A stretch of DNA of 64,000 bases from a phage. Location of the stretch: sequence record PQ374922.1; one strand, given 5' to 3'. Below the pieces are notes generated by a model that did not search any database, had not been told where the DNA came from, and saw nothing but the letters and a program-made list of their open reading frames with translations. The position numbers were made by a program, and so were the translations under genes. Positions 1 through 64,000 of the stretch are shown here, one piece after another; positions within the stretch are counted from its first letter, which is position 1; each line of letters opens with the position of its first letter.

Positions 1-666
1 AAACATTATCACCTGGAAAAGACTGAAATATGTGAAACTCAGGGTATCCAGTTGATCCACATCTGGGAAGATGAATGGGTTGAGAAACAGGAAGTGGTAA
101 AATCTCTTCTGAAAGCTAAACTTGGAATTAAAACGCCTGCGTCATATGCTCGCCAACACAAAGTCGTTTGGGGAAATATAAGCGGCTTGAGGGAGTTTTT
201 AGACAACCACCACATACAAGGTTCCGTTTCTTCCACCCACCATTTGTCGTTAATTGACAAGAGTGGGGCCATACAAGCCGTGATGCTATTCACTAAAAGG
301 AAAGATGGCCTGGAATTAGTCAGATTTGCCTCTAATGATTGCCACGGGGCATTCAGTAAACTTCTTTCACACTTCAGAAGAAAATTTACCGGCACCAAAA
401 TCTATTCCTTTGGGGATAGGTGTGTTGTAAGCAGGTTGTCCAACATTTACCTATCCCACGGATTCGTAGAAGAGGAAGTACAGAAGCCAGACTACAAATA
501 TCACAAGCCTGGCACATTTATGCGTGAGCACAAATTCGGTTTCAGAAAAGGTTCATTTGCTCGCATGGGGTATGACGTAGAAGGCAAAACAGAAAGCCAA
601 TTAGCAACCGAAGCCGGGTTGGTCAGGATTTGGAATTGTGGACTGATCAAATATGTCTTGAACTAA
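1..666 (+). CDS. hypothetical protein, 5'-truncated by window edge (C-terminal >=221 aa)
   Basis: Frame 1 is open from nt 1 to stop at 664-666; AT-richer codon usage than neighbouring genes; no catalytic motif recognised. Confidence 0.45.
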   Translation, partial: KHYHLEKTEICETQGIQLIHIWEDEWVEKQEVVKSLLKAKLGIKTPASYARQHKVVWGNISGLREFLDNHHIQGSVSSTHHLSLIDKSGAIQAVMLFTKRKDGLELVRFASNDCHGAFSKLLSHFRRKFTGTKIYSFGDRCVVSRLSNIYLSHGFVEEEVQKPDYKYHKPGTFMREHKFGFRKGSFARMGYDVEGKTESQLATEAGLVRIWNCGLIKYVLN

Positions 667-673
667 AAGAACA

Positions 674-721
674 TTTCAATAACGGGGCGAAAGGTATCAT
701 TACCCTCTCTATTAATCGAGG
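674..721 (+). repeat. promoter-like repeat element copy 1 (tttcaataacgggg...tattaatcgagg)
   Basis: ~48-bp element ~80% identical to copy at 935-982, each just upstream of a small ORF. Confidence 0.6.
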
Positions 722-729
722 AAATCGCA

Positions 730-930
730 ATGAGCCTGAAAGAAGATTCTGTAAACACCACAGTCGCCAACTCCACCTTCCGTGAGTGGCACGACGTATT
801 ATGTAAAGTCGCGAAAAGCCAGGGTGGTTCAGCCGCCGACGCCGACGCCTGGCGTGATGACTACGAAGCGGGCAAGACACCTCGCCAGTCTTGGGAAGAT
901 GAATGGGGTTGGGAAGAACAAGAAGGATAA
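730..930 (+). CDS. hypothetical small acidic protein (66 aa)
   Basis: ATG with upstream GAGG; preceded by ~48-bp promoter-like repeat element. Confidence 0.45.
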   Translation: MSLKEDSVNTTVANSTFREWHDVLCKVAKSQGGSAADADAWRDDYEAGKTPRQSWEDEWGWEEQEG

Positions 931-934
931 CAGT

Positions 935-982
935 TTTCAATAACGGGGTGAGAGGTATTATTGCCCCGTCTACTATCCGAGG
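935..982 (+). repeat. promoter-like repeat element copy 2
   Basis: See copy 1. Confidence 0.6.
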
Positions 983-990
983 GTTGTACC

Positions 991-1215
991 ATGTACTTGA
1001 AAAAGATCGTGAAGAAGCCGAAAGCCGGTGTTGCCGAGGTGCGCCTCATCGAGGTTTACGTTGATTCTTGTAACAATGAGCAGTGTTACTTCATGGTCGA
1101 CACGATGGTGTATGTGCCAGCCTCTCACCTGAACCGTGATTTCGTCACAACCGAAAATGTCGTCCGCTGGGAGATTGCAACGCAGTCCGATATCGACGAA
1201 CACAACATTCTTTGA
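991..1215 (+). CDS. hypothetical protein (74 aa)
   Basis: Internal ATG of ORF 961..1215 chosen; preceded by second copy of the promoter-like repeat. Confidence 0.4.
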   Translation: MYLKKIVKKPKAGVAEVRLIEVYVDSCNNEQCYFMVDTMVYVPASHLNRDFVTTENVVRWEIATQSDIDEHNIL

Positions 1216-1232
1216 AAGGAAGGATCTATATC

Positions 1233-1676
1233 ATGTGTAACAAGAATTTCATTTTCATTAGTCCCGCCAAGAAACAGTTCTTCCGTAGCTCCGTTGGGGA
1301 CAAGGTGGAAGGTTTCCGTAAATTCAAAGATTATCGCCTGGCATGTGGTGATGTTGATTTTCAGAGTTTCGACAATGATCGCCAGGATTTGAACGATGAG
1401 GGTTGGACAGAAGTTCCATCCCCTCAGTATATCCATATCAAGCTGTACTACATGAAGGACAGCGGGAAGTATTATTCTGAAGGTGAACTCGTCCTCAATC
1501 GTGGAGAGGCTGAAGCTGAACCTGCTAAGTCCTGGATGGACACTATGGATAAAATCCGATATCTACTCGACTCAGGCAATTTGCCCGGTTTGGTTAAAGG
1601 TGCCCGGTACGAGGTCTTCGTGACCGGAGAAGGGCATCCAGGTGGTTATCCACAACTGTTCCGCATTAACAACTGA
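1233..1676 (+). CDS. hypothetical protein (147 aa)
   Basis: ATG in conserved context ctatatcATG; ORF 1212..1676. Confidence 0.5.
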   Translation: MCNKNFIFISPAKKQFFRSSVGDKVEGFRKFKDYRLACGDVDFQSFDNDRQDLNDEGWTEVPSPQYIHIKLYYMKDSGKYYSEGELVLNRGEAEAEPAKSWMDTMDKIRYLLDSGNLPGLVKGARYEVFVTGEGHPGGYPQLFRINN

Positions 1677-1684
1677 GGTTAAAC

Positions 1685-1921
1685 ATGATTATCAAAAAGA
1701 TCGGCGCAAGTCCTCTCACTGGTACTATATTCCAGGGCAGGTTGAACACCAAAACCAGCATGTGGGTTGGTGAGAAGACCGACGTGACAGATGACTGCGT
1801 GGCAGCTGTAGCTGAACACTTGCGTCACATCAAGAAAGACTATTGCTTCCCAACGACGGATGGTAAGTTTCTGGTGCTGAGCGCCGAGGTTCACGACACC
1901 CTTCCTGATCGCTTCAAATAA
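1685..1921 (+). CDS. hypothetical protein (78 aa)
   Basis: ATG 5 nt after previous stop, upstream GAGG. Confidence 0.5.
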   Translation: MIIKKIGASPLTGTIFQGRLNTKTSMWVGEKTDVTDDCVAAVAEHLRHIKKDYCFPTTDGKFLVLSAEVHDTLPDRFK

Positions 1922-1969
1922 ATTTTAAATTTATTCAATAAACGGGGTTTAATTCTTCAATAAACCCCG

Positions 1970-1990
1970 TATACTTCATTCCATAAGCAG
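1970..1990 (+). repeat. exact 21-mer tatacttcattccataagcag (copy 1), contains -10-like TATACT
   Basis: Identical 21-mer at 37625-37645; both follow a hairpin. Confidence 0.8.
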
Positions 1991-2123
1991 CACAACACTG
2001 ACTCTGAAATGAAGGGACTATCACCAATCTCGTTACAAAGTAACATTGCAGCAATTTGTTCTAAACCTTTGAACAGGGTATGTTAACCGCATACCCTATC
2101 CCCTACAAATAGAGGACTTTACC

Positions 2124-2468
2124 ATGGCAGCAGACACCAAACTGAACAAATCCGTGGAGATCCCCCACATCGTCAAATTCGAAAAGCCGAGTGAGCGCAA
2201 GCCACGCAAAACGCGCCGCCTGGTCACCAAGCTGGATCTTCTGAAACAGAAGTTCGGCGACCACAGCGTGTTCACTCGCATTCGAAATGCAATAAAGGAA
2301 GGGCGAACTGAGCTGGAGCTATATCGACCGAACGGTTCGACACGCGCGTATCAGACCACTGACGGCTTACTGGAACTGATCCGCCTGAGCGGGATGACGA
2401 TCGAACCGCGTTCGTCAGGCACTCCTCTGTGCTCCCTGTACGTAATCGGCAATCTTGGGGCGCTGTGA
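2124..2468 (+). CDS. hypothetical basic protein (114 aa)
   Basis: ORF with AGGA upstream; Lys/Arg-rich N-terminal half. Confidence 0.5.
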   Translation: MAADTKLNKSVEIPHIVKFEKPSERKPRKTRRLVTKLDLLKQKFGDHSVFTRIRNAIKEGRTELELYRPNGSTRAYQTTDGLLELIRLSGMTIEPRSSGTPLCSLYVIGNLGAL

Positions 2469-2473
2469 GTTCT

Positions 2474-2896
2474 ATGAAGAAGTATATCGTTCTCATTACG
2501 GGTTCCCGCTCAATCACCGAGCGGGATAAGGTATTCGCCAAGCTGGACGAACTCCTCGATCCTCATGAGGTCTATACACTGATTGAGGGTGAAGCCTCTG
2601 GTGTGGACAAGATTTGCCGTGACTGGGCTGAAATCAATTATGTTCATATCACTCCTATGCCAATACCTCCGAGCTATTATGAAAAGTATGGGAAAGGGAT
2701 GGGCAACAAACGCAATCAGGACATGTTAGACAAGGCATTGGATCTCGTCAGGCAGACCAAGCTGGAAGTGTATCCGATTGCGATGTGGGATGGTTCGTCC
2801 ACTGGCACCCTGGACATGATCAACCGTTGCAAGAAAGCTGGCCTCCCTGTGGATATCACTCTAATGGGTAAGCCGAAGACCAAGCGCCTTTTGTAA
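2474..2896 (+). CDS. DUF2493-like SLOG-superfamily protein (predicted nucleotide-binding Rossmann fold)
   Basis: Motifs ITGSR, GEASGVDKICRDWAE, NKRNQDML, WDGSSTGTLDMINRCKKAGLPV match the pattern I recall for DUF2493/SLOG proteins. Confidence 0.5.
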   Translation: MKKYIVLITGSRSITERDKVFAKLDELLDPHEVYTLIEGEASGVDKICRDWAEINYVHITPMPIPPSYYEKYGKGMGNKRNQDMLDKALDLVRQTKLEVYPIAMWDGSSTGTLDMINRCKKAGLPVDITLMGKPKTKRLL

Positions 2897-2937
2897 CATA
2901 TCATAAATAATTTGAGTATACACAGCGGAGATACATC

Positions 2938-3108
2938 ATGTTTGTCGTCATCAATCTGTTCTGTTACATCTTCACGGCGTACTTCTTGGGCGCGGTAGGG
3001 ATTGAGACCTACAATGACCTGAAGGATGGGGAATACGCCAACCGAATGGTTTATGTCAAGAAGTTTGTTCGTAAGTTCTGGTCCAACTTCGTTTACAAAC
3101 TACCATGA
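2938..3108 (+). CDS. hypothetical small membrane protein (56 aa)
   Basis: Not in ORF track (<60 aa); ATG after GGAGA; hydrophobic N-terminus; stop overlaps next start (ATGA). Confidence 0.35.
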   Translation: MFVVINLFCYIFTAYFLGAVGIETYNDLKDGEYANRMVYVKKFVRKFWSNFVYKLP

Positions 3109-3875
3109 TCCCTAAATACCCCCATCATCCATGGGGGTATTTTCTTATGAACACACAGATCTATGACGCCCTATCACAGGGCAACGCCTTTACCAATCCT
3201 CTCCCGTCCCTCAGCAGCGCCTCACAGGGGTTAATCACCAGTGGTAAGGCGACTACAGCGTCACTGGCTAACACCGGAAATGCGCAGATTCAGGAAGCGC
3301 TGACGGCAGGTGGGTTGACTACAGCCAAACTCAACGAATCTACAGCAATGTTCAACTCAGCCAACAACAGCATCACTACTTTGAACAACTATGGCGACCA
3401 GTCAGTGAACGAGGCATATTCCCGCATCGGTACATCTGTGTCGTATAAGTCCGCCCTGAAGTCTATAGGTCGAGAACCGAACAACTGTGATCTGATCAAT
3501 AATGCATTTGGGGTTATTCAGAACCTCGGCAAACAGTGGATCAACACCATGCAAAGTGTTCTCACAACTATCACAAACAAGATGAATGAGCTGGCTGAGT
3601 TGGTAGCTCAGGGTGTCAGTGCTGGTCTTGATGCTATTCGGGCACTGGCTGCTGAAGTTACTCAAGCCATCGACACTGCTGTCGCATCAGTAGCCTCTAT
3701 TGCTCAGGACATCACGAACGGTATTGCAGCAGAGTTAGCCCATATCCAAGACATGGTTGGTAAGTGTCTTAACTTCTCTTTTGCCAACGTGATCTCAGAG
3801 TGGGCGAAAGATATCTGCGCCGGAGGTGTCATCAACAGCATTGGTTCCGATAATCTGAAGAACGCGCTGAAGTAA
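3105..3875 (+). CDS. hypothetical protein, Ala/Ser/Thr-rich (256 aa)
   Basis: Long ORF, alternative start at 3147; no motif recognised. Confidence 0.5.
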   Translation: MIPKYPHHPWGYFLMNTQIYDALSQGNAFTNPLPSLSSASQGLITSGKATTASLANTGNAQIQEALTAGGLTTAKLNESTAMFNSANNSITTLNNYGDQSVNEAYSRIGTSVSYKSALKSIGREPNNCDLINNAFGVIQNLGKQWINTMQSVLTTITNKMNELAELVAQGVSAGLDAIRALAAEVTQAIDTAVASVASIAQDITNGIAAELAHIQDMVGKCLNFSFANVISEWAKDICAGGVINSIGSDNLKNALK

Positions 3876-4283
3876 TCAGTGCTCCCGCGCCGGAAGAACT
3901 CCCACTGGTTCGATGCCATCCAACAGCAGGGAGTTCACACCCACATTACTCAGTCTGATCAAGATCGTTCCCCCTGGGTTAACTTCAAAGATACTCATCC
4001 CATTTCCAACCGCGTCGTTGTTAACGAACACACCCTGAGTTGCGATTCGTACTGGTTTATCTGAGTCATTCATGATCTTGAACGTCACGATTATATCTGA
4101 TGTTGTATCCAGTCGCCCAACCATGTGTTGCTTCAGCTTGGCATGGAATGATGGATTAAAAGTGATAATGATGCTGTTATTCTGAGAGTAATAAATACTT
4201 GCTGATAGGTATGGAATCTTCCCTTCATCGCCATGCCGCAGGAGAGGAATTGTGGTCTTCCAGTATGGCTTGAGGGTGCTCAT
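3876..4283 (-). CDS. hypothetical protein (start uncertain)
   Basis: Only long ORF over 3876-4250; C-terminal part looks protein-like, N-terminal extension to 4691 is Arg/Leu/Ser-rich and likely antisense artefact; no convincing RBS. Confidence 0.3.
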   Translation of the reverse strand: MSTLKPYWKTTIPLLRHGDEGKIPYLSASIYYSQNNSIIITFNPSFHAKLKQHMVGRLDTTSDIIVTFKIMNDSDKPVRIATQGVFVNNDAVGNGMSIFEVNPGGTILIRLSNVGVNSLLLDGIEPVGVLPAREH

Positions 4284-5067
4284 GTTCTCATCAAAGCAAC
4301 CTAAAGGTACGAGCTTCTGGAAGGGCTGGAACTCTTGCACGATGATGTCCAGCATACCCTTGTTACAAGTGGGAACGCTGGCCGACAACGTCACAGGTAC
4401 AGTGCGCACTTCTGGGTTCCAGAGTTCGGAAACAGAAATTATTGGCGTGACAAAGATGCGACAGCTCGTAAACAAGAGCATCGAGCATGCCAACAACAAT
4501 CTACTGATCCCGCGCATCAGGGTCACAAAATATCTCCACAGCAAAGGTGCTATTATGTCCAACGTACAATTTAAGAACGAAAACCCTAATTTCGCGGCGT
4601 CCGATAAGTGGCGTCTGACTATCGGAGACCTTGTACTCCTAACCCGTAACATCCACGACTTCAGTATACCAGGGGTGTACTCCGAAGGCATCGATGGTCC
4701 GTCTCCTGGTGACGTGTTGGTTTCTATACCTTCAGAGCGTTTAACCTATGATCCCGTCGTATTTACTTTCGTTATAGACGAGGACTGGAAATCATGGTTA
4801 CAGATCCACCAATGGATTACCAGCAACGTCGGCAAGGATTTGCCTGTCAGCAAGGACATTACCATTGAATTGCTGGATAACCTCAACCGACCGATTGGCC
4901 TCACTCTCGTGCTGGAGGAAGCCCGCCCGACTGCTTTGGACAACGTACTGGTGGACGTAGACGCAGCTGTACCTCAGCTGGTGACGACAGTGACCTTCAA
5001 GTTCCAACAGCTGGTTCCACTATCTGGTGGGAAGGCGATTGATTCTAATCCGCGAAATGCGGTATAA
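4252..5067 (+). CDS. hypothetical protein (271 aa from GTG; alternative ATG at 4555)
   Basis: GTG start preceded by AGGAGAGG at proper spacing; TAATAAATAC late-promoter-like element ~55 nt upstream. Confidence 0.45.
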   Translation: MVFQYGLRVLMFSSKQPKGTSFWKGWNSCTMMSSIPLLQVGTLADNVTGTVRTSGFQSSETEIIGVTKMRQLVNKSIEHANNNLLIPRIRVTKYLHSKGAIMSNVQFKNENPNFAASDKWRLTIGDLVLLTRNIHDFSIPGVYSEGIDGPSPGDVLVSIPSERLTYDPVVFTFVIDEDWKSWLQIHQWITSNVGKDLPVSKDITIELLDNLNRPIGLTLVLEEARPTALDNVLVDVDAAVPQLVTTVTFKFQQLVPLSGGKAIDSNPRNAV

Positions 5068-5097
5068 TTCTATGACATTGACAAGCTGGGATATTTT

Positions 5098-5550
5098 ATG
5101 AAAGAACAACTACAGACAATGGCTACCGAGGACATCATGAACGAACTGGAGCCGCTGATCACAGTGGACCCAGAAGACATGAACCTTGACCAGATCTCAC
5201 TGAAAATCGGGCGCTCTTGGATGGCTGTACAGCGGCATTATCTGCGCGAGGGGCGTTATCTTGAATTTCTCAACGGGCGCTTCCGCCAGATCGATCTCTA
5301 TCTGCGCCGCTACTATGCAGGGGAGTTACCCCCTAACATCTACGCAGAGCGCCCCCTGAAGGTTCGCCCCCTGAAGTCTGACCTAGATACATGGGTCAAA
5401 GCAGACGATGACTATGTGGAGTTGTCTGTTCTGTTACAAGAACAAAAAGCAAAAGTCAAGTTCATAGAGACTTGTTTGGATCGCCTGAACAAACTGGGAT
5501 ACGAAGTGAAAAATGCTATTGAGTGGAGAAAATATATTGATGGTGTATAA
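5098..5550 (+). CDS. possible UvsY-like recombination mediator (150 aa)
   Basis: Size, position next to UvsW-like helicase, and weak pattern similarity (RYYAG, acidic C-terminal helix) to T4 UvsY as recalled. Confidence 0.4.
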   Translation: MKEQLQTMATEDIMNELEPLITVDPEDMNLDQISLKIGRSWMAVQRHYLREGRYLEFLNGRFRQIDLYLRRYYAGELPPNIYAERPLKVRPLKSDLDTWVKADDDYVELSVLLQEQKAKVKFIETCLDRLNKLGYEVKNAIEWRKYIDGV

Positions 5551-5565
5551 CGAGGATCACACATA

Positions 5566-6312
5566 ATGGCATCCCTCCAAGATCTACGCAAGCTGAACGA
5601 CTTCGAAAACCGTCATTACACATTCCAGCAATACGAACTTCCTTACAAGGAACTGGAGTGTGTTACGACGGAGAATGGTCGTCATTACGTTTCACCGTCT
5701 GGTGTAAAACTGACATCCGTCACGACTATGCTGGGACGCACTGGAGATCATGAATGGCTTGAGTCTTGGAGGAAGAAGCTGGGCGCAGAGGCCGCTGACC
5801 TTGAGACCATGCGCTGTGCTGACCGAGGGGAGAAGCTGCACCTTGCGTGTGAACTGTATCTAAAGAACCGCCCAATGAAAGAAGTGTTGGAAGCGGCTGG
5901 CGAATACATGTTCATGTTCAAGCAGCTGTTCCCTTACCTGAACAAGATGACAAAGATCTATGCTCAGGAGATCCCATTATATAGCGAGGTGCTTGGTCTT
6001 GCAGGTCGTGTAGACCTTATCGGGGTTTATGAGGGTAAACCTGCTGTCATCGACTTCAAGACATCGAACACCATGAAGACGCGGGGCATGATCGAGGATT
6101 ACAGTATCCAGCTATGCTTATATTCGGTCATGTTCCAGCAGATGTTCGGCGTCAAGATCACCCGCCTCATCAACGTGATCGCCAACGAGTCTTCCCCTCT
6201 ACCAACCGTCATTGAGTTCAACCGTGATGACATTCTGACAAAGATGTTTGAGCGTGTTCGTCTGTATCATCGCATGGATAAAGAACAAAACGGAGTCTGG
6301 CCGGATCACTAA
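5566..6312 (+). CDS. PD-(D/E)xK family exonuclease (RecB/Cas4/lambda-exo-like)
   Basis: Motif GRVDLIGV...VIDFKTS (D...D/E.K core); AGGA RBS. Confidence 0.55.
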   Translation: MASLQDLRKLNDFENRHYTFQQYELPYKELECVTTENGRHYVSPSGVKLTSVTTMLGRTGDHEWLESWRKKLGAEAADLETMRCADRGEKLHLACELYLKNRPMKEVLEAAGEYMFMFKQLFPYLNKMTKIYAQEIPLYSEVLGLAGRVDLIGVYEGKPAVIDFKTSNTMKTRGMIEDYSIQLCLYSVMFQQMFGVKITRLINVIANESSPLPTVIEFNRDDILTKMFERVRLYHRMDKEQNGVWPDH

Positions 6313-6340
6313 ATACCCCATAATCCTTGGGAGATTTTGT

Positions 6341-7849
6341 ATGGTAGACATTCAGATTGTTAAGGTTAACGAAGTCCGCATGCGTTGCATCGCAGATCTT
6401 TCTATCAGGGAAGAACTTAATGACTACTTCAAATTCGAAGACCCGAACTTCGTTCCCAACCCCTTTTCTAAATGGGACGGGGTTGTCCGCCTATTTACCA
6501 AGTCATCTGGTCTAATCGATATCGGTCTGCTGTTTGAGGTATTTAAGTTCTGTAAGAACAACGGATACACCATTGAACTGGATCCGGCACTGAAGTACAT
6601 TCAGGACATCCCAGATGAAGAAATCCGTGACTTCATCGACAGTCTGCATCCAAAGATCCGCACCGAAAATCACGAATATATCGATGCCGAGACTCGTGAC
6701 TACCAGTACGACACCATCGCCAAGGCTATGCGTCAAACCAGATGCGTCTGTGAACTGGCTACGAGTGCCGGTAAGTCCTTTATTCTGTATGTCATGGCGC
6801 GGTACTACAGGCGGCGCAGAGAAGCTCTCGAAAGTCCTCTGAAGACGCTTATCGTGGTGCCGTCAATCCACCTAGTCACTCAGCTGTACGACAACTTCGA
6901 AGAGTATGCACATGGCAGTGATTGGAAGCCCGTTGTTAACACCCAGCTGATTTTTGAGGGCGCGACAAAGGATATCAGCAAACCAATCGTCATCAGTACA
7001 TGGCAAGGCATTCAAGACCAGCCGAAGGAATGGTTCCACCAGTTCGGTGATATCGTGGTGGATGAAGTGCACACCTCCAAGTCTGAGAAACTGTCTTACA
7101 TCCTAAACAACTGCATCTATGCCGACCAGCGCCTGGGGGTTACAGGTACGCTGGCGAATACCAAAGTTGCCGGGCTTCAGGTGGTGGCTCACTTCGGGGC
7201 GTACCATAAGATCATCACGGCTCGCGATCTTATCAATCTCGGGTACGCCACTGACATCAAAGTGAAGATGATCCAGCTGAAGCACACTCCGGCGGATGCT
7301 GTTGGTCTGGACGGGGATTATTCCAAGGAAATAGAATACCTTATCACACACCAGTCCCGCAACGAACTGATCGCCAAGATGGCACTGAATCTGAAAGGAA
7401 ACGTGGCCATCATGTTCGAACGTATTGATGGTCACATGATGGTCGTGTATGATATGCTGAGCGCGGTCAAGCCCAACGTGTTTGTCATCAACGGGGAAGT
7501 AAAGATCGAAGACCGCCGCCGCATACAGAAAGCGATGGAGGATGGAGAGGACATCACCCTGTTGGCATCATACGGGACAATGCAGCAGGGAGTGTCGATC
7601 AAGAAGCTACACCACCTTGTACTGGCACACCCGAGCAAGTCATATATCCGCGTCATACAGACATTGGGTCGTCTGATGCGTCAGCACTCCTCTAAGGACG
7701 TCGCGTGGATATGGGACTTAGTGGATGATGCATCGTACAACGCCAGCACGAACCACGCTCTTAGGCACTCTCACGAGCGTTACAAGTTTTACCTGGCAGA
7801 GCGCCACCCTGTGGAGTTCATGAAGGTGGCGCTGGGTAATCACGATTAA
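6341..7849 (+). CDS. uvsW: SF2 DNA helicase, UvsW-like
   Basis: Walker A ATSAGKS, DEVH box, helicase C-terminal motifs; start at internal ATG with GGGAGA RBS (ORF track starts at 6248). Confidence 0.7.
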   Translation: MVDIQIVKVNEVRMRCIADLSIREELNDYFKFEDPNFVPNPFSKWDGVVRLFTKSSGLIDIGLLFEVFKFCKNNGYTIELDPALKYIQDIPDEEIRDFIDSLHPKIRTENHEYIDAETRDYQYDTIAKAMRQTRCVCELATSAGKSFILYVMARYYRRRREALESPLKTLIVVPSIHLVTQLYDNFEEYAHGSDWKPVVNTQLIFEGATKDISKPIVISTWQGIQDQPKEWFHQFGDIVVDEVHTSKSEKLSYILNNCIYADQRLGVTGTLANTKVAGLQVVAHFGAYHKIITARDLINLGYATDIKVKMIQLKHTPADAVGLDGDYSKEIEYLITHQSRNELIAKMALNLKGNVAIMFERIDGHMMVVYDMLSAVKPNVFVINGEVKIEDRRRIQKAMEDGEDITLLASYGTMQQGVSIKKLHHLVLAHPSKSYIRVIQTLGRLMRQHSSKDVAWIWDLVDDASYNASTNHALRHSHERYKFYLAERHPVEFMKVALGNHD

Positions 7850-8217
7850 TCTTGATTCACATAGGCGGGGGTGGCCTCGCCTTCATCAGTTACTACACCG
7901 AACAATTTGTCCAGAGAAGCCAGACATTGTGCGTTCAGGTGTTCACTGATCGTATCCTTCAGCATTTGTTCGCTGTTCAATTGGAATGGCAGAACCTTCG
8001 CTTCGATGCCGTTATCAAACGTCACAACGCCAACATACAGACCAACTTTCAGGCCTGTCATCAAGCCAAGGGGGACAAATCGCGGCTCCGATGGTAAGTT
8101 CTTGTCTGACGCCAGCTGTGTCAGATAAACTGGGGTGCCTGTGATAAATTGACCTGTGGTGAGGTTGGCGTCTGGCTTACTACACCCGACTGCGTATAAT
8201 CCTACGAACTGTTTCAT
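7846..8217 (-). CDS. hypothetical small protein, possible lipoprotein
   Basis: Minus-strand ORF with GAGAG RBS; N-terminus MKQFVGLYAVGC resembles a short lipobox; convergent with uvsW. Confidence 0.45.
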   Translation of the reverse strand: MKQFVGLYAVGCSKPDANLTTGQFITGTPVYLTQLASDKNLPSEPRFVPLGLMTGLKVGLYVGVVTFDNGIEAKVLPFQLNSEQMLKDTISEHLNAQCLASLDKLFGVVTDEGEATPAYVNQD

Positions 8218-8380
8218 ATATTACTCTCGTGTGTTGGTTAACATGACATACATATTATTTCGCGTGCATGTTTAGACCAAATAAATTATTTTTGTTGTTG
8301 AATAAAAACTGCTTTCTTGTTGAACAATGGCGTGGTATTATACGAGTTGTGAGCGTTAGCGAACAACGAGTATTTGTTTT

Positions 8381-8400
8381 ATGAGCGAAGCGAATAGGAT
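8381..8400. repeat. 20-mer atgagcgaagcgaataggat (copy 1), preceded by 12-mer tatttgttttat
   Basis: Exact reverse complement present at 53886-53905; 12-mer tatttgttttat also shared (8371-8382 and 53871-53882). Confidence 0.85.
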
Positions 8401-8408
8401 TAATAAAA

Positions 8409-8443
8409 GTTATTATCTTTAATAAGGTTATTATCTTTAATAA
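8409..8443. repeat. tandem direct repeat, 17-bp unit gttattatctttaataa x2
   Basis: Two identical 17-mers separated by 1 nt in the 360-bp intergenic region upstream of the clamp gene. Confidence 0.85.
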
Positions 8444-8449
8444 AGTCCA

Positions 8450-8470
8450 TAAATGCCGAAGGCATTTATT
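8450..8470. repeat. inverted repeat ataaatgcc-gaa-ggcatttat
   Basis: 9-bp perfect stem next to the tandem repeats. Confidence 0.7.
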
Positions 8471-8577
8471 AATAACGCGTAGCGCAATTTGCCACTTGTT
8501 CTATAAGCAAAACACAGCGATACTAGATTTCGTCAAACATGACTTGAACCACCACTATATTTTGAGGATACATACAA

Positions 8578-9246
8578 ATGCAAGAGATCACTCTCTCCGA
8601 ACGTACACTTCAGTTGCTGGCCAACTTTGAGACCATCAACCCATCTATCGTTCTGACACCGGGCAAGATGCTGCGCAGTATTAATGATTCTTCTACTGTG
8701 ATCGCCGTGGCGCAGATCGAAGAAGACTTCCCGTTTGAGTTCCCGATTCTGGACCTGACCAAACTTCTGGCCATCCAGCGCCTACCTTCCTTCAAAGGTG
8801 CCAAAGCCGAATTCCATCAGGACTACATCCTGTTGAAAGGTGAAAGTTCTCAGCTGCAATTCTGGCGTTCTGCTAAAGAACTCACGGTTGTCCCGGCTGA
8901 TACTATCGAACTGCCGTCTGTTGACTTTGAAGCGATCATCACTCCAGAGAAGATGAAAGAACTGACCCGCGCCTGTTCTACCCTCGGACATAAGACTGTG
9001 CGCCTGGTTGCTCAGGGTGGCAAAACTCGCCTGGTTGCAACCACCACTACCCTGGACAACTCCAACAACTACACTGTTGAGCTGGGTGAAACCGCGCTGC
9101 CGGACTTCGTAATGCCGCTGGATGTTGCCAACCTGAAAATGATCGAAGGCAACTACACTCTGCGTGCCTGTGCTGATCTACAGATGGTGAACTTCCAATC
9201 ATCCGACGCGACGATCAATTACTTCGTCGGCGCACAGATTGAGTAA
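8578..9246 (+). CDS. sliding clamp, T4 gp45-like
   Basis: 222 aa, E. coli-optimal codon usage, immediately upstream of clamp-loader ATPase; order 45-44-62-regA as in T4. Confidence 0.8.
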   Translation: MQEITLSERTLQLLANFETINPSIVLTPGKMLRSINDSSTVIAVAQIEEDFPFEFPILDLTKLLAIQRLPSFKGAKAEFHQDYILLKGESSQLQFWRSAKELTVVPADTIELPSVDFEAIITPEKMKELTRACSTLGHKTVRLVAQGGKTRLVATTTTLDNSNNYTVELGETALPDFVMPLDVANLKMIEGNYTLRACADLQMVNFQSSDATINYFVGAQIE

Positions 9247-9274
9247 TCAATCTCCAGCCTGATGCTATAATGTG

Positions 9275-9300
9275 TGGGCGGGGCGTTCCCCGCCTATTTG
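9275..9300 (+). terminator. hairpin plus T-rich tract after clamp gene, preceded by TATAAT
   Basis: gggcgggg-cgtt-ccccgcc then tatttg; TATAAT at 9265-9270. Confidence 0.45.
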
Positions 9301-9327
9301 AAATGATTCTTCTACACGAGGCTGAAA

Positions 9328-10317
9328 ATGTCTAATATCACAATTGTAAAAGACCAGTATGCATGGGAAAACCGCTTCCGCCCTGACAACCTGGACGAGA
9401 TTATCATCCCTCAAGACGTCCGCGCTAAAATCCATGGCTACATCACCAGCGGCAACGGCAACATCCCGTCTATGCTGTTCTACTCCCCTCAGCCTGGTAC
9501 TGGCAAGACTACCTCCGCCCTGGCCGTGTGTAACGAGATCGGTTGTAAGCAACCACTGATGATCAACGCATCCCTGGACAACAGCATCGACGTTATCCGT
9601 GACCGCGTGATTCAGTACTCTACTGGTGTGAGCGTATTCGGTGGTCGCAAAGTCGTTATCCTCGACGAAGTAGAGCGTCTGTCTATGGCGGCACAGGAGT
9701 CGCTGAAGGGTATTGTGGAGAAGGTCTCCAAGAACTGTTCATTCATCCTGACCACCAACGCCAAGCAACGTGTGAACGAACCTCTGCGCTCTCGTTGCCG
9801 TGAAATCGACTTTATCTGGAATGAGACCGAGGCTGATGAGGTCAAACTTCAGTTCATGCGCCGCTGTGCTGAAATCCTTCGCTGCGAAGGTGTTGAGTAT
9901 GACCCTCCTGTGTTGGCTGCTATTGTCAAGCGCCATTTCCCTGATAACCGCCGCATCATGGGTGTTCTACAGGATAACGTCACCACTTACGGCAAGATCG
10001 ACGAACGTGCACTGGCTGTGTTAAAATCGGCCGATATGGGCATGTTGGTGAATATGTTGAAGGATAATGACTGGGCTGGGATGAAGCAGTGGGTGACCGA
10101 CAACCAGAACTATATCACTGAAGACTTCTATTCCCGCTTCTTCCAGTTCTGTGTACCACAGGATAAAGAGAAGCAAATGTTGGTTCAGAATGAGTCTATC
10201 CCTGATCTGGTATGTGTATGTGGTCAGTCTCAGATTGAACACCGTCAAGTCGGCGATGTCTGGCTGCATGCTGTGTTTTTCCTGACCAATGTCATGCTCA
10301 ACATCAAGTGGAAGTGA
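9328..10317 (+). CDS. clamp loader large subunit, T4 gp44-like AAA+ ATPase
   Basis: Walker A PQPGTGKTT, Walker B VVILDEVE, sensor motifs; 329 aa. Confidence 0.85.
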   Translation: MSNITIVKDQYAWENRFRPDNLDEIIIPQDVRAKIHGYITSGNGNIPSMLFYSPQPGTGKTTSALAVCNEIGCKQPLMINASLDNSIDVIRDRVIQYSTGVSVFGGRKVVILDEVERLSMAAQESLKGIVEKVSKNCSFILTTNAKQRVNEPLRSRCREIDFIWNETEADEVKLQFMRRCAEILRCEGVEYDPPVLAAIVKRHFPDNRRIMGVLQDNVTTYGKIDERALAVLKSADMGMLVNMLKDNDWAGMKQWVTDNQNYITEDFYSRFFQFCVPQDKEKQMLVQNESIPDLVCVCGQSQIEHRQVGDVWLHAVFFLTNVMLNIKWK

Positions 10318-10321
10318 TATT

Positions 10322-10744
10322 ATGGCCGCCCTTGGATTGTTCGATTACCTGGCTGCTCTGAACAGCAGCAAAGAAAACCTTTTGCGGTCTGATGACCCAG
10401 AAGTGTTGAAAGGATTCGACCCGTTTATGACGCGGCGTGGTTTAGCTCAGAGCAAAGACACTCTAGTGGCTGCGCAACAGATGAATAAGCTACATGCTAT
10501 CACTCCATGGATGCAATGGTCATATGCCTTTTACACCATTCCGGCTCGGAAACGCTACGACAAATGGTCTAAGAAAGGTCCGATTGATCCTGACGTGAAG
10601 TTACTCTCAGAGTACTTCTACATCAGCATGGAGAAGGCATCGGAGTACGTCCGTTTCTTGCCGAAGGAAGTCCTGGCCGAGATACGCGAGAAGATGAGAC
10701 GCACTGAGCTGAACGCCAAAGCGAAACCGCGCAAGGCTAAGTAG
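10322..10744 (+). CDS. clamp loader small subunit, gp62-like (by synteny)
   Basis: ATG overlapping gp44 stop region; position between gp44 and regA. Confidence 0.55.
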   Translation: MAALGLFDYLAALNSSKENLLRSDDPEVLKGFDPFMTRRGLAQSKDTLVAAQQMNKLHAITPWMQWSYAFYTIPARKRYDKWSKKGPIDPDVKLLSEYFYISMEKASEYVRFLPKEVLAEIREKMRRTELNAKAKPRKAK

Positions 10745-10773
10745 TTCAAACTATTGTAAAAGGGGAATGAGTC

Positions 10774-11238
10774 ATGGCGCGTAATACGCTAGACATATTG
10801 AATATTTCAGCAGTCAACGATGAGGCCAGCATCGTTGATTGTATGGTTGAAGTTCAATTGAACCAAGATCGGCCAGGTATATTCCTGGGGATCAAGGAAA
10901 CACTGAGTCGAATTGGGGTAAACACGCGCCAAGAGCCGAATACTCTGTATCAGACTTGCCATATTCTTCATAAGTGTGGTAAGTATTATATCGTCCACTT
11001 CAAGCATCTATTTATGCTGGACGGGCATTATAACGGATTTAACCGCGAAGATGTCCTGAGGATGAACCGAATCATCAAGCTGCTGGAGCAGTGGAACATG
11101 GTGAAGGTCATTCATCCTGAGCAGGTCACTGAAGCAGCCGATATGTCTCGCATTAAAGTGGTTAAACACGATCAGGTTCCTGAATGGAAACTGGTTCCAA
11201 AATACATCATCCGGCCTACGAAGGCAAAAAGCGAATAA
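10774..11238 (+). CDS. regA: translational repressor RegA
   Basis: Similarity to T4 RegA as recalled: LYQTCHILHKCGKYYIVHFKHLFMLDG vs T4 LYQSCHILQKKGLYYIVHFKEMLRMDG, C-terminal EWKLVPKY. Confidence 0.85.
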   Translation: MARNTLDILNISAVNDEASIVDCMVEVQLNQDRPGIFLGIKETLSRIGVNTRQEPNTLYQTCHILHKCGKYYIVHFKHLFMLDGHYNGFNREDVLRMNRIIKLLEQWNMVKVIHPEQVTEAADMSRIKVVKHDQVPEWKLVPKYIIRPTKAKSE

Positions 11239-11254
11239 CTGGAGTCGCTAAATC

Positions 11255-12127
11255 ATGACAACTACATTTTCCAAGAACGTGAATCTGAATCTGGCTTTCG
11301 GTAATGCAAAGGGCGACGTCACATCGCCCGACTTTGGTAAGATCCGCAATCAGGCGAAACTGGTGCTGGAAGAAACCCGTGAACTGCTGGAAGCGGCGTA
11401 TTTCGACCACGAGGTGAAAATTGAGTTCACTGCATCTCCGCGAGTCCTGAAAGAACCCGTTGTTGTCGACATCAAAGACATTATGCGCCAGATCATGGAT
11501 GCTCAGGGCGACATCACAACAGTCAACGACGGCGTGGCTCATATTGCTGGTTTCGACGGTGACGAATGCCTACAGCGCGTGTATGCCTCTAACATGAGCA
11601 AGTTCATCCGTAATGAAGGTGAAGTTGTGCCAGCACTGGATTACTACTACAACAAAGGATTCCCACGCGAAAGTCTACGCATCGAAGGGGAATTCCCTCA
11701 GGCGTGCATCAAAGTGGTAGACACCATCACCGTCGACGGCAAAGAATACCCGGCTGGCAAGTTCCTGAAGAACATGGCAACCTTCAAAGAGCCTGACTTC
11801 TCTGATATGTTGACCGCCGAGCCTAAGCGCCAGATCACCGAAATCATTCTGACAGGTACGGCTACCCCAGGTCGACTCGGATGCAACGAACACGCTGGTG
11901 TTGCCTACGCACCGTTCGATTTTATTGACGAGATCGTGGGATACACCAAGATGGGCTTCCAGGCGTTCTCTGGCGAAACAGTCGAGAGCTACATTCCCGT
12001 GTTTGTTTTCAATGAAGACAACTTCCCAACTCTACCGTTGATCTGGGGTGAATGGAAAGCCAACGTCCGTATCTATGTGGCCAGCCCAGTGCAATCATCT
12101 ATCACCCAACTGACCCGTATCGATTAA
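11255..12127 (+). CDS. hypothetical protein (290 aa)
   Basis: Occupies the slot where T4 has DNA polymerase; optimal codon usage; no polymerase motifs. Confidence 0.6.
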   Translation: MTTTFSKNVNLNLAFGNAKGDVTSPDFGKIRNQAKLVLEETRELLEAAYFDHEVKIEFTASPRVLKEPVVVDIKDIMRQIMDAQGDITTVNDGVAHIAGFDGDECLQRVYASNMSKFIRNEGEVVPALDYYYNKGFPRESLRIEGEFPQACIKVVDTITVDGKEYPAGKFLKNMATFKEPDFSDMLTAEPKRQITEIILTGTATPGRLGCNEHAGVAYAPFDFIDEIVGYTKMGFQAFSGETVESYIPVFVFNEDNFPTLPLIWGEWKANVRIYVASPVQSSITQLTRID

Positions 12128-12149
12128 GATATACAGTTGTTCACTAAAC

Positions 12150-12177
12150 AACAGAGGCTATAATGGCCTCTGTTTTC
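12150..12177 (+). terminator. terminator hairpin with TATAAT in loop
   Basis: cagaggc-TATAATg-gcctctg followed by ttttcg. Confidence 0.55.
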
Positions 12178-12195
12178 GTATTCTAAGAGGATACC

Positions 12196-13416
12196 ATGAA
12201 AGATAAAGCCCTGGACGTCCCGTACTGCGGTGTCCGTGAAGAAAAGATAAAGTCGGCCAAACCGGTTCTCAGTCCGACCCATACCTGCCTGTCTTACGAA
12301 TGGATGCGCGATCGTTATCAGATCCACGTCAAGAAGGACGTCCAGCGCCTTCCTGCTCCTTGGACTGATAATCCCATATTACGGCAGGTCAAGTTCTGTA
12401 ACGTCCGGAGAGAGCACGACAGGCAGTCTCTCAACCTGATCAACAACATCGTCAACAACGATGCTCTGGGTATGGCCGACAAGATGTTCAACTGCGTGTT
12501 GTTCCGCATGTTCAACCTCTGGGATCCAATCCAGGCTATCGGCGGCGCGATGACGATCAAAGAATTCGCCGAGATCAACCTCGATGCAACCCGCGAACGA
12601 CTTAAGAAGTTCGAGGCCGACGGCGGTAAGGTATTCACCAATGCCTTCAACACGGGCGGCCTGAAACAATGCCTGGCTTTCCCTGAGATGGTTGTCAACC
12701 ACAAGGAGCAGCGCTTCGGTGGGATGATGGTGAATCTGATCTGTAAAGATGGTTCAACCCAGAACATGGATTATAAAGAAGCCAAGGCGATAGCCGAAGC
12801 AGAACCGGACTTCTACACCATCGAAGGTTGGGAACCGTACATGCCAATGCGTGTCATCCGCTCCCTGAAGGCATTCGTCAACAAGTATCCAAATTACTTC
12901 CATGACCTGCTGCGCCTTGGTACTCCTTTGGAAGTATACCAGCGCATGTACGACGACATCGAAGGGCTTGGTCCATTCCTGGCCTATCAGATCTGGGTAG
13001 ACTTCACTTACATTCCTGAATATCCTTTCAGTGAGAACCACTTCACGGTTGCTGGACCAGGCTGTCGCGCAGGGATCGACCTGATGTTCCAGGACAAAGA
13101 TGGCATGACGCATGAAGAATGCATCTTCTGGTTGCGGGACAATCAGGACGCGGTTTATGGCCCTCTTGGGTATAACAGGGAAGAATTTTGGTCTGCGGAA
13201 GAGCCTTGGGATCAGTGTATGAATGTGATGAGCATCGAGAATATGGCATGTGAATTGTCGAAATATACTCGTTGTGTAGAGGCCATACAGCAAGGTAAAA
13301 AACCGCGCGGGAAGGTTGGATATGACGGCGGTGGGGAATACAAAAAGCGCTGTGATGAAGTCGTGCTCAAACGTGGTTCCGTCAATTTGCTGGACCGTTT
13401 GAAGAAACCTGAATAA
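12196..13416 (+). CDS. hypothetical protein (406 aa), candidate nucleic-acid modification enzyme
   Basis: Long ORF after terminator-promoter hairpin; no motif confidently recognised. Confidence 0.6.
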   Translation: MKDKALDVPYCGVREEKIKSAKPVLSPTHTCLSYEWMRDRYQIHVKKDVQRLPAPWTDNPILRQVKFCNVRREHDRQSLNLINNIVNNDALGMADKMFNCVLFRMFNLWDPIQAIGGAMTIKEFAEINLDATRERLKKFEADGGKVFTNAFNTGGLKQCLAFPEMVVNHKEQRFGGMMVNLICKDGSTQNMDYKEAKAIAEAEPDFYTIEGWEPYMPMRVIRSLKAFVNKYPNYFHDLLRLGTPLEVYQRMYDDIEGLGPFLAYQIWVDFTYIPEYPFSENHFTVAGPGCRAGIDLMFQDKDGMTHEECIFWLRDNQDAVYGPLGYNREEFWSAEEPWDQCMNVMSIENMACELSKYTRCVEAIQQGKKPRGKVGYDGGGEYKKRCDEVVLKRGSVNLLDRLKKPE

Positions 13417-13530
13417 AGATTCCCTTTACTTCGTTCTTCAATAACTCAATCCAGCGTATATTGACCTCACTTAAACGAAGCGCCCTGGCAAACGGGGCGC
13501 ACATTTGAACTGAAACAGGAAGATTACACC

Positions 13531-15549
13531 ATGTCAGATTTTAAGCCCTTCGCAGTAGCTGTCAACAATAACGTGCTGGCCATGTCAGCAACTGGTCTGT
13601 TCATGACCAACATCGATAAAGATGCTCTGTGGGATCTGTATCTGTCTTCTTTCCCTGCTGGCACTAACCCGCTTTATCGTGAGCGTACCGAGCACGACTG
13701 TACCTGCTGCAAACAATTCATCCGTAACATCGGCGGTGTAGTCACCATCGACTCCGATCTGAACGTGATCTCTATCTGGGATAACATTCAGCTGGGTAAC
13801 GAATACGACGTTGTCGCTGCGGCGCTGTCAGCATATGTTAAGCAGCACGCAATCGTCGACGTGTACTTCAACGACACCAAGAAAGTTGGTGTTGAATCGA
13901 ATCACGAAATGAAAGACGGTATTGTCCGCACCTACAACCACTTCCACACCGACCTGCTGGGCAGCTATGTTCTGCGGGCAGATACCATCGCTTCTAAGAA
14001 GGGTGAAATCCGCCAGGCGATTGAAGTGTTTGAGCGCGGCCTGCGTGAACTGTCTCTGGAATCGGCTGAAATCGTTCTGGAATTGATCGACCAGAATTCT
14101 CTGTATCGCGGTGAAGAGCACAAAGCGGCAGTGCAGGCGTTCGTGGTGAACAAGACCCTGTACGAACAAACTGCAGAAGAGAAACGCGCTCTGTGGGCTT
14201 GGCGCACTGGCTACCGTGCAAACGGTCATACCCCTCACGGCATTCGTAATACCGTGATTGGCTCTCTGCTGGTAGACCTCAATGAAGGCCGGGATCTGGA
14301 AACCGCCGTGAAGTCCTTTGAAGCCAAAGTCGCTCCGACGAACTACAAGCGCCCAACCGCGCTGGTCACGAAATCCATGATTGAAAACGCGCAGAAAGAA
14401 GTCGAAGCGCTGGGTCTGACTGATTCACTGGGTCGCCGTTATGCCGTGTATGACGATCTGACCATCAACAACGTTCTGTTCGCCGACCTAGCAGCTCAGA
14501 AGAAGATGGACCCGTTTGCTCAGCTGGCGTCTGAAGTGAAGACTCCGACCAAGTCCCTGGACAAGGTTGAAGAGATCACGATCGACGACTTCCTGACCAA
14601 CGTGTTGCCAAAGGCGCATTCCCTGGAAGTGCTGGTCGAAAACTCTCACATTGGCAACCTGATGTCCCTGATCGCTCCGGCCACCGCAGGCGCTCCTAAC
14701 CTGTTCAAGTGGAACAACGGCTTCAGCTGGTCGTACAATGGCGAAGTGGCCGACTCCATCAAAGAGCGCGTGAAGACCGCAGGCGGCAATGTCGACAGCT
14801 TCCTCCGTGTGTCACTGGCTTGGCATAACAACGACGACCTGGATCTGAGCCTGAACGATCCTCTTCACAACCACGTGTATTATCACAACCGTCGTTCGAC
14901 AACTGGCGCAACTCTAGACATCGACATGAACGGTATGGACGGCATTGATCCAAACCGCCGTCCGGTGGAGAACATCTTCTTCAGCGATGAACGCAAGCTG
15001 CGTGATGGTCTGTACGAGTTCTATGTCACTAACTTCAGCCAGCGTGAAACCTGTGATATGGGCTTCGAAATCGAAGTTGAATACAAAGGCCAGACCAAGC
15101 GTTTTTCGCATCCTGGCCTGAAGCACAAAGATCGCACTCTGGCTGTTGTGATTGATGTCCGCGCTGGACAAGTGGTAGACATCCGTTCTACCCTGAAAGA
15201 CGACGCTCGCTCTCAGGAAATCTGGGGCATCAAGACCTCCGTCTTCCAGAAGGTACAGCTGGTTCTGAACTCACCAAACCATTGGGACGGCGAGCAGACT
15301 GGCAACAAGCACGTGTTCTTCATCCTGGAAGGTTGTGCTAACCCTGTCGGCACCCGTGGTTTCTATAACGAATATCTGAAGCCGGAACTTGATAAACACC
15401 GCAAGGTTTTTGAAATGTTAGGTGGTAAGATTAAAGTACAGCCAAGCACTGAGCAGCTGTCCGGTCTGGGCTTCTCTACCACCCAACGCAACCACGTGTT
15501 CGTGAAGGTGAGCGGTTCGTTCAACCGCACTGTGAAAGTTGTGTTCTAA
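13531..15549 (+). CDS. hypothetical protein (672 aa), highly codon-optimised
   Basis: Long ORF with strongly E. coli-optimal codons; no Walker or polymerase motifs seen. Confidence 0.65.
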   Translation: MSDFKPFAVAVNNNVLAMSATGLFMTNIDKDALWDLYLSSFPAGTNPLYRERTEHDCTCCKQFIRNIGGVVTIDSDLNVISIWDNIQLGNEYDVVAAALSAYVKQHAIVDVYFNDTKKVGVESNHEMKDGIVRTYNHFHTDLLGSYVLRADTIASKKGEIRQAIEVFERGLRELSLESAEIVLELIDQNSLYRGEEHKAAVQAFVVNKTLYEQTAEEKRALWAWRTGYRANGHTPHGIRNTVIGSLLVDLNEGRDLETAVKSFEAKVAPTNYKRPTALVTKSMIENAQKEVEALGLTDSLGRRYAVYDDLTINNVLFADLAAQKKMDPFAQLASEVKTPTKSLDKVEEITIDDFLTNVLPKAHSLEVLVENSHIGNLMSLIAPATAGAPNLFKWNNGFSWSYNGEVADSIKERVKTAGGNVDSFLRVSLAWHNNDDLDLSLNDPLHNHVYYHNRRSTTGATLDIDMNGMDGIDPNRRPVENIFFSDERKLRDGLYEFYVTNFSQRETCDMGFEIEVEYKGQTKRFSHPGLKHKDRTLAVVIDVRAGQVVDIRSTLKDDARSQEIWGIKTSVFQKVQLVLNSPNHWDGEQTGNKHVFFILEGCANPVGTRGFYNEYLKPELDKHRKVFEMLGGKIKVQPSTEQLSGLGFSTTQRNHVFVKVSGSFNRTVKVVF

Positions 15550-15593
15550 ACCTGATTTGAAATTGTAACCCATTCATCATTGAGGATAGTAAA

Positions 15594-15965
15594 ATGTTTG
15601 ATAAAGCAACCCGTATGAAACTGCGCTTCGAGTCTAACAAAGGTCTGCTGTCTGTTGAGCAGGTCTGGGACCTGAGCCTGACTGCCCTGAACGAAATGGC
15701 GAAAGGTCTGAGCCGTCAGGTGAAAGCAGCAGAAACCGATGAAGAAGATTTCATTGGTACCAAAAGCAACGTTGACTCCGAACTGCAGCTGCGCTTCGAC
15801 GTTGTCAAGCACATCATCGGCGTTAAGCTGAAAGAACGTGACGACAGCAGAGAAGCGGCAGAGCGTAAGGCGAACAACCAGGTTATCCTGGAGCTGATCC
15901 AGCGTAAGAAACAGCAAGAGCTGGAAAGCAAATCTGTTGAAGAACTGGAAGCGCTGCTGAAATAA
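15594..15965 (+). CDS. hypothetical charged alpha-helical protein (123 aa)
   Basis: AGGA RBS; followed by strong rho-independent terminator. Confidence 0.55.
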   Translation: MFDKATRMKLRFESNKGLLSVEQVWDLSLTALNEMAKGLSRQVKAAETDEEDFIGTKSNVDSELQLRFDVVKHIIGVKLKERDDSREAAERKANNQVILELIQRKKQQELESKSVEELEALLK

Positions 15966-15987
15966 CCCTGTTGGCCTCGGCCTGAGC

Positions 15988-16016
15988 AACCCCGCCATGT
16001 GCGGGGTTTCTTTTGG
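15988..16016 (+). terminator. rho-independent terminator
   Basis: aaccccgc-catgt-gcggggtt followed by tcttttgg. Confidence 0.7.
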
Positions 16017-16025
16017 ACAAAGAAT

Positions 16026-16436
16026 ATGAAACTTGTCATCTGTGATTACTGCGGCCTCCTAGCCGAATTCGTCGGTGGTGATGTTCTCTACCCTCATCGC
16101 CCTGACCTCCGCAATCTGAAGTTCTGGGTTTGTACCCCATGTGATGCCCGTGTCGGTTGCCATGCCCATGGCGACGGCAGACAACCTCTGGGAAGGATGG
16201 CGAATGCCGCTCTCCGTGCCGAGAAGCAAAAAGCCCATAGATCGTTTGACCCATTATGGAAAGGCGGAGAGAGGAGCAGGAGCGACGCTTACAGTTGGCT
16301 GGCGCATAAGCTGGGGATAAAGAAGCGTGAGTGTCATATTGGCTTGTTCGATATCGACATGTGCCGTAAAGTAGTTGTTGTCTGTCAACAATACGAGGCA
16401 CATATCAATGTCAAAGGAAATACAAGAAGCGTTTGA
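16026..16436 (+). CDS. Cys-rich zinc-binding protein (136 aa)
   Basis: CDYCG...CTPCDARVGCHAH cysteine pairs; internal ATG of ORF 15999..16436. Confidence 0.5.
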   Translation: MKLVICDYCGLLAEFVGGDVLYPHRPDLRNLKFWVCTPCDARVGCHAHGDGRQPLGRMANAALRAEKQKAHRSFDPLWKGGERSRSDAYSWLAHKLGIKKRECHIGLFDIDMCRKVVVVCQQYEAHINVKGNTRSV

Positions 16437-16713
16437 GAATCTAACTCAGGCGCTCACCAACTGCAACCGTCTCAACTATTGCAACGACCCATTGCAAAAG
16501 CTGAAGTCCCTGGTAGAATCAGAACTGGCTAAACTGGCCGAATACAACGCCATCCAAGAAGACGTGGCGTTCATGTCGGACACGGTCGTAGACACCCTTC
16601 CGCGCGAAGTGTACAATGTCTTGGACCGCATCGCAAAGGTGGGTTTCCGTGAACCACAAGACGCCAAACCCACCCCCGAAATTCTTACATCCATCGTTGA
16701 CTCGTTTAAGTGA
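16408..16713 (+). CDS. hypothetical protein (101 aa)
   Basis: Starts MSKEIQ; overlaps upstream gene by 29 nt. Confidence 0.45.
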   Translation: MSKEIQEAFENLTQALTNCNRLNYCNDPLQKLKSLVESELAKLAEYNAIQEDVAFMSDTVVDTLPREVYNVLDRIAKVGFREPQDAKPTPEILTSIVDSFK

Positions 16714-16720
16714 GACCACC

Positions 16721-16954
16721 ATGTCTAAAGAGATTATCTTTACCGGGGCGGCGCTTGACACCATGTATGCCCTGTACAATCGTGGTCCACTGAGCATTGG
16801 CGATATCCCGTCTAAGTCAGGTCTGGACTTCCTGTTGCGACATAAGCTGGTTGTGGCTGTGGTAGTCAGGGGTGAAACGCAATACGCCGGGTCGATGGCC
16901 ATGGCTTCCCACTACAAACGTCAGACATGGAAGGGCGCTTCCTCCAAATCCTGA
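16721..16954 (+). CDS. hypothetical protein (77 aa)
   Basis: Starts MSKEII, similar N-terminus to preceding gene. Confidence 0.45.
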   Translation: MSKEIIFTGAALDTMYALYNRGPLSIGDIPSKSGLDFLLRHKLVVAVVVRGETQYAGSMAMASHYKRQTWKGASSKS

Positions 16955-17062
16955 GTTTGTCAAAACCTTTTCAATATCAATAACGTCCAGCGTAAATGCT
17001 GGGCGTTTCAATTTGTGCATCACAGTATAATACGGCTGTACAATACACCATGAGGCTACATT

Positions 17063-17917
17063 ATGTTTCGTTTGAAATTGAACGACCAAGATGTGTTCTA
17101 CAAACACTTCACCTTCCCAGGTGGTGAGGAACATATCAAGATTCAAAAGTCTGGTATCCCTATCGGCCACGTTCAGAACGTGGCGATTGATGCTCACATC
17201 AAATCATCGGCTGACTTCATTGAGCTGGCGCTTCTGGTAAACGCCGTTCGTGGTCTGGGTAACGTGGACCGTCTGACGACATTCCATGCGTATATCCCTT
17301 ACTTCCCGTATGCTCGCCAGGACCGCCATTGTGACTTCGGTGAGCCTCTGTCTGTGAAGTGGGCGGCTGAGTTCATCAATAGCATGAACTTTGACCGCGT
17401 GGCGATCAAAGATCCTCACAGCCATGTTGTGTCTTCTCTGATCAACAACGTCCATGTTGTCCCGCAAGATTACATCGTGCGTCAGTATCTGGGCTGGTTC
17501 ATCCGTGGGAACAACGCTGTGTTGGTAGCCCCTGACGGCGGCGCGGCTAAGAAGACCGAAGCCCTCAGTCTGTCGTTGGACGGTGTTCCTGTTGTCTACG
17601 GTCACAAGAACCGTGACACCAAGACTGGTGAGATCATTGGGGTGAGTATTACGAACCCTGAACTGATCAAAGACCGCTATCTGGTGGTGGTCGATGATAT
17701 CTGCGACGGTGGGCGCACGTTCGTTGAGTTAGGCAAAGAGCTTCAGAAGCACAAGCCTAAGCACATGACGCTCTTCGTTACCCATGGCATCTTCAGCAAA
17801 GGTCTCTCTGTTTTCGACGGGATCTATGATGCTGTGTATGCCGACACTGTCTGGTGGGAGAACATCACCGCCGACGGGCTTCCTTTCAAAACTGAAAATA
17901 CAGGACGTGTAAAATGA
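17063..17917 (+). CDS. ribose-phosphate pyrophosphokinase (PRPP synthetase) family; Prs or ADP-ribose pyrophosphokinase (Adps)-like
   Basis: IPYFPYARQDR and PRPP-binding VVVDDICDGGRTF motifs; 284 aa, shorter than cellular Prs. Confidence 0.85.
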   Translation: MFRLKLNDQDVFYKHFTFPGGEEHIKIQKSGIPIGHVQNVAIDAHIKSSADFIELALLVNAVRGLGNVDRLTTFHAYIPYFPYARQDRHCDFGEPLSVKWAAEFINSMNFDRVAIKDPHSHVVSSLINNVHVVPQDYIVRQYLGWFIRGNNAVLVAPDGGAAKKTEALSLSLDGVPVVYGHKNRDTKTGEIIGVSITNPELIKDRYLVVVDDICDGGRTFVELGKELQKHKPKHMTLFVTHGIFSKGLSVFDGIYDAVYADTVWWENITADGLPFKTENTGRVK

Positions 17918-19578
17918 GCATGCGCCACTTAGACCCAATCCATGCGATCGACTTCTACAAATCGGGGCACATCTATCAGTTCCCTGAAGGCAGTGAGCTG
18001 GTGTTCTCCAACGGAACTCCGCGCTCTAACAAACTGTTCAACTCTCACCTGCCGAAGAACGGCGTGGTGGTCTGGGGCATCCAGGGCTTCATGACCTGGT
18101 TCCACGAACTGTTTGACGAAGCATTCTTCCAGCGCCCGAAGGCCAAGGTGCTGAAGAAGTATGCCCGTCGCATGAACAAAGTCCTGGGTCCAGGCCGCGT
18201 CGGCACAGAGCATATTGAAGCCCTGCATGACCTCGGCTACCTGCCTATCGAAGTCCGTGCGCTGCCTGAAGGCACCATGTGTCCGTATGGCGTTCCGGTG
18301 TATGTGATGTTCAATACCCTGCCGGAGTTCTACTGGCTGACCAACTATCTGGAGACTGTGTTCAGCTCTGAGATCTGGAAGCCGATGACGAACGCCACCA
18401 TAGCTCTGCATTACAAGGCACTGATGGTGAAAGCTGCCCTCGCTACGGGAGTATCACCAGACCATTGGTTCATCGACTACCAAGGTCACGACTTCTCCTT
18501 CCGTGGTATGAGCGGGTGGCATGACGCCGCGTCTTCCGGTTCCGGTCATCTGGTGTTCTTCAAAGGCACCGACACCAACCCTGCCCTGGACTTCGTAGAA
18601 GAGTATTATGGCGCAGACATCGACGAAGACTATGTCGTTGCTGGGTCGGTTGCCGCAACGGAACATGCGGTGATGTGTATGGGCACGAAGGATGGTGAAT
18701 TCGAAACCTTCCGCCGCCTGGTGCAGGACGTGTATCCTGATGGCATCGTCAGCATCGTGTCTGATGCGTGGGATTACTGGCAGGTCATCGACGACTATCT
18801 GCCTCGCCTGAAAGACATTATCATGGCGCGCAATGGTAAAGTCGTGATCCGCCCCGACTCGGGCGACCCTGTACACATCGTCGGCGGCTACCGCATCGAG
18901 GGGTTCAAAGACCGCGCTACGCTGAACATCAGCGGCGTGTCTAGCAGCACCGAAGTTATCCACATCGAAGAGACGAACACCTATCACCTGATCACAGGCG
19001 AAGGCACGATCAACTCTCTGATGGCAGATGACCGTAATATCATCAGCCGTTCAGAAGCGGTCGGCTCTATCCAGCGCCTGTGGGAGATCTTTGGTGGCAC
19101 CCAGACTGAAACTGGGCACTTCCTGTTGGATGAGCACATCGGCCTGATCTACGGTGATTCTATCACCCTGGCGCGTGAAGACCAGATCTTTAGCCGTCTG
19201 GCTGACCGGAACTTCGCTTCCATCAACGTGGTGTTCGGTATCGGTTCCTACACCTACCAGATGAACACCCGTGACAGTACTGGCACAGCAGTGAAAGCCA
19301 CGGCTGGTAAAGTGAACGGTGAATTCCGTGAGATCTTCAAAGAGCCGAAGACCGATAAAGGCGGGACTAAAAAGTCTGCGCGTGGTTTCCTTAAAGTCAT
19401 TAAAGACCCTCAGGGTAAACTAGTGTTGGTTGACGGTATCACTTTTGATCAGGTGCAAGACGCCGACAACCAGCACCAGCTGGTGTATCGTGATGGCGAG
19501 TTCTTCAATACTCAAACACTGGAAGATGCGCGTGTTCGTGCTGCTCCTCTGGTGACGGAACTGGCATCACAAATCTGA
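17914..19578 (+). CDS. nicotinamide phosphoribosyltransferase family (NadV/NAMPT or Namat-like)
   Basis: 554-aa ORF translationally coupled to Prs-like gene (ATGA overlap); recognised as NAMPT-type phosphoribosyltransferase by overall sequence pattern. Confidence 0.8.
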   Translation: MSMRHLDPIHAIDFYKSGHIYQFPEGSELVFSNGTPRSNKLFNSHLPKNGVVVWGIQGFMTWFHELFDEAFFQRPKAKVLKKYARRMNKVLGPGRVGTEHIEALHDLGYLPIEVRALPEGTMCPYGVPVYVMFNTLPEFYWLTNYLETVFSSEIWKPMTNATIALHYKALMVKAALATGVSPDHWFIDYQGHDFSFRGMSGWHDAASSGSGHLVFFKGTDTNPALDFVEEYYGADIDEDYVVAGSVAATEHAVMCMGTKDGEFETFRRLVQDVYPDGIVSIVSDAWDYWQVIDDYLPRLKDIIMARNGKVVIRPDSGDPVHIVGGYRIEGFKDRATLNISGVSSSTEVIHIEETNTYHLITGEGTINSLMADDRNIISRSEAVGSIQRLWEIFGGTQTETGHFLLDEHIGLIYGDSITLAREDQIFSRLADRNFASINVVFGIGSYTYQMNTRDSTGTAVKATAGKVNGEFREIFKEPKTDKGGTKKSARGFLKVIKDPQGKLVLVDGITFDQVQDADNQHQLVYRDGEFFNTQTLEDARVRAAPLVTELASQI

Positions 19579-19585
19579 TAACCGA

Positions 19586-19609
19586 AGGGGAGGCAACTCC
19601 CCTGTTTTG
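19586..19609 (+). terminator. rho-independent terminator after NAMPT-like gene
   Basis: aggggag-gcaa-ctcccct followed by gtttt. Confidence 0.7.
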
Positions 19610-19680
19610 AGGGAAACCTGATGTCTGTGAAGACCGTTATTAAATCCCAACAGGGCTTCGTCTCTGTTAAGTGAGATCAA

Positions 19681-19896
19681 ATGATACTGAAAGAATGTTT
19701 TACCGACCTGAAGGCGACGTCTGAAAGTATTCCGGCTTGCATTCAGAACTATGCTCCAAAGGATGTGCTCTTGGCTCAGCTGGAGCAGTCTCGTGAATTT
19801 ATCAACAATATGCTGGACTCTGTAAAGACGCGCATCGAAGCCGCTGATGAGTCTGAACTTAACCCTTACGCACAAGGCGAAGAAAACAATGATTGA
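19681..19896 (+). CDS. hypothetical small protein (71 aa)
   Basis: ORF after terminator; weak RBS. Confidence 0.3.
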   Translation: MILKECFTDLKATSESIPACIQNYAPKDVLLAQLEQSREFINNMLDSVKTRIEAADESELNPYAQGEENND

Positions 19897-22090
19897 ATCA
19901 TTAGAATTTAAGAATGCGGTTGCGACTGCTGCCCCGTCCAACCATGTAATCGTTGTAGACATTTCCGGCTCTATGTACCGTGCGCTCCCTGAAGTCCGCA
20001 AGCACCTGAAGGAGAACCTGCCATCCCTGGTGAAACCGGAAGACACTGTGAGTGTTCTATACTTCTCATCCAAAGGCGACTTTGGTACTGTGTTCGCTGG
20101 CCGTCAGATCAATGCAGCATCCGACCTGAGCGAAATCAACAATCTGATTGACCGCTTCCTGAAACCGTCTGGTTGCACTGGCTTTGTTGAGCCGTTGAAA
20201 CTGGCGATGGACACTGCTCGTGGCCTGAAGAAGCCTGGCTATGTCAACAACCTGGCGTTCATGACTGACGGGTATGACAACTGCTGGCGTACCAACGAAA
20301 TTCTACTGGTTGCTGAGACCCTGCCATTTGCTTTCGATAACATTACATTTATTGAATATGGCTGGTACTGTAACCGCGAACTGCTGGCGCAGATGGCCGA
20401 ACGCTCTGGTGCTACTCACGTGTTTGCCGAAGGTCAGACCGAATACCAGACCGAACTGGAAAACGTGCTGAAGTCATCAGTGCCGAAGGTGAAAGTTGAT
20501 GTCCCAGTCATCTACACCCATGCCATCTACGTCGAAAACGGTGTGGCAACAGTACTGGCGGTGCAGGACGATGACTCTCACCCGGTCGGCTATGTGAGCA
20601 TCCCTGAGAGCATCACCAAGCTGTGGGTTGTAAACCCTAACATGATCGACCAGCTTGATGCGCTGGCGGATATCCAGGCGGCATACGTGCTGGCGTTCTA
20701 CGGCGTACACATCATGGACGCGGACCTGGTGTGGGCTGCACTGAAGAAAACGGGTGACGTTCGCTTCATCAAACAGTACAGCAACTGCTTCACCAAGCAG
20801 GACTACTCCAACATCAAGAACGATCTGGTTCAGGCGATTGTTGACGACCAGCTGCGCGGCGTTGACGGTATTGACTATGACCTGGTTCCGGCTGAAGATG
20901 CGACCACCGTCGTTGATGTGCTGACGTACCTGGCTGAAGCTGGTGTGCCTGTTGCTACCAAGCATCCGATGTTCTCCTATAAGAGCATCGGGCGCGGTAC
21001 TGTGCAGAAAACCGACGACACCGAAGACAAGCTGGCAGAACAGATCGCGAATGCTCAGTCCAAAGAAGAGCGTAAAGCCCTGGCTCTCAAGCTGGCAGAA
21101 CACGAAGAGTGGAACCCGACGTTCGAACCTACCAACGACCTGGGTGTTGTGCCAATCAGCGATTTGGTCTATAACTCCGAGCGCCCGAACATCAGTGTGC
21201 GTACAATTCAACACGGTACTGTGGCTGTGCCTGAATTCGCACAGAAGAAGTTTGGCCTGCCTGAAGAACTGGACACTTTCCAGTGGCGCAACTACACCAT
21301 CGTCAAAGACGGCATCATCAACGTGAAGACTCTGCCGTTCAAGGCTGATATCGAAGTTGTACAGAAGCTGATCGAAATGGGCGTCCACGTGTTTGGTGGT
21401 CCGGAAGTGTTCATCCTGAACCTGGAAAGCGTACCACTGGTCAACCGCGCCATGGTCAAGAACATCAGTGCTGCTCAGTTCTTTGCGGATAATGTCCGTT
21501 TGGAAGCCCTGAAAGGCAAGCAGAAGGTGCTGAAGTTCTATCGAGACGCCCTGGTTGGTAAGGGTAACGCCAAAGGCCTGGCAGTACAGTACGGTGCTGA
21601 GGCGGCCGAGTTCCTGTCCTCCTACGGTATCCGCGATTACGGCTTCTCACCGAAGACTGAGACCAAAGAGTCTACCGACTTCTACATGAGCCGTGAGCTG
21701 AACGTTAAGATCGCCGGGGCGTCTTCACTACCGAGCATCGCGGCAGTACAGAAGAAGATCGCAGAGAATAAGAAACTCAATGCTGGTGACTTGTTTATCG
21801 CCAATGCTCTGAAAGAGTACGAAGCATTCGTGAAGTCTCCTATGATCACTGCCGTGCCTGAAGCCTTACAGAAACAGCTGATCGAAAACTGGATCGACGC
21901 TGCTGCCAAGGCGGCCATCACCGAAGTCCGTGCCCTGAACAAGACACTGTCTAAAGTGGTGTATGGTATCGTTGCTGGCCACGGCTGGTTCACCGACCTC
22001 GACCTGGAAGAGTCCACCATGGAAGTTGAAGTGGATGGCGTGAAGTACAAGGTCACTGCCGAACTGACAGAGAAAGAAATCAAAATCTAA
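19889..22090 (+). CDS. von Willebrand factor A (vWA) domain protein (733 aa)
   Basis: MIDAS motif VIVVDISGSM...FMTDGYDN near N-terminus; internal ATG 19889 chosen. Confidence 0.7.
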   Translation: MIESLEFKNAVATAAPSNHVIVVDISGSMYRALPEVRKHLKENLPSLVKPEDTVSVLYFSSKGDFGTVFAGRQINAASDLSEINNLIDRFLKPSGCTGFVEPLKLAMDTARGLKKPGYVNNLAFMTDGYDNCWRTNEILLVAETLPFAFDNITFIEYGWYCNRELLAQMAERSGATHVFAEGQTEYQTELENVLKSSVPKVKVDVPVIYTHAIYVENGVATVLAVQDDDSHPVGYVSIPESITKLWVVNPNMIDQLDALADIQAAYVLAFYGVHIMDADLVWAALKKTGDVRFIKQYSNCFTKQDYSNIKNDLVQAIVDDQLRGVDGIDYDLVPAEDATTVVDVLTYLAEAGVPVATKHPMFSYKSIGRGTVQKTDDTEDKLAEQIANAQSKEERKALALKLAEHEEWNPTFEPTNDLGVVPISDLVYNSERPNISVRTIQHGTVAVPEFAQKKFGLPEELDTFQWRNYTIVKDGIINVKTLPFKADIEVVQKLIEMGVHVFGGPEVFILNLESVPLVNRAMVKNISAAQFFADNVRLEALKGKQKVLKFYRDALVGKGNAKGLAVQYGAEAAEFLSSYGIRDYGFSPKTETKESTDFYMSRELNVKIAGASSLPSIAAVQKKIAENKKLNAGDLFIANALKEYEAFVKSPMITAVPEALQKQLIENWIDAAAKAAITEVRALNKTLSKVVYGIVAGHGWFTDLDLEESTMEVEVDGVKYKVTAELTEKEIKI

Positions 22091-22095
22091 TCCAA

Positions 22096-22120
22096 CGGGC
22101 GGGGCAACCCGCCTTTCTTT
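22096..22120 (+). terminator. rho-independent terminator after vWA gene
   Basis: gggcggg-gcaa-cccgcc followed by tttcttt. Confidence 0.7.
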
Positions 22121-22132
22121 GGGAGAAGTAGC

Positions 22133-22456
22133 ATGAGCAGTAAACCAACATATGTTGAAGTCATGCGTCATCTGGCTCAGTACGCCACTGACAATCTGAA
22201 TATGGATCTGTGGCGTGACGATGACAAGCGCAAATTGCTGGACGACGTGGCATCTCAGAACGAGGACGCCCTGGACAAGCTGGCTGGCCTCCGTACCAAG
22301 AAAGACCTCGGCGGTGATGAACTGGATGCCATCGAAATTGTAATGGAACTAGAAGAAGAGTTCAACGTCGAAATCGACGACGGTTGGCTGGGTAGTAAAG
22401 GTGATGACCCGACCATGGGTGAACTCGCTGAACTCGTGGTTGCCCTGCGCAAATAA
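22133..22456 (+). CDS. acyl carrier protein homolog lacking phosphopantetheine-attachment serine
   Basis: KDLGGDELDAIEIVMELEEEFNVEI aligns with ACP [24 protein letters not shown], with Ser replaced by Glu. Confidence 0.7.
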   Translation: MSSKPTYVEVMRHLAQYATDNLNMDLWRDDDKRKLLDDVASQNEDALDKLAGLRTKKDLGGDELDAIEIVMELEEEFNVEIDDGWLGSKGDDPTMGELAELVVALRK

Positions 22457-22579
22457 CAGAAGCCCCCAACAAACGTTGGGGATTTTTACTTTTAGGGGTT
22501 TACTTCCTCTAAGGAATGTCCTATTATTCAATAACTGGCGAACGATGGCGTTCACCAGATTGAGATGAAGGATTACATT

Positions 22580-22819
22580 ATGAAACTGCCTGGTTACGTT
22601 GACATCTATGCCCGCCTCGATAAAGACGGCAATCTGAAAGCCAAAGAATTGACGCACATGATTATCAAGTACGGCGTCGACACTGTGGTCGAAGTTGAAA
22701 ACGAACAAGTTAAAGGTGAGTATGTCAAAATTAAAGGGTGTGGCCTCAGAACAAACCCGACTTACTTTGTGGGAGTTCACCTTGACACAGGTAAAGAAGT
22801 CGTGGAGATGGTGGCATAA
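22580..22819 (+). CDS. hypothetical protein (79 aa)
   Basis: ATG with GAAGGA RBS. Confidence 0.5.
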   Translation: MKLPGYVDIYARLDKDGNLKAKELTHMIIKYGVDTVVEVENEQVKGEYVKIKGCGLRTNPTYFVGVHLDTGKEVVEMVA

Positions 22820-23064
22820 TGTCAAATAAGAACAAGATGGTAGAAACCTCAGTAGAGATTGATCGCAATTGGGGATTGCTCCGCGCTAAAGGGTTCCGCC
22901 GTGTGTATGCGACCAAAGAAGTCTACGCACAGCGTCGTGACGTTATCATCAGCAAGAAAGGCAAAGAGTGGGTTGCTGAAGAAGTTGATGTCGAGACAGG
23001 CATCGTGGGAAAGGTAAAGGCCAAGGCCGCGATCCTCTTCGCTCTTCTGAAGCACATCAGTTAA
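22819..23064 (+). CDS. hypothetical protein (81 aa)
   Basis: ATGA overlap with upstream gene. Confidence 0.5.
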   Translation: MSNKNKMVETSVEIDRNWGLLRAKGFRRVYATKEVYAQRRDVIISKKGKEWVAEEVDVETGIVGKVKAKAAILFALLKHIS

Positions 23065-23079
23065 TTCTATAACTTTGGG

Positions 23080-23107
23080 CGGGGTATGATTACCCCGTCT
23101 ATTTGAA
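23080..23107 (+). terminator. hairpin plus T-rich tract
   Basis: cggggta-tgat-taccccg then tctatttg. Confidence 0.45.
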
Positions 23108-23123
23108 ACCAAGAGACTATATC

Positions 23124-23498
23124 ATGAAAAAGTTAATCCTCGCTGTTGCCCTGCTGGGCGCTTCCTTTGCTGCTGTTTCCGCCCCTCCTGTCATCACCGG
23201 AGTGTCTACCAACGGTGTTTATGCTTTCAAGGCGTATGGCCAAGACCTCGTTCTGTATAAGAACGGGAAGATGATTGAGCGCTGCGTATCAGACGACGTG
23301 AATCGTGGGATCGACAATCAGGGCAGCCCATACGTCCTGGACATCTATTCCTGCTCTAACGGGACGAAGTCCTTTGGCGTCAAGACCTTTGGCAACGTCG
23401 CCGACGGTGGCTGGGGCTTCATGTTCGAAACCCGCAACCACCACCCGGTCAAGACCATGCAAGAAGAGTTCTTGATCTCTGTCGGGGGTACGTTATGA
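23124..23498 (+). CDS. secreted protein with signal peptide (124 aa)
   Basis: N-terminus MKKLILAVALLGASFAAVSA; conserved ctatatcATG start context. Confidence 0.55.
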   Translation: MKKLILAVALLGASFAAVSAPPVITGVSTNGVYAFKAYGQDLVLYKNGKMIERCVSDDVNRGIDNQGSPYVLDIYSCSNGTKSFGVKTFGNVADGGWGFMFETRNHHPVKTMQEEFLISVGGTL

Positions 23499-23782
23499 CA
23501 CCATCAGAGAGAAGTTCTATCAAGGAGATGATCAGAGACAAGGCGTGTGTTGACCATACTCAGTCAGAGAACATCTTGCGCCTGATGGTAATAAAGAACG
23601 ATATCGATAACAGCCGATTCCAATCAGCGCTCTACGGGCTTCTCGAGTTCGTTCTCCGCCAGGCTGATCTTGGTCCTGTCGGTACTCTTGATGATCTAAC
23701 CAAGCTGTTGAACACGGGCGGGGAAACTTTCGACGCCGCTCGTATCCTGATTGACGGTAGACCTGAAGAAGACGAGGTATAA
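23495..23782 (+). CDS. hypothetical protein (95 aa)
   Basis: ATGA overlap with upstream gene. Confidence 0.5.
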   Translation: MTPSERSSIKEMIRDKACVDHTQSENILRLMVIKNDIDNSRFQSALYGLLEFVLRQADLGPVGTLDDLTKLLNTGGETFDAARILIDGRPEEDEV

Positions 23783-23783
23783 T

Positions 23784-23942
23784 TTGGATAAAGAATTGGT
23801 TTGGGAAATTGTGAAGGGTGTCCTAGTAATAATCGCGGTGGTTTTCATCTTGGGTGGGAACTTCTTCTATTGGTTATTCCGATCCGACCAGAAACGTCGC
23901 GAACGCAAGGAGAAAGAGAGAAAGGATCGATGGATGCGCTAA
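23784..23942 (+). CDS. possible small membrane protein (non-ATG start)
   Basis: No ATG in ORF; TTG at 23784 or GTG at 23811 possible; hydrophobic segment then Lys/Arg-rich tail. Confidence 0.25.
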   Translation: MDKELVWEIVKGVLVIIAVVFILGGNFFYWLFRSDQKRRERKEKERKDRWMR

Positions 23943-23974
23943 CTAAGGGATAACCCTATATCCCGAGGTGTGTC

Positions 23975-24424
23975 ATGTTCCTTACATCTTTTATTGACTG
24001 GTTGAACATCATTAACGGCCTGAGGATTCCTGTTGGGAACCTCGGGCTTTCGCGTTCTTCTATGCCACAAATCGATGCCGACAAACAAGAAGATTTTCAC
24101 AAATATCTTGAAGACAACGGCGTGTCCATAGATGCTGTACAAGTGCCCATCAAAATGCTTCGTCTCACCCAGAACGAAATCAACAAGATGAAGGTCTGGA
24201 AGATCATGAAGAACATCAGAAATAAGAAACCTATGGGTCGAGTTTGGGTGTCTTCTGACAATTACGTTGTTGACGGTTCTCACCGATTTGTCGCTGCGTT
24301 GAACATGGACGGCAAACAGCGCATGAAGGTCTACAAAGTTGATTTGCCAGCGATGGAATTTGTTAAACTCGCTAAACAGTTTCAGGGTGTGCGATACAGA
24401 ACGGTCAGCGATACTCGTTTCTGA
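23975..24424 (+). CDS. ParB/Srx-like nuclease domain protein
   Basis: Motif VPIKMLRLTQNEIN ... VVDGSHRFVAA resembles ParB N-terminal domain. Confidence 0.5.
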   Translation: MFLTSFIDWLNIINGLRIPVGNLGLSRSSMPQIDADKQEDFHKYLEDNGVSIDAVQVPIKMLRLTQNEINKMKVWKIMKNIRNKKPMGRVWVSSDNYVVDGSHRFVAALNMDGKQRMKVYKVDLPAMEFVKLAKQFQGVRYRTVSDTRF

Positions 24425-24503
24425 ATACGATAGTTTATTGAATCCCTTTACTCATCATGGTGAGCCGCCTATCATTTCATCCAATGAAATAAGGAGAATC
24501 ACC

Positions 24504-25190
24504 ATGAAACGTTTAATCCTCGGGGTTGTGCTGGCTGGTCTGGCATTACCCGCCGCTGCCAAGCTGAACTCCACAGGTGATAAACTGTGGTCCGACCTTT
24601 CCTATTGTGCTGGGTTCTCCCAGGCGGTTGCCATCGACAAGTCTGGTTCCATAGAGAACTTCGCTGAACTCTGGAACACAGGCAACGTCTCCACTGCTGT
24701 CATCAATGCCGGAATTGAGTTCAACCGTTACAAACAGGGAGCCTATAACCTCAAAGGCTACCTCAATGACGACGAATTTAACCGTGGAGGCATGGAGGCT
24801 GGCGATTTGATCATGACTGGGCGTATGGGCACCCAAGGCCGAATGACCGTAAGACAGTGCCGTTCGCTCCCTTCTCCGGCATTACAGAAGGGTGTGCAGG
24901 TTGGTCGCCGCCACCTGAACCTTATCAACGATGGCAACCAGTGCATCAAAGTATTCGAATACAGCGCTACGCAGACCTCTGATCGCGTCCTGAAGAAGGA
25001 ATGGCGCACCCGCGCTCTTGGTCTCAGAGCCTGGCTGGTTGAGAACGATTATTACTTTGAAGACAGGGTTCAGAACGGTCTGAAAGACCTGGCCACGAAT
25101 CTGAGCGTGAACCTTGATGATCCCCGCATGTCGCGCGAACTCCAGCAGACTCGTGTTGACTGCGACAATATGATGAAGGAGAACGAGTGA
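24504..25190 (+). CDS. secreted protein with signal peptide (228 aa)
   Basis: N-terminus MKRLILGVVLAGLALPAAA; AAGGAG RBS. Confidence 0.55.
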   Translation: MKRLILGVVLAGLALPAAAKLNSTGDKLWSDLSYCAGFSQAVAIDKSGSIENFAELWNTGNVSTAVINAGIEFNRYKQGAYNLKGYLNDDEFNRGGMEAGDLIMTGRMGTQGRMTVRQCRSLPSPALQKGVQVGRRHLNLINDGNQCIKVFEYSATQTSDRVLKKEWRTRALGLRAWLVENDYYFEDRVQNGLKDLATNLSVNLDDPRMSRELQQTRVDCDNMMKENE

Positions 25191-25516
25191 TGAAATGTAA
25201 AATCCTGCTCTTGTTGGTACTGATAGCCGGGTGTGTAAATGCCGCGCCACCGTCTAAACTGAACACATGTGTGGCATGGATGGAGACGTATCAGCAGTTC
25301 CACCCAGATGACAAAGACACATCTATCCTCCTGTCCGACTTCGAGGGGGAGCTGAAGCGCCTTGATCTGTTCAGTGTTGATCAGATAGAGAATGCGCTGG
25401 ATCTTCCCATGATGCTGACTGCGGCTGACAACAGTACACAAACGAAGAAAGACCTGATGTATTGCCGGGGGATTGCCCAGGACTTTGTCGGATTTCAAAA
25501 TAAAGTTTCGGGTTAA
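25190..25516 (+). CDS. predicted lipoprotein (108 aa)
   Basis: Signal peptide with lipobox LIAGC; coupled to upstream gene. Confidence 0.55.
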   Translation: MKCKILLLLVLIAGCVNAAPPSKLNTCVAWMETYQQFHPDDKDTSILLSDFEGELKRLDLFSVDQIENALDLPMMLTAADNSTQTKKDLMYCRGIAQDFVGFQNKVSG

Positions 25517-25555
25517 AATTTAGCCCTACAATGTGAACTGAAGGAATACACTGTG

Positions 25556-26422
25556 ATGCTCCTGACCAAAACAATCGCTGCGGCGATTATCGAAAAGAAT
25601 AAGGCTTTTGCCCCCAACGCAGCCAAAGTTATGTTGGTACACGAAGACGCTCGCGTGATCTTCGCCGAGAAGTTCGAGATGGGCGCGAAGTTCTGGTATG
25701 CCGACAACTTGCGTGAGAGCAAACTTCAGGGTATCATCCACAAACTGACTCTGGTCGCCAAGCGTAATGACCAGGGTGACTGGGTCGGCGTTTCTGACTT
25801 CAGTACGAAGATCACCCCAAAGGCTCCGCTTTCTCGTCAAGAGCGCATTCTGGAAGCCCAGGAAAAGCTGCGTGCGGCTCGGAGTACCCCAAAGGCGAAA
25901 CCAGATGCAAGCCCTGTCATCAAGCCAGCGGTTGTTCCTAAGTCCAAATACCTCCCGCCCGTGAGTCAAAAGGCTGTGGAGCAATTGGTCGAGAAGCGCA
26001 AGGGTGACGTTGTGATGAAGTCTGACTCTTCAGTGGAGCCGTTCAAGCCGGATCCAGCAGAAGTACAGGCGCTGGCAGAAAAGGTAAAGAATTCACAATT
26101 CATTTCCTTGCGTGAACTTGAACCGCCTACTCGCCGTCGTGTCGCCAACGAGCTGTTTGTGTCGTTCAGGTCGGATGGCAAGATCGTCCTGTGCAAAGCC
26201 CTGCGCGATGCAATCCCTTGGACAACTCTGAACATGATGGTCACTCGCGACTTCAAGCGTTTTGGTATCATGCAAGGCAAGGACTACAACGTCAACCAGA
26301 GCGGGACTTATGTTAATCGCGCCATGTGTGACAAACTGACCTTCCCAGAAGATACCGGAACGATCCGTGTCGTTCTGAACTGGGACGACAAGCTGAACAT
26401 GTATGTTGGCGATTTCCAATAA
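25556..26422 (+). CDS. hypothetical protein (288 aa)
   Basis: AAGGA RBS; Lys/Pro-rich central linker. Confidence 0.55.
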   Translation: MLLTKTIAAAIIEKNKAFAPNAAKVMLVHEDARVIFAEKFEMGAKFWYADNLRESKLQGIIHKLTLVAKRNDQGDWVGVSDFSTKITPKAPLSRQERILEAQEKLRAARSTPKAKPDASPVIKPAVVPKSKYLPPVSQKAVEQLVEKRKGDVVMKSDSSVEPFKPDPAEVQALAEKVKNSQFISLRELEPPTRRRVANELFVSFRSDGKIVLCKALRDAIPWTTLNMMVTRDFKRFGIMQGKDYNVNQSGTYVNRAMCDKLTFPEDTGTIRVVLNWDDKLNMYVGDFQ

Positions 26423-26478
26423 TCAATAACCTCGGGCGGCTTATCATAAAGCTGCCCTTTCATTTGAGTGACTATATC

Positions 26479-26940
26479 ATGGAAAAACTTTATTCTATTA
26501 TCGTCGGTCCTGATCCTGACGGATTATTCTTCGCCCCGTTGTCTTATATTGCCCACGCCCGTATCGGTAGCCATTACGCATATTGCACACGTGGCCACGA
26601 CGGTTCCAATATCCTCCATTATAGCCGCCTGAACGATTTCCTGGCACTTCAACCAGAAGATGTTGTGTTGGCGCGTCGCGTGTTCATCGACTTCAACGCG
26701 ATGCACAACAACGAAATCGACGCTCGCTATCATGCCATGCGTTCTATGGAAGGGGGAGACTGCATTTATCGTATCGACCATTTTAGTGAGTTTACCCAAT
26801 CTATTGATTGGTTCGTTTCAGAAAAGACGTTGGGTGAAAGAATCGTCACAACTCCGTGGGCACATGCGGACAACTTCGTGTGTCTACCGATGCGTACAAA
26901 GAAGTCGACAATCTGTGCAACAAGTTCCGCATCTCGGTGA
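26479..26940 (+). CDS. hypothetical protein (153 aa)
   Basis: ATG in conserved gactatatcATG context. Confidence 0.5.
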   Translation: MEKLYSIIVGPDPDGLFFAPLSYIAHARIGSHYAYCTRGHDGSNILHYSRLNDFLALQPEDVVLARRVFIDFNAMHNNEIDARYHAMRSMEGGDCIYRIDHFSEFTQSIDWFVSEKTLGERIVTTPWAHADNFVCLPMRTKKSTICATSSASR

Positions 26941-27140
26941 CCTGTAATCAAGACCTGGGCGAAGAGATACAATGGACAGCTGAGTCTCCTCATTTCAGTG
27001 GCCTGGTGATGACGGCCGAAACCCGTTCCCGTGCTGTTGTCCAGTTAGTACTCTGGGCGTTCTACCAGCGCACCCCGTTCTCATACATGGGACAGAAAGA
27101 GATTGATGAACTCCTGAAGTCTCACGCGGTGGAGGTATGA
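26936..27140 (+). CDS. hypothetical protein; GTG start or frameshifted continuation of upstream gene
   Basis: ORF 26856..27140 overlaps 3' end of previous ORF in another frame. Confidence 0.3.
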
Positions 27141-27141
27141 C

Positions 27142-27420
27142 ATGGCTGGTGTATGGTGTGATGTCTTGCTGGTTCGTTACAGCGTAAATGGGAGCACGCA
27201 AGTGTGTTCTGCTTTCTATCCGGTCCCGTTCTCTTCCGGTGGCCTGACGGTTCAGCGAGTTCTCAATATTGAGGCAGAACTGAACAAAAAGTCTTTTGGT
27301 GTACAAGTCCTGGGGTACGATCTTCTGAATGAAATGATGGTTGAAGAAGACAAAGTTGAGACTGTCATTGGTCGTCAGGAGATGGAATCGTTAATCTCCA
27401 AATCGGAGGTCAAATCATGA
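27142..27420 (+). CDS. hypothetical protein (92 aa)
   Basis: GGAGG RBS. Confidence 0.5.
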   Translation: MAGVWCDVLLVRYSVNGSTQVCSAFYPVPFSSGGLTVQRVLNIEAELNKKSFGVQVLGYDLLNEMMVEEDKVETVIGRQEMESLISKSEVKS

Positions 27421-27668
27421 GTCCCAACATGGCAATAATCTGGGTTGGTGAATCGTCAATGCGTTGTCCTCACAAGACGATCACCTTCTTGGACGATGAG
27501 CGCCTGGCCGAACAACGGGTTGAAGTCCGCGAAATGCAGGTTTCTTCAAAGGCGGTGAACGTTCCTGTGACTAATATTCAGACTTTTAAGCCTTGCGTTA
27601 GAGTGATTTGTGAACGCTGTGGATGTTATGGCACGATGACGACTGAAGACGTGGCGAAAGGCTATTAA
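27417..27668 (+). CDS. Cys-rich small protein (83 aa), probable zinc binding
   Basis: CPHK...CERCGC cysteine pattern; ATGA overlap. Confidence 0.5.
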   Translation: MSPNMAIIWVGESSMRCPHKTITFLDDERLAEQRVEVREMQVSSKAVNVPVTNIQTFKPCVRVICERCGCYGTMTTEDVAKGY

Positions 27669-27758
27669 TTCCGCTTTATTCAATAAAATTTGTTAGTTAA
27701 ACTGTAGTCCTCTTGTAGTGAACATGAAAGTAAACATTAACCCAACGGAGAAATCCAG

Positions 27759-28037
27759 ATGAATCGTACTGAATTTGTTGCCCACATTGCTTCGACCCAG
27801 AATATCACCAAAGGCGAAGCGGAGAAAGTAGTGGCATCCTTTATCGACGGTGTTAAAACTGCAGTTGCTGCAGGCGCATCTGTACAGCTGGTCGGCTTCG
27901 GTGCGTTCGAAGTGAAACACCAAGAAGCGCGTGAAGGCCGCAACCCTCTGAACGGCCAGACTATTCAGATCGCGGCGAAAAACGTTGTGAAATTCAAAGT
28001 GGGCGAAGGTCTGAAGAACGCTGCCAACGGCAAGTAA
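27759..28037 (+). CDS. HU/IHF family DNA-binding protein
   Basis: MNRTEFVAHIA...GFGAFEV...RNPLNGQTIQIAAKNVVKFKVG matches HU family; followed by strong terminator. Confidence 0.85.
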   Translation: MNRTEFVAHIASTQNITKGEAEKVVASFIDGVKTAVAAGASVQLVGFGAFEVKHQEAREGRNPLNGQTIQIAAKNVVKFKVGEGLKNAANGK

Positions 28038-28088
28038 TTCTATCTGACGCGCGGCCAGGCTCTGCAATCAGGGCATGGCAAAAGAGAA

Positions 28089-28118
28089 AGCCGGAGTACA
28101 ATGCTCCGGCTTTTTCGT
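28089..28118 (+). terminator. rho-independent terminator after HU gene
   Basis: agccggag-tacaatg-ctccggct followed by ttttt. Confidence 0.75.
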
Positions 28119-28165
28119 TCTTGGGGATCGGGTAAACTATAGGCGAATCCCATAGGAGGAAGAAA

Positions 28166-29884
28166 GTGACAGCATTCAACCAATATACCAAGGCGCTTGA
28201 CGGCGTCGGACCAGTCAGCATAGACCGCATCAAGTCTCTTGCCACTGAGTTCTTCCCGTATGACACCGCCAACCCCGGCCAGATGGAATGCATCGTTGAA
28301 GCCATTGATGCCCTTGTGAATAAGAAATTCAAACACGTGATCATCGAGGCTCCGACTGGTGTGGGTAAATCCCTCATCGGCACTACCATCCATAACGTGC
28401 TTCGCCATTTGGTTCTTGAGCACAACCCGTATGGTCAGTTCCGCACGTCTATCACGACGCCGACCAAAGGTTTACAGGATCAGTATGCAGCAGAGAAAGC
28501 CGTGACGATAGACATCCTGAAGGGCAAGAAGAACTACCGTTGCCACATCAGTCCCGACCTATACTACAACGCCATTCAGTGCCGTATGGCATGCCGTGAT
28601 GGCCACTGTAGTAAGAATCGTTGCCCATATGTTCAGGCGCGTAGACAGTGGACCGACGTCTCCTCCCTGCGCTGCACCAACGCCGCCATGATGGTGGAGA
28701 TGTGTACGACGATTTGTATGAAGCCGGAAAACCGTGCCGATATGCTGATCCTTGACGAGTGTCATAAGATGCCCTCTACGCTCCTAGAGCATACTATCAT
28801 GGAATACAACATAAAGGCTGTGGAAGGGTTGCTTACGATCCCCGAGGGAGTGCCTATCGTGGAGACCATCAAGGATATCATCATCCGCACAGATAACTAT
28901 GAATTGGGCAAGCTGTATTCCCTGTCTGGTGAGATGCATGCGATATTTGATGAACTGCACGGCAAGGTTGAAGCCCTGTTGGAAACTCTTGAGGAACTGG
29001 TAGAGGACGAGCGCCTGACTGAAGCCCAGGTGATGAAGCTGTCTGATATTATTGATACTCTTCACAACCTCAGCGACTACTGTGGTATCATGGGGCAGAC
29101 CAACGCCAGCACTTTCATCGTACAGGAGAAGGACAAGGGTATGATTCAGTTCAAGCCTGTCATCGCCTCTGATGTATCCCAGTTCGGCCTGTTCCGCAAG
29201 GGTGACTACCACGTTCACATGTCGGCTACCATTTGCGGGATTGACTCGTACGCCCGGTCACTGGGTATCCGCGAGGGTGAGTACCACAAGATACAGATCG
29301 GCAACCCTATCCCGATTGAGAACCGGAAAGTCAACTACATGCCCATCATGAAGATGACAGCGAACATGGGTGACTACGAGATGAAGAAGCTGGCTGAATA
29401 CGTGGATGAAATTATCGCGTTCCACCCTGGGCAGTCTGGCATCATTCACACAGTCAGTTATGACCGCGCCCTGGCTCTACAAAAGTTCAGTAAGTACCGG
29501 AATATGATTCACGTTCCTCGTACTCGTAAGGCTCTGATGGACATCATGGAACACGCGTTCAGGACGAAGACACCTTGTGTCATCGCCAGTCCGTCCATGG
29601 AAGAGGGGTATGACTTCAAAGGCGATTATAGTCGATTTCAGATCTTGATCAAGGTGCCATATGATTACCTTGGTGATCCTCTGGTGGCCCACGTCAACAG
29701 TGTGGACCCATCGGCGTACTTCAGGATGGCGGTACTGCGTATCGTTCAGATGTGTGGGCGTTCGGTCAGGGGCGTGAATGACTGGGCTGCGACGTACATC
29801 CTTGATTCTTCTTTTGAATCACTGATGATGCGCAACCCAGAGTTCTTCCCCGCTTGGTTCACTGATGCCGTGTTTGAGGTTTAG
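28166..29884 (+). CDS. DinG/XPD-like Fe-S cluster SF2 DNA helicase
   Basis: GTG start after AGGAGGA; Walker A EAPTGVGKS, DECH box ILDECHKM, four-Cys cluster between them. Confidence 0.7.
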   Translation: MTAFNQYTKALDGVGPVSIDRIKSLATEFFPYDTANPGQMECIVEAIDALVNKKFKHVIIEAPTGVGKSLIGTTIHNVLRHLVLEHNPYGQFRTSITTPTKGLQDQYAAEKAVTIDILKGKKNYRCHISPDLYYNAIQCRMACRDGHCSKNRCPYVQARRQWTDVSSLRCTNAAMMVEMCTTICMKPENRADMLILDECHKMPSTLLEHTIMEYNIKAVEGLLTIPEGVPIVETIKDIIIRTDNYELGKLYSLSGEMHAIFDELHGKVEALLETLEELVEDERLTEAQVMKLSDIIDTLHNLSDYCGIMGQTNASTFIVQEKDKGMIQFKPVIASDVSQFGLFRKGDYHVHMSATICGIDSYARSLGIREGEYHKIQIGNPIPIENRKVNYMPIMKMTANMGDYEMKKLAEYVDEIIAFHPGQSGIIHTVSYDRALALQKFSKYRNMIHVPRTRKALMDIMEHAFRTKTPCVIASPSMEEGYDFKGDYSRFQILIKVPYDYLGDPLVAHVNSVDPSAYFRMAVLRIVQMCGRSVRGVNDWAATYILDSSFESLMMRNPEFFPAWFTDAVFEV

Positions 29885-30648
29885 TAACCCGCAACGAAGG
29901 ACAGATGGCACTTGACATTCGGTTCCAACGACGTCACAGAAACCGTCATATTGTCCGTATCTTGGCTGAAGTCAATGGTGGCGAGAGGTTTGGTCTGAAT
30001 ATGGTTGTATACACTGTAGATCAGATCCTCGCCACGATACCCTACCTTCCCGTCTGTGTCTTGCCAATGACCCAGTGTCTCATCGTAGACATGCACTCTG
30101 AACTCGATCATATGGAAGAGTGCCTTGGGGATGTCCTTGAGTACGCTGGTGCCAACCACGGGAATCTCTATGCTGGAATCATTAGAGTTCCCTTCATAGA
30201 CCGAAGCCCATGCAAAGGTAGGATCACCCCCAGCAACAGGGGTTCGCTTCCAGTATTGGAATTCTGGGTTGCCTGAAGCGTTCTTCTGAAGTAGAATGAC
30301 CTCACCACCTTTGAAGTTCGAGGTATCGATGTCGCCTCGCTGAAGTTCATCTGCTGGAGATCCAATAAATTTCCAGCCTTCGCGATCCAGTAAAGACTTA
30401 TAATAGTCGGTGAACACGTTGCTGTCTTCTGCATCGTTGATGGCATCTTTGAGACCTTGGCCTGTCACCATCTCGTTGAGCTTCAACCACATGTTCTTGA
30501 CAGCAGAAGCTGCTGCGACTTGTCCAGCAGTCCCACCTGCAGCATAATCATAGATGATATCTTCTGACTTGATAGCATCATAGATAGAGAGGAGCAATTG
30601 CTCAATCTGCGGGGCGGTGAGACTGAAACGATATGCGCGGGGTGCCAT
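29881..30648 (-). CDS. hypothetical protein (255 aa), minus strand
   Basis: Internal ATG with GAGGAATG RBS; convergent with helicase gene; ORF track extension to 30807 would overlap RNase H start. Confidence 0.5.
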   Translation of the reverse strand: MAPRAYRFSLTAPQIEQLLLSIYDAIKSEDIIYDYAAGGTAGQVAAASAVKNMWLKLNEMVTGQGLKDAINDAEDSNVFTDYYKSLLDREGWKFIGSPADELQRGDIDTSNFKGGEVILLQKNASGNPEFQYWKRTPVAGGDPTFAWASVYEGNSNDSSIEIPVVGTSVLKDIPKALFHMIEFRVHVYDETLGHWQDTDGKVGYRGEDLIYSVYNHIQTKPLATIDFSQDTDNMTVSVTSLEPNVKCHLSFVAGY

Positions 30649-30693
30649 AGTTTCATTCCTCTTTCTATAAAACCAGTTTGGGATATTTATATC

Positions 30694-31221
30694 ATGATAG
30701 AAATTTATTCTGACGGGGGTTCTAACCCGAAGACCAACCAGGCCGCAGGCTGGGCATTTGTCATCAGGCCAATAACGGGTATGCAATGGAAGGTGTTCTT
30801 CGGTCATCTACCTCCCCCGTCCACTAACAATATCGCCGAGTTGTTGGGTGTGACCAACGCATTGAAGCTACTGTGGGCATTCTCAGGAAAGGGTGAGCGC
30901 AGAATACCAAAGGCAACAATTTGGTCTGACAGCCAATATGCCATCAAGAGTGTCACCGAATGGCGAACGAAGTGGGAGTATCAGGGTTTCCCAGAAAAGA
31001 ACGTTGAACTCATCAAAGATCTGTTCAGAATCTATGATCTCGTTTGTTCAATTTGTGATGTTGAACTAAAATGGGTTAAGGGTCATGCGGGACACGAAGG
31101 CAACGAACTTGCCGATGACTGGGCTACAGCAGCCAAAAACGACAGCAACTTCCTGATTGAGAATGACAAGATCTCGGTGAAGAAGGTTGTTGGATCTTTT
31201 GATGAATTTATCGGTATCTGA
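30694..31221 (+). CDS. ribonuclease HI
   Basis: IYSDGGS, TNNIAEL, SDSQY, KWVKGHAGHEGNELADDWA motifs as in E. coli RNase HI. Confidence 0.85.
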   Translation: MIEIYSDGGSNPKTNQAAGWAFVIRPITGMQWKVFFGHLPPPSTNNIAELLGVTNALKLLWAFSGKGERRIPKATIWSDSQYAIKSVTEWRTKWEYQGFPEKNVELIKDLFRIYDLVCSICDVELKWVKGHAGHEGNELADDWATAAKNDSNFLIENDKISVKKVVGSFDEFIGI

Positions 31222-31232
31222 GGACTATCATA

Positions 31233-32024
31233 ATGGGAATGAACTTCGTGGACAGAGGGGAGAATGTCGTCAAATATTTCACGGACGAAGACAACGAGCG
31301 TGTCATTAGTATCCTTCGTGATTGGATCCCTGCTCGCAAGAAAGCACTTGCTGAGGGCACCAGGCTTCCAAAGATCCCCAACTATGTTGCTCTGCAGGTC
31401 CAGCGCATCATCACCAAGATGAGTACCCGCTACAACTATCGCGATTATCCCTTCCGTGAAGACATGGTCTCTGAAGCAATAGTCAACATCTTGCGCTACC
31501 TCCACACATTTGACGTCGAACACATTGGAAAGAAAGGGAAGATCAACTTCTTCTCTTGGGTGACCATGTGTGCTGATCGATCATTCGCTCGTAAACTGAA
31601 TATCGAAGAAGAGCACACGTACATTAAATTGCGCTCATTTGAAGAGGCGGGTGGGTTCGCAGGCCTGGCAGACGATCCCGACTTCCAACAAGAGGTCTTT
31701 GTTGATGCTACAGGAATTGGCATGGACTTCCGTGAACGTATCGGCAACTTTGAGAACAAAAAGGACGCTCAAAGGCAGAAGGAGCGAGAGAAGGTGGAGG
31801 CAGCTCGTCTCGCAGAATCGAATAAAAAGATTGCGAAAGGCATACTTCAATACATGGCGCAGGCTAAGAATACGGTAACAGCGCAGGCCGAAGACAATTC
31901 AGATCAAGACTTCGGCAAAACCCAATTCAATCTGGAAGATGATATCTGTGCGATGGAACCAGATTGGGAAGCCCTCAAACAAAGATTAGAAGAACGGGAG
32001 AAAAAGAACAATGGCGATTGCTAA
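31233..32024 (+). CDS. late-transcription sigma factor, T4 gp55-like
   Basis: Pattern similarity to T4 gp55 as recalled (ISILRDWIP, central helical region); precedes gp47/gp46 as in T4. Confidence 0.65.
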   Translation: MGMNFVDRGENVVKYFTDEDNERVISILRDWIPARKKALAEGTRLPKIPNYVALQVQRIITKMSTRYNYRDYPFREDMVSEAIVNILRYLHTFDVEHIGKKGKINFFSWVTMCADRSFARKLNIEEEHTYIKLRSFEEAGGFAGLADDPDFQQEVFVDATGIGMDFRERIGNFENKKDAQRQKEREKVEAARLAESNKKIAKGILQYMAQAKNTVTAQAEDNSDQDFGKTQFNLEDDICAMEPDWEALKQRLEEREKKNNGDC

Positions 32025-33126
32025 AATTGGCGATCTGCATATCGGGAGCCGTAATGGTTCTCGATACGTTCGCGACTTCATCAAGAACTATCTCATCAAT
32101 TATTTCATTCCTGAACTTGCCGACTCTGATATCAAAGAGGTCTGGCAGTTCGGTGATACGTTTGATGTCCGCAAATTCATGTACGGTCGTGACAAAGACT
32201 GGCTGAAGGATGAACTCACCCCTGCGTTGAAAGCGGCTGGTATCAAGTGGAATGGCATCGTGGGCAACCATGATATCACCCTGGAAGAGTCCAACCGCAT
32301 CAACTGGCCATCCTACCTGAACGAACTCGACCCGGATGTGTACTGCTATTACAGCGAACCGACCGAAGTGATGATCGAGGGTGTCAAGACTCTGCTGCTG
32401 CCTTGGATCAACAAGGAGAACTATGATGCGTCTATTAAAGCGATACAAGATACAGACGCCGAGTACTGTTTTGCGCATCTGGAGCTGGCGGGGTTCAAAA
32501 TGTATCAGTCTTCTACTTGTGATCACGGTCAGATCGACGTTGCTCTGCTTTCCAAGTTTACCAGAGTCGACACGGGTCATTTCCATACCCGTTCGATGGA
32601 AGGTAACATTCAATATATTGGGACTCCATATCACCTGAACTGGGAAGACTACAAAGACGGTACCAACCGTGGCTTCTATGTGGACGACATGCGTGGTGGT
32701 GAGATCTTTATCCCGAACGCCGAGCACCAGACGCTGTTCCGCTATGTGGAATATGATTACACCAAGTTGTCCTCTGATGAAGAAGGTAATTGGATCGACC
32801 CGGAATGGTTGAACACAGGCTTGGGTATTGAAGGGCAAATTGTTAAGGTTATTGTACAGAACCGTGACAATGCTAAGCATTATGAAAAGTTCTATGATGC
32901 CATGAAGCGCTGTAAGTGCATTGACTACAACTTCATCGACCGGACGATTACTGTTGCTGCCGAGAAGGTTGAGGTCACCGAAGAGATGGTGGCGACCGAT
33001 GCGGTGGAAGTCCTGAAGAAGGATATCCGCGCCGGGAACAACATTCAGCGCCCCGACAATGTCTGTAAACTGGCAGAGCACTTCTATAATGCTGCCCAAC
33101 AACGCCTGAACAAACTGGATGCATAA
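32011..33126 (+). CDS. recombination nuclease subunit, Mre11/SbcD-like (T4 gp47-like)
   Basis: Calcineurin-like phosphoesterase motifs GDLHIG, GNHD, GHFH. Confidence 0.85.
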   Translation: MAIAKIGDLHIGSRNGSRYVRDFIKNYLINYFIPELADSDIKEVWQFGDTFDVRKFMYGRDKDWLKDELTPALKAAGIKWNGIVGNHDITLEESNRINWPSYLNELDPDVYCYYSEPTEVMIEGVKTLLLPWINKENYDASIKAIQDTDAEYCFAHLELAGFKMYQSSTCDHGQIDVALLSKFTRVDTGHFHTRSMEGNIQYIGTPYHLNWEDYKDGTNRGFYVDDMRGGEIFIPNAEHQTLFRYVEYDYTKLSSDEEGNWIDPEWLNTGLGIEGQIVKVIVQNRDNAKHYEKFYDAMKRCKCIDYNFIDRTITVAAEKVEVTEEMVATDAVEVLKKDIRAGNNIQRPDNVCKLAEHFYNAAQQRLNKLDA

Positions 33127-35464
33127 CATGACTCAGAGCACAGATATCTTGACCAAATTTGGTAATCTTTTGAAGGAAGCCGACGCCCCGGTCGAGGTTG
33201 AAGTCCCATTTGAAGTGCGTAACGTTGTTACACACAAACTGACCTTCCGCAAAGGCCGCGCCAAGAACTTCCGCTCCATCGGCAATCAGTTCATGGAGAT
33301 TGATTATCAGCGCAACCCGGCCACCCTTGTTACGTCTGATGACAACGGCGCGGGTAAATCCACGATGCTGGTATGGCTGCTGTTTTTCGTACTGTACAAC
33401 GACACATACAGCAAGAAGGAGAAGAAGGCAGGTCTGGTTAACTCACAGAGCCGCAAGGAATGTGTGGGTGAGGTGGAGTTTGCCTGCCGTGGTAGCGAAT
33501 GGAAGGTTCGCCGTGGCATTAAACCTGACTTTGTTGAAGTCTACCAGATGGTGGACGGCAAGTGGTTGCAGATCGATAACGAAGCAGCCAAAGCCGACAT
33601 GAACAAGTACATCGTGAACCTCATCGGCGTGGACCAGAAGATGTTTGAGAACTCTCTGGTGCTGGGCAAAGAGAAGTTCATTCCGTTCACGGAGATGTAC
33701 ACAGCCGACCGCCGCGCCATGGTGGAGACTATCTGGGACTTGGGCTTCTTCAGCCTGATGAACGAAGATGTCAAGGCTGCCATCAAGAAAGCGAACGAAA
33801 AGCTGGACACGATAGCGAATGAATGTGCGTTGAAGGTTGTTGACCGCACCAACAAGAAGACGCAGCTACAGCAGATAGAGCGGTCCAATGCCCTTATCCA
33901 ACAGCAGTCGGCCGATATCCTTGTACAGCAACAGGAAGCCCTGACTTCCCTAGACGCTGACATCGCCGCCCAGAATGAAGAGCGCACCCGCCTCACGGCT
34001 GTGGAGTTTGAAGCCACCCAGGAAATGAAGACGGTAGAAAGCCGCCTGCATGATGAATCCATGGTGGAGATCGAGGCTGTCAAGAAAGACTTTGATGCCA
34101 AGATCCAGGCGGTGAAGGACGCCGCGCAGGACAAGGCTGACGATTATGAGCGCATCGAAGTGTCTACTGCGGAGCATGATCTTCAGGTCTTGCGTGACCG
34201 CGCCTTTACAGTGGCCGAACGCAAGAACACCCTGCTCACCGAGCGCAACACAAACCTGGACACCCTGAACGCTGCTATTCAGCGCCGCCAGCAGGGTGAG
34301 AACTTCCGTATCAAGTTCCAGACTGAAATGGAGGGGCATCAGTCGGCCATCAAGCGCTTCCACGATATGGGGACTTGCCCAACATGTACCCAACTGGTGT
34401 CTGATGACACCAAGGCGCGGATTGAGAGTGAGTACAATCCTCGGATCCAGGAACTACAGTCGAAGTTAGATCAACTGGACAAAGTTACCGCCGATATCAA
34501 TGTCCTGATCGATGATCACAAGGCTCAGGACGACAAGCTGGTTGCTGACATTGCTGTGTTGGATGCTGAACTGGATGCCATGCGCAAGCAGGCCGACGAA
34601 ATCGTTGACAACATCAAGCAGCTGCGCCGTGATATTCAAGGTTTTCATGATGCCGCCACGATTGAGTGTAATTCGCTGAACCGTGAATGCCAACAGAAGA
34701 TCCTTGACATCCGTAAGGCACTGAACGTTCGTTTTGAAGATATCACTGCTTCGCTGCAACAGACGCGAGAGAATGCCGTCAGCGGGATTAAAGCCGTCGA
34801 TGATAAGATCGCCGAGCTGAAAGTCCGTCGTGCTCCTCTCGTGGCGTCTATTGCCGATCTGGAGCGTAAACTGGCTGTACAGCCAACACCTACCACCGAC
34901 CTGGAGAACTCTATCGCTGCGTTGGAAGGTGAACTGGAGGCTCTGTATGAACTCCGTGAAGATGCAGATGAGGAACTCCAGGACTTACAGCACCTGCTGT
35001 TCTTCTTGAAGGATGACCAGACCAAGGCGCGTATCATCTCCCTGTACTTGCCATTCCTCAATAGCAAGATCAACGAGTATCTTGAAGCCCTCAACATGTT
35101 CTTGGACATCGTTGTTGACGATACCTTTGAGATCACCATGAGCGCAGCAGGTCGCAAAGGACAGAGTATCTTCTCCCTGTCTACTGGCCAGCGCAGTCGT
35201 CTGAACCTGGCTGTAACATTAGCTCTGCGCGATGTGGCTAACCTCAAGGCATCGGTGCAATGTAACCTGTTTGTCCTGGACGAAATCCTTGAGAACATGA
35301 GCGAGCGCGGGGTGCAGGAATCGGTTGAGATGTTGAAGCATAAGTTCGGCGGGAACAACCTGTTTGTTATTAGCCAGCGCGAACAGGAGTTCCAGGAATA
35401 CTTCCAACACAACATTCGCTACGGCCTGCGAAACGGCCTGACTGAAGTCATCAAGAAGGATTGA
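33119..35464 (+). CDS. recombination ATPase subunit, Rad50/SbcC-like (T4 gp46-like)
   Basis: Walker A DDNGAGKST, long coiled coil with CPTC zinc hook, signature LSTGQRSRL, Walker B LFVLDE. Confidence 0.85.
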   Translation: MHNMTQSTDILTKFGNLLKEADAPVEVEVPFEVRNVVTHKLTFRKGRAKNFRSIGNQFMEIDYQRNPATLVTSDDNGAGKSTMLVWLLFFVLYNDTYSKKEKKAGLVNSQSRKECVGEVEFACRGSEWKVRRGIKPDFVEVYQMVDGKWLQIDNEAAKADMNKYIVNLIGVDQKMFENSLVLGKEKFIPFTEMYTADRRAMVETIWDLGFFSLMNEDVKAAIKKANEKLDTIANECALKVVDRTNKKTQLQQIERSNALIQQQSADILVQQQEALTSLDADIAAQNEERTRLTAVEFEATQEMKTVESRLHDESMVEIEAVKKDFDAKIQAVKDAAQDKADDYERIEVSTAEHDLQVLRDRAFTVAERKNTLLTERNTNLDTLNAAIQRRQQGENFRIKFQTEMEGHQSAIKRFHDMGTCPTCTQLVSDDTKARIESEYNPRIQELQSKLDQLDKVTADINVLIDDHKAQDDKLVADIAVLDAELDAMRKQADEIVDNIKQLRRDIQGFHDAATIECNSLNRECQQKILDIRKALNVRFEDITASLQQTRENAVSGIKAVDDKIAELKVRRAPLVASIADLERKLAVQPTPTTDLENSIAALEGELEALYELREDADEELQDLQHLLFFLKDDQTKARIISLYLPFLNSKINEYLEALNMFLDIVVDDTFEITMSAAGRKGQSIFSLSTGQRSRLNLAVTLALRDVANLKASVQCNLFVLDEILENMSERGVQESVEMLKHKFGGNNLFVISQREQEFQEYFQHNIRYGLRNGLTEVIKKD

Positions 35465-35466
35465 TC

Positions 35467-35631
35467 ATGAACTACGAACAAATTAAACTCGCAATCCTGG
35501 TCTTTGCATGCATCATTGACATCGTTGCGTTTTCTCGTGAAGTCGAAAGGAAAAACTACCTGAAATCACTGGGGTATCTCGGGTTCTCTGTCTGTTTCTG
35601 TTATCTACTTGCAGGTCAAATCCTGAAATGA
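35467..35631 (+). CDS. hypothetical small membrane protein (54 aa)
   Basis: Not in ORF track; hydrophobic. Confidence 0.3.
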   Translation: MNYEQIKLAILVFACIIDIVAFSREVERKNYLKSLGYLGFSVCFCYLLAGQILK

Positions 35632-35957
35632 AAGTCGTCCACTTCAAGAAGGAGCCATACGACGTCTACATCGGTCGTCCCGGTAAATGGGGGAACCCAT
35701 TTGAGGTCAAAGACCATGGACGAGGCGTCTGTATCGAACTGTTTGAGGACGACCTGTATGTGCGCCTGATTGAAGGGGATATCACTGAGGATGAACTCCT
35801 TGATCTTGACGGGAAGGTATTGGGGTGCTGGTGTAAGCCGCGCCCCTGCCACGGAGATGTTTACGTCAAAGTCGTCGGGCGTATTAAACTATTCCGCAAG
35901 CTGGGTAAATCCTTTACTGAACATCTGAGACAAACGTATGTCAGAAAACAAAGATGA
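35628..35957 (+). CDS. DUF4326-like protein
   Basis: Motifs YIGRPGKWGNPF and CWCKPRPCHGD as I recall for DUF4326. Confidence 0.5.
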   Translation: MKVVHFKKEPYDVYIGRPGKWGNPFEVKDHGRGVCIELFEDDLYVRLIEGDITEDELLDLDGKVLGCWCKPRPCHGDVYVKVVGRIKLFRKLGKSFTEHLRQTYVRKQR

Positions 35958-36222
35958 AATTCAGGAATCCTGTGACATTGCTGTGGAGATATGGAATCGC
36001 AGGAATCCTCATTACCAAGTGACCGTCACTCCGAATCGTTATCTTGAGCAGGGTGGTCTGATTGTGGTTGATGCTGTACTCGCTTTCAACAAGTACCAAG
36101 ATATGCAGATCCTGGACGGCAACTTTACCGTCGCGACCAAGACGGCATGGGATGACCCTCTACAGTTCGTCTACGGCTGGCTGGAGTGCATCGAGGAATC
36201 CTACCACCTCATCTACGAATGA
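35938..36222 (+). CDS. hypothetical protein (94 aa)
   Basis: Followed by terminator hairpin. Confidence 0.5.
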   Translation: MSENKDEIQESCDIAVEIWNRRNPHYQVTVTPNRYLEQGGLIVVDAVLAFNKYQDMQILDGNFTVATKTAWDDPLQFVYGWLECIEESYHLIYE

Positions 36223-36227
36223 GGCTG

Positions 36228-36261
36228 AAGGGCACTAAATACCACGTGCCCTTTATCTTTT
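36228..36261 (+). terminator. terminator hairpin with late-promoter-like TAAATAC in loop
   Basis: aagggcac-TAAATACCAC-gtgccctt followed by tatctttt. Confidence 0.6.
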
Positions 36262-36318
36262 AACCCCTGTCAGGAGGCTCAATCGAGCTGCAAGTCGACA
36301 AACATAAGGAACGCCATC

Positions 36319-36933
36319 ATGACGATGACAACGTTGAAGGTCATGGCCTTGTCCGTGACCTTTACCATTGCCAGCGGGAATGTGCACGCTTCCCAAAGTA
36401 CCACCCAATGTGTTTATAATTTCTCCGAGCAACAACTTAATACGATGGCAACCGCCTATCACGTGGGCAAGACACAAGATCTTGGCTACACTCTGGCCGC
36501 CATATCTTGGCGTGAGAGCCGCGCTGGCGAAGATGTAGTGTCAATGCGATACGGCCTCAAGGCGGCCAACATGGGAGCCTTTCAGAACAAGGTGAAGACA
36601 GTTGGTGATCGCGAAGGTTGTAAGAATCGCAAGTGCTATGCCAATGTCGCTATAAAGTTGCTGACCGACCAAGAATATGCCGCGCAAGCCGCCCTCGATG
36701 AGATGCAGTTCTGGCTGACCTATCACAATCAGAATATCCGCAAATCCCTCTCCTCTTACAATGCTGGCTTCGCCCGTAATCCTGCATCGAACGCTTATGC
36801 TGCCGACGTCGTGAAGAAAGCTAAATATCTTCAGAAATGTGTGTCCTTCGAAGGCCGGACCATCTCCGAGGTAGATCCTCAGGTGATCGCCATGAACAAG
36901 CACACAATAGAGAAACTGAAGAGGACAAGATAA
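36319..36933 (+). CDS. secreted lytic transglycosylase (SLT domain) with signal peptide
   Basis: Signal peptide MTMTTLKVMALSVTFTIASGNVHA; SLT-like motif AISWRESRAG...MGAFQ. Confidence 0.5.
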   Translation: MTMTTLKVMALSVTFTIASGNVHASQSTTQCVYNFSEQQLNTMATAYHVGKTQDLGYTLAAISWRESRAGEDVVSMRYGLKAANMGAFQNKVKTVGDREGCKNRKCYANVAIKLLTDQEYAAQAALDEMQFWLTYHNQNIRKSLSSYNAGFARNPASNAYAADVVKKAKYLQKCVSFEGRTISEVDPQVIAMNKHTIEKLKRTR

Positions 36934-37571
36934 TGAACATCACTCCATCTCAGGCCGGATATGAACATATCTTGGTCTTCATTGCTCTACAGGGTGCGAA
37001 GGAAGGCATCATCGTATCCGAGTACTCAGGTACGGTTCGCCTTGCTGATTATGTCGCACCGGAGGCATTTATCAAGAAGTGTATTGACGCATGGTGCCTC
37101 TATGCCCTCAGCACATACCCTGCTCCTCCTGAGGGTGAGCTGTTGTTTACTGTGCCGACTCCGGCTGTTGGCGATACAGACGCGATCTTTGCCGATATGC
37201 TGGCCAAGGGGTATTTGGTGTATGACCTCACCCACGATGTCTACTCCTTTACTTCGCTGAACACCGTGTTTGGATTCACCATCACATCTGAAGCCAACAT
37301 CCCTGACTGGGGTATTTTGGCGTGGGGCGTTGACGGTCTGGGTGCAACCTACGCATCGTCTGACGTCGGTGCGGTTCTGATTGATGAGGGTGTCACCATG
37401 GAGCAGTACCTTGCCCAGTTCCCTCAGCACAATATCACAGGCAGCGACATCATTTTGGTCCAGCCTGGCGCTATCGCTCTCCCCCGTTTGGTGGATGGAT
37501 TGAAGCCTCAGCTGAAGGACATCATCGCAGGTATTCGATCCCACATTCCGGTTGTGAATCTGACGCCGTAA
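36933..37571 (+). CDS. hypothetical protein (212 aa)
   Basis: Start overlaps previous stop. Confidence 0.5.
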   Translation: MNITPSQAGYEHILVFIALQGAKEGIIVSEYSGTVRLADYVAPEAFIKKCIDAWCLYALSTYPAPPEGELLFTVPTPAVGDTDAIFADMLAKGYLVYDLTHDVYSFTSLNTVFGFTITSEANIPDWGILAWGVDGLGATYASSDVGAVLIDEGVTMEQYLAQFPQHNITGSDIILVQPGAIALPRLVDGLKPQLKDIIAGIRSHIPVVNLTP

Positions 37572-37624
37572 AAATAATTCAATAAAAGGGGCTTTCGCCC
37601 CTTTACTTCTTCAATATCCTTCCC

Positions 37625-37645
37625 TATACTTCATTCCATAAGCAG
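37625..37645 (+). repeat. exact 21-mer tatacttcattccataagcag (copy 2)
   Basis: Identical to 1970-1990. Confidence 0.8.
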
Positions 37646-37678
37646 TACGACACCAACTTGAATAGCAGGAACTATATC

Positions 37679-38014
37679 ATGACACAACTCAAGAACTTCA
37701 CCGCCGATGACATGTTTGCCTTCCAGGGTGCTGAGCACTTTGCTGACGGCTCTGTACCTCGCATCTACTACTTCTCCGACGAAGAGATGGAAGCGTTCTT
37801 CGACCTGATGGAAAAGGACTACGAATCGAGCGACTTCGTTTATATCATCCATCACGCTGAAGGACTGACCTTGGGTTGGACGGCCAACAACGAACCAGAA
37901 GAAGTAAACTTCCCTGAAGGTATCATGTCAGAGCGCGTCGAATATCTACTGGAAGCCCTGGACCCCCACACCCTCCCGCTCTGGGCGATGTCTGTAGCCC
38001 AAGTTCAAAAATAA
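37679..38014 (+). CDS. hypothetical acidic protein (111 aa)
   Basis: Conserved ctatatcATG start context. Confidence 0.5.
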   Translation: MTQLKNFTADDMFAFQGAEHFADGSVPRIYYFSDEEMEAFFDLMEKDYESSDFVYIIHHAEGLTLGWTANNEPEEVNFPEGIMSERVEYLLEALDPHTLPLWAMSVAQVQK

Positions 38015-38089
38015 GATAAGGGGGCTGACGCTCCCTTTTGGTTTCGCTAATTAGAAGAAACCGCCGTTAATTCAGTCAGGAGATATAAA

Positions 38090-41008
38090 ATGTCAAAGCT
38101 AAGTTTCCTCCAGTTCATGCAGGAAAGAGATCAGTTGGACGAAGCGTTCAACTCCGCTCCGTATGAGCTGACCATGGGCAAGAAGAACGCAGGCGATGTG
38201 TTCTTCACCTTCATCGACGAAGATGAAAAGGAATACCGTATTCAGTTCTATACCCCTCAGGGGCTGGGTAAGAGTGTTCGTCAGGTTTTCATCGGCCAGA
38301 AGCGCGGCTCCGTCTATCCTGACGCCATCGCTCGCTTCAAGAACCCAATGCGCGTTATCGCTTCCATGATCGAAGCGACCAAACAATTCATGGCGACTCC
38401 TCTGGGCAAGACCATCGATGGCTTTGCTGTCAACTTCTCTAAGAAAGCCCTGGATCGCGGTATGACCCTGATTCCTAAGATCATCCGCCAGTCCGGCCTG
38501 AAGCAGAAACTGAACGTCATGGACCTGACCTACGCGCCTGTTCCTGACCGTGGTTATGTGTGGCTAGTTCGTAAGGGTAAAGATCCGGCTCAGGTATTCG
38601 ACGGTCCGAAGATGCAGGGTATCACCTGGGATGATCCAGACAAAGTCGGTGACGTTCCGGTTCAGAACAATACTCCGGATGTGGGAGTTGGGGCTGGTTC
38701 TTCTGAAATCGAAGTCAACCGCGAGTGGTACAACAGCTCGGACACTGGTCTGGAGTTGAAGAGCGGGCGAGACCCGATTCGTGGAAATTACGTCCGTCTG
38801 ATAAGCGGTTCGAAAGAAGTAGCCACATTCTATGGTTATGATTTTGACAAATATCCAGACGGGACTGAGGTATCTTGGAATATGAAGCGCGGCTTCACCA
38901 ACCAAGACTTGGTCGGTGCGTCCATGACCAAACAGAAGAAAGGTATGTACGATCAGTACACTTTCAAGAAAGGTACTCAGATAATTCTGGTGGTGGACGT
39001 TGACACCAGCAATGACACCAGCAATGACACCAGCAATGGCAACGGATGGAAATTAACTTCAAACGGGGATCAGCCCATGTTGTTATGGGCTGGTAAGGAG
39101 AGAGGCCGCACGAACACGGCAAATATCGCTCCCCACTACAATGAGCCGGGCGTGTATGTTGGCGCATACATGAATGAGAAACCTGTGCGTGGGCAAAGTG
39201 CTGATTTCATTGCTCGTCAGTTGAAATTACCGCAAGTCCCTATCAATATCCTGAATGATTTCACCATGGCGTCTACAAAATTTTGGAAAGGTTCTCAAAA
39301 CAGTTCAGACAGAAATAACCCAGCCAACATTATCGGTTCTGGAACTGCTGTTATTGATGCCAAACGACTTGGTGCTCGAGAAGTAAACGTTGAACGATTC
39401 AAAAACGGTGTTCGCATGCGTTCTCAAAACGGTGACGTCGACATCAGTATTTCTGACCCAGACTTTTCAAATGCAGCAAGTGCGACTGATGCTGCTACTG
39501 CCTCTGTTGTGGTCAAGAACGGGCGTTACGAAGGTGCCATCAATTCAAAGCGCAAGATTGCCCGCACCTCGTACGAGCAGGGTACTGAATGGGATATCAT
39601 CGGTGTCAACGGGGAAACCCTTGTCTCTATCAAGTTGAACAAAGTGTCTAAATCCGCATCGGATTCGACCGAGGGTGCAACCAGTGTTGATCAATTACGT
39701 GACAGTGGTTTCATCGCTCGTGTTCTGGGTATCATTGATACCAACGTTGGGCTGGACACTTCTATTCTTCCTGGTGAAAACATCCGTCGCGTGGGCGCTG
39801 GTCGTTACACGACGGCAGGCGGGTTGGTTATCGTTGTCAACTTCACAAACGTCCTCGCTGGTTTCGTTCAATACTCAGTTTTCAGCGAAATTGCTGAAGA
39901 GGAGAACGTGGCCAAAGGTAGCGCCCGTGACGTCGCCAATGCGGTAATTGCGTCCATCTTTGAGGTTGCCAAGACCCAGTACACTGGGAAATGGGAAATT
40001 AGCGCAGTGCCAACAAGCGCTCCATATCCTATCAAAGCCATTCGCCGTTCTCGGGGCTGGGGTTATGTGGAAACCGCAAACTGGACTCTGACAGTGTCCG
40101 ACGCTGTCCTGAATCGTGTGAAGCCAGGGAAAACTGCCCTACTGGAACTCATCAAAGAACCTCCGCGTGGCAAGCACCCGCTGGAAATCATCCCAGAGAA
40201 GGGCGACAAGACCCTGATGCTGAAAGATCGTATTACCGGGGCCATCTATGGTTCTATCGACCTGAATGCCCAAGGCGCTGATCTGGTCAACTCTGGAACC
40301 CTGAAGATGCCACGCAACGCCATGGTGTTTGGTGAGACTGTCAACGGTATGTCCATTCGGTGGGATGTCAATTTCCCCGAAACGGGAAAATACGCCGGTG
40401 CTTCTATGATAACCAACGTGACCTATTACTACGACAAAGGTAAAGTTGCATTCACCCCAATTGTCTCTCAGAAAGGGCGTACCCTGAACAATCCGAAGAC
40501 ATATGAACTTCCTTTAAACAAAGATATGGTCCAGAGTGTGATTGATGAGATTTCATCAAAAATGGAATATCTTTCCAGAAACCTCCAACAGTTGAAAAGT
40601 CAGTCATACAACCCAAACCAGGTGTTCTTGAACGATATAACCATCACGGATAAAGGTGAAGTGATTTGGAATGATTACAACTTGTCTGACGGCAAAGTTA
40701 CACAAATTATGCTGTCCATGATAAGCGCAGAAAATAAACGTCTAGAGAAAGTGGCAAACAAGCCGGATATCAATATCACATTGCCAAAGAAACAAGCTGA
40801 AGTGATAGAATTTATAAACCGGATGATCGACATTGATCTCACCCCTTATGTGAGAACCCCCAAAAAACGTGATGTGGTATTATTTGACTCTTCTGAATTG
40901 TCGATGAACCAACTCAACAACATAGAACGCCTGGGAAGAGAAACAGGAAAATGGTCTCTTCAGTCAAACGGCGGTATGGGTCATGCACTATTTCTGAATG
41001 TTTGGTGA
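38090..41008 (+). CDS. large hypothetical protein (972 aa) with internal SNDT tandem repeat
   Basis: Uninterrupted 2.9-kb ORF; 12-bp x3 tandem repeat at 39002-39037; 3' ~500 nt markedly AT-richer. Confidence 0.7.
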   Translation: MSKLSFLQFMQERDQLDEAFNSAPYELTMGKKNAGDVFFTFIDEDEKEYRIQFYTPQGLGKSVRQVFIGQKRGSVYPDAIARFKNPMRVIASMIEATKQFMATPLGKTIDGFAVNFSKKALDRGMTLIPKIIRQSGLKQKLNVMDLTYAPVPDRGYVWLVRKGKDPAQVFDGPKMQGITWDDPDKVGDVPVQNNTPDVGVGAGSSEIEVNREWYNSSDTGLELKSGRDPIRGNYVRLISGSKEVATFYGYDFDKYPDGTEVSWNMKRGFTNQDLVGASMTKQKKGMYDQYTFKKGTQIILVVDVDTSNDTSNDTSNGNGWKLTSNGDQPMLLWAGKERGRTNTANIAPHYNEPGVYVGAYMNEKPVRGQSADFIARQLKLPQVPINILNDFTMASTKFWKGSQNSSDRNNPANIIGSGTAVIDAKRLGAREVNVERFKNGVRMRSQNGDVDISISDPDFSNAASATDAATASVVVKNGRYEGAINSKRKIARTSYEQGTEWDIIGVNGETLVSIKLNKVSKSASDSTEGATSVDQLRDSGFIARVLGIIDTNVGLDTSILPGENIRRVGAGRYTTAGGLVIVVNFTNVLAGFVQYSVFSEIAEEENVAKGSARDVANAVIASIFEVAKTQYTGKWEISAVPTSAPYPIKAIRRSRGWGYVETANWTLTVSDAVLNRVKPGKTALLELIKEPPRGKHPLEIIPEKGDKTLMLKDRITGAIYGSIDLNAQGADLVNSGTLKMPRNAMVFGETVNGMSIRWDVNFPETGKYAGASMITNVTYYYDKGKVAFTPIVSQKGRTLNNPKTYELPLNKDMVQSVIDEISSKMEYLSRNLQQLKSQSYNPNQVFLNDITITDKGEVIWNDYNLSDGKVTQIMLSMISAENKRLEKVANKPDINITLPKKQAEVIEFINRMIDIDLTPYVRTPKKRDVVLFDSSELSMNQLNNIERLGRETGKWSLQSNGGMGHALFLNVW
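39002..39037 (+). repeat. in-frame tandem repeat, 12-bp unit gacaccagcaat x3 (encodes DTSN x3)
   Basis: Three perfect copies inside the 972-aa ORF. Confidence 0.9.
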
Positions 41009-41082
41009 AACCAGCTGGACTTGAGAACAGAATAAAGCCCCTCCGGGGGCTAATTACATCTAAATCCCCGAGGAGAGATCCA

Positions 41083-41388
41083 ATGAAACCGTTTATCGAA
41101 TATTTTAAAGAACAAGCCGCTAAACCTCAGACCCATGCTGGTGTCCAGGGTAAGACCGTATCCATCACCAAGCAAGCTGACGGCACTCAGTGGTGTTCCG
41201 GCGCTACCGTGACCCAGATCACTCCTGACAATCAGGCGGATATCTACAACCTGGAGTTAACCAACGGCAACACCATCAAGGTGAAGCTGACCCCAGACCA
41301 GACTCACGGTATCTCCCAAGGTCAGGAAGTCGTTGCTGTCCATGACGGTTTCGAATTCTTCTTTGGCAAGTCTGTCGACAAAGACTAA
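41083..41388 (+). CDS. hypothetical protein (101 aa)
   Basis: GAGGAGAG RBS. Confidence 0.5.
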   Translation: MKPFIEYFKEQAAKPQTHAGVQGKTVSITKQADGTQWCSGATVTQITPDNQADIYNLELTNGNTIKVKLTPDQTHGISQGQEVVAVHDGFEFFFGKSVDKD

Positions 41389-41428
41389 GTGAAACCATCA
41401 AGATGACCCTGGTCAAGCCGTGATTACA

Positions 41429-41460
41429 ATCCCCCTAAATACAGGGGGATTTCTTTTTCT
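41429..41460 (+). terminator. terminator hairpin with TAAATACA loop
   Basis: atccccc-TAAATACA-gggggat followed by ttctttttct. Confidence 0.65.
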
Positions 41461-41472
41461 GAGGACAACATC

Positions 41473-41826
41473 ATGGTCAATGCGAGTATTTTCATCAACC
41501 GTGGACTGCTTGCTATAGCCCACTCTCATGCCTTACACTTCGTTACAACGTCCTATGCCAAGCACAAGGCACTCGGGGAGTTCTACGGGGATCTAGAGGA
41601 CTTGCTGGACACGTTTACCGAAGCATACATCGGTGCGGGTGGTCAGTATGTTCCATCATTCGAGAATATCAAATTGTACAACCCAGACCCTATCTCCTAT
41701 ATTAACAGTGTGGTGATAGACGTCGATGGCATCTACAAGCAGTGTGACTCCCACCTTCAGAGCACTCTTGACGATATCAAGACACTGTGCTATCAGACGA
41801 TCTACAAACTGAAGCAGCTGTCGTAA
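41473..41826 (+). CDS. hypothetical protein (117 aa)
   Basis: Downstream of hairpin carrying TAAATACA loop. Confidence 0.5.
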   Translation: MVNASIFINRGLLAIAHSHALHFVTTSYAKHKALGEFYGDLEDLLDTFTEAYIGAGGQYVPSFENIKLYNPDPISYINSVVIDVDGIYKQCDSHLQSTLDDIKTLCYQTIYKLKQLS

Positions 41827-41883
41827 GTCAATACGAAATAAAGGCATATAATTTTGCTCATTATTCACCGAAAGGAAAGGACA

Positions 41884-42495
41884 ATGAGCAAAATCTTTAT
41901 CCCGTCACACCGCGAAGGATGTGAAATCGCGGCCAACTACCTGCGCGGTCGCATGAACTGCGGCGCTGTCTTCATCGAGCCAAATTCGTTTGACAACAAA
42001 GAATCACCTGATGCCATCGGGTTCCGTTCCGGCGGTTGCTCTATCCTGATGGAAGTGAAGGTGTCTCGCTCTGATTTCCTTACCGACAAGAAGAAGCCCC
42101 ATCGGATGGACCCCACAACAGGTATGGGCGCATACCGCTTTTATGTCTGCCCTCAGGAAGTAATCAGGGTTGAAGACCTACCACCAAAGTGGGGGTTGTT
42201 CTACTTCACACCCCGCAAGTCCCTGATGCCAGTTCATGTGCCAGACATGCAGTACTCTTCATTGTCATCACCGGAGCATTATCAGAAGTACCTTGATGAA
42301 CAGATCAAGAGAGGAAGAACCGTTACCCGGCATATGCGCAGCTACATGGAACTCCTCGACGGCTTCGCCCACTTTGAGCGCAACATGGCTGGGGAACAGA
42401 ATATCCTGTATGGGGCTTGGCGTCAACTGTGTATAGCTCAAAGTCGTGGTGTAGACTATACTGTGACCGAAGTGTTCCAGAGGCCGAAGATCTAA
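41884..42495 (+). CDS. PD-(D/E)xK nuclease-fold protein
   Basis: Core motif SPDAIGF...ILMEVKVSRSD; AAAGGAAAGGA RBS. Confidence 0.5.
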   Translation: MSKIFIPSHREGCEIAANYLRGRMNCGAVFIEPNSFDNKESPDAIGFRSGGCSILMEVKVSRSDFLTDKKKPHRMDPTTGMGAYRFYVCPQEVIRVEDLPPKWGLFYFTPRKSLMPVHVPDMQYSSLSSPEHYQKYLDEQIKRGRTVTRHMRSYMELLDGFAHFERNMAGEQNILYGAWRQLCIAQSRGVDYTVTEVFQRPKI

Positions 42496-43151
42496 TGAAC
42501 TATCAAAAAATTCATGACGCTATAATAACCAGAGCCAGAGATAGAATTTTAACTGGTTACAAGGAAAAACACCACGTCATCCCTCTATCTCTTGGTGGTG
42601 AAGACAGGAACTACAATAAAGTTTCTCTCACAGCATCTGAACATTATATTATTCATCTTCTGTTGGCCAAAATTCACGGCGGGGTAATGGTCAGCGCATT
42701 TAAAAAGATGCGCCACTTGACCTCTAATCCTCCAAACAATAAAGAGTTTGCCGTCAGGAGGGAATTGTTGTGTACAACAGCCGGGGAGAAAGCGAAAGAT
42801 CCACAAAAACGGAAAAGGCATTCTCTGAAAATGAAGGGTAGAAACCATACAGAATCTGCCAAATTATCAATATCCAATTCCATGACTGGGGAGAATAACC
42901 CAATGAAGGGGATACCTGCATGGAGGAACCCGACCAACATCAGCCGAGGAACTCATAAAAATTGGTTGGCGGCTGGAGAAATTTATGACTTGTACGTCAC
43001 AGGGAAATTTTTAAGAGTTATCGACCTCTTCAATGCTTGCAAATTGCCGACATCATACGGAACGGTTTCCACCATAAAAACAAAATTGGAATTGGGTTGG
43101 GAGCCAAGGAAAGACGCGGATTGGTTGCAATTCTATGAGGAACACAAATGA
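42495..43151 (+). CDS. HNH homing endonuclease
   Basis: HNH motif KEKHHVIPLSLGGEDRNYNKVSLTASEHYIIH; AT-rich codon usage unlike neighbours. Confidence 0.75.
   Translation: MNYQKIHDAIITRARDRILTGYKEKHHVIPLSLGGEDRNYNKVSLTASEHYIIHLLLAKIHGGVMVSAFKKMRHLTSNPPNNKEFAVRRELLCTTAGEKAKDPQKRKRHSLKMKGRNHTESAKLSISNSMTGENNPMKGIPAWRNPTNISRGTHKNWLAAGEIYDLYVTGKFLRVIDLFNACKLPTSYGTVSTIKTKLELGWEPRKDADWLQFYEEHK
42495..43151 (+). mobile_element. free-standing homing endonuclease gene insertion
   Basis: Compositionally distinct HNH gene wedged between nuclease gene and primase with overlapping start/stop codons. Confidence 0.5.
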
Positions 43152-44206
43152 AATTTCTCGACGAACAATTCATAAATTACGTTGCTCCCAGACTCGATAA
43201 ATTCAAGTGGGAACGCGTTGGGTCTGTCGCAAATTTTAGATGCCCGCTTTGTGGAGATTCTCTCAAAAGTGCTAATAAACGACGCGGTTATTTTTTCTTC
43301 GATCGAGATAATGACTGCTTTCGGTTTAAATGTCATAATTGCCATAACATGAATGGCTGGTCATTTGAGTTCTGGCTGAAGAAGTTCGACGAACGCCTCT
43401 CAACAGAGTACAACATGGAGAAGTTCCGTCTGCTGGGTGATACGTCGGGCAGACCACTTCCTTCCCTGAAGCCGCTGCCAAAGCTGACACAGACCGCCCG
43501 TATTGGCTCAGTGGCGGCGAAACGCGACGAGAGCCTCCTCGGCAATATGCTACGGCTTGATCTGCTACCGCCTGACCATAAGGCTCGACAGTACGTACAG
43601 TGGCGTGGACTGCCGGAGAGCACTTTGTCCCTCCTGTATTACACACAACACTTCCGCCAGGATCTACTCCAGTTCGAAACGAACCCTGAGAAGCAACTGA
43701 AAATTCCCGATGACGAGCGCCTGGTAATCCCATTCTGGACGCAAGATGGGCGGATGAAGATCGTTCAGGGGCGTGCATTCGACAAGAATGCGACACTGCG
43801 CTACGCAACAGTCAAGCCCAAGGATGAAGACACTAAGGTGTATGGTGAAGACCGGGTAAACATTCACAAGACCAAGCTGGTTGTGGAAGGTCCGATTGAC
43901 AGCCTGTTCCTACCCAACTGTCTTGCATCGGCCGACGCTGATCTACTGAGCGTGAAGGGTGACATTTATATCCCTGATAATCAGTACCGGAACCCGCAGG
44001 TGTGTGACGGTATTCAGAAGATGATAGATAAAGGTGTCAAGGTTGTACTGTTCCCACCAGACGTTCCTTGGAAGGATATCAACGACATGGTCATGCCATC
44101 AAAGGGCAACATGTCCATACAAGACCTCCTGAAGCTGATCGCCAAGAACGTTTACCAAGGTATGGCCGCATCATTACAATTCGCTGAACTGAGGAAAGTG
44201 CGATGA
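43148..44206 (+). CDS. DNA primase, T4 gp61-like
   Basis: Zinc-binding CPLCGDS...CHNCHN and Toprim motif VVEGPIDSLFL (T4 gp61 has LEGPIDSLFI). Confidence 0.85.
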   Translation: MKFLDEQFINYVAPRLDKFKWERVGSVANFRCPLCGDSLKSANKRRGYFFFDRDNDCFRFKCHNCHNMNGWSFEFWLKKFDERLSTEYNMEKFRLLGDTSGRPLPSLKPLPKLTQTARIGSVAAKRDESLLGNMLRLDLLPPDHKARQYVQWRGLPESTLSLLYYTQHFRQDLLQFETNPEKQLKIPDDERLVIPFWTQDGRMKIVQGRAFDKNATLRYATVKPKDEDTKVYGEDRVNIHKTKLVVEGPIDSLFLPNCLASADADLLSVKGDIYIPDNQYRNPQVCDGIQKMIDKGVKVVLFPPDVPWKDINDMVMPSKGNMSIQDLLKLIAKNVYQGMAASLQFAELRKVR

Positions 44207-44409
44207 CGTTAGAAGAACTGAACAAACTGGACGACGGAGAGATCGTGCGGGGGTACTTGAAATCTCGTGAGGGGTATGTCTTATCTGGGGAAGAATCTCT
44301 GAGTTTCATCCACGGCTGGAAGAATGGTCAGGCGGACTTCCATGGGGTTCCCATCAGTGATGAGCAGGCCGAATTGGCTCGCGAGTTTGTAAGATTTCGC
44401 CCGAACTAA
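44203..44409 (+). CDS. hypothetical protein (68 aa)
   Basis: ATGA overlap with primase. Confidence 0.5.
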   Translation: MTLEELNKLDDGEIVRGYLKSREGYVLSGEESLSFIHGWKNGQADFHGVPISDEQAELAREFVRFRPN

Positions 44410-44606
44410 AACTTTTTACTTCACATCACTTCCCTCTAGGCCTCATTCGACGAGGCCTTTTAAAATACTTCAAAAATAATTTTTTAAAAATTATTGAAAA
44501 AGACTTTACTCTTCAATAATGATGCACTATTATAGTTCACATAGGGCGGCAACACACCGCCGAATGAAAAGTGAAATGAACCAACTACATTATGAGGAAT
44601 TACATC

Positions 44607-45095
44607 ATGGCTACCACCAAAACTCTGATCACCAACGGCACCATCTCTTTCGAACTGAACACCGAAGTTGCTAAAGTTGAAATGTTCCGCATCGCTCAGG
44701 CAGCTGGCTTCACTGGTGGTAAAACTTCCTTCATGAACCTGCTGAACGGTAAAGTGAAATCGACAAACGGCTTCACCCTGGTAGAGCAGGTTGTGGTTGA
44801 CAAAGCTGTGGTTGATAAGACTGCCGACAAAGTTGGTATGCTGAAAAACCTGGGTCACGACATCCACATTGTCGAAGCAAACACCGAAACTTACGGCACC
44901 ATCGTAGTCGGTAAAGGTCGCATCCAGCTGAACCCGCTGAACAACGGTTCCTTCTCTGTGATGGTCTTCCCTAAGAAGGGATATGACAACACCGACATCG
45001 TGAAAGCTGTTGGCGGCGAAGCAAAAGCTCAGTACGTCAAAATGGGTAAACTGAGCGCCGACGCAGTTGAAGCTCTGGTGAGCAAACTGGCCTAA
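44607..45095 (+). CDS. hypothetical protein (162 aa), likely highly expressed
   Basis: Near-ideal E. coli-optimal codon usage; GAGGAA RBS. Confidence 0.6.
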   Translation: MATTKTLITNGTISFELNTEVAKVEMFRIAQAAGFTGGKTSFMNLLNGKVKSTNGFTLVEQVVVDKAVVDKTADKVGMLKNLGHDIHIVEANTETYGTIVVGKGRIQLNPLNNGSFSVMVFPKKGYDNTDIVKAVGGEAKAQYVKMGKLSADAVEALVSKLA

Positions 45096-45244
45096 TCCAG
45101 ACGTATAACATAGGGGAGGCAACTCCCCCTATCAGGTCTTGGGAGGAGATCACAGTCATTCAATCCTCTTTAGGCGCTCTCTGGGTTGCTGACACATTCA
45201 GAACAAAGTCTCCCCCAGCTCCTCGAGTAGTTCACTTTCACTTT

Positions 45245-45275
45245 AAATACCTCTGCATTCATTGTGGAGGTATTT
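45245..45275 (+). promoter_or_regulatory. hairpin pairing TAAATACCTC with the endolysin Shine-Dalgarno region
   Basis: aaatacctc (45245-45253) is reverse complement of gaggtattt (45267-45275), 5 nt before the endolysin ATG. Confidence 0.45.
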
Positions 45276-45279
45276 TCTT

Positions 45280-46074
45280 ATGGCCATTCTAAAACTTGGC
45301 AACCGTGGCACTGAAGTGAAGGCACTTCAGGATAGCCTCAACAAAATCGGCTTCACCCTCGTCGCTGATGGTATCTTTGGCAAGGCAACAGAGAACGCCG
45401 TCAAGACTGTTCAGGCGGGTGCGGGGCTTGTCATTGATGGTATCGTGGGTCCAAAGACCTCCTATGCTATTCGCAACGCCGGAGACGCCCATCAGGATCA
45501 TCTAACTGAGTCAGACCTGATTGATGCTGCTAACGATCTGGGTGTTGACCTTGCCTCTGTCAAGGCGGTGAATCAGGTTGAGTCGCGCGGCACGGGCTTC
45601 ACCAAGTCAGGTAAGATCAAGACATTATTTGAGCGCCACATCATGTATAAGAAGCTGATGGCGAAGTTCGGACAGGCTCGGGCGAATGCCATGGGGCATA
45701 TGTACCCGACGTTGGTCAGTCCTTCCGCAGGCGGGTACACGGGAGGCGACGCGGAGTTGGATCGACTTCATGCGGCCATCAACATCGATGAGGATTGTGC
45801 GTACGAGAGCGCCTCTTACGGTCTCTTCCAGATCATGGGATTCAACTGCCAGGTCTGTGGATATGCCAACGCCAAGGAGATGTTCAACGACTTCCTGACA
45901 GGAGAACGTGCTCATTTGATGGCATTCGTGAAGTTCATCAAGGCTGACGCCAAGCTCTGGCAGGCTCTGAAGGACAAGAACTGGGCTGAGTTTGCGCGGC
46001 GCTATAATGGTCCGGCGTATGCCAAGAACCAGTACGACACGAAGCTCGTAGCAGCATACAAGAGTTTCAGTTAA
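45280..46074 (+). CDS. endolysin with N-terminal peptidoglycan-binding domain
   Basis: PG_binding_1-like N-terminus (LKLGNRGTEVKALQ...GIFGKATENAVKTVQ) plus C-terminal glycosidase-like domain. Confidence 0.65.
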   Translation: MAILKLGNRGTEVKALQDSLNKIGFTLVADGIFGKATENAVKTVQAGAGLVIDGIVGPKTSYAIRNAGDAHQDHLTESDLIDAANDLGVDLASVKAVNQVESRGTGFTKSGKIKTLFERHIMYKKLMAKFGQARANAMGHMYPTLVSPSAGGYTGGDAELDRLHAAINIDEDCAYESASYGLFQIMGFNCQVCGYANAKEMFNDFLTGERAHLMAFVKFIKADAKLWQALKDKNWAEFARRYNGPAYAKNQYDTKLVAAYKSFS

Positions 46075-46080
46075 CTCAAA

Positions 46081-46102
46081 GGCCGGAAACGGCCTTTTCT
46101 TT
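46081..46102 (+). terminator. rho-independent terminator after endolysin
   Basis: ggccg-gaaa-cggcc followed by ttttcttt. Confidence 0.7.
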
Positions 46103-46176
46103 ATCCAATCCTCAGGTATGCTGGGGTTGTCACCTTAATTAGAGGTGATGACACCCTGAGATATAGGAAGGTTCCC

Positions 46177-47019
46177 ATGCAATCTGCCACCAAAGTTGTA
46201 AGTAAGAAGCCAGCGGGCAAGACCAAGTCAGCACGTAAGAAAGAGACAATTCAGAAAGAAGATGACTGGATGAAGTTCTCTAAAGGTGACTTCAGAATCG
46301 CTCCGTTCAATGGCCTCTCAGAAAATCAGAACCTCGCGTATCAATCTGCTCTTGAAGAAAACCTCACCATCGCAATCGGTCCGGCAGGCACAGGTAAATC
46401 GTACTGTGGTGCCTCAGCCGCCGCCAAGCTCCTGATCGATAAAGTGGTCAGCAAGATCGTCATCACGCGTTCTCCGTTGCCAACAGGCCAGACTGCAGGC
46501 TTCCGCCCTGGCGACACATACGAAAAGTTGATGCCATATCTGATGCCCCTGATTCAGACGCTGAAGAAGGTGCTGAAGACTGACACAGGCAGCGACGGTT
46601 TCTTCAACTATCTGTGGGAGAAGCGGATCATTGAGATCCAGGATCTGGAGACCATCAAGGGAATGACCTTCGACGACACCTTCCTGATCATTGAAGAAGC
46701 GCAGGAATGTGATATGGAGCAGCTGAAGAACCTACTGACCCGCGCATCCGACTCGACTTACATCTTCGTCAACGGTGACATCAAACAGTCCAACAAGCGC
46801 CTGCGCGACAGCGCCCTTGAAAAGTACGTCAGTTCCTTCCGCGACTTCAACGCCAAGCTGGAGGCCGGAACCCTGAAGATCGATGGTGTTGGCGTCAGTG
46901 ATGAGTACCCTGAATGGGTTCAGCCGTTCAGTATCATCGAGTTCGACAAGTCTGACCGCAACGGGCGCGGCGACTTCACCCGCCTGATGCTGGAAGTCAA
47001 CGATCTGTACGACATTTAA
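46177..47019 (+). CDS. phoH: PhoH-like ATPase
   Basis: Walker A GPAGTGKS and PhoH-family overall pattern. Confidence 0.8.
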   Translation: MQSATKVVSKKPAGKTKSARKKETIQKEDDWMKFSKGDFRIAPFNGLSENQNLAYQSALEENLTIAIGPAGTGKSYCGASAAAKLLIDKVVSKIVITRSPLPTGQTAGFRPGDTYEKLMPYLMPLIQTLKKVLKTDTGSDGFFNYLWEKRIIEIQDLETIKGMTFDDTFLIIEEAQECDMEQLKNLLTRASDSTYIFVNGDIKQSNKRLRDSALEKYVSSFRDFNAKLEAGTLKIDGVGVSDEYPEWVQPFSIIEFDKSDRNGRGDFTRLMLEVNDLYDI

Positions 47020-47102
47020 GTAACTCGCCAACCCTCCCCGCCGCCTTCAATCTACGAGGGCGGCGTATAATAAAACCTGCGTAAACAAACCCGAGGAACA
47101 CC

Positions 47103-49385
47103 ATGATTAACGTTATAAAACGTGACGGATCTTCTGTCCCATTTGATATTGAGAAACTACACGCAGTCGTAGACCGCGCATGTGATGGCCTGTCTGGTGT
47201 GTCAATGTCAGAGGTGATCGCTGCATCGAAGATTCAGTTCACCGACAACATGAGAACAGATCGCATTCAGGATATCCTCATCCAGGCTGCGGCTTCACTG
47301 ATCTCTGTAGACAAACCCAATTACCAGTATGTGGCTGCTCGTCTGAAGTCGTATGATCTGCGCAAGGCTGTCTACGGTCAGTATAAGCCGCCTCACCTGC
47401 TGGATATCTTCGTCAAGAACATCAAACAGCGCGTGTATGATCGTGAGTTCCTTGATCTCTACACGACAGAAGAGTTCAACGAGCTGAACGATGTCATTAA
47501 CCACAAACGCGATAAGAACTTCACGTGGGCGGCCATGGGCCAGCTGACAGAGAAGTATCTGCTGCGCGACCGTTCCAAGAAAGACAGCAAGATCTTCTAC
47601 GAAACCCCACAGGTCATGTACATGGGAATCGCCATGGCGTTGTTCTCTAACTGGGACAAAGACAGCCGCCTGGAGATGGTGAAGAAGTTCTATGAATATG
47701 CCAGCACAGGCAAGTTCAGTCTTCCCACCCCGATTATGGCAGGTGTTCGTACTCCTACCCGTCAGTTCAGTTCCTGTGTGTTAATCAAGACTGATGACAC
47801 CCTGAACTCTATCAACGCAACAGCCAAGACCATCGTTGACTATGTGTCCAAACGTGCGGGTATCGGCTTCGATGTCGGGGCAATCCGTGGGATTGGTAGT
47901 CCTATTCGCGGCGGAGAGATGGTTCACACAGGCCTGATCCCGTTCATCAAGTATCTCACTGGGGCACTCAAATCGTGCTCTCAGGGCGGCATTCGTGGTG
48001 GTGCAGCAACAGCGTACATCCCTCTGTGGCATTACCAGTTCGATGACGTTGTTGTTCTGAAGAACAACCGTGGTACTGAAGAAAACCGCGAACGCCGTAT
48101 CGACTATGGCATTCAGATCAACCGCGTGATGTTTGAGCGCCTTGTTGCCAAGCAGCCTCTGTATCTGTTCGACCCGAAAGACAACCGCGAAATGTATGAA
48201 GCATACTTCGCTGACGTTGACAAGTTCCGTACTCTGTATGAGAACATGATCAAGGCCGCTGATGCTGGTTTGGTTCGTGCTAAAAAGTTGCAGGCAGAAG
48301 AGGTGTTCCAGATGCTGTTAGACCAGCGTTCAGACACAGGCCGCATCTACATCGCGTTTGTCGATCACATGAATGAATACAGTCCATTCAACCTAGACAC
48401 GATTTATTCTTCAAATCTTTGTTTAGAAATCGCCCTGCCGACCCGTGAGTTTGAGCAGTACAACGATGAAAACGGGCGCGTGGCTCTGTGCACCCTAGCT
48501 TCCTTCAACCTGACGGCGTTCGAAGATCCTACGGAAATGGAAGACGTGGCGTTCGTGTTGGTATCTGCGCTGGACATGCTGTTGGAATATCAGGACTATC
48601 CAGCGATTCAGGCTCGTAAAGCTGTTGAAGACTATCGTCCTCTGGGTGTTGGTATCGTGAACGTGGCTCACTTCTTGGCCAAGAACTTCACGGGCTATGG
48701 CTCACCAGCTGGTCTTGAAATGCTGGATGCGTGGATGGCACACCTGCACTTCTATCTGGTCAAGGCGTCCAACCGTCTGGCTATGAAGTTCGGGGCGTGT
48801 AAACGCAGAACCATCCACAATAATGGGCAGGTCACCGCCGACCTTCAGCCGCTTCCACTTGATATCCTACCAAATGGCAAGAAGCCAGAAGGGATGGCAT
48901 ATGGGCTGGATTGGGATGAGTTGAAGGATAATCTGAAGACCTATGGTATCCGCAACGCCACTCTGCTGGCAGTAGCCCCTACCGAAAGCTCCTCACAGGT
49001 CCTCAACGCAACGAACGGCATTGAGCCACCGAAGGGCTTGGTGAGCATTAAGGGTAGCAAGGACGGCACTTATAAGCAGGTCGTCCCGGACGTTGAGACC
49101 CTTGGACCGATGTATGACCTCAAGTGGGACCTGGACTGTATTGAGTACCTGAAGACCGCTGCTGTCATCCAGCGCTGGGTTGACCAGTCCATCAGTACCA
49201 ACACGTGGTATGATCCAGAGAAGTACCCTGACAGCAAGATCCCTCGTGCCAAGATGATGCAGGATATCCTGTCGTTCTATATGTGGGGTGGCAAGACTCT
49301 GTATTACAACACAAACAAGGACGCCAAGGAAGACGAAGAGCTGAAGCAGGCTGAGGAAACTCAGTGTGATAGTTGTGTTGTATAA
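47103..49385 (+). CDS. nrdA: ribonucleoside-diphosphate reductase large subunit (class Ia)
   Basis: N-terminal ATP-cone (VIKRDGSSVPFDIEKL), 760 aa, C-terminal Cys pair. Confidence 0.9.
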   Translation: MINVIKRDGSSVPFDIEKLHAVVDRACDGLSGVSMSEVIAASKIQFTDNMRTDRIQDILIQAAASLISVDKPNYQYVAARLKSYDLRKAVYGQYKPPHLLDIFVKNIKQRVYDREFLDLYTTEEFNELNDVINHKRDKNFTWAAMGQLTEKYLLRDRSKKDSKIFYETPQVMYMGIAMALFSNWDKDSRLEMVKKFYEYASTGKFSLPTPIMAGVRTPTRQFSSCVLIKTDDTLNSINATAKTIVDYVSKRAGIGFDVGAIRGIGSPIRGGEMVHTGLIPFIKYLTGALKSCSQGGIRGGAATAYIPLWHYQFDDVVVLKNNRGTEENRERRIDYGIQINRVMFERLVAKQPLYLFDPKDNREMYEAYFADVDKFRTLYENMIKAADAGLVRAKKLQAEEVFQMLLDQRSDTGRIYIAFVDHMNEYSPFNLDTIYSSNLCLEIALPTREFEQYNDENGRVALCTLASFNLTAFEDPTEMEDVAFVLVSALDMLLEYQDYPAIQARKAVEDYRPLGVGIVNVAHFLAKNFTGYGSPAGLEMLDAWMAHLHFYLVKASNRLAMKFGACKRRTIHNNGQVTADLQPLPLDILPNGKKPEGMAYGLDWDELKDNLKTYGIRNATLLAVAPTESSSQVLNATNGIEPPKGLVSIKGSKDGTYKQVVPDVETLGPMYDLKWDLDCIEYLKTAAVIQRWVDQSISTNTWYDPEKYPDSKIPRAKMMQDILSFYMWGGKTLYYNTNKDAKEDEELKQAEETQCDSCVV

Positions 49386-49455
49386 ATTGGTCTAAACATA
49401 CTACCGTTATATCATCAGGGGTGAGAGATCACCCCTTATTAATCAGGAAAGAAAC

Positions 49456-50559
49456 ATGAGCGAACAGAAACAATTCTCCGTATTCGACCCAAGCTCGGAC
49501 AACACTGGTCTACCGTTCTTCGGTGACCCAGTGAGCATCCAGCGTTACGATGTCGTGGCCTGGCCATTCGTACAGAAGTGGTATGAGAAAGGTCTCAGCC
49601 AGTTCTGGCGTCCTGAAGAGGTGGACATCACCAAGGACAAGGCAGACTTCGCTACTCTGAACGAAGCAGAGAAACATGTCTACTTCAGCAACCTGAAGCG
49701 CCAGACCATGCTGGACTCTATCCAGGGTGCGGCTCCGTTCGAGGCGTTTGGTCCGTGGGCGTCTACCCCTGAAATGCAGTTTGCTGTCCTTGAATGGACG
49801 CGCCAGGAAGCCATTCACTCTTTATCGTACACCCACATTTTGCGCAATACTGTGAACGATCCAGGTATCGTGTTTGACCACGTACTGGATGTTGTGGAGA
49901 TCGTGGACTGTGCTCACCAGATCAGTGTGTACTACGATGACATGGTACAGTACAGTGGCATGCGTATGGCCGGACGCATCTTCACCCGAGAAGATCTGAT
50001 GAATGCCAAACGCGCATTCTGGCGTGCTCTGTTTGCTGCCAACACACTGGAAGGCATCCGCTTCTACGTGTCCTTTGCATGCTCTTGGGCATTCACACAG
50101 TTCCAGAAGAAGATGGAAGGCAATGCCAAAATCATTCGACAGATCGCCCGTGATGAGCAGGATCACCTGATCCTGACCCAGACGCTGCTAAACCGCCTGC
50201 CTGGTATGGACCCCGACTTTGCAATCATCCGTGAGGAACTGCGTGGTGAGATGACCCAGATGTTTCTGGACGTAGTTCATCAAGAGAAGGAGTGGGCGAA
50301 CTACCTATTCAAAGACGGTTCCATCCTGGGGCTGAACGCCAAGATCCTTCATCAGATGGTAGACTGGCTGGCAACCCACCGAATGGGCGCTATCGGGCAT
50401 CCATATCCCGGTGAACCTCGCAAGGAGAACCCAGTCCCATGGATTAATGACTGGCTAGATAATAAGGCAATGCAGTACGCGTTGCAGGAAGCGGAAGCTC
50501 CTGATTATCTGATGGGTGTACTGACTGGTTCGGTATCCGATGGCCTCAAATTCGCTTAA
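49456..50559 (+). CDS. nrdB: ribonucleoside-diphosphate reductase small subunit
   Basis: 367 aa immediately after nrdA; di-iron ligand pattern with conserved Glu/His. Confidence 0.85.
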   Translation: MSEQKQFSVFDPSSDNTGLPFFGDPVSIQRYDVVAWPFVQKWYEKGLSQFWRPEEVDITKDKADFATLNEAEKHVYFSNLKRQTMLDSIQGAAPFEAFGPWASTPEMQFAVLEWTRQEAIHSLSYTHILRNTVNDPGIVFDHVLDVVEIVDCAHQISVYYDDMVQYSGMRMAGRIFTREDLMNAKRAFWRALFAANTLEGIRFYVSFACSWAFTQFQKKMEGNAKIIRQIARDEQDHLILTQTLLNRLPGMDPDFAIIREELRGEMTQMFLDVVHQEKEWANYLFKDGSILGLNAKILHQMVDWLATHRMGAIGHPYPGEPRKENPVPWINDWLDNKAMQYALQEAEAPDYLMGVLTGSVSDGLKFA

Positions 50560-50568
50560 AGGTGAGAA

Positions 50569-50793
50569 ATGATTACGATCTATTCCAAACAAGGTTGCGC
50601 TCAGTGTGTAACAGCCGAAAATCTGTGCAAAATGAAAGGGCTGGAACACAAGATCCTCAAGCTGGACAAAGATTACCGGCTGGAAGAACTTCAGCAGTTG
50701 ACGGGTAAGCCGCGCGTGTCGATGCCTGTAATCGTCCTCGCTGACCAGACCGTGACCGACGTTAATGGACTCGCCGCCAGCCTTAAACGCTGA
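50569..50793 (+). CDS. glutaredoxin-like protein (NrdH/NrdC-type)
   Basis: 74 aa with CAQC redox motif right after nrdB. Confidence 0.65.
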   Translation: MITIYSKQGCAQCVTAENLCKMKGLEHKILKLDKDYRLEELQQLTGKPRVSMPVIVLADQTVTDVNGLAASLKR

Positions 50794-50800
50794 CAAGCCA

Positions 50801-50833
50801 AAGCCCCTCATTGAGGGGCTTTACTTCTATAAT
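50801..50833 (+). terminator. hairpin followed by TATAAT (terminator-promoter unit)
   Basis: aagcccctc-att-gaggggctt then tacttcTATAAT. Confidence 0.45.
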
Positions 50834-50898
50834 CCCTGCGCTTATACTTCCCAGTAATTCATTGGCATTCGCCACAAATTGAAAGCGGGAACTATATC

Positions 50899-51360
50899 AT
50901 GACAAACAAAGTACTCACCAACCCACTGCACAACTTCGGTTACATTCAACTCCCTCTGGTGATCGACACCCTGTACGCCGACGACAAAGAAGAGATCTGC
51001 TGGTCACCCACCGCACTGATTGAACGCGAAATCTTCAAGTCTGTTGTTGATGTCATGTTCCGTATCGGTCGCAATGGACCTCTGGTCTACCTCGGCAAGG
51101 TGACTGAGTTGAAGACAAGCCACAACGAACGCTTCCTTCGTATCGATACAACGGGGTGCTCTCATCAGGACTTCAACACATTGCGCAATTATGTTCTGGT
51201 CAACCGCCCGGTCAGTCAACACCGCCCGTATCTGACTTCAATGCACATCGACAATTTCATCACCGACGTACACCTCCGCGCCGAAACCCTCCATGAAGAG
51301 GAAACAGGCCGAGCTATCGACACAGTCTTAAATATGGTTGTGATCACCCTGGCGGAGTAG
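50899..51360 (+). CDS. hypothetical protein (153 aa)
   Basis: Conserved gaactatatcATG start context. Confidence 0.5.
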   Translation: MTNKVLTNPLHNFGYIQLPLVIDTLYADDKEEICWSPTALIEREIFKSVVDVMFRIGRNGPLVYLGKVTELKTSHNERFLRIDTTGCSHQDFNTLRNYVLVNRPVSQHRPYLTSMHIDNFITDVHLRAETLHEEETGRAIDTVLNMVVITLAE

Positions 51361-51365
51361 TCCTC

Positions 51366-51716
51366 ATGCAAGATTACAAAGAGTTGAGAATGCAGCTGGC
51401 AGTCCCCATACCAGACAAAGGTTTATACCAAAACCTGCATCATCTGATGTCTGAAGGGCATATGCTGCCCTTGCGGTCTGAGGATGGATCTCAGATCGGT
51501 TATGCCACCAGTTGCGTGGTCTATGACAAACCAGGAGACGAAGAGCGCGGAAAGGTCAGTGTCGGTTCCAGATTTATGTTGAACAAGAAGCTGGAGGGAT
51601 CAGTGGTTGACGTCAGGCCGATGATTATCCTCTACCACTTCAACGGCAAAGAAATGTTCAGGCTATTGAGCCACTTCATGTTAGTCGTGGCTCCGGCATT
51701 CAGGACGAAATTCTAA
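51366..51716 (+). CDS. hypothetical protein (116 aa)
   Basis: 5 nt after previous stop. Confidence 0.5.
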   Translation: MQDYKELRMQLAVPIPDKGLYQNLHHLMSEGHMLPLRSEDGSQIGYATSCVVYDKPGDEERGKVSVGSRFMLNKKLEGSVVDVRPMIILYHFNGKEMFRLLSHFMLVVAPAFRTKF

Positions 51717-52093
51717 TTCGTCCTTTTCAACCACACGGTGTCTGTTATTGGATCTGGATTGTTGACCACATAGAATGTGATGGTAACGCCCAGAGAATGG
51801 TAATCCTCTGACAGACTCACCGTGACTTCTTCTACCTCTGCTCTGGGTTCATACAGGGCGATGGCGTCCTCTACTTTGTTCTTCACATCTACCTGGATAG
51901 TCGGTGTCGTGTTTTCACCCAGCAGCCCATAAAGCCCCGCGCCGATCCCAGGATAAGTGGGCCAGTCCCCGACTGAAGACATGACGATATTCCGCACGGA
52001 TTGTAAGACAGCATACACACCTGATTTCATGGTGACATCTTTGGTCACTGGATGCATGCCGAACTTCAGATCGACATCTTTATACTCTTTCAT
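51713..52093 (-). CDS. baseplate wedge protein, gp25/GPW-like
   Basis: Motif VLQSVRNIVMSSVGDWPTYPGIGAGL typical of gp25 family; GAGAGGA RBS. Confidence 0.7.
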   Translation of the reverse strand: MKEYKDVDLKFGMHPVTKDVTMKSGVYAVLQSVRNIVMSSVGDWPTYPGIGAGLYGLLGENTTPTIQVDVKNKVEDAIALYEPRAEVEEVTVSLSEDYHSLGVTITFYVVNNPDPITDTVWLKRTN

Positions 52094-52166
52094 TTCGCGA
52101 TCCTCTCAGGATGCCTATAAGGAGCAGAGAGACGTGCTGTCCCTCTGCCACTAAACTTATACCAAC

Positions 52167-53777
52167 TTACTCTTTGGTGCCGAAATTACCACCATTGTCT
52201 TTTAATTCTGCCTTGATGTCAATCTCACCCGGACCCGTAGGGGATGCAGGGGTTGCACCTGACAGAGAAGAAGCACGACCAGCACCTTCGGCATATATGA
52301 TGTTACCATTGATCGTCTGAGCGACAGTCAGTTTGTCAGCGATGATCTCAGTCGTTAGAATCTTAGGAACCTTCAATGTCCCACCGACCTCCAGAGTCTC
52401 GCAGATAATGCGCAGAATATTCTGCGCTTGCATTTCCGCTAGGTCACTGAATTTCATCAGCGCTGTGCCCGCAACCACATTTGAGTAGTTGTTGGAATGC
52501 AAATGATAGACCTCACCTGTCTTGCGCTGGACTTCAGTTCCTTTGACCGTCAGGTTGTGGTCCCCGCCGACATAATAACGCTTGTTGAACATCGTCAGGT
52601 CATAGTGGTCTTTGACGGACTTGTTGACCACATCACCATCCGGCAACATTTGCTTGTAAGACCCAGACTTATGCATCCAATGAAGACGTTCACCACCAGG
52701 GGTGTCATCCACTTCCATAATATGCCCAGCTCGGGACACCATGACGTTATTGTACGGGTATTTAGATCCACCCGCAGCCGGAACCATGGTTTCTCCAGTG
52801 TTGTCAATATCCTGTACTCGCCCAGTAGGAGCCGGAGTCGGTTGTTCCTTTGGAGTACGATCTGGGATAGGTTCTGACCATTTACCATTCTGCTGCGCAG
52901 GCGCGGCTGTGGCTGTGTTAGCAGGACCAGGCCAACGATATCCCAAGACCGAAGAACGTCTGAAACGACTGACCTTCACTGAATCGGATTGGTTGCCACC
53001 AATACACCAGACATAGTTTGCATCGAACTTCTGCACAAACGCTACGTGTCCAAATGTAGGGTTGTTACCACGCCGGAAGACTACGATAGCGCCATATTGT
53101 GGTGCTGACAGTGGAGTGCCCCATGTAAGGTAAGATCGGGCAAGAGCGGAGCGTGTAGACGTGTATCCAGCCTGTATCATAACCCAACCCACGAACGCCG
53201 CACACCACGACACTTCATCTTCAGAAGCACCAAGGGAGGTTGTCTTGTGATATTCTATAATGCGCGGGTTGTTGTTGAACTTTCCGGCATACTCCTTGAT
53301 ACCTAATTCGCCACGAGCGATTGTCATCCACTTCTCTGGATCATACCCACCAACAGGTGGTTGTGGATCTGGTTGTGGTTCGTCTTCTTGTTTCACAGGA
53401 ACGTCAGTGACGGCGTTGTACGCCTGACGTTCCACAGATTGAACGACCTGCCCGAGAGCCAGTGGGTTTGTGTCGGCACCATCAGTAGGACTTGAACCAG
53501 TCCAAGTCCAGGTGATGCGTAAATTCTGGTATGCTTCGTCAAGGGCGAACCCCATAACCTCAGTGCCAGGAATGATACCCGTTGGAGACCAACCTAAACC
53601 AGCAGAGGAGGCGTTAGAAGCAGGCATCAGTACCTTCGCCCATGGGAGTTTGTCCGTAGGCAGGAGGACGGGATCGTCGGTGTGTACGCCATATATGCGA
53701 ACAGCAACTCGCCCATTTTGGTCTGGATCGTTGACATCTTCAACGGTGCCGTAAAACCATCTCATATTGTCTAACAT
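52167..53777 (-). CDS. baseplate central hub/spike protein, gp5-like, with CHAP peptidase domain
   Basis: N-terminus MRWFYGTVEDVNDP like T4 gp5 OB domain; Cys/His CHAP signature SWCAAFVGW...FGHVAFV; CATAAATA late-promoter-like element upstream. Confidence 0.6.
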   Translation of the reverse strand: MLDNMRWFYGTVEDVNDPDQNGRVAVRIYGVHTDDPVLLPTDKLPWAKVLMPASNASSAGLGWSPTGIIPGTEVMGFALDEAYQNLRITWTWTGSSPTDGADTNPLALGQVVQSVERQAYNAVTDVPVKQEDEPQPDPQPPVGGYDPEKWMTIARGELGIKEYAGKFNNNPRIIEYHKTTSLGASEDEVSWCAAFVGWVMIQAGYTSTRSALARSYLTWGTPLSAPQYGAIVVFRRGNNPTFGHVAFVQKFDANYVWCIGGNQSDSVKVSRFRRSSVLGYRWPGPANTATAAPAQQNGKWSEPIPDRTPKEQPTPAPTGRVQDIDNTGETMVPAAGGSKYPYNNVMVSRAGHIMEVDDTPGGERLHWMHKSGSYKQMLPDGDVVNKSVKDHYDLTMFNKRYYVGGDHNLTVKGTEVQRKTGEVYHLHSNNYSNVVAGTALMKFSDLAEMQAQNILRIICETLEVGGTLKVPKILTTEIIADKLTVAQTINGNIIYAEGAGRASSLSGATPASPTGPGEIDIKAELKDNGGNFGTKE

Positions 53778-53811
53778 ATTGAATTCCGGTTGTCAAACAA
53801 GGATTTGAAGG

Positions 53812-53819
53812 TATTTATG
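53812..53819 (-). promoter_or_regulatory. late-promoter-like CATAAATA upstream of gp5-like gene
   Basis: 7/8 match to TATAAATA on minus strand, 35-42 nt upstream of ATG at 53777. Confidence 0.4.
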
Positions 53820-53885
53820 CGCAGCTGTTTTTGCCTTATATACTATAGGAAGCTCTGCTTCCGTTCATTTTATTTGTTTTATTCG

Positions 53886-53905
53886 ATCCTATTCGCTTCG
53901 CTCAT
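53886..53905. repeat. 20-mer copy 2 (inverted orientation)
   Basis: atcctattcgcttcgctcat is the reverse complement of 8381-8400. Confidence 0.85.
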
Positions 53906-54112
53906 CAAACCGCCCTATGCGGGCAGCACCATTCCAATGCCATGGAGGCATAAGGGCGAGGCAATAACTGTACACCCCAGAACACTCCTTGAAAAATGGT
54001 ATTTTACTGACAATCTGATTCAAAACAGACAAACACCAACAAATGACTCGGGAACAAGCCCATTATAGCAATTTCAGGTAAAGAGAGTGCGTGTTAACCG
54101 ATTTTACAGTTA

Positions 54113-54141
54113 AGCCAATAAAAATCCCGCCGAAGCGGGAT
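54113..54141 (-). terminator. rho-independent terminator for minus-strand gene 54290-55096
   Basis: atcccgc-cgaa-gcgggat with A-run on + strand (T-run on - strand). Confidence 0.6.
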
Positions 54142-54289
54142 TACTGTTTCTTAGACAACCTGACCTTGAGGGCTTCGGTTAACAAGTCAAGATGCCATGG
54201 CATCGACTCGTTGATTTCAAATATGCTATAGCCGTGTAACTTCAATTCATCACACATCACGAAGTAGGATAATAAATCAGTTTCAAACA

Positions 54290-55096
54290 TTAAATGAAAA
54301 TTTCATTAATACTATTGAATTCGATTTTGTGCTCCTTACCACATTTCGGACACTTGATCGAACTCTTGTAGTGGATGCGCGGTATTTTGTGGAAGAAGTT
54401 CTTCGTAATGCTGTCAATAACATCTGATTCGATGTTATCCTTCACCCACTCAACAAACGCTTCTTTCACACGGCGGCGCTCAGTAGCCTCTTCCGGAGTG
54501 ATTCCGATTTCTTCAGGATTCTCAACCTTCCACACCTGACCGTCATCATCGTACAGACAGTCGATAAAGGTGGCCAGCATCATCTCAACGCTTGCAGCAT
54601 CAGACAGTGCCGTAGCGTCCGAGAAGGAAGGTTGGCGCATCTTGAGGTGATATCCACCTGGCAGGTCAAACGTCTCCCGGAAGCCGTCCTGAGCAATGCA
54701 TTTGACGTTGTTCAACGGGATAGGTAGAGTCAGTTCCTGCTCACAGGGAGCTATCTGGTGCTTTTCTTGACCATCTCCCAGATCGATCGTTTCTTCAATC
54801 TGATTATTGCACTTATAGCGAATCTTCATCAATTCACCGATGGAGATCATGCGCATGCGGATGAACACTTCCTCAACAACGCCGATTGGCAGTTTACTGA
54901 AAGGTGCACCTGCATTTACACATTCGCTAAAGAGACTCTCCATCATGGCTGCGCGTTCTTCAATCGGCGTTTGCGGATCTGACACCTGAAGTAACAAAGT
55001 TTGTTGCCCCGCAGTAAAGGCGCGATATTTGATCACAGTAGGCCAAAAGTCGCTTTTATATGTCTTTTCTGTTCTGGGCAATGATGGTAAATTCAT
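54290..55096 (-). CDS. hypothetical protein with C-terminal zinc ribbon, possibly baseplate-associated
   Basis: GGAGATACATT-ATG RBS; CPKCGKEHK; AT-rich codon usage; followed by minus-strand terminator. Confidence 0.5.
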   Translation of the reverse strand: MNLPSLPRTEKTYKSDFWPTVIKYRAFTAGQQTLLLQVSDPQTPIEERAAMMESLFSECVNAGAPFSKLPIGVVEEVFIRMRMISIGELMKIRYKCNNQIEETIDLGDGQEKHQIAPCEQELTLPIPLNNVKCIAQDGFRETFDLPGGYHLKMRQPSFSDATALSDAASVEMMLATFIDCLYDDDGQVWKVENPEEIGITPEEATERRRVKEAFVEWVKDNIESDVIDSITKNFFHKIPRIHYKSSIKCPKCGKEHKIEFNSINEIFI

Positions 55097-55145
55097 AATG
55101 TATCTCCACGGTATATTGTAAGAGTAATTATAACGAGGAATGAAA

Positions 55146-55670
55146 ATGCGCGGATTTTGTTTTAGTGAAATAGGCAAAGAACTGTCTATACAATATCCCG
55201 ATCCCAACACAGACTTCTTTATCTTCCTGACCGATTATGCCAAGAAAGAGAATATCCTCCATGTGGCAATGAAACACGAAGATTATAAGTTCTGTCGGCT
55301 GGGTGTCAAAGACCTGCTGCGTTATGGTCTACAAGTGGTCATCGTAGACCCATACTACAGCCCTATCGACGATGAAGAAGTTCTACCCGTGTATGTTCAC
55401 CGCAACATCAATACATTGGACAAGCATTATCCAGATTGTATTGTCATCGGCGAACTCATCTCGTATTATCATCGTGTGCGAAAGCTGGAACAGATTAAAA
55501 GTTATTTTCAAGAGGGTGTTGGTCAATATAAGATGAATGCCCTTAGTAGTGGATGGATGGTGCTGTCTTCAGCAGGCAGTGCTGACTATATTAAGATGCG
55601 TGTCTACCAATACGTTGTGGAGCGCGATTATGAACTGGAGAAAAGTAATGCAAAACGAAAAACCCGTTGA
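55146..55670 (+). CDS. hypothetical protein (174 aa)
   Basis: Second ATG chosen for RBS spacing; AT-rich. Confidence 0.45.
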   Translation: MRGFCFSEIGKELSIQYPDPNTDFFIFLTDYAKKENILHVAMKHEDYKFCRLGVKDLLRYGLQVVIVDPYYSPIDDEEVLPVYVHRNINTLDKHYPDCIVIGELISYYHRVRKLEQIKSYFQEGVGQYKMNALSSGWMVLSSAGSADYIKMRVYQYVVERDYELEKSNAKRKTR

Positions 55671-56139
55671 ACGTGCTCCGATTGAGGAAGTACAACAACA
55701 CGTCCTGGACCTTATGAAACACACAGTTTCTGATGCCGAAGGTAAAGTGCCGGATGAGTTCATCGGTGCGTTCGATCAGGTGGCTTTCGATACCGAGGGA
55801 GTTCCTTTGATCCAGACGATCGCTGGTATGGTTTTGTTTGAACCGAAAGCAGTAGAAAATGGCGTAATCGTCTACTCAGCCAACATTGGTGTGGACGGTG
55901 AGTCCCTGTCTCTCGAAGTTAGCAACATTGCTAAGTACCTGATCAAGTGTGGTTATGATCTGCAGGTTGTGACAGCCCACTACATCGATCCTCAGGGGCA
56001 GATCTCCTACGGTGATGAAGCGCGCAAAGTGAAACGCCACATTGACACTACCGTGATCCTGCAGAGTATCCAACAGATGCAGAAGAACCTGGACCACCCT
56101 GGTCTGATCCTGCCTGATAGCAAAATCATCACCCGTTAA
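55648..56139 (+). CDS. hypothetical protein (163 aa)
   Basis: GGAGAAAAG RBS. Confidence 0.5.
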   Translation: MQNEKPVERAPIEEVQQHVLDLMKHTVSDAEGKVPDEFIGAFDQVAFDTEGVPLIQTIAGMVLFEPKAVENGVIVYSANIGVDGESLSLEVSNIAKYLIKCGYDLQVVTAHYIDPQGQISYGDEARKVKRHIDTTVILQSIQQMQKNLDHPGLILPDSKIITR

Positions 56140-56190
56140 CCCGGCATAAATAGCCCATACACCAATGAAACTTCGTTATGGGCTATTTAC

Positions 56191-56781
56191 ATGAAATATT
56201 GCGGAATCGACTACTCCTATGGCTGTCCATCCCTGTGCTTCTGGGATGATAAAGACCCTCTTGATTTTGATCATCTGCGCTTCTACGCATATTATACTGT
56301 GGAGAAGTGCTGCACTCAGATTCGTCAGAACATCCTTATCATGAAGCAACCGAAGTGGGAGACCCCAGAAGAACGCTTCTATAACATCTGTAAATGGGCT
56401 GAGGCTGTCCTGTTGACTGAGAAGCCGGATGTGATCACTCTTGAAGGGTATGCTATGGGCAACTCTAAGAACTCCAACAACATATGCCAGACCGCAGAGA
56501 ATACCTCACTGTTAAAGCAAGCCCTGCGCCGTAACAATTTCGACTTCCAGATCGTAACGCCATCACACGTGAAGAAGATGTTCACCGACAAGGGCAACGC
56601 GGATAAACACGCCATGATCGCTCACTTCGAGTCGCTGTTCAATGTTAGCATGCGCGGTATAATGGATATGTTGGAAGTTAAGGATCCTAAGCCAATCGAT
56701 GACCTCGTGGATTCGTTTGCGATAATGGCTTGTGGCTCTTACTTCATTGAGAATAATCCAGACTTCAACAGAGGTATATGA
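56191..56781 (+). CDS. RuvC-like Holliday junction resolvase
   Basis: MKYCGIDYS (catalytic Asp), ITLEGYAMG (Glu), IDDLVDSFAIMA (Asp pair) in RuvC order. Confidence 0.55.
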   Translation: MKYCGIDYSYGCPSLCFWDDKDPLDFDHLRFYAYYTVEKCCTQIRQNILIMKQPKWETPEERFYNICKWAEAVLLTEKPDVITLEGYAMGNSKNSNNICQTAENTSLLKQALRRNNFDFQIVTPSHVKKMFTDKGNADKHAMIAHFESLFNVSMRGIMDMLEVKDPKPIDDLVDSFAIMACGSYFIENNPDFNRGI

Positions 56782-57092
56782 TGGTCGATTATTGGTTGTT
56801 GGCGAACTTCCTGACGTTCGCTTTGTTGTTAGTGGTTGTCTTGGTCTGGGTGAAGTCGTTCTTCACTCTGGTTCATGCGTATGTGTACCAGATCAACTTC
56901 TACACACTGTCCCCACATCGTGACACGAACGTTCGTGCCGATCAACAGGCCGAGGCTATCCTCTCATATCAGTTCATCCACATGCGCGATAAAATGATCA
57001 AGCGTGTAATGTTTTCTACAGTGATGTTGCTGGTTATCATTATGGTACGTTTCGTGCTGACAACCGTGGGGGTGTTCCATGCCGCTGTATGA
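56778..57092 (+). CDS. membrane protein with two predicted TM helices
   Basis: Hydrophobic N- and C-terminal segments. Confidence 0.5.
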   Translation: MMVDYWLLANFLTFALLLVVVLVWVKSFFTLVHAYVYQINFYTLSPHRDTNVRADQQAEAILSYQFIHMRDKMIKRVMFSTVMLLVIIMVRFVLTTVGVFHAAV

Positions 57093-57324
57093 TTATCAAT
57101 GCAAGGGCTGTGGTAACGCGATGACACTGCGTAAATCTATTGCAGATCGCCATGAGCCTGAATCCAACCCCTGCACTGAGTGCGGAGGGGAGATTAAAAT
57201 GGTCGTGGGTGCTCCCAAGATTGTCTCTGGGGTGAAGGGACCACAATCAGCTCCAGACGGCTTCAAGGACGTCTTGCGTACGATAAAGAAGGGTTCGGGT
57301 AAGGGGAACACAATCGATGTCTGA
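57079..57324 (+). CDS. FmdB-like zinc-ribbon protein
   Basis: MPLYDYQCKGCG ... CTECGG. Confidence 0.55.
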   Translation: MPLYDYQCKGCGNAMTLRKSIADRHEPESNPCTECGGEIKMVVGAPKIVSGVKGPQSAPDGFKDVLRTIKKGSGKGNTIDV

Positions 57325-57562
57325 CGAAAAACAGCCAGCGCTTGTGATGACACCAGAATTATTTTCTGAAATCGTCCTACTACGCGCCGCCCAAACCAAG
57401 GATAGTATCCTTGAGACTCTGGCAGCTGTCTGTGAAGAGAACGACATAGACGAGACCAAAGTCAAAAAGATGATTACAGCACCATTGTTGTCACGACTGA
57501 CAGCTGAGTGCTCCGATGCGCGCCTGATAAAAGACGCGCTAAAGTCCAAGAAATTAGTGTAG
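57317..57562 (+). CDS. hypothetical protein (81 aa)
   Basis: ORF overlapping neighbours by a few nt. Confidence 0.5.
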   Translation: MSDEKQPALVMTPELFSEIVLLRAAQTKDSILETLAAVCEENDIDETKVKKMITAPLLSRLTAECSDARLIKDALKSKKLV

Positions 57563-57569
57563 GTCTATT

Positions 57570-57809
57570 ATGAGCAAAGAATCAATTTACAGCGCAATGA
57601 AAGCCTCCGAGTTCCTTCCTGGCTCTATGCGCTGGCGTGTGGGTAGCCTCAACGAGCATGCCGACCAGACGGATCGTATTCGTTACGTTACCCCTGATGG
57701 TCGCTCATACGTCGTTGAGTATCACACGCACGACGAAGGCAAGAAGACGTTTTCGGACGTGTTCGACATTATTGAAATTGACCCAGCAAATCAAGTGCTT
57801 AAAGGTTAA
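57570..57809 (+). CDS. hypothetical protein (79 aa)
   Basis: ORF followed by hairpin. Confidence 0.5.
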   Translation: MSKESIYSAMKASEFLPGSMRWRVGSLNEHADQTDRIRYVTPDGRSYVVEYHTHDEGKKTFSDVFDIIEIDPANQVLKG

Positions 57810-57821
57810 TTCAATGTAAGA

Positions 57822-57848
57822 TCGGGGTATAATTACCCCGCTTTGTAG
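57822..57848 (+). terminator. hairpin with TATAAT spanning the loop, upstream of SSB gene
   Basis: cggggta-taat-taccccg then ctttgtag. Confidence 0.5.
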
Positions 57849-57908
57849 TAAACTGAAAATACATGTAACAGAATAGCCCTGAGGGGCGGAAACATAGGAA
57901 ATTAAGAA

Positions 57909-58931
57909 ATGGGTAATTTATTCGATCGTCTGAAAGCATCCCGTGGCCAGCAAACTGAAGCTATGCAGGCGCGTCTTGCACAGCAAGGCCAGAAGTCCGG
58001 TTTCCAGAAGGATCCTCGCATCTGGAAATGGACTTGGAACAAAGATGGTATCTCTGAGAACATCATCCGCTTCCTGCCAGTCCCGCTGGTAGACCTCAAG
58101 GCACAGGAAGAAGGAACGATCGATAAAGATCAGATCCTTACCCCTTGTGCCATGATCATGAAGCATCAGTTCCAGGGACCTGGTGGCTGGTACATTGAGA
58201 ACTCACCTCAGACGTTCGGCAACGACGATCCGGTGCGCGACCATGACCGTCCGCTGTGGGCGCAGCAGAAAGAAACGAACGACGAAAAGCTGAAGGACAT
58301 CCTGAAGAAACGTCTACCCGACACCAAATACTACGCTAACATTCTGGTGATCAAAGATGTCAACGTACCGGAAAACAACGGCAAGGTCTTCCTGCTGGAA
58401 TTTGGTAACGCCATCAAGAAAATCCTGGATCAGGCGCAGAATCCTAAGTTCCCAACCGACCCTAAATTCGATCCGTTCGATCTGTGGGAAGGTGCCAACC
58501 TGAACCTGAAGCTCTTTGGCGAGCAGAAGAAGTTTGGGAACTGGGAAGGTCTGGTGGCAAACTTCAGTAAGGTGGTGTGGGAGAACCCTGCCCCGCTGAG
58601 TGATGACGAAGCGTATATGGAAGACGTCTGGTCTCGCGAGCACAGCCTGTTTGAATTCTTCAATCCGGCTAACTTCAAAGACTACGACTCCCTGGAAAAG
58701 CGCCTGCGCAAAGTTCTGGCAATCCCTGATGACCAGCCTCTGGTTGAAGGTGGTGCAGCCACGATGGCTCATGCTCCTAGCACCCAGACCACACATCAGC
58801 CAACTGCTCAAGACAGCCTGAAACAGCAACAGGCCGCGCCGTCGCAGGCTCAGACTCAGACTCAGTCTCAACCGAATGCCAGAAACACGGCTTCCATTGA
58901 CGAATTCGAGCAGTATCTCAAGTCTAACTGA
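57909..58931 (+). CDS. single-stranded DNA-binding protein, T4 gp32-like
   Basis: IRFLPVP and KYYANILVIKD match T4 gp32 (IRFLP, KYYVNILVVKD); acidic Gln/Ser-rich C-terminal tail. Confidence 0.85.
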   Translation: MGNLFDRLKASRGQQTEAMQARLAQQGQKSGFQKDPRIWKWTWNKDGISENIIRFLPVPLVDLKAQEEGTIDKDQILTPCAMIMKHQFQGPGGWYIENSPQTFGNDDPVRDHDRPLWAQQKETNDEKLKDILKKRLPDTKYYANILVIKDVNVPENNGKVFLLEFGNAIKKILDQAQNPKFPTDPKFDPFDLWEGANLNLKLFGEQKKFGNWEGLVANFSKVVWENPAPLSDDEAYMEDVWSREHSLFEFFNPANFKDYDSLEKRLRKVLAIPDDQPLVEGGAATMAHAPSTQTTHQPTAQDSLKQQQAAPSQAQTQTQSQPNARNTASIDEFEQYLKSN

Positions 58932-58936
58932 TCAAC

Positions 58937-58965
58937 AAGCCATCTTCGGATGGCTTTTTATTTTC
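58937..58965 (+). terminator. rho-independent terminator between convergent genes (possibly bidirectional)
   Basis: aagccatc-ttcg-gatggctt followed by tttattttcc; A-run on the other side. Confidence 0.7.
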
Positions 58966-59902
58966 CCATCACGTCTTGCAATATTCCCAACAGGCTTGTC
59001 TTCTCCGCCGCCGTCAGGTTATCGTTACCCATGATGTCACGAGAGATACCTACCGAGATGCGCTCGAAGTCCTGTATGCTTATCCCAGCCAGGTTGTTTA
59101 CAAGTTGGTCAAGCTGTTTGTAAGCCAGGAGAGCCTCTCCTGTGAAGTTCCCTTCTTTCAACTTGCGATAAAGCTGTCCAGCTTTTGAGGCCGCAGTTTC
59201 CCAGTCACCACTGGTAAGAGCGTCAGCAATGCCGAGAGGAAGAAAATCGCTGGAAAGGCTGCGTGTTTCATATTCTGTCTCCGAAAGCACTTTGTTGTAA
59301 GAGAAAGAAATGTTGTACTGGTTGAACTGGTCTGTGGCACCTTTATCTAGCTCAATAGAACTGAAATTTATTGGGTGAGCCTCGACGATGTAGACGCGGT
59401 GGACCACTTGATCTTCGGTGTCAAGCTGTTCAATGCATATGTCAGTCACGAAGTCTTCGTAATATCCCATTTTGGTGGTGTGTGGATCAAAGATCAGACT
59501 CTTCCACTTGTCCATCACAGACTTCTCATAATAGTCATTGGCTAATAAGAATGACAAGTCGAGGTCGACGTTGGACTTGTTGTTCGGCATCTTGATGTGA
59601 TTACCGTTGTTTGTCATTGGAGTGGTGTCGATACCAACCCCTGGCAATGAGGCAACCATACACATCATCTGAAGGGAACGGGACGTCTGGTTTGTCCCTC
59701 CAAAGAAAGCGTTTACAATACGGGCTGACTGCTTAAACAAGTCACCAAAAGATGAATTGGTTCTGTACGCCTTTCCGTCATTAGCCAGAGTGGCATTGGA
59801 GTCAAAGATCCCTGGTGGTAGAGGGATGGTCACTCTGAAGCGGTTCTTGCGCGACAAGCCCCGCTGTAATATCTGTGTGATAAAATTGCGATAGTCTTCC
59901 AC
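58958..59902 (-). CDS. putative virion structural protein (late gene)
   Basis: GTG start with GGAG RBS; exact TATAAATA 35-42 nt upstream on minus strand. Confidence 0.55.
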   Translation of the reverse strand: MEDYRNFITQILQRGLSRKNRFRVTIPLPPGIFDSNATLANDGKAYRTNSSFGDLFKQSARIVNAFFGGTNQTSRSLQMMCMVASLPGVGIDTTPMTNNGNHIKMPNNKSNVDLDLSFLLANDYYEKSVMDKWKSLIFDPHTTKMGYYEDFVTDICIEQLDTEDQVVHRVYIVEAHPINFSSIELDKGATDQFNQYNISFSYNKVLSETEYETRSLSSDFLPLGIADALTSGDWETAASKAGQLYRKLKEGNFTGEALLAYKQLDQLVNNLAGISIQDFERISVGISRDIMGNDNLTAAEKTSLLGILQDVMGK

Positions 59903-59936
59903 GGTGAGGACTCCACTTAAATAAAATAACTGTTAT

Positions 59937-59944
59937 TATTTATA
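59937..59944 (-). promoter_or_regulatory. T4-type late promoter core TATAAATA
   Basis: Exact TATAAATA on minus strand 35-42 nt upstream of structural-gene GTG start at 59902; phage encodes gp55-like sigma. Confidence 0.5.
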
Positions 59945-59955
59945 GGAGTTGACAA

Positions 59956-60660
59956 ATGGCAAAGAATGCAGCTGGCGAAGAAGATCCGTTGCTGTTTCCG
60001 GCCGAGATGGACGCCCCCGAGCTGGTCAAGCGTTACATCCGCAAGTACCGTCAACACTTCGGTCCAGAGGCGAAGCGTAACATCCGCCGTTCGCATGTGT
60101 GGTTCATGGAGCGTGTGTCTAAGGACGCCAACCTGAGTCCCAACCATATGAAACAGGCGTTTGCTGATCACAAACGTCCGGTACAAGGTGTGCGGTATAT
60201 AGTCGGGCGTATGTTCTATTTCAAATATGATGCTCTGACGAAGAATGAACTACCCTACTGGGATATGTACCCTCTGGTGTTCTTCTTCAACTTTGTCAAG
60301 GGTGATGGCATCACCTTTGGAGAGAAGGGTGTGACATACCTCTGGGGGCTCAACATGCACTACCTGCCACCGAAGCTCAGGCTGTTGGTGTTTGAGGATC
60401 TGATCAAGTTGCGTAACGAACGGGCATACCGCTCAAAGACGCGTCTGAAGCTCACCTGGGAAGCCCTGAAGCGCTTCGCCAACCATCCGCTGTACAATCA
60501 CTGTGTGAAGCTGTACCGTGCCGATCAGTTCCGTTCACAGCTTTACGAGATTGAGCCACAGTACTGGGAGATCGTTCTCTTCATGCGCACTGCCCGCTTC
60601 CAGAAACAGAGCCAGATGTCTGTGTGGAAAGATGCACGTCGTATGCATAAGAAGAAATAG
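59956..60660 (+). CDS. hypothetical protein (234 aa), probable late gene
   Basis: TAGGAG RBS; TTAAATAA element ~35 nt upstream. Confidence 0.55.
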   Translation: MAKNAAGEEDPLLFPAEMDAPELVKRYIRKYRQHFGPEAKRNIRRSHVWFMERVSKDANLSPNHMKQAFADHKRPVQGVRYIVGRMFYFKYDALTKNELPYWDMYPLVFFFNFVKGDGITFGEKGVTYLWGLNMHYLPPKLRLLVFEDLIKLRNERAYRSKTRLKLTWEALKRFANHPLYNHCVKLYRADQFRSQLYEIEPQYWEIVLFMRTARFQKQSQMSVWKDARRMHKKK

Positions 60661-60722
60661 TTCTATAACCCGTTCCGAGGGATAATTCGTGAACAGGTAA
60701 TCCTAAATGATGAGGCTATAAC

Positions 60723-61472
60723 ATGTCACAAATTTATCGTATGTTCGGGTTAGAGTTTACCCCAGCTCGCCTTGATATGAAACTCCCAAATTTTGAAAAG
60801 AGTGGATTCGAAGTCGGTTGTGTTCTGGGTTTCGATCGAAACGGCAGATTCGTTCGCGAACAAAATATTTTCGATGTTCTGGGTGTGAAACCGGACAGTG
60901 AAACAGCAATCCGCTTCGAAGAGGACATCCGTTTTGGTCATTCCGACCTGTACGATTATGTCCGTGATGTGATCGCTGGTTATGAACAAGCTAAAGCACA
61001 CATGAAGATGGCCACCGATGCATGCCTGAAACTGGCGCATTGTCTATACTTCTTTGGTCGCAAGCGTCAGAATCTCGATATGGTATTCCCATCGGAACTG
61101 CTTGAACGCTTCTCTGAAACCGAATTCCTGCTGAAGCAAGCCGACGGAGTTGCTGTCAAATCTAGTGAAGTATTCAAATACCCGATAAATCTGGTGTCTG
61201 GGCATCTGCTGGTAGGGCGTGATCAGGTCGACCTGGCGATTCATCCGGATATGGAGTATGATCAGAACTCCTGTCGTGCCATCCACAACTACGTAGGTGT
61301 CATTCTAGAAAACTTGTACTCAGCCATGGAAGAAGTGATGGCAGCAGAACAACAGGAAGAAGTGATTCGTCGTATCCGCGAAGATATCGAAGGGAAGGTG
61401 AAACAGGATGTTCTAGGGGAATATCCACCAGAGTATTTCCCTGAAGTTCCAAACTTCTACTTGTCCAAATAA
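60723..61472 (+). CDS. hypothetical protein (249 aa)
   Basis: Long ORF, no motif recognised. Confidence 0.55.
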   Translation: MSQIYRMFGLEFTPARLDMKLPNFEKSGFEVGCVLGFDRNGRFVREQNIFDVLGVKPDSETAIRFEEDIRFGHSDLYDYVRDVIAGYEQAKAHMKMATDACLKLAHCLYFFGRKRQNLDMVFPSELLERFSETEFLLKQADGVAVKSSEVFKYPINLVSGHLLVGRDQVDLAIHPDMEYDQNSCRAIHNYVGVILENLYSAMEEVMAAEQQEEVIRRIREDIEGKVKQDVLGEYPPEYFPEVPNFYLSK

Positions 61473-61492
61473 CTCCACTGTGAGAGGTGTGT

Positions 61493-61768
61493 ATGAAACG
61501 TTATCTGAAGCTGACGACTGTCCTTGAGTCGATCATAGAGTATTTCATCATGCAACACCTCCGCGCTGACAACATGCATTTAGACGGTTGCCTGACGTAT
61601 GACCACAAGATCATTGTCCATTCTGTTGAAGTGGTGGATGATGATCTGATGATTGCAAATGTAGAACACTGTCTGTTTGATGAGTCGGTTGATGCGTACT
61701 GCCAACCACGGTTCGCAAAAGTCGAGCTAACAAATTGTTGGCCGCCGGAAATGGTTTTTCTATATTGA
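61493..61768 (+). CDS. hypothetical protein (91 aa)
   Basis: GAGAGG RBS. Confidence 0.45.
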   Translation: MKRYLKLTTVLESIIEYFIMQHLRADNMHLDGCLTYDHKIIVHSVEVVDDDLMIANVEHCLFDESVDAYCQPRFAKVELTNCWPPEMVFLY

Positions 61769-61860
61769 CGTAGAAAGTTAATATTCACGCAAGTTCGCGC
61801 TCCGCTTGGTCGCGCACCTTATAACACTAAGGTGTTAACTTTCTTTTCAATAAAAAGTAG

Positions 61861-61889
61861 TTTACATCTATGAAAATGCAGTATATTAT
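61861..61889 (+). promoter_or_regulatory. sigma70-like early promoter TTTACA-N17-TATTAT
   Basis: Near-consensus hexamers with 17-nt spacer, AT-rich upstream including TTCAATAA, ~70 nt before gene 61958. Confidence 0.5.
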
Positions 61890-61957
61890 GTTCTCACTAC
61901 ACAGTCAGAACAACAATATGCCGCGGATACGGTCTTAATAACGAAAGGGTTTTTATT

Positions 61958-62794
61958 ATGTCATATATTCTTCATGTGGATTCTGGAACCAAAATTGAAA
62001 TTGAAGGCAAAGACGTTGCGGCTATCCAGGCTGAAATCAAAGAAGCAGGTCTGATCATCGGAAACGTTACCCTGCGCCGTATGGTTGAAGGTGTTCTTCA
62101 GGCTGCCAACGGCTTCGAACTGATTGAAGGTCTGAGCGCTGAAGAGAAGGAAGAAACTCAGCAGGCTCTGGCGCAAGCCCAAGAGCAAGCCCAAGCTGAA
62201 GTATCGCTGAAAGTCGCTGAAACTATTGATGCTGAAGCACCGATCTCTGCCGATGCATGTGAAGCCCCAGTGTCCGACGCCCCGGTAGACGCGGTTGAAG
62301 ATGCAGTCAACGCGGCGCTGGAAGAAGGTAATCAGCCGTCCGACGCGAAAATCGGTTCCTTGGCGTCTTCTATGCTGAAAGAAGCATCGAAGGGTAAGAC
62401 CCTGACCCCGCAGGCAGCGCTGGTAGAGCGTAAACGCCGTCACACCAAACGTGAGGAAATGGTTGACTTGGCTCGCGCTTCTAATCACGGTCCGGTCTTG
62501 GCGGCGATTGAAGCTGGTGTTGTCCCCGGCGTGTTCCTGAGCTACGTGAACCCAGACATGCGTTGGTTCCAGTTCCCGGTCACCGAACTGGCTAACCCTG
62601 AAAACCTTCACGCTCGCACCAATACGTATGTCGACGTTGCGCCTATCGTTTCCGGTGGCTGGGGCTTCAGTCTGTACGTGAACGGCAAGTCCTTCACCAA
62701 ACGTCAGAAGATCAAAGAGTCTGATGCTGAGTCTCTGGTTAAGGCGATCAATGAATGGCTTCCACAGGCTCTGGCTGAAGCGAAAGCTGTGTAA
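61958..62794 (+). CDS. hypothetical acidic protein (278 aa), probable early gene
   Basis: Sigma70-like promoter TTTACA-N17-TATTAT ~70 nt upstream; optimal codons; Glu/Ala/Gln-rich central region. Confidence 0.6.
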   Translation: MSYILHVDSGTKIEIEGKDVAAIQAEIKEAGLIIGNVTLRRMVEGVLQAANGFELIEGLSAEEKEETQQALAQAQEQAQAEVSLKVAETIDAEAPISADACEAPVSDAPVDAVEDAVNAALEEGNQPSDAKIGSLASSMLKEASKGKTLTPQAALVERKRRHTKREEMVDLARASNHGPVLAAIEAGVVPGVFLSYVNPDMRWFQFPVTELANPENLHARTNTYVDVAPIVSGGWGFSLYVNGKSFTKRQKIKESDAESLVKAINEWLPQALAEAKAV

Positions 62795-62824
62795 ATTTAA
62801 GTTCAGAAACTGTTCAAAAGATGA

Positions 62825-62858
62825 AGGGGCTGCTATAATAGCAGCTCCTTTTGTTTAT
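62825..62858 (+). terminator. terminator hairpin with TATAAT in loop
   Basis: ggggctgcta-taat-agcagctcc followed by ttttgtttatt. Confidence 0.55.
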
Positions 62859-62869
62859 TGGAGCAGTTT

Positions 62870-63529
62870 ATGTCCTACTCCCTGAAGGGGTTGATGAAGC
62901 GCCCCGTCCACACATTCTTTAAACCACCAGTCGTAAAGGGGATCTATCCAGCACGAGGGCAAATCTACTACGTCAAAGGCTCCAATGGTAGCGGTAAATC
63001 CACTGTACCGTCTCAGCTGGCGGAGAGGGATCCTCAGGCGTATGTCGTGACCCATAACGGCAAGGTAATGCTGACTGTCTGTCCTTCGTTCAACGTGGTC
63101 TGTATCGGTAAATATGACAAGTCGAAGTCCAAGGGGGTTGATTCCCTGAAGGACACTGAGCAGATGTTGTTCGCGTTGTCTATTGCTGACCAACCAGAAT
63201 ACTTGAAATATGATGTGATTTTCGAAGGTATCATTCCATCCACATTATTGAGTTCTTGGATCCCCCGCCTGACGCGCCCACCACGTGAATTGGTTGTGCT
63301 CTTTATGGACACTCCCCTTGAAACGTGTATCTCCCGCGTTAAATCACGTAACGGTGGTGTGGAATTCAATGAAAGTCTGGTGGTCGAGAAGTGGGAGAGA
63401 GTTCATGACCATCGTCAACGACATAAAGACTTGTTCCCTACGGTAGCTGCGGGTATGATGAAGTCTCACGGCCTAACGGTAGACCAGGCTGTGATGGCAT
63501 TCCTCTGTCGTGATTTTGGGAGTATCTGA
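62870..63529 (+). CDS. P-loop kinase (candidate nucleotide or 5-hydroxymethyl-pyrimidine DNA kinase)
   Basis: Walker A GSNGSGKST; GGAG RBS; coupled to downstream ThyA-family gene. Confidence 0.55.
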   Translation: MSYSLKGLMKRPVHTFFKPPVVKGIYPARGQIYYVKGSNGSGKSTVPSQLAERDPQAYVVTHNGKVMLTVCPSFNVVCIGKYDKSKSKGVDSLKDTEQMLFALSIADQPEYLKYDVIFEGIIPSTLLSSWIPRLTRPPRELVVLFMDTPLETCISRVKSRNGGVEFNESLVVEKWERVHDHRQRHKDLFPTVAAGMMKSHGLTVDQAVMAFLCRDFGSI

Positions 63530-64000
63530 TGGAAATCAAAGCAATTAACAACAATGACATGTTGAAGCAGGCTGTCTTGGCTATCCGTGAATTCGGGATC
63601 GAATCTGATCCTGGTAATGCTGAAATCAATACTGATAGCACCCGCTTCCTTGATGGTGTGACTATCACTGTTTCCGATATTCGTGACCGCTGGCTCTCCG
63701 TTGAAGGTCGCAACTCATCGGCTATCGCTGCCATCGGCGAGACCTTCTGGGTGTTGTCAGGTCGCAACGACATAAAGTTCCTGTCACGCGTATTGCCTCG
63801 CGCTGCTAACTTTTCGGATGATGGGGTAACATGGCGAGCTGCTTATGGTCCGCGTCTGTACGCCCATGGCCAGCTGGATAGCGTTATCAACCGCCTGCGC
63901 AAGAACCCAAACACTCGCCAGGCGTACCTCACTATTTATGATCCGGCTTTGGATTCGGATGCTGGTCTGGCGAAGTTCAGCGAGAGCGGCGAAGCGAAGA
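63529..64000 (+). CDS. thymidylate synthase family enzyme, divergent (candidate pyrimidine hydroxymethylase), 3'-truncated by window edge
   Basis: ETFWVLSGRND, AAYGPRL, GQLDSVINRLRKNPNTRQAYLTIYDP align with ThyA motifs but N-terminal region lacks canonical substrate-binding motif; ORF runs off window. Confidence 0.65.
   Translation, partial: MEIKAINNNDMLKQAVLAIREFGIESDPGNAEINTDSTRFLDGVTITVSDIRDRWLSVEGRNSSAIAAIGETFWVLSGRNDIKFLSRVLPRAANFSDDGVTWRAAYGPRLYAHGQLDSVINRLRKNPNTRQAYLTIYDPALDSDAGLAKFSESGEAK

Follow-up and report, generated by a model that had tools for sequence, protein, structure and literature searches.

The longest open reading frame in the window, the 64-kb stretch of phage DNA analysed here, probably encodes a cargo protein that is processed by a protease, packaged in the capsid and injected into the host. 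We infer that the protein would reside inside the head and not in the tail, would be processed and ejected, and would act on a target in host takeover or counter-defence. The phage is a member of the Ackermannviridae, 99.9% identical to Escherichia phage YX22. The sequence-only reading had taken the frame of 972 amino acids at 38090–41008 (plus strand) as the longest of the window, which was borne out. Its homologues are labelled 'hypothetical' in almost every genome among the matches listed and once 'tail completion protein', and the gene sits in the replication/recombination block, remote from the tail and tailspike genes. Its features are as follows.

38090–41008, plus strand: whole gene, ATG start, 972 aa, 107.7 kDa, pI 9.0, in the order leader-N-A-B-C-D-E-F
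38090–38143, plus strand: putative leader or propeptide, aa 1–18, MSKLSFLQFMQERDQLDE; resembles the T4 capsid-targeting sequence (CTS) and ends L-D-E↓A
38144–38674, plus strand: N-domain, aa 19–195; Alt-N-like, the conserved 'handle'
38689–39039, plus strand: optional cassette A, aa ~201–317; all-beta module and S/D/N-rich linker
39002–39037, plus strand: DTSN repeat, three perfect in-frame copies of 12 bp; a disordered linker closing cassette A on its right side
39041–39295, plus strand: module B, aa 318–402; core, in 110/120 homologues
39332–39643, plus strand: module C, aa 415–518; optional, in 56/120
39659–40753, plus strand: modules D and E, aa 524–888; conserved alpha/beta core, activity unassigned
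40568–41033, plus strand: 3' replacement cassette, GC 0.403; divergent tail of module E and module F
40775–41005, plus strand: module F, aa 896–972, 8.9 kDa; homologous to a small T-even internal head protein over the latter's mature part
41036–41051, no strand assigned: GC-rich hairpin immediately past the stop codon; a marker for the right-hand boundary of the 3' cassette

The absence of an enzymatic motif, claimed from the letters alone, agreed with a Pfam search of the protein, which gave nothing at E≤1; neither the whole protein nor the N-domain matched any family in this Pfam set, which did not include PF26846. Sequence and profile searches of the PDB returned no usable match, the sole weak sequence match being Ig-like (E 0.015), and tandem Ig-like, BIG or PKD domains of the Hoc-like decoration type were not found in Pfam or beyond that one PDB match. 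Foldseek against the PDB gave weak matches of the ChuS/HemS type only (E 5e-4, probability 0.5, TM ~0.13). No internal sequence repeats were found in the protein. A scan for sigma-70 promoters and terminators was uninformative apart from hairpins at 38018–38037 and 41036–41051. No consensus T4 late promoter (TATAAATA) was present directly upstream of the gene, an absence that is also counted against a role as internal cargo.

The N-terminus contains a candidate prohead protease site. Judged by the gp21 cleavage consensus taken from PMC9026906, L-D-E↓A fits the T4 gp21 type, and the motif [L/I]-x-E-[A/S]-[FLM]-[ND] was found in 76 of 78 family members, following leaders of 4–45 aa, so that a near-N-terminal L/I-x-E↓ site is present at the level of sequence. 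The leader would be removed by the prohead protease after E18. An hhalign alignment pairs I4-T5-E6↓L7 of Alt with L16-D17-E18↓A19 of the query; the N-terminal propeptide of Alt has 7 residues (PMC9026906) and a cut after I-T-E would leave 6. Apart from one additional residue, the start of the 972-aa frame, MSKLSFLQFMQE, conforms to K-x-[FY]-x-[EQ]-F-[IM]-x-E, a pattern written after this start and that of the neighbour at 41083 had been seen. With this pattern, devised post hoc, CTS-like starts in the 64-kb window were confined to the 972-aa frame and its immediate neighbour.

The N-domain was present in 116/120 close homologues and at the N-terminus of ~80 distant proteins of 306–1439 aa with unrelated tails. 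A search with its profile (hmmsearch) hit T2 Alt, Alt.2 and Melville Alt in their N-terminal parts (conditional E-values 2.5e-6 to 1e-4); in every case Alt aa ~87–200 aligned with domain positions 84–193. Alignment to Alt by hhalign gave P 1.8e-4 over 157 collinear columns with a probability of just 49%, and the reciprocal search with an Alt-N HMM found nothing significant. Foldseek against BFVD matched six Alt-annotated proteins (HY03, phiAS5, SP18, Henu6, Melville and 50AhydR13PP; probability 1.0, E 5e-5 to 7e-4), and its matches to the model also included phage proteins annotated as deaminase and ParB/Srx. The order of secondary-structure elements agrees with Alt from the third strand on, the AlphaFold model of Alt being poor (pLDDT 39) and usable for order alone. 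The Alt-N family PF26846 was unlisted in the precomputed Pfam annotations of the homologues. Together these data argue with moderate strength for homology of the N-domain to the N-terminal domain of Alt. In five distant members (P0184, P0183, P0185, P0189 and P0208) the N-domain is joined to an ADP-ribosyltransferase (ART) domain, PF03496; this domain (R-S-E type) is absent from the 972-aa protein and its close homologues (Pfam, E≤1). The genes for P0184 and its paralogue P0179 adjoin gp23, the gp22 scaffold and Peptidase_S77, and that for P0170 lies directly downstream of a DNA ligase gene, near the place of alt in T2. No Pfam match to a MuF or portal head-association domain was found in the query or in 60 distant members.

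Behind the N-domain, whose position is constant, 39 module orders were counted in 121 close homologues, the modules being joined by linkers predicted to be disordered. Modules A and C are beta-rich by predicted secondary structure. Module A occurs in 25/120 homologues, with aa 221–302 predicted to be all-beta, and cassette A is missing from AV101-type alleles, as seen from the blastn gap against AV101. Modules D and E are kept in nearly all relatives and include the best-predicted region of the model (aa 570–880, pLDDT ~90), for which PDB sequence, profile and Foldseek searches found no convincing counterpart among solved structures. Pfam and PDB profile searches found no recognisable activity in the cargo modules.

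At the edge of cassette A the unit GACACCAGCAAT is repeated three times (39002–39037), encoding DTSN x3 at aa 305–316. Tandem Repeats Finder reported a 12-bp unit in 3.2 copies with 100% matches at 39001–39038, confirming the three perfect copies that the sequence-only reading had seen. The array is one of only two scoring at least 50 in the whole 64 kb and is therefore no chance feature. Its interpretation as a slippage-prone linker gained support from relatives with the same module, which hold one, two or three DTSN units or mixes of DTSN and DTSSN, and from per-domain structure prediction, in which the stretch falls not in a folded module but in a linker of pLDDT<50 (aa 303–317) separating two of them. 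Uniform composition, identical repeat number and a conserved structural component had been named in advance as observations that would speak against this picture; they were not what the relatives showed, because the protein, though a virion component, has a highly variable architecture.

Published virion proteomics of homologues, an approach that had been proposed as a check, indicates that the protein family is a virion component. In LIMEstone1, ORF81 was detected with 55% coverage and 23 unique peptides, exceeding the major capsid protein, and ORF82, which represents the N-terminal half of this split gene, with 4 peptides (PMC3296691 Table 2). In Sajous1, gp214 gave 196 spectra and ranked within the top five proteins (PMC10892097 Table 6); its homology to the 972-aa protein was confirmed by synteny and blastp. 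These are whole-virion data in which head and tail were not separated. Three neighbouring genes are relevant here.

36933–37571, plus strand: 212-aa homologue of LIMEstone1 ORF85, a confirmed virion protein (PMC3296691)
41083–41388, plus strand: 101-aa product starting MKPFIEYFKEQ↓AAKP, T4 CTS-like, a good match
41473–41826, plus strand: 117-aa Dps/ferritin-like product, 'starvation-inducible regulator'

The 212-aa gene belongs to the same cluster of virion-protein genes, outside the main structural gene block. The 101-aa product is a truncated form of a 189-aa virion protein (phrog_4048, positions 1–100 of 189), LIMEstone1 ORF80 or Sajous1 gp215, both of which were detected by virion mass spectrometry (PMC3296691, PMC10892097). 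Homologues of the Dps-like protein, LIMEstone1 ORF78 and Sajous1 gp217, were likewise found in virions (PMC3296691 Table 2; PMC10892097). Relatives carry a third CTS-like gene here, ORF079/gp216; compared with them, the window has the next gene truncated and one gene deleted.

The 3' end of the gene had been described as AT-rich and distinct in codon usage. GC is 0.36–0.40 across 40490–40940 versus 0.44–0.56 elsewhere in the gene, and against a window mean of 0.493 (sd 0.033, 466-bp windows) a value as low as that of the 3' cassette is reached in just 1.2% of windows. GC3 is 0.66–0.74 in the first 150 codons, 0.30–0.58 in the middle and 0.30–0.48 at the end; the 3' end is thus the strongest yet not the sole compositional break, because GC3 varies along the entire gene. 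The idea of a swapped C-terminal module held up as well. AV101, the closest relative in the Aglimvirinae with the usual allele, matches the window at 94–97% as far as 40638, loses the match there and regains it at 41033, and its alternative 3' allele has a GC of 0.54. The left edge of the cassette lies between 40568 (megablast) and 40638 (blastn), whereas on the right the cassette ends sharply at 41033. The window's 3' allele is common, at 88–94%, to scattered Kuttervirus phages whose flanks are merely 81% identical. Comparison of these alleles supports the AT-rich 3' end being a swapped cassette.

Most relatives end in a 127-aa domain T, which shows weak similarity to a portion of module E (tblastn E 0.012; hhalign P 0.0011) and is missing from the cassette. 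Fusion or frameshift with the overlapping ORF at 40951–41388 was considered and rejected: the 127-aa extension of the relatives is domain T, which is unlike that ORF and absent from the window. The cassette carries module F, which matched phrog_7673, 'internal head protein', with E-values of 9e-11 and 4e-12, and by tblastn the ipI-locus genes of Pu-Krd-SF6 and IME340 with 37–40% identity. This homology to an internal head protein was found for module F alone. The T-even counterpart, of 90 aa, is encoded at the ipI locus and bears a canonical CTS. Module F occurs in 42/120 relatives, some of which have domain T and others not, and other phages have it in a free-standing form of 77 aa; in unrelated phages this form sits among early/recombination genes, indicating an intracellular role.

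That the AT-rich end arose as a by-product of homing endonuclease co-conversion, or because a decaying C-terminus came under relaxed selection, is highly improbable. The HNH homing endonuclease gene 1.5 kb downstream (42495–43151; phrog_655, E 8e-54) is AT-rich too, as the sequence-only reading had remarked, with a GC of 0.417 versus 0.493 for the window, and the loss of domain T together with the truncated and deleted genes nearby would suit a decaying region. However, the cassette stops 1.4 kb short of the HNH gene, conserved sequence of 92–97% identity fills the space between, and the two elements fail to co-occur across phages: LIMEstone1 has the full HNH gene and no cassette, whereas maane and allotria have the cassette and just a 165-nt HNH remnant. 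Co-conversion was rejected on this different distribution, and with HNH presence not tracking the cassette, the comparison points to no mechanistic link between them. Module F, moreover, is intact and well conserved, with its homologues in T-even phages, as free genes and in the relatives counted above.

Two other readings concern the whole protein. As an external tail, neck or baseplate component it would present beta-rich modules to the host surface, and the shuffling would reflect host-range adaptation as in tail fibres. Abundance of the homologues in whole virions (PMC3296691, PMC10892097), the beta-rich modules A and C with their one weak Ig-like match, and the cassette shuffling typical of receptor-binding proteins would all suit such a component, as would the annotation of the FrontPhageNews homologue as 'putative tail completion protein'. 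'Tail completion protein' is the only published functional label, proposed for Sajous1 gp214 as part of a putative tail 'ferrojan horse' operon (PMC10892097), and it rests on weak Phyre matches; supporting homology is lacking, Pfam and PHROG yielded no tail-family match, and genuine proteins of the gp3/gp15 type are annotated elsewhere in those genomes (PMC3296691 Table 2, ORF127). We regard a tail location as improbable, given also the distance of the gene from the tail genes, an N-domain common to Alt-type packaged enzymes and to ART proteins encoded beside gp21, gp22 and gp23, a conserved prohead-protease motif for which a tail protein would have no use, and a C-terminal domain matching an internal head protein. 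It is fairly unlikely, too, that the protein is packaged through its Alt-N-like domain and stays behind, as a core or scaffold remnant or an IPIII-like DNA organiser in which module variation is largely neutral. Its abundance in virions, mildly basic pI, retention of D and E and want of any recognised catalytic domain are in line with that view, and T4 IPIII influences head assembly (PMC9026906). Drift, however, hardly explains 39 architectures in syntenic genomes that are 80–97% identical; the ART domains of distant members and the deaminase- and ParB/Srx-annotated Foldseek matches are typical injected effector domains (PMC9503650), and free-standing module F among the early/recombination genes of unrelated phages also argues against a protein that is not injected.

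Injected cargo remains the preferred reading, against which we count the published tail label, the moderate Alt-N similarity (hhalign 49%, reciprocal HMM negative, PF26846 unlisted), the want of a recognisable activity in the cargo modules and the size of the protein: at 105 kDa, with a well-packed D/E unit of 370 residues, it would need to unfold or be threaded to traverse the tail tube. In the mechanism we propose, the leader and the Alt-N-like domain (aa 19–195) would bring the protein into a T4-type prohead core, where the prohead protease would cut after L16-D17-E18, leaving a mature protein that begins with the peptide AFNSAPYELTMGK. This ~105-kDa form would remain in the DNA-filled head as small folded modules on disordered Ser/Asp/Asn-rich linkers, exit via the tail with the DNA at infection and act in the cell ahead of phage gene expression. 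The modules behind the handle would be exchangeable cargo that relatives gain, lose and reorder through recombination at the linkers or close to them. One such linker would be the DTSN repeat, its length altered by slippage, and the AT-rich 3' exchange would have introduced domain F, which T-even phages package separately, and removed the usual domain T.

Phages of the Ackermannviridae are widely employed in phage therapy and biocontrol, and the family of the 972-aa protein is among their most abundant virion proteins. Now that a loading domain like that of Alt, a protease site and a domain of internal-protein type have been recognised in it, the protein is a candidate injected factor for host takeover or anti-defence that can be put to the test, and the Alt N-domain could act as a natural handle to load large foreign cargo into phage heads. 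The locus of cassette shuffling differs between near-identical therapeutic phages and could affect which defence-carrying strains each infects.

The closest known system is Alt (gpalt) of T4 and T2, a head-packaged, injected ADP-ribosyltransferase with PF26846 and PF03496 that is present in 40 copies per head. Both are large proteins of a non-essential type carried in the virion, with a similar N-domain profile and fold right behind a short leader ending L/I-x-E. Neither gene is part of the head gene block, tandem paralogues exist within the family (cf. alt/alt.2), one member is encoded just 3' of a DNA ligase gene and some have an ART domain. Unlike Alt, the 972-aa protein has no ART or other recognised catalytic domain, carries behind its handle a chain of six modules that is shuffled among relatives, and has homologues that seem far more abundant than 40 copies, spectra and peptide counts being not strictly comparable with that figure.

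[quoted passage not shown] The ipI locus is hypervariable between close relatives (PMC3012670). The present locus is hypervariable in the same way, module F is homologous to a 90-aa protein of the ipI locus, and the neighbouring gene and ORF079 of the relatives open with a near-canonical CTS. In contrast to these small proteins, the 972-aa product has a mass of 107.7 kDa; its IP-type domain is fused C-terminally to a 100-kDa carrier without a 10-residue CTS of its own, and the leader of the carrier, at 18 residues, is loosely CTS-like.

In polyvalent proteins and MuF-fused polymorphic head effectors (Iyer et al., 2017, cited in PMC9503650), a conserved N-terminal head-association domain likewise precedes C-terminal domains that vary, can be exchanged and have a predicted fate of injection. 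Here, by contrast, the handle is Alt-N-like and not MuF or portal, the cargo consists mostly of small unassigned domains rather than recognisable enzymes, and shuffling occurs between very close relatives. Set beside these systems, it is conceivable, as a tentative generalisation, that the Alt N-domain serves in the Ackermannviridae and many T4-like phages as a general capsid-loading handle for interchangeable cargo. The 'train' of the Ackermannviridae might then be a counter-defence arsenal pre-packaged on one polypeptide, analogous to the ipI locus, and module F, together with its free homologues, might represent a small anti-defence domain of wide occurrence that phages deliver by injecting it or by expressing it early.

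The longest ORF in the window, as the sequence-only reading had recognised, lies at 38090-41008 on the plus strand and encodes a polypeptide of 972 amino acids. It shares 99.9% identity with a gene of Escherichia phage YX22 (Ackermannviridae, Aglimvirinae) whose product is listed as a 'hypothetical protein', and 180 Ackermannviridae genomes matched parts of the gene. It sits within a replication/recombination block: a late sigma factor, then gp47/gp46, a RegB-annotated gene and small ORFs precede it, and 2-3 small genes, an HNH gene and primase follow. The 204-aa gene at 36319-36933 is labelled 'RegB' or 'RNA endonuclease' in relatives; its product opens with MTMTTLKVMALSVTFTIASGNVHA, which resembles a signal peptide, AV101 (the closest Aglimvirinae relative with the usual 3' allele) names its counterpart at that position 'Vs.1', PHROG assigns it unknown function, and the RegB label looks doubtful. 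A 203-aa ORF (41884-42495; phrog_631, unknown function, weakly similar to a PHROG labelled 'DNA repair protein') separates the virion-protein cluster from the HNH gene and was kept in all relatives examined.

Going by the proteomics of its homologues in the phages LIMEstone1 and Sajous1, the large-ORF protein is an abundant virion protein. In the Dickeya phage LIMEstone1, five genes of the stretch are 'confirmed structural proteins', and a virion-protein cluster from ORF78 to ORF85 was noted by the authors without functional prediction (PMC3296691). There a frameshift divides the homologue into ORF82 and ORF81 (locus L004, 6001-7597), for which 4 and 23 unique peptides were obtained, respectively, the latter with 55% coverage, compared with 18 for the major capsid protein and 27 for the tail sheath (PMC3296691 Table 2). 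The final ~60 residues of ORF082 resemble an out-of-frame translation and virion peptides are known from both halves; either a sequencing error or a frameshift that arose recently within one gene probably accounts for the split. Synteny and blastp identified gp214 as the Sajous1 homologue (identity 86% in the N-domain, 62% in module B and 35% in modules D/E). It was among the top five proteins of CsCl-purified virions with 196 spectra, the adjoining gp215, gp216 and gp217 giving 32, 20 and 10; weak Phyre hits led the authors to name it a 'tail completion protein' and to propose a tail operon for iron uptake (PMC10892097).

Comparison by blastp and phmmer with 120 close homologues (541-1208 aa) resolved the protein into the following blocks.

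Blocks of the large-ORF protein (plus strand) and their occurrence among close homologues
aa 1-200, block N, in 116/120
aa 201-305, block A, in 25/120
aa 317-417, block B, in 110/120
aa 418-520, block C, in 56/120
aa 521-730, block D, in 111/120
aa 731-890, block E, in 117/120
aa 891-972, block F, in 42/120

Most relatives terminate in a domain, T, of 127 aa that is missing from the window. With T and an alternative form of module A (A') added, a scan of 121 proteins gave 39 distinct module orders, most commonly N-B-C-D-E-T (28 proteins) and N-B-D-E-T (23); the window's order, N-A-B-C-D-E-F, was seen in 5. In an AlphaFold model (mean pLDDT 72, ~90 over aa 570-880), the linkers of low confidence (aa 173-221, 303-317, 402-414, 491-498, 520-523 and 889-895) coincided exactly with the borders between blocks. 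Modules B to E had no recognisable relatives in Pfam or in Foldseek and profile searches against the PDB.

The in-frame repeat to which the sequence-only reading had drawn attention falls in the linker at aa 303-317, which bounds cassette A on its right. At 39001-39038 Tandem Repeats Finder reported 3.2 copies of a 12-bp unit without mismatch, one of only two arrays scoring at least 50 in 64 kb; GACACCAGCAAT occurs three times in it and encodes DTSN x3 (aa 305-316). AV101 lacks window positions 38689-39039, its junction reading ...PDVGV-SSSVDNSN-GWKL, and among relatives bearing module A the number of DTSN units varies from 1 to 3, with mixtures of DTSN and DTSSN in some. This copy-number variation, together with the position in the linker, indicates a length-polymorphic disordered linker, in keeping with the slippage-prone linker initially suggested. 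The only other such array (18 bp x2.6, TTAATAAAGTTATTATCT) lies at 8400-8446, inside the AT-rich stretch 7981-8767.

The AT-richness reported for the 3' end of the gene was confirmed, GC being 0.36-0.40 across the last ~500 nt. The segment 40568-41033, bounded by comparison, had a GC of 0.403 (window average 0.493, sd 0.033) and ranked within the lowest 1.2% of same-size windows; other AT-richest stretches (466-bp GC at most 0.41) were 7981-8767, 53841-54527, 54981-55557 and 61501-62087. Identity to AV101, whose allele has a GC of 0.54, was 94-97% up to 40638 and 92.5% from 41033 on, with no alignment between; megablast alignments ended already at 40567, and the right edge coincided with a hairpin at 41036-41051. 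The window's allele was found at 88-94% identity in scattered Kuttervirus phages (maane, SKML-39, SW16-7, allotria and others), and also in Shigella phage ChubbyThor and one Yersinia phage; in maane, identity was 93.6% over window 40328-41392 with flanks at just 81%. Defined edges against AV101 and an allele shared with Kuttervirus between such divergent flanks mark the 3' end as a recombinational cassette exchanged between subfamilies, and the proposal of a swapped C-terminal module is supported. Within the cassette, module F follows a divergent tail of module E. Since E-T, E-F and E-F-T forms all exist among relatives, F is an insertion, and the window's lineage has lost T. The downstream homing endonuclease gene (42495-43151) was likewise AT-rich, as had been remarked (GC 0.417), and across the phages compared its presence and that of the cassette did not track each other. 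It encodes a full-length HNH enzyme (phrog_655, E 8e-54; homologue of LIMEstone1 F-LimV) and is inserted directly upstream of primase, where Kuttervirus relatives retain a remnant of just 165 nt.

Module F matched PHROG 7673, 'internal head protein' (E 9e-11), and 90-aa products of the T-even ipI locus, where in Pu-Krd-SF6 the module-F-like gene follows genes 2, 3, 1, 57A and 57B and precedes the tRNA cluster. The T-even relative, MKTYQEFIAE↓AAFNEK...IDDINYLYDIDLTDYV..., has a canonical capsid-targeting sequence (CTS) and then a domain aligning with aa ~896-969 of the query. Free-standing forms of 74-88 aa without a CTS also exist. AT-rich phage contigs carry one of them (L009, 7242-7562) amid early/recombination genes, the neighbours including YqaJ, RecT, an HTH gene and one for a 'Lockin' (PF26760) protein; anti-defence genes often occur in early-gene neighbourhoods of this type.

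A search of 1.8 billion representative proteins gave 93 hits, of which 78 remained after exclusion of fragments and module-F-only hits. These have aa ~5-200 alone in common, always at the N-terminus, in proteins of 306-1439 aa. In 76 of the 78, a leader of 4-45 residues is followed by [L/I]-x-E-[A/S]-[F/L/M]-[N/D]-x-x-P-Y, with Leu or Ile at P3 in 69; the consensus of the T4 prohead protease gp21 is L/I-x-E↓ (PMC9026906). Five members carry the Alt/VIP2-type ADP-ribosyltransferase (ART) domain PF03496 near the C-terminus. The N-domain HMM matched aa ~87-200 of Alt, the injected head-packaged ART, in T2 Alt and Alt.2 (conditional E 2.5e-6 to 1e-4), and hhalign against a 20-sequence Alt N-terminal alignment gave P 1.8e-4 over 157 collinear columns (probability 49%), pairing Alt I4-T5-E6↓L7-F8-D9 with query L16-D17-E18↓A19-F20-N21. 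The paired site is where, to within about a residue, the short propeptide of Alt comes off: the propeptide is given as 7 residues long (PMC9026906), and cleavage after I-T-E would leave 6. Foldseek of the large-ORF model against BFVD returned six Alt-annotated proteins (probability 1.0), and ParB/Srx- and deaminase-annotated phage proteins were also among its matches; the order of secondary-structure elements agrees with that of Alt, for which the model is poor. The reciprocal HMM search from the Alt N-terminus to the N-domain was negative, and PF26846 is not recorded for homologues of the large-ORF protein. Gene context supports the link: among distant members, P0184 (with ART) and P0179 are tandem paralogues adjoining gp23, a gp22-type scaffold gene and Peptidase_S77, P0145 and P0148 are tandem paralogues close to gp47/gp46, and P0170 follows DNA ligase closely, a single small ORF separating them, near the alt position in T2. 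Overall, support for homology to the Alt N-terminus is moderate. N-domain genes often form tandem pairs with differing C-terminal parts (P0184 and P0179, P0145 and P0148, T2 alt and alt.2; L012 616-3968, L014 6483-11600, L005 1265-5419), which suggests duplication followed by cargo replacement.

The next gene, 41083-41388, begins MKPFIEYFKEQ↓AAKP, near the T-even internal-protein leader MKTFKEFINE↓AAAPK, and is a truncated version of the 189-aa virion protein ORF80/gp215. Relatives have an extra 79-aa gene here, starting MKGF[QKP]DFL..E↓A, which the window has lost. In a six-frame scan, with a pattern written after seeing both, the large ORF and this neighbour were the only ORFs of the window with CTS-like starts. 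Comparison with AV101, maane and LIMEstone1 shows that the window has a deletion of ~320-480 bp, with its junction at 41389-41430, which takes the C-terminal half of the ORF80/gp215-type protein, leaving a 101-aa ORF, and the whole CTS-like gene (ORF079/gp216 type). A consensus late promoter (TATAAATA) upstream of the ORF80/gp215-type gene in LIMEstone1 is absent from the window. The 117-aa Dps/ferritin-like protein at 41473-41826 (phrog_858, 'starvation-inducible transcriptional regulator'; MobD.6) has homologues in virions (LIMEstone1 ORF78, Sajous1 gp217); it has no CTS-like start, and a CTS does not account for its route into the particle.

In T4, internal head proteins enter the prohead core, are trimmed by the protease and exit with the DNA (PMC9026906, PMC3012670). 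The combined evidence fits this scheme: leader and handle would bring the large-ORF protein into the prohead core, the protease would trim the leader, and the protein would remain with the DNA and leave with it, a passage through the tail that a beads-on-a-string build would suit. A role in host takeover or counter-defence is suggested by how readily modules turn over and by the kind of cargo that distant relatives carry. Ackermannviridae DNA contains 5-NeOmdU (bioRxiv 10.64898/2026.05.19.726188), which makes modification-dependent nucleases one plausible class of target. We consider it fairly likely that the protein is a capsid-packaged variant of the Alt/internal-protein class. The packaging concept itself is already known from T4; an Alt-like handle with shuffled cargo, as an abundant virion protein of Ackermannviridae, was not found described in the literature searched, and is directly testable. 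Unlike Alt, the large-ORF protein has no ART domain and bears a chain of small modules exchanged among close relatives, and unlike the T-even internal proteins, its IP-type domain is fused to a 100-kDa carrier.

Follow-up and report, generated by a model that had tools for sequence, protein, structure and literature searches.

The stretch of DNA analyzed here (the window) is 64,000 nt of phage record PQ374922.1, read on one strand. It comes from an Ackermannviridae phage that is ~98.7% identical to Escherichia phage A221 over the endolysin locus, with AV101 and LIMEstone1 also close. On the plus strand the gene order is primase, a small ORF, a 162-aa gene, endolysin, phoH, nrdA, and nrdB; the endolysin gene is thus embedded in a same-strand run of replication and nucleotide-metabolism genes, with primase on its 5' side and phoH, nrdA, and nrdB on its 3' side. 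A terminator scan predicted no plus-strand T-run terminator between the 162-aa gene and the hairpin that precedes the endolysin, and no sigma-70-like promoter was found in 45100-45245. Promoter-like hexamers at 44494-44533, 5' of the 162-aa gene, are a probable source of transcripts that read through into the endolysin. The features of the locus, together with the late-transcription genes found elsewhere in the window, are as follows.

44494-44533, plus strand: sigma-70-like promoter hexamers 5' of the 162-aa gene; the LIMEstone1 equivalent is annotated "putative middle promoter"
44607-45095, plus strand: 162-aa gene upstream of the endolysin, phrog_3764, function unknown
45244-45249, plus strand: TAAATA, putative core of a T4-type (gp55) late-promoter box; extended form TTTAAATA at 45242-45249
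45245-45257, plus strand: hairpin 5' arm AAAUACCUCUGCA, overlapping the promoter box and carrying an anti-Shine-Dalgarno-like CCUC
45255-45257, plus strand: predicted late transcription start, 6 to 8 nt past TAAATA, placed from T4 geometry
45258-45262, plus strand: hairpin loop UUCAU (UACAU, AUCAC, or AACAU in relatives)
45263-45275, plus strand: hairpin 3' arm UGUGGAGGUAUUU, holding the Shine-Dalgarno sequence GGAGG (45266-45270)
45276-45279, plus strand: spacer UCUU between hairpin and AUG; with UAUUU of the 3' arm it forms a U-rich tail, UAUUUUCUU, of terminator-like appearance
45280-46074, plus strand: endolysin gene, 264 aa, with PG_binding_1 and N-acetylmuramidase (PF11860) domains
46078-46097, plus strand: intrinsic-terminator-like hairpin and T-run closing the endolysin unit, from the terminator scan
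31239-32024, plus strand: gp55-like late sigma factor (phrog_234, E = 3.1e-52; A221 annotation)
57317-57562, plus strand: gp33-like late-transcription coactivator (PF16805, E = 8.5e-18; phrog_254)

The initial annotation reported that aaatacctc (45245-45253) pairs with gaggtattt (45267-45275), and the two are indeed exact reverse complements when read directly from the sequence. The helix extends inward through U-G, G-U, C-G, and A-U pairs to a total of 13 bp, joining 45245-45257 to 45263-45275. The annotation also placed the endolysin Shine-Dalgarno sequence in the 3' arm, which is correct, but its distance of 5 nt before the ATG was imprecise: 9 nt separate GGAGG (45266-45270) from the ATG at 45280, and it is the end of the 3' arm that lies 4 nt from the ATG. 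In a 76-nt context, RNAfold assigns the region -19.6 kcal/mol (z = -3.22), a stability that 2 of 200 dinucleotide-shuffled sequences matched; the isolated hairpin element gives -16.1 kcal/mol. Hairpins with at least 9 perfect base pairs and a loop of 3 to 20 nt number 17 in the window, a roughly fivefold excess over the 3.2 expected from 50 first-order Markov simulations (maximum, 9). An Rfam covariance-model scan of 44900-45500 returned no match at an E value of ≤1. The endolysin leader hairpin is real, an observation that stands on its excess over chance and on its conservation with compensatory changes in relatives, described below.

As first noted, the 5' arm overlaps a late-promoter-like element, TTTAAATACC, at 45242-45251. 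Within it, TTTAAATA agrees with the T4 late-promoter consensus TATAAATA at seven of eight positions, and the orthologous hexamer (to 45244-45249) in LIMEstone1 (HE600015) is annotated as "putative late promoter." The LIMEstone1 record lists 33 putative late promoters, nearly all nTAAATA and many located 5' of genes whose products mass spectrometry (MS) had confirmed as structural (PMC3296691). We scored TAAATA by its position relative to gene starts, counting sites 18 to 42 nt 5' of an ATG having a Shine-Dalgarno sequence and an ORF of at least 100 aa. By this measure 23/54 LIMEstone1 sites were positioned at gene starts, versus 2 to 16% for other A4T2 hexamers, as were 7/22 sites in the window, versus 0 to 18%. 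The 8-mer TWTAAATA was not enriched in the window (3 matches versus 1.36 expected); only the 6-mer, scored by position relative to gene starts, is informative. Of the late machinery, the gp55-like and gp33-like genes lie in the window, and gp45 is absent from the window and annotated in LIMEstone1. The CBA120 paper (PMC3184105) described the late promoter of ViI-like phages as not yet identified in 2011, and our literature search for Ackermannviridae found no transcription start sites, transcriptomes, or measurements of read-through transcripts or translation. T4 late promoters consist of a TATA box of 8 bp, which precedes the start by about one helical turn (PMC2988020). Transcription from the putative endolysin box would, by the same geometry, begin at ~45255-45257, and the late RNA would keep only 1 to 3 nt of the 5' arm.

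The predicted folding of these two RNAs differs. In the read-through RNA the probability that the Shine-Dalgarno sequence is unpaired is 0.00, versus 0.37 in the predicted late RNA, and opening the region from the Shine-Dalgarno sequence to the AUG costs 15.4 kcal/mol in the former versus 5.9 kcal/mol in the latter (neighboring genes, 3 to 8 kcal/mol). The accessibility of the endolysin initiation region is the fourth lowest among 47 gene starts.

We propose, with a probability of about 0.6, that the endolysin leader is a temporal gate of the T4 gene e type. Transcripts started upstream and reaching the endolysin would carry both arms of the 13-bp hairpin, and GGAGG would pair with the CCUC adjoining the late-promoter box; ribosomes would be unable to load because the Shine-Dalgarno sequence is base paired in read-through RNA. 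Since UAUUUUCUU directly follows the stem, part of the incoming transcripts may also terminate there. RNA polymerase modified by gp55 and gp33 would start ~6 nt past TAAATA (~45255), producing a late mRNA that lacks the 5' arm, forms no hairpin, exposes its ribosome-binding site, is translated, and extends to the terminator at 46078-46097. Three elements of this scheme are inferred: where late transcription starts, that read-through transcripts exist, and that translation is affected. The initial suggestion that translation of the lysis gene may be structurally gated remains the best reading, in that the ribosome-binding site is sequestered, the hairpin overlaps the promoter box, and both properties are conserved; the gate, however, most likely operates through promoter choice. 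A start downstream of the 5' arm had been offered as grounds for refutation, but because the hairpin would form only in upstream-started transcripts and the late start is placed past the 5' arm, it is instead the expected release. A point against the gate is that the predicted late RNA is incompletely open, as its unpaired probability of 0.37 indicates. In silico support for the gate comes from the hairpin itself, its conservation and covariation, the promoter-like box with its positional enrichment, the gp55 and gp33 homologs, and the energetics of the long versus the short RNA.

A hairpin gate of this kind has been known since 1986 from T4, for which we drew on three reviews (PMC3014915, PMC2988022, and PMC2988020). 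Long early transcripts of T4 gene e form an inhibitory structure, while transcripts from late promoters, begun just upstream, lack the 5' part of that structure and are translated well (PMC3014915, summarizing McPheeters et al. 1986); soc, gene 49, and I-TevI behave in the same way (PMC3014915; PMC2988022). We folded the gene e leader, TTTTATAAATACCTTCTATAAATACTTAGGAGGTATTATG, and obtained -14.9 kcal/mol (z = -3.8), with the layout TATAAATACCTTC...TAGGAGGTATTATG. Its arms, AAUACCUUCUA and UAGGAGGUAUU, have the cores TAAATACCTTC and GGAGGTATT in common with the Ackermannviridae element, and in both leaders GGAGG is paired with CCUUC or CCUC just past the late-promoter box (putative in the endolysin leader). 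Opening costs are also alike, at 15.4 kcal/mol for the long RNA and, for late RNA, 4.6 and 1.9 kcal/mol in T4 and 5.9 kcal/mol here. Both lysis enzyme genes lie among same-strand genes that are expressed earlier, here by prediction, and gp55 and gp33 are encoded. The two systems differ in family (Ackermannviridae here, Straboviridae for T4) and, going by descriptions, in enzyme, an endolysin with PG_binding_1 and a PF11860 muramidase domain as opposed to the e lysozyme, annotated as a glycoside hydrolase family protein. The T4 e leader has two promoter boxes of the form TATAAATA, whereas here there is one box, nTAAATA, along with a longer stem, 9 nt from Shine-Dalgarno sequence to AUG, and a terminator-like U-rich tail; T4 e has no U-tract.

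Several lines of comparison indicate that the hairpin is kept, with compensatory changes, in five Ackermannviridae lineages. Using the endolysin protein, we recovered 17 IMG/VR loci. The block TTTAAATACC...GGAGGTATTTTCTTATGGCC was retained in LIMEstone1 and in 16 of these 17 loci, the exception being the distant L018, and the block TAAATACC..GGAGGTATTTTCTTATG was retained despite divergent upstream sequence; the DNA immediately upstream was completely different. Stem substitutions in these loci proceed through wobble pairs (C-G to U-G, U-G to C-G, and G-U to G-C), and the loop is variable. In the Miltonvirus phages phiMAM1, 3M, and Kevin, whose endolysin is ~61% identical, the leader reads TAAATA-CCCTCTG-loop-CAGAGGG-TTTTT, and Erwinia phage Bue1 has a perfect 14-bp stem, TAAATA-CCCTCTGAA/TTCAGAGGG-TATTT; these stems differ in sequence and keep the same register. 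MAFFT misplaces the Miltonvirus inner 3' arm, so pairs were counted in register by script and in an arms-only alignment. The in-register count across orthologs found both sides changed at pairs k = 2, 3, 5, and 6, and RNAalifold recovered the helix, with four pairs showing compensatory changes. Read cautiously, much of the ortholog covariation amounts to one matched C/G insertion plus wobble-to-Watson-Crick changes, the arms being partly constrained by the promoter and Shine-Dalgarno sequences themselves; this pattern still points to selection for pairing. In an arms-only alignment of 20 modules, some of which had been picked for forming hairpins, 95.8% of cells were paired, both-side changes numbered 45 versus 13.3 in shuffles (0 of 500 shuffles reached that value), and slid controls scored ≤0.18 versus 0.53. 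The most distant IMG/VR endolysin homolog, L018 (47% identity, on a 31-kb contig), has neither TAAATA nor the hairpin, and on this comparison the module appears to be tied to its Ackermannviridae context and not to the endolysin enzyme family.

Similar modules, beyond the one in the initial annotation, occur elsewhere in the window.

3113-3149, plus strand: sister module TAAATACCCCCAUCAUCCAUGGGGGUAUUUUCUUAUG, preceding a 242-aa gene
6310-6343, plus strand: weaker sister module, preceding a UvsW-like helicase gene that starts at 6341
56147-56193, plus strand: sister module preceding a RuvC-like Holliday-junction resolvase gene that starts at 56191

The 242-aa gene was matched, by its near-identical leader hairpin and N terminus, to LIMEstone1 ORF129, a 242-aa structural protein confirmed by MS. 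In LIMEstone1, strong hairpins of the endolysin-leader type accompany ~9 of the 32 TAAATA-to-ATG sites, where strong means z < -3 and the weaker uvsW and ruvC sites were included by inspection. Tailspike and structural protein genes (two of each) are among the genes they precede, as are uvsW, ruvC, and the genes for a small membrane protein and the intron endonuclease I-LimII. By hand classification, a same-strand gene lies upstream in 9/9 clear LIMEstone1 modules versus 10/19 hairpin-less late promoters (Fisher P = 0.026), the latter often being divergent. An IMG/VR search with the pattern TAAATACC...GGTATTTTCTTATG, in which only the outer bases were fixed, returned 16 distinct sequences whose inner arms varied in sequence and were fully complementary in 16/16; some matches precede a SegE-like GIY-YIG endonuclease (PF19835, 5e-36). 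The predicted module is also found at genes of late type with a same-strand gene upstream, namely those for the resolvase, UvsW, a structural protein, I-LimII, and the SegE-like endonuclease. These sites parallel Aeh1 mobE and T4 soc, gene 49, and I-TevI, where a hairpin occludes the ribosome-binding site and late promoters relieve the block (PMC2988022, PMC3014915). The RuvC-like resolvase at 56191 is the functional counterpart of gp49, and I-LimII (LIMEstone1) and the SegE-like endonuclease (IMG/VR contigs) carry the module as I-TevI does. The Ackermannviridae genes, however, are not orthologous to those of T4, and several modules precede structural or tailspike genes within late clusters. 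For some sister modules, which have a late gene on either side, a reason to separate early from late expression is harder to see.

An alternative reading is that the hairpin is primarily a Rho-independent terminator of the upstream unit, with the late promoter overlapping it, which lets late transcripts escape termination, and the Shine-Dalgarno pairing a by-product that has no translational effect; the initial annotation did not raise this role. Like intrinsic terminators with an upstream A-tract, the endolysin stem-loop is flanked by AAAUA and UAUUUUCUU and follows a same-strand gene, and such A-tracts are also a property of this phage's bidirectional-type terminators (AAAGCC...GGCTTT). The tail is UCUUAUGG when the full 13-bp stem forms; opening of the A-U pairs would leave the core stem CCUCUGCA/UGUGGAGG with UAUUUUCUU directly behind it. 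The element looks canonical in phiMAM1 (CAGAGGG UUUUUCAUU) and Bue1 (UUCAGAGGG UAUUUUAUU), and in LIMEstone1 a 28-nt factor-independent terminator feature coincides exactly with the endolysin hairpin once a displacement is corrected, minus-strand terminator features in that record being systematically shifted by their own length. The same correction reveals a hairpin matching the terminator annotated directly 3' of the LIMEstone1 endolysin. TAAATA also lies in the loop of clear terminators in the window (41428-41451 and 36228-36262), which have the Shine-Dalgarno sequence outside the stem. The endolysin stem differs from intrinsic terminators, however, in being moderately GC rich with two G-U pairs and in containing a promoter and the Shine-Dalgarno sequence of the next gene, and the scan flagged neither it nor the similar hairpin at 3113. 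Conservation of the U-tract does not extend to the sister modules, whose tails read UAUUAAACAA, UAUCU, UAUAAUC, and UAUUUAC; what they have in common is a promoter region paired with a Shine-Dalgarno region. Moreover, the Shine-Dalgarno sequence lies within the 3' arm at a constant distance to the AUG in every ortholog, and the T4 e hairpin, which is nearly the same, exerts its effect on translation and lacks a U-tract. We consider it unlikely that termination is the primary role. That role is not exclusive of occlusion; hairpin and U-rich tail could terminate most upstream transcripts, in which case occlusion would be secondary. We regard the two as compatible: the hairpin would shield the endolysin from incoming transcripts through termination as well as occlusion, and a start at the internal promoter would bypass both.

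Two other readings were weighed. If the late mRNA started upstream of 45245, or if TAAATA were not a promoter, the hairpin would also be present in the late mRNA and would act as a constant damper or await a trans-acting opener, giving control by dose or trigger and not by promoter choice. The late start site is a predicted one, the CBA120 paper gives the ViI-like late promoter as unknown, and 25 nt 5' of TAAATA (TTCACTTTCAC) are conserved in three lineages and might be an unrecognized promoter. Yet Miltonvirus and Bue1 lack this upstream block and retain the hairpin, and in phiMAM1 the upstream stop codon adjoins the box, so that there is no space for another promoter. The absence of a sigma-70-like promoter from 45100-45245, the enrichment of TAAATA 18 to 42 nt 5' of start codons, its presence before confirmed structural genes, and the gp55 and gp33 homologs likewise speak for a late start within the hairpin, and we judge a hairpin-bearing late mRNA improbable. 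Still further down the scale, and already disfavored, is the idea that the TAAATA-CC promoter and the GGAGG-TATTT ribosome-binding site are reverse complements by chance and that their pairing has no function. Seven of the 13 pairs do use promoter (AAATA, CC) and Shine-Dalgarno or spacer bases that are conserved independently. The inner pairs k = 2 to 7 lie outside both motifs, however, and stay complementary as the sequence changes; all 16 distinct IMG/VR matches to the outer-base pattern have fully complementary inner arms, and many TAAATACC late promoters, such as that of the gp5-like gene at 53777, have no partner. We consider a purely incidental complementarity very unlikely.

Three further candidates were rejected. 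RNA thermometer stems are weak and contain mismatches; the endolysin stem is long, has no internal mismatches or bulges, and is predicted at about -16 kcal/mol. Recognition by a dimeric protein was dismissed because the arms stay complementary even as the loop changes in length and the inner arms in sequence, and a function on the minus strand because neither TAAATA nor a gene is present on that side.

A T4 gene e-type gate at the endolysin is a tidy but largely expected result, given a mechanism described decades ago in T4. Our literature search found no earlier description of a hairpin gate in Ackermannviridae, and in the published LIMEstone1 annotation the element figures as a promoter and, separately, a terminator. 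Of some further interest are the spread of the module, to ~9 per genome plus homing endonucleases, and its occurrence at T4's functional gene classes despite nonorthologous genes. We tentatively raise a broader possibility, which we hold to be less probable than the endolysin gate itself: a family-wide, portable "self-bypassing insulator" cassette, whose 5' arm holds a late-promoter box and whose 3' arm holds a Shine-Dalgarno sequence, in many cases with a U-rich tail behind it. Located at ~9 late genes per genome and at homing-endonuclease genes, such a cassette would terminate incoming transcripts and silence them translationally while its internal promoter escapes, and it may have arisen independently in two distant phage families at the same gene classes (lysis enzyme, junction resolvase, and homing endonucleases).

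The gate would extend a classic T4 mechanism of expression timing to Ackermannviridae, ViI-like phages that are widely used in the biocontrol of Salmonella, E. coli, and Dickeya, and would account for hairpins that are annotated as terminators and overlap late gene starts. It also makes nTAAATA, with a start ~6 nt downstream, a concrete candidate for the Ackermannviridae late promoter. For phage engineering, an endolysin expressed with its native leader under an upstream promoter would probably fail unless the 5' arm were removed. More broadly, the data suggest that two distant phage families have the same regulatory solution at genes for lysis enzymes of apparently unrelated kinds, for resolvases, and for homing endonucleases.

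The TAAATA core of the T4-type (gp55) late-promoter box was also found in the loops of two terminator-like hairpins, both of which leave the Shine-Dalgarno sequence outside the stem.

Terminator-like hairpins with a TAAATA loop
41428-41459, AATCCCCC-TAAATACA-GGGGGATT followed by TCTTTTTC, upstream of gene 41473
36228-36262, GGGCAC-TAAATACCAC-GTGCCC followed by TTTATCTTTT, upstream of gene 36319

The LIMEstone1 counterpart of gene 41473, ORF078, is of equal length, carries the same upstream hairpin, and is a structural protein confirmed by mass spectrometry (MS). As read from sequence, the hairpins before genes 41473 and 36319 are a second design, in which a putative late promoter lies within a terminator-like hairpin. 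In the LIMEstone1 record (HE600015), minus-strand "terminator" features are shifted downstream by exactly their own length (three cases checked). Given this displacement, what the record marks over the start of the endolysin gene, and over that of the gene for ORF129, another MS-confirmed structural protein, is really a late-promoter hairpin in each case.

Directly 5′ of the endolysin TAAATA box lies a conserved sequence, TTCACTTTCAC (45226-45243), containing a tandem CACTTT. Aglimvirinae-like, Kuttervirus-like, and Taipeivirus phages keep this sequence at their endolysin orthologues; it is missing upstream of the endolysin TAAATA box in Miltonvirus and Bue1. In the predicted fold of a read-through RNA, TTCACTTTCAC pairs with AAGTGAA at 45314-45320. 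The 184-nt intergenic stretch ahead of the endolysin gene, listed at 45096-45240, is a variable spot: its equivalent holds two additional small ORFs (ORF071 and ORF072) in LIMEstone1 and many relatives, and unrelated sequence in others. Within it, a GGGGAGGCAACTCCCCC hairpin (45113-45129) lacks a T-run. Farther upstream, the 162-aa gene (44607-45095, plus strand) is preceded by a sigma-70-like ("middle") promoter, where the AT-rich palindromes AATAATTTTTTAAAAATTATT and ATTATTGAAAAAGACTTTACTCTTCAATAAT overlap (44475-44520).

Structured gene starts were found elsewhere in the window. In the module before the RuvC-like resolvase gene (56147-56193), a long palindrome, TAAATA occurs on both strands, and the minus-strand copy faces a 40-aa ORF only; the translation start of the resolvase gene had the lowest accessibility among the 47 scored. 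Gene starts 24504 and 28166 also have strongly structured translation initiation regions, with unpaired probabilities of 0.23 and 0.25, respectively; neither appears in the window's list of TAAATA sites that are followed by a gene start.

The ORF at 42417-43151, directly upstream of the primase gene and overlapping it, occupies the position of F-LimV in LIMEstone1. Its product contains the motif HHVIPLSLGG, from which we read it by eye as a putative HNH homing endonuclease. The cassette seen at the endolysin leader, TAAATACC-stem-GGTATTTTCTTATG, recurs in IMG/VR contigs.

TAAATACC-stem-GGTATTTTCTTATG cassettes in IMG/VR contigs
L054, 5242-5282
L039, 434-474
L030, 804-845
L052, 7220-7259

Downstream of the cassette in viral contigs stand a gene for a SegE-like GIY-YIG homing endonuclease, one whose product matches the I-TevI DNA-binding domain below threshold, and an 80-aa ORF. 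The cassette may travel with mobile genes.

Follow-up and report, generated by a model that had tools for sequence, protein, structure and literature searches.

The last complete gene of the analysed phage DNA and the thymidylate synthase (ThyA) homolog that follows it are very probably a 5-hydroxymethyluracil DNA kinase (5-HMUDK) and a dUMP hydroxymethylase, which would together open a nucleotide-modification operon of the Salmonella phage ViI type in an Aglimvirinae phage and feed the pathway to 5-(2-aminoethoxy)methyl-dU (5-NeOmdU). This assignment is based on homology, synteny and active-site residues, from which the chemistry in this phage is inferred. The first-pass annotation of the window (the whole stretch of 64,000 nucleotides, from record PQ374922.1) had already suggested that a dUMP hydroxymethylase works here with a P-loop 5-hmdU DNA kinase, and its suggestion is borne out by the PF18748 match and ViI gp67 orthology of the kinase, as well as by Asp160, Asn195 and the failed synthase thresholds of the ThyA homolog.

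Layout of the gene pair and its relatives

The kinase stop codon and the start codon of the ThyA-like gene share one nucleotide at 63529 (TGATG), and each of the two genes is preceded by a Shine-Dalgarno-like motif (Table 1). The kinase protein is present in 402 phage records, and 1184 contain the ThyA-like protein, so neither is a chance open reading frame. A terminator-like hairpin, with TATAAT within its loop and stem, sits between the upstream gene and the ribosome-binding site (RBS) of the kinase. The stretch AGATGAAGGGGCTGCTATAATAGCAGCTCCTTTTGTTTATTGGAGCA of this hairpin is identical in ViI, while the flanking coding sequence diverges.

Table 1. Features of the kinase-ThyA region and of the associated genes (window positions unless another genome is named)
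Feature	Position	Strand	Basis and remarks
MazG-like nucleotide pyrophosphatase gene (ViI Vi01_131c ortholog)	11255..12127	+	Adjoins the gp160 ortholog
aGPT-Pplase clade 1 gene (ViI gp160 ortholog)	12196..13416	+	tblastn, 82% over 407 aa
Terminator-like hairpin	62823..62851	+	Sequence scan; 13-bp stem, then TTTTGTTT
Shine-Dalgarno-like GGAG	62861..62864		Ahead of the kinase ATG
Predicted 5-hmdU DNA kinase gene (5-HMUDK)	62870..63529	+	PF18748 match, orthology to ViI gp67 (YP_004327432); ATG 62870, TGA 63527-63529; 219 aa
Walker A (P-loop) GSNGSGKST	62978..63004	+	Kinase residues 37-45
Shine-Dalgarno-like GGGAG	63518..63522		6 nt 5' of the ThyA-like ATG
Predicted dUMP hydroxymethylase gene, 5' 45% (157/348 codons)	63529..64000	+	Thymidylate-synthase fold; truncated by the window edge; ATG 63529-63531
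ETFWVLSG	63739..63762		ThyA-like residues 71-78
RQAYLTIYDP	63916..63945		ThyA-like residues 130-139
ViI gp226 ortholog	YX22, outside the window region		PLP decarboxylase; 92% identity
ViI gp243 ortholog	YX22, outside the window region		Kinase 2 (PF18747); 47% identity
ViI gp247 ortholog	YX22, outside the window region		Serine:DNA transferase (PF18724); 90% identity
T4 gp16-type TerS gene	YX22, 110720..111427		PF11053, phrog_735; directly beside TerL

The features on which the first-pass annotation had relied are all found in the sequence, including the overlap of the two genes, the Walker A motif of the kinase, the two conserved ThyA core motifs, and the truncation of the ThyA-like gene after exactly 157 codons. 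The strong divergence that it described for the N-terminus is real as well, since the Pfam thymidylate-synthase profile aligns to the protein from residue 67 onward only. The 157-residue fragment in the window scores 19.8 bits against PF00303, under the cut-off of 24.3, and ends before the catalytic Cys, while the full-length protein passes the same profile with 58 bits. Glu71, Tyr106 and Arg130 lie inside the window; Asp160, Cys163, Arg183/Ser184, Asp186, Asn195 and His225/Tyr227 lie beyond its edge.

The catalytic half of the ThyA homolog was accordingly read from near-identical genomes, namely Escherichia phage YX22 (OR776998.1; Ackermannviridae, Aglimvirinae) and five metagenome contigs, and the extension beyond the window that had been advised in the earlier annotation recovered a gene of 348 aa. 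All six of these contigs encode an identical kinase, and in every one of them the ThyA homolog is adjacent to it, overlaps its stop codon and has the same length. The six 348-aa proteins differ by at most three substitutions, none of them at catalytic sites. Further 3', the six contigs carry, in this order, a dNMP kinase, a dUTPase_2 protein, an ACT-like protein and UvsX.

Positions 61900-64000 are 100% identical to YX22 by megablast, 96-98% identical to other Aglimvirinae phages of E. coli, Enterobacter and Salmonella, and about 89% identical to Shigella phage Ag3. Over the first 25 kb, the window and YX22 are only 98.4% identical, and there are 6 mismatches in the last 5.1 kb; YX22 was accordingly rejected as the exact source, which is instead one of its very near relatives. 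Throughout the window, the genes follow the same order as in Salmonella phage ViI (Vi01) read on its reverse complement, between about 97.6 kb and 37.7 kb. ViI belongs to the Cvivirinae, whereas the window phage belongs to the Aglimvirinae and its nearest relative has an E. coli host. No tRNA gene or Rfam family was detected when the entire window was scanned.

Active site and class of the ThyA homolog

The ThyA homolog was aligned with the ViI, M6-type and SPO1-type enzymes, T4 gp42 dCMP hydroxymethylase (T4 dCH) and E. coli ThyA (EcTS). The SPO1 gp29-type enzyme was represented by an Okubovirus ortholog, and the M6-type hydroxymethylase and kinase by orthologs from phage PaSz-4. In this alignment, the nucleophile Cys163 corresponds to EcTS Cys146, and the general catalytic and binding residues Glu71 and Tyr106 correspond to Glu58 and Tyr94. 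Arg183/Ser184, Asp186 and His225/Tyr227 are equivalent to EcTS Arg166/Ser167, Asp169 and His207/Tyr209, respectively. Asn195 occupies the pyrimidine-specificity position (EcTS Asn177), which is also Asn in the SPO1-type and M6-type enzymes and is Asp179 in T4 dCH, indicating that the substrate is a uracil nucleotide (dUMP) and not a cytosine nucleotide.

The ThyA homolog shares its fold and the above residues with E. coli ThyA, but the identity is 22% and several elements of the synthase are lost. The motif D160-M-V-C163 places Asp three residues before the nucleophile (Cys-3), where EcTS has Leu143, and this Asp is common to the ViI, M6-type and SPO1-type enzymes, T4 dCH (Asp145) and MilA. 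In the ternary complex of T4 dCH, Asp145 was proposed to activate the water that is added to the exocyclic methylene; the D145N variant is inactive, and Asp at Cys-3 is treated as a signature of hydroxymethylases versus synthases (PMC6400193). In addition, the two Trp residues that shield the EcTS active site are missing, with a gap at Trp80 and Phe at Trp83, and the folate-closing C-terminal tail of thymidylate synthases (with Ile264 in EcTS) has given way to a domain of about 110 aa that is unrelated to it.

T4 gp42 resembles the ThyA homolog in fold, in Asp at Cys-3 and in hydrating the methylene instead of transferring a hydride to it (PMC6400193), but it keeps Trp82 and is without the long C-terminal domain. 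A second signature element of T4 dCH, Ser or Thr two residues before the catalytic-base Tyr (Ser94 in T4), is not present in the ThyA homolog, which has Ala104 before Tyr106. The residue at this position is Gly in the ViI and M6-type enzymes and Ala in the SPO1-type enzyme. Since the SPO1-type enzyme also lacks Ser/Thr here, the element is read as specific to the cytosine enzymes, and it seems from the alignment to be a trait of those enzymes that does not define dUMP hydroxymethylases.

Searches with the full-length protein place it on the same side. It fails all seven NCBIfam thymidylate-synthase equivalogs, scoring 16-58 bits where the cut-offs lie at 108-427. Among solved structures, the hydroxymethylase MilA is the nearest (E=1.4e-17), compared with 3.5e-9 for the best thymidylate synthase, and blastp gives 9e-36 to the M6-type, 1e-32 to the SPO1-type and 1e-13 to the E. 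coli ThyA sequence. By sequence, no synthase is as close to the ThyA homolog as are MilA and the SPO1-type and M6-type hydroxymethylases.

With the SPO1-type dUMP hydroxymethylase, the ThyA homolog shares 34% identity over the catalytic core, Asp at Cys-3, the uracil-specifying Asn, a small residue two before the Tyr, and a long extra C-terminal domain. The SPO1-type phages differ in that they keep 5-hmdU in their DNA. To our knowledge, they carry no 5-HMUDK or transferase. The likeness to Pseudomonas phages of the M6/YuA type, in which gp54 kinase stands next to a ThyA homolog, extends to the whole route (hmdUMP synthesis, DNA phosphorylation and amino-acid transfer) and to the motifs, at 30% identity for the kinase and 33% for the hydroxymethylase. 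However, the M6 genes are tightly clustered and use glycine and a radical-SAM isomerase, and the end product is 5-NedU, while ViI-like phages have their genes scattered and make 5-NeOmdU.

Among the closest known systems is that of ViI, whose Vi01_060c is labelled a dUMP hydroxymethyltransferase and is co-associated with 5-HMUDK (Lee et al. 2018, PMC5889632); our literature search found no direct enzymatic assay for Vi01_060c, and its 'dU hmt' label is by homology. The two proteins are 77% identical over 341 aa and 88.5% identical over the 157 residues that the window encodes. They match in length, in active-site residues and in the overlap with the kinase stop, and differ mainly in the C-terminal 110 or so residues, which are markedly more divergent.

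In most GenBank and RefSeq annotations, the ThyA-like gene figures as a normal thymidylate synthase, which would provide dTMP for phage replication. The PF00303 match, the 'thymidylate synthase' names of its PHROG families, and the conserved nucleophile, phosphate-binding Arg/Ser, Asn195 and Asp186 agree with this, and so does the fact that most thymidines of ViI DNA, about 60%, remain unmodified (PMC11721090). Against it stand the equivalog scores, the loss of Leu143, of both cofactor-shielding Trp residues and of the closing tail, and the nearer relationship to the hydroxymethylases. Moreover, a 5-hmdU DNA kinase is always adjacent and would otherwise be without a substrate. We therefore regard a synthase as very unlikely, and the full-length protein does not turn out to be the canonical enzyme that the first-pass annotation had weighed against its own proposal.

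That annotation had left the choice between dUMP and dCMP as substrate; the dUMP part stands, and the dCMP part falls with Asn195. That the protein acts on cytosine nucleotides, be it as a dCMP hydroxymethylase of the T4 gp42 kind or as a 5-hydroxy-dCMP synthase of the RB69 gp48 kind, has next to no likelihood: although MilA, the nearest solved structure, is a CMP enzyme, the Asp179 of T4 dCH (PMC6400193) is not found at the specificity position, Asp186 is kept where 5hodCMP synthases have their D169N signature (PMC13326640), and blastp gave no match to T4 gp42, for which the comparison comes from the multiple alignment.

Family of the P-loop kinase

The protein encoded upstream of the predicted dUMP hydroxymethylase matches the Pfam family PF18748 (HMUDK_HMUD1, '5-hmdU DNA kinase') with E=5.9e-109 and 362.5 bits, against a cut-off of 27, and the alignment pairs its residues 14-208 with positions 1-195 of the 196 in the profile. 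When ViI gp67 and the M6-type kinase are aligned to it, the invariant residues include Gly37, Asn39-Lys43 and Thr45 of the Walker A motif, as well as FEG (118-120), DTPLE (147-151), Arg156 and RNGG (160-163). ViI gp67 (Vi01_061c) is 88% identical over all 219 residues, with identical Walker A, FEG, DTPLE and RNGG motifs, and it occupies the same position in the gene order behind an identical hairpin and RBS. The two kinases differ by 27 substitutions, and the ViI enzyme has been assayed, whereas the window kinase is known from its sequence.

In previous studies, ViI gp67 and its paralog gp243 phosphorylated 5-hmdU in DNA in vitro with the gamma-phosphate of ATP, and the same 5-hmdU DNA kinase activity was found for M6 gp54, PhiW-14 gp37 and SP10 gp186 (PMC8989533). 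The identification of the P-loop protein as the 5-HMUDK of a ViI-like phage is thus supported by its kinship with enzymes of assayed function. Searched against PDB sequences, the kinase had no meaningful relative; its top match was a CFTR NBD, confined to the P-loop (E=0.0086), and the search turned up no solved 5-HMUDK structure. AlphaFold2 modelling of the kinase as a single sequence gave a mean pLDDT of 39.9 and a pTM of 0.33, which is too poor for a fold search.

Some records label the protein a 'putative thymidylate kinase', and it might in principle be a mononucleotide (thymidylate or dNMP) kinase acting on free 5-hmdUMP and not on DNA. Weak matches to phrog_761 thymidylate kinase (1.5e-6), AAA_33, Zeta_toxin and dNK point in that direction, but the nucleotide-kinase Pfam families are at noise level, with dNK at E=0.064 and 13 bits against the 362 bits of the HMUDK profile. 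The closely related ViI gp67 acts on 5-hmdU within DNA, and a separate dNMP kinase (phrog_139, 1.2e-47) is encoded two genes 3' of the 5-hmdU DNA kinase gene, which together make a mononucleotide kinase most improbable.

The name 'terminase small subunit', borne by many RefSeq records and by phrog_800 (E=2e-68), can be set aside almost entirely, since the Pfam search of the kinase gives no terminase match and both YX22 and ViI have a T4 gp16-type small terminase by TerL. The 511 positions of phrog_800 also match the gp160-type helical domain, so that this family models kinase-Pplase fusions and not terminases, and the name appears to be an annotation error passed on from record to record.

Pathway genes and the predicted modification

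To search for the rest of the pathway, the five ViI proteins from which 5-NeOmdU synthesis has been reconstituted (PMC5889632) served as tblastn queries. Among these is gp160, whose ortholog in the window also matches Pfam PF18723 HMUDK_hel (E=3.7e-81), and orthologs of gp226, gp243 and gp247 are present in YX22 (Table 1). The N-terminal extension of the second kinase of YX22 was considered as a new catalytic domain, but this reading was rejected because the extension is a GIY-YIG homing endonuclease. The gene beside the gp160 ortholog encodes a MazG-like protein, which has 59% identity to ViI Vi01_131c, matches the phrog_2144 MazG-like pyrophosphatase family (E=6.6e-133) and has no match in Pfam. 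This pyrophosphatase may shape the nucleotide pool.

In the pathway that we propose for the 5-HMUDK and the dUMP hydroxymethylase, the two genes would be translationally coupled as the first genes of the modification operon. Before replication, Cys163 would attack C6 of dUMP, with the carbon coming from methylene-tetrahydrofolate, and the exocyclic methylene intermediate would be hydrated, not reduced by hydride, by a water that is probably activated by Asp160. Judging from residues and context, the products would be 5-hmdUMP and THF. The adjacent dNMP kinase and then the host NDP kinase could convert 5-hmdUMP to 5-hmdUTP for incorporation by the phage polymerase. After replication, 5-HMUDK is predicted, by homology to the ViI enzyme, to transfer phosphate from ATP to the hydroxymethyl group of 5-hmdU residues in the DNA, so that 5-PmdU is formed. 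Serine would subsequently replace the phosphate of 5-PmdU through the amino-acid:DNA transferase (gp247 ortholog), and the PLP decarboxylase (gp226 ortholog) would then yield 5-NeOmdU, whose presence in DNA would make it resistant to many restriction enzymes.

There is a slight chance that the end product, its extent or its sequence context in this Aglimvirinae lineage differs from ViI, or that the gp160-type protein regenerates thymine from 5-PmdU; the latter, if true, would explain why most T is unmodified. With 90-92% identity to their ViI counterparts, the transferase and the decarboxylase speak for the product being that of ViI. In the literature searched, we found no direct modification chemistry or enzyme assay for any Aglimvirinae phage. 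Elsewhere, 5-NeOmdU was measured in ViI, CBA120 and phiHS2 (PMC5889632; bioRxiv 10.64898/2026.05.19.726188); the 2026 preprint made its measurement in an Ackermannviridae coliphage whose gene set is the same.

The gene pair belongs to an already published Ackermannviridae pathway and is not new. Aravind and coworkers, as cited in PMC5889632, predicted the ViI-like thymidine hypermodification pathway, its chemical and enzymatic demonstration followed in 2018 and 2021, and a 2024 review described all modification genes as highly conserved across Ackermannviridae (PMC11721090). As the pathway has already been worked out biochemically, the finding is an ordinary one, even though the earlier reading of the sequence was right. 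Its practical value lies in annotation, because many public records, RefSeq among them, list the kinase wrongly as 'terminase small subunit' or 'thymidylate kinase' and the hydroxymethylase as 'thymidylate synthase'. For therapy, cloning or sequencing with the window phage, partial substitution by 5-NeOmdU and resistance to many restriction enzymes should be expected.

Annotation of the hypermodification genes

The 5-hmdU DNA kinase gene (62870-63529), ortholog of gp67 of Salmonella phage ViI, is commonly labelled 'terminase small subunit' in RefSeq (for example, NC_015296 Vi01_061c) and in PHROG phrog_800, and records also call it 'thymidylate kinase' or 'baseplate hub'. Its identity as the small terminase was rejected, as the real small terminase adjoins the large terminase gene (TerL). 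In phage ZQ1, the kinase gene start is annotated internally, giving 525 bp vs. 660 bp.

The gp160 ortholog, a member of the hypermodification gene set, is separated from the kinase gene by ~50 kb. The literature found on the hypermodification pathway gives no enzymatic role for the gp160-type protein.

In Escherichia phage YX22, the nearest public genome, the gp243 ortholog has an annotated length of 532 aa, of which residues 1 to ~235 are a GIY-YIG-type homing endonuclease fused in frame (phrog_15209, 1.4e-131). Its kinase part shares only 47% identity with ViI gp243, far below the identity of the other pathway proteins. As well, residues 127-228 of YX22 TerL, N-terminal to the terminase ATPase domain, have a sub-threshold Pfam match to Intein_splicing (28.8 bits vs. 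a cut-off of 35.8).

Features in the window and, where stated, in YX22
Feature	Location	Strand	Remarks
MazG-like pyrophosphatase	11255-12127	+	adjoins gp160 ortholog
ViI gp160 ortholog, aGPT-Pplase clade 1	12196-13416	+	PF18723 'HMUDK_hel'
Ribose-phosphate pyrophosphokinase, 284 aa	within 17063-19578		adjoins next gene
Nicotinamide/nicotinate phosphoribosyltransferase, 554 aa	within 17063-19578		adjoins preceding gene
972-aa ORF	38090-41008		
249-aa ORF	60723-61472		positional counterpart of ViI Vi01_064c
Terminator-like hairpin	62823-62851 (context 62818-62866)	+	13-bp stem, then T-run; immediately 5' of kinase RBS
Second 5-hmdU DNA kinase, gp243 ortholog	YX22 OR776998.1 147435-149033 (L008 21436-23034)		PF18747
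TerL, 736 aa	YX22 L007 10530-12740		

Hairpin upstream of the kinase gene

The 47 nt at the hairpin, AGATGAAGGGGCTGCTATAATAGCAGCTCCTTTTGTTTATTGGAGCA, do not differ between the window and ViI, while the proteins of the flanking genes share just 56-88% identity. Because TATAAT is present within the hairpin, it may play a double role, as both terminator and promoter.

Other genes and relatedness to YX22

The ribose-phosphate pyrophosphokinase and phosphoribosyltransferase genes are the NAD+ salvage pair reported to be variably present among Agtrevirus phages. Only the first ~199 residues of the 972-aa ORF align with ViI orf00109 (799 aa), at 85% identity, in tblastn, in which one HSP was kept (max_hsps 1); its protein has no Pfam match. 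The 249-aa ORF, which shares only 29% identity with its ViI counterpart against 56-93% for its neighbours, is a fast-evolving gene.

Relatedness of the window to YX22 is uneven along its length: positions 1-25000 match at 98.4% identity in three pieces, while the last 5.1 kb (58870-64000) have only 6 mismatches. This unevenness suggests that the window comes from a close yet distinct isolate relative to YX22, or from a mosaic.
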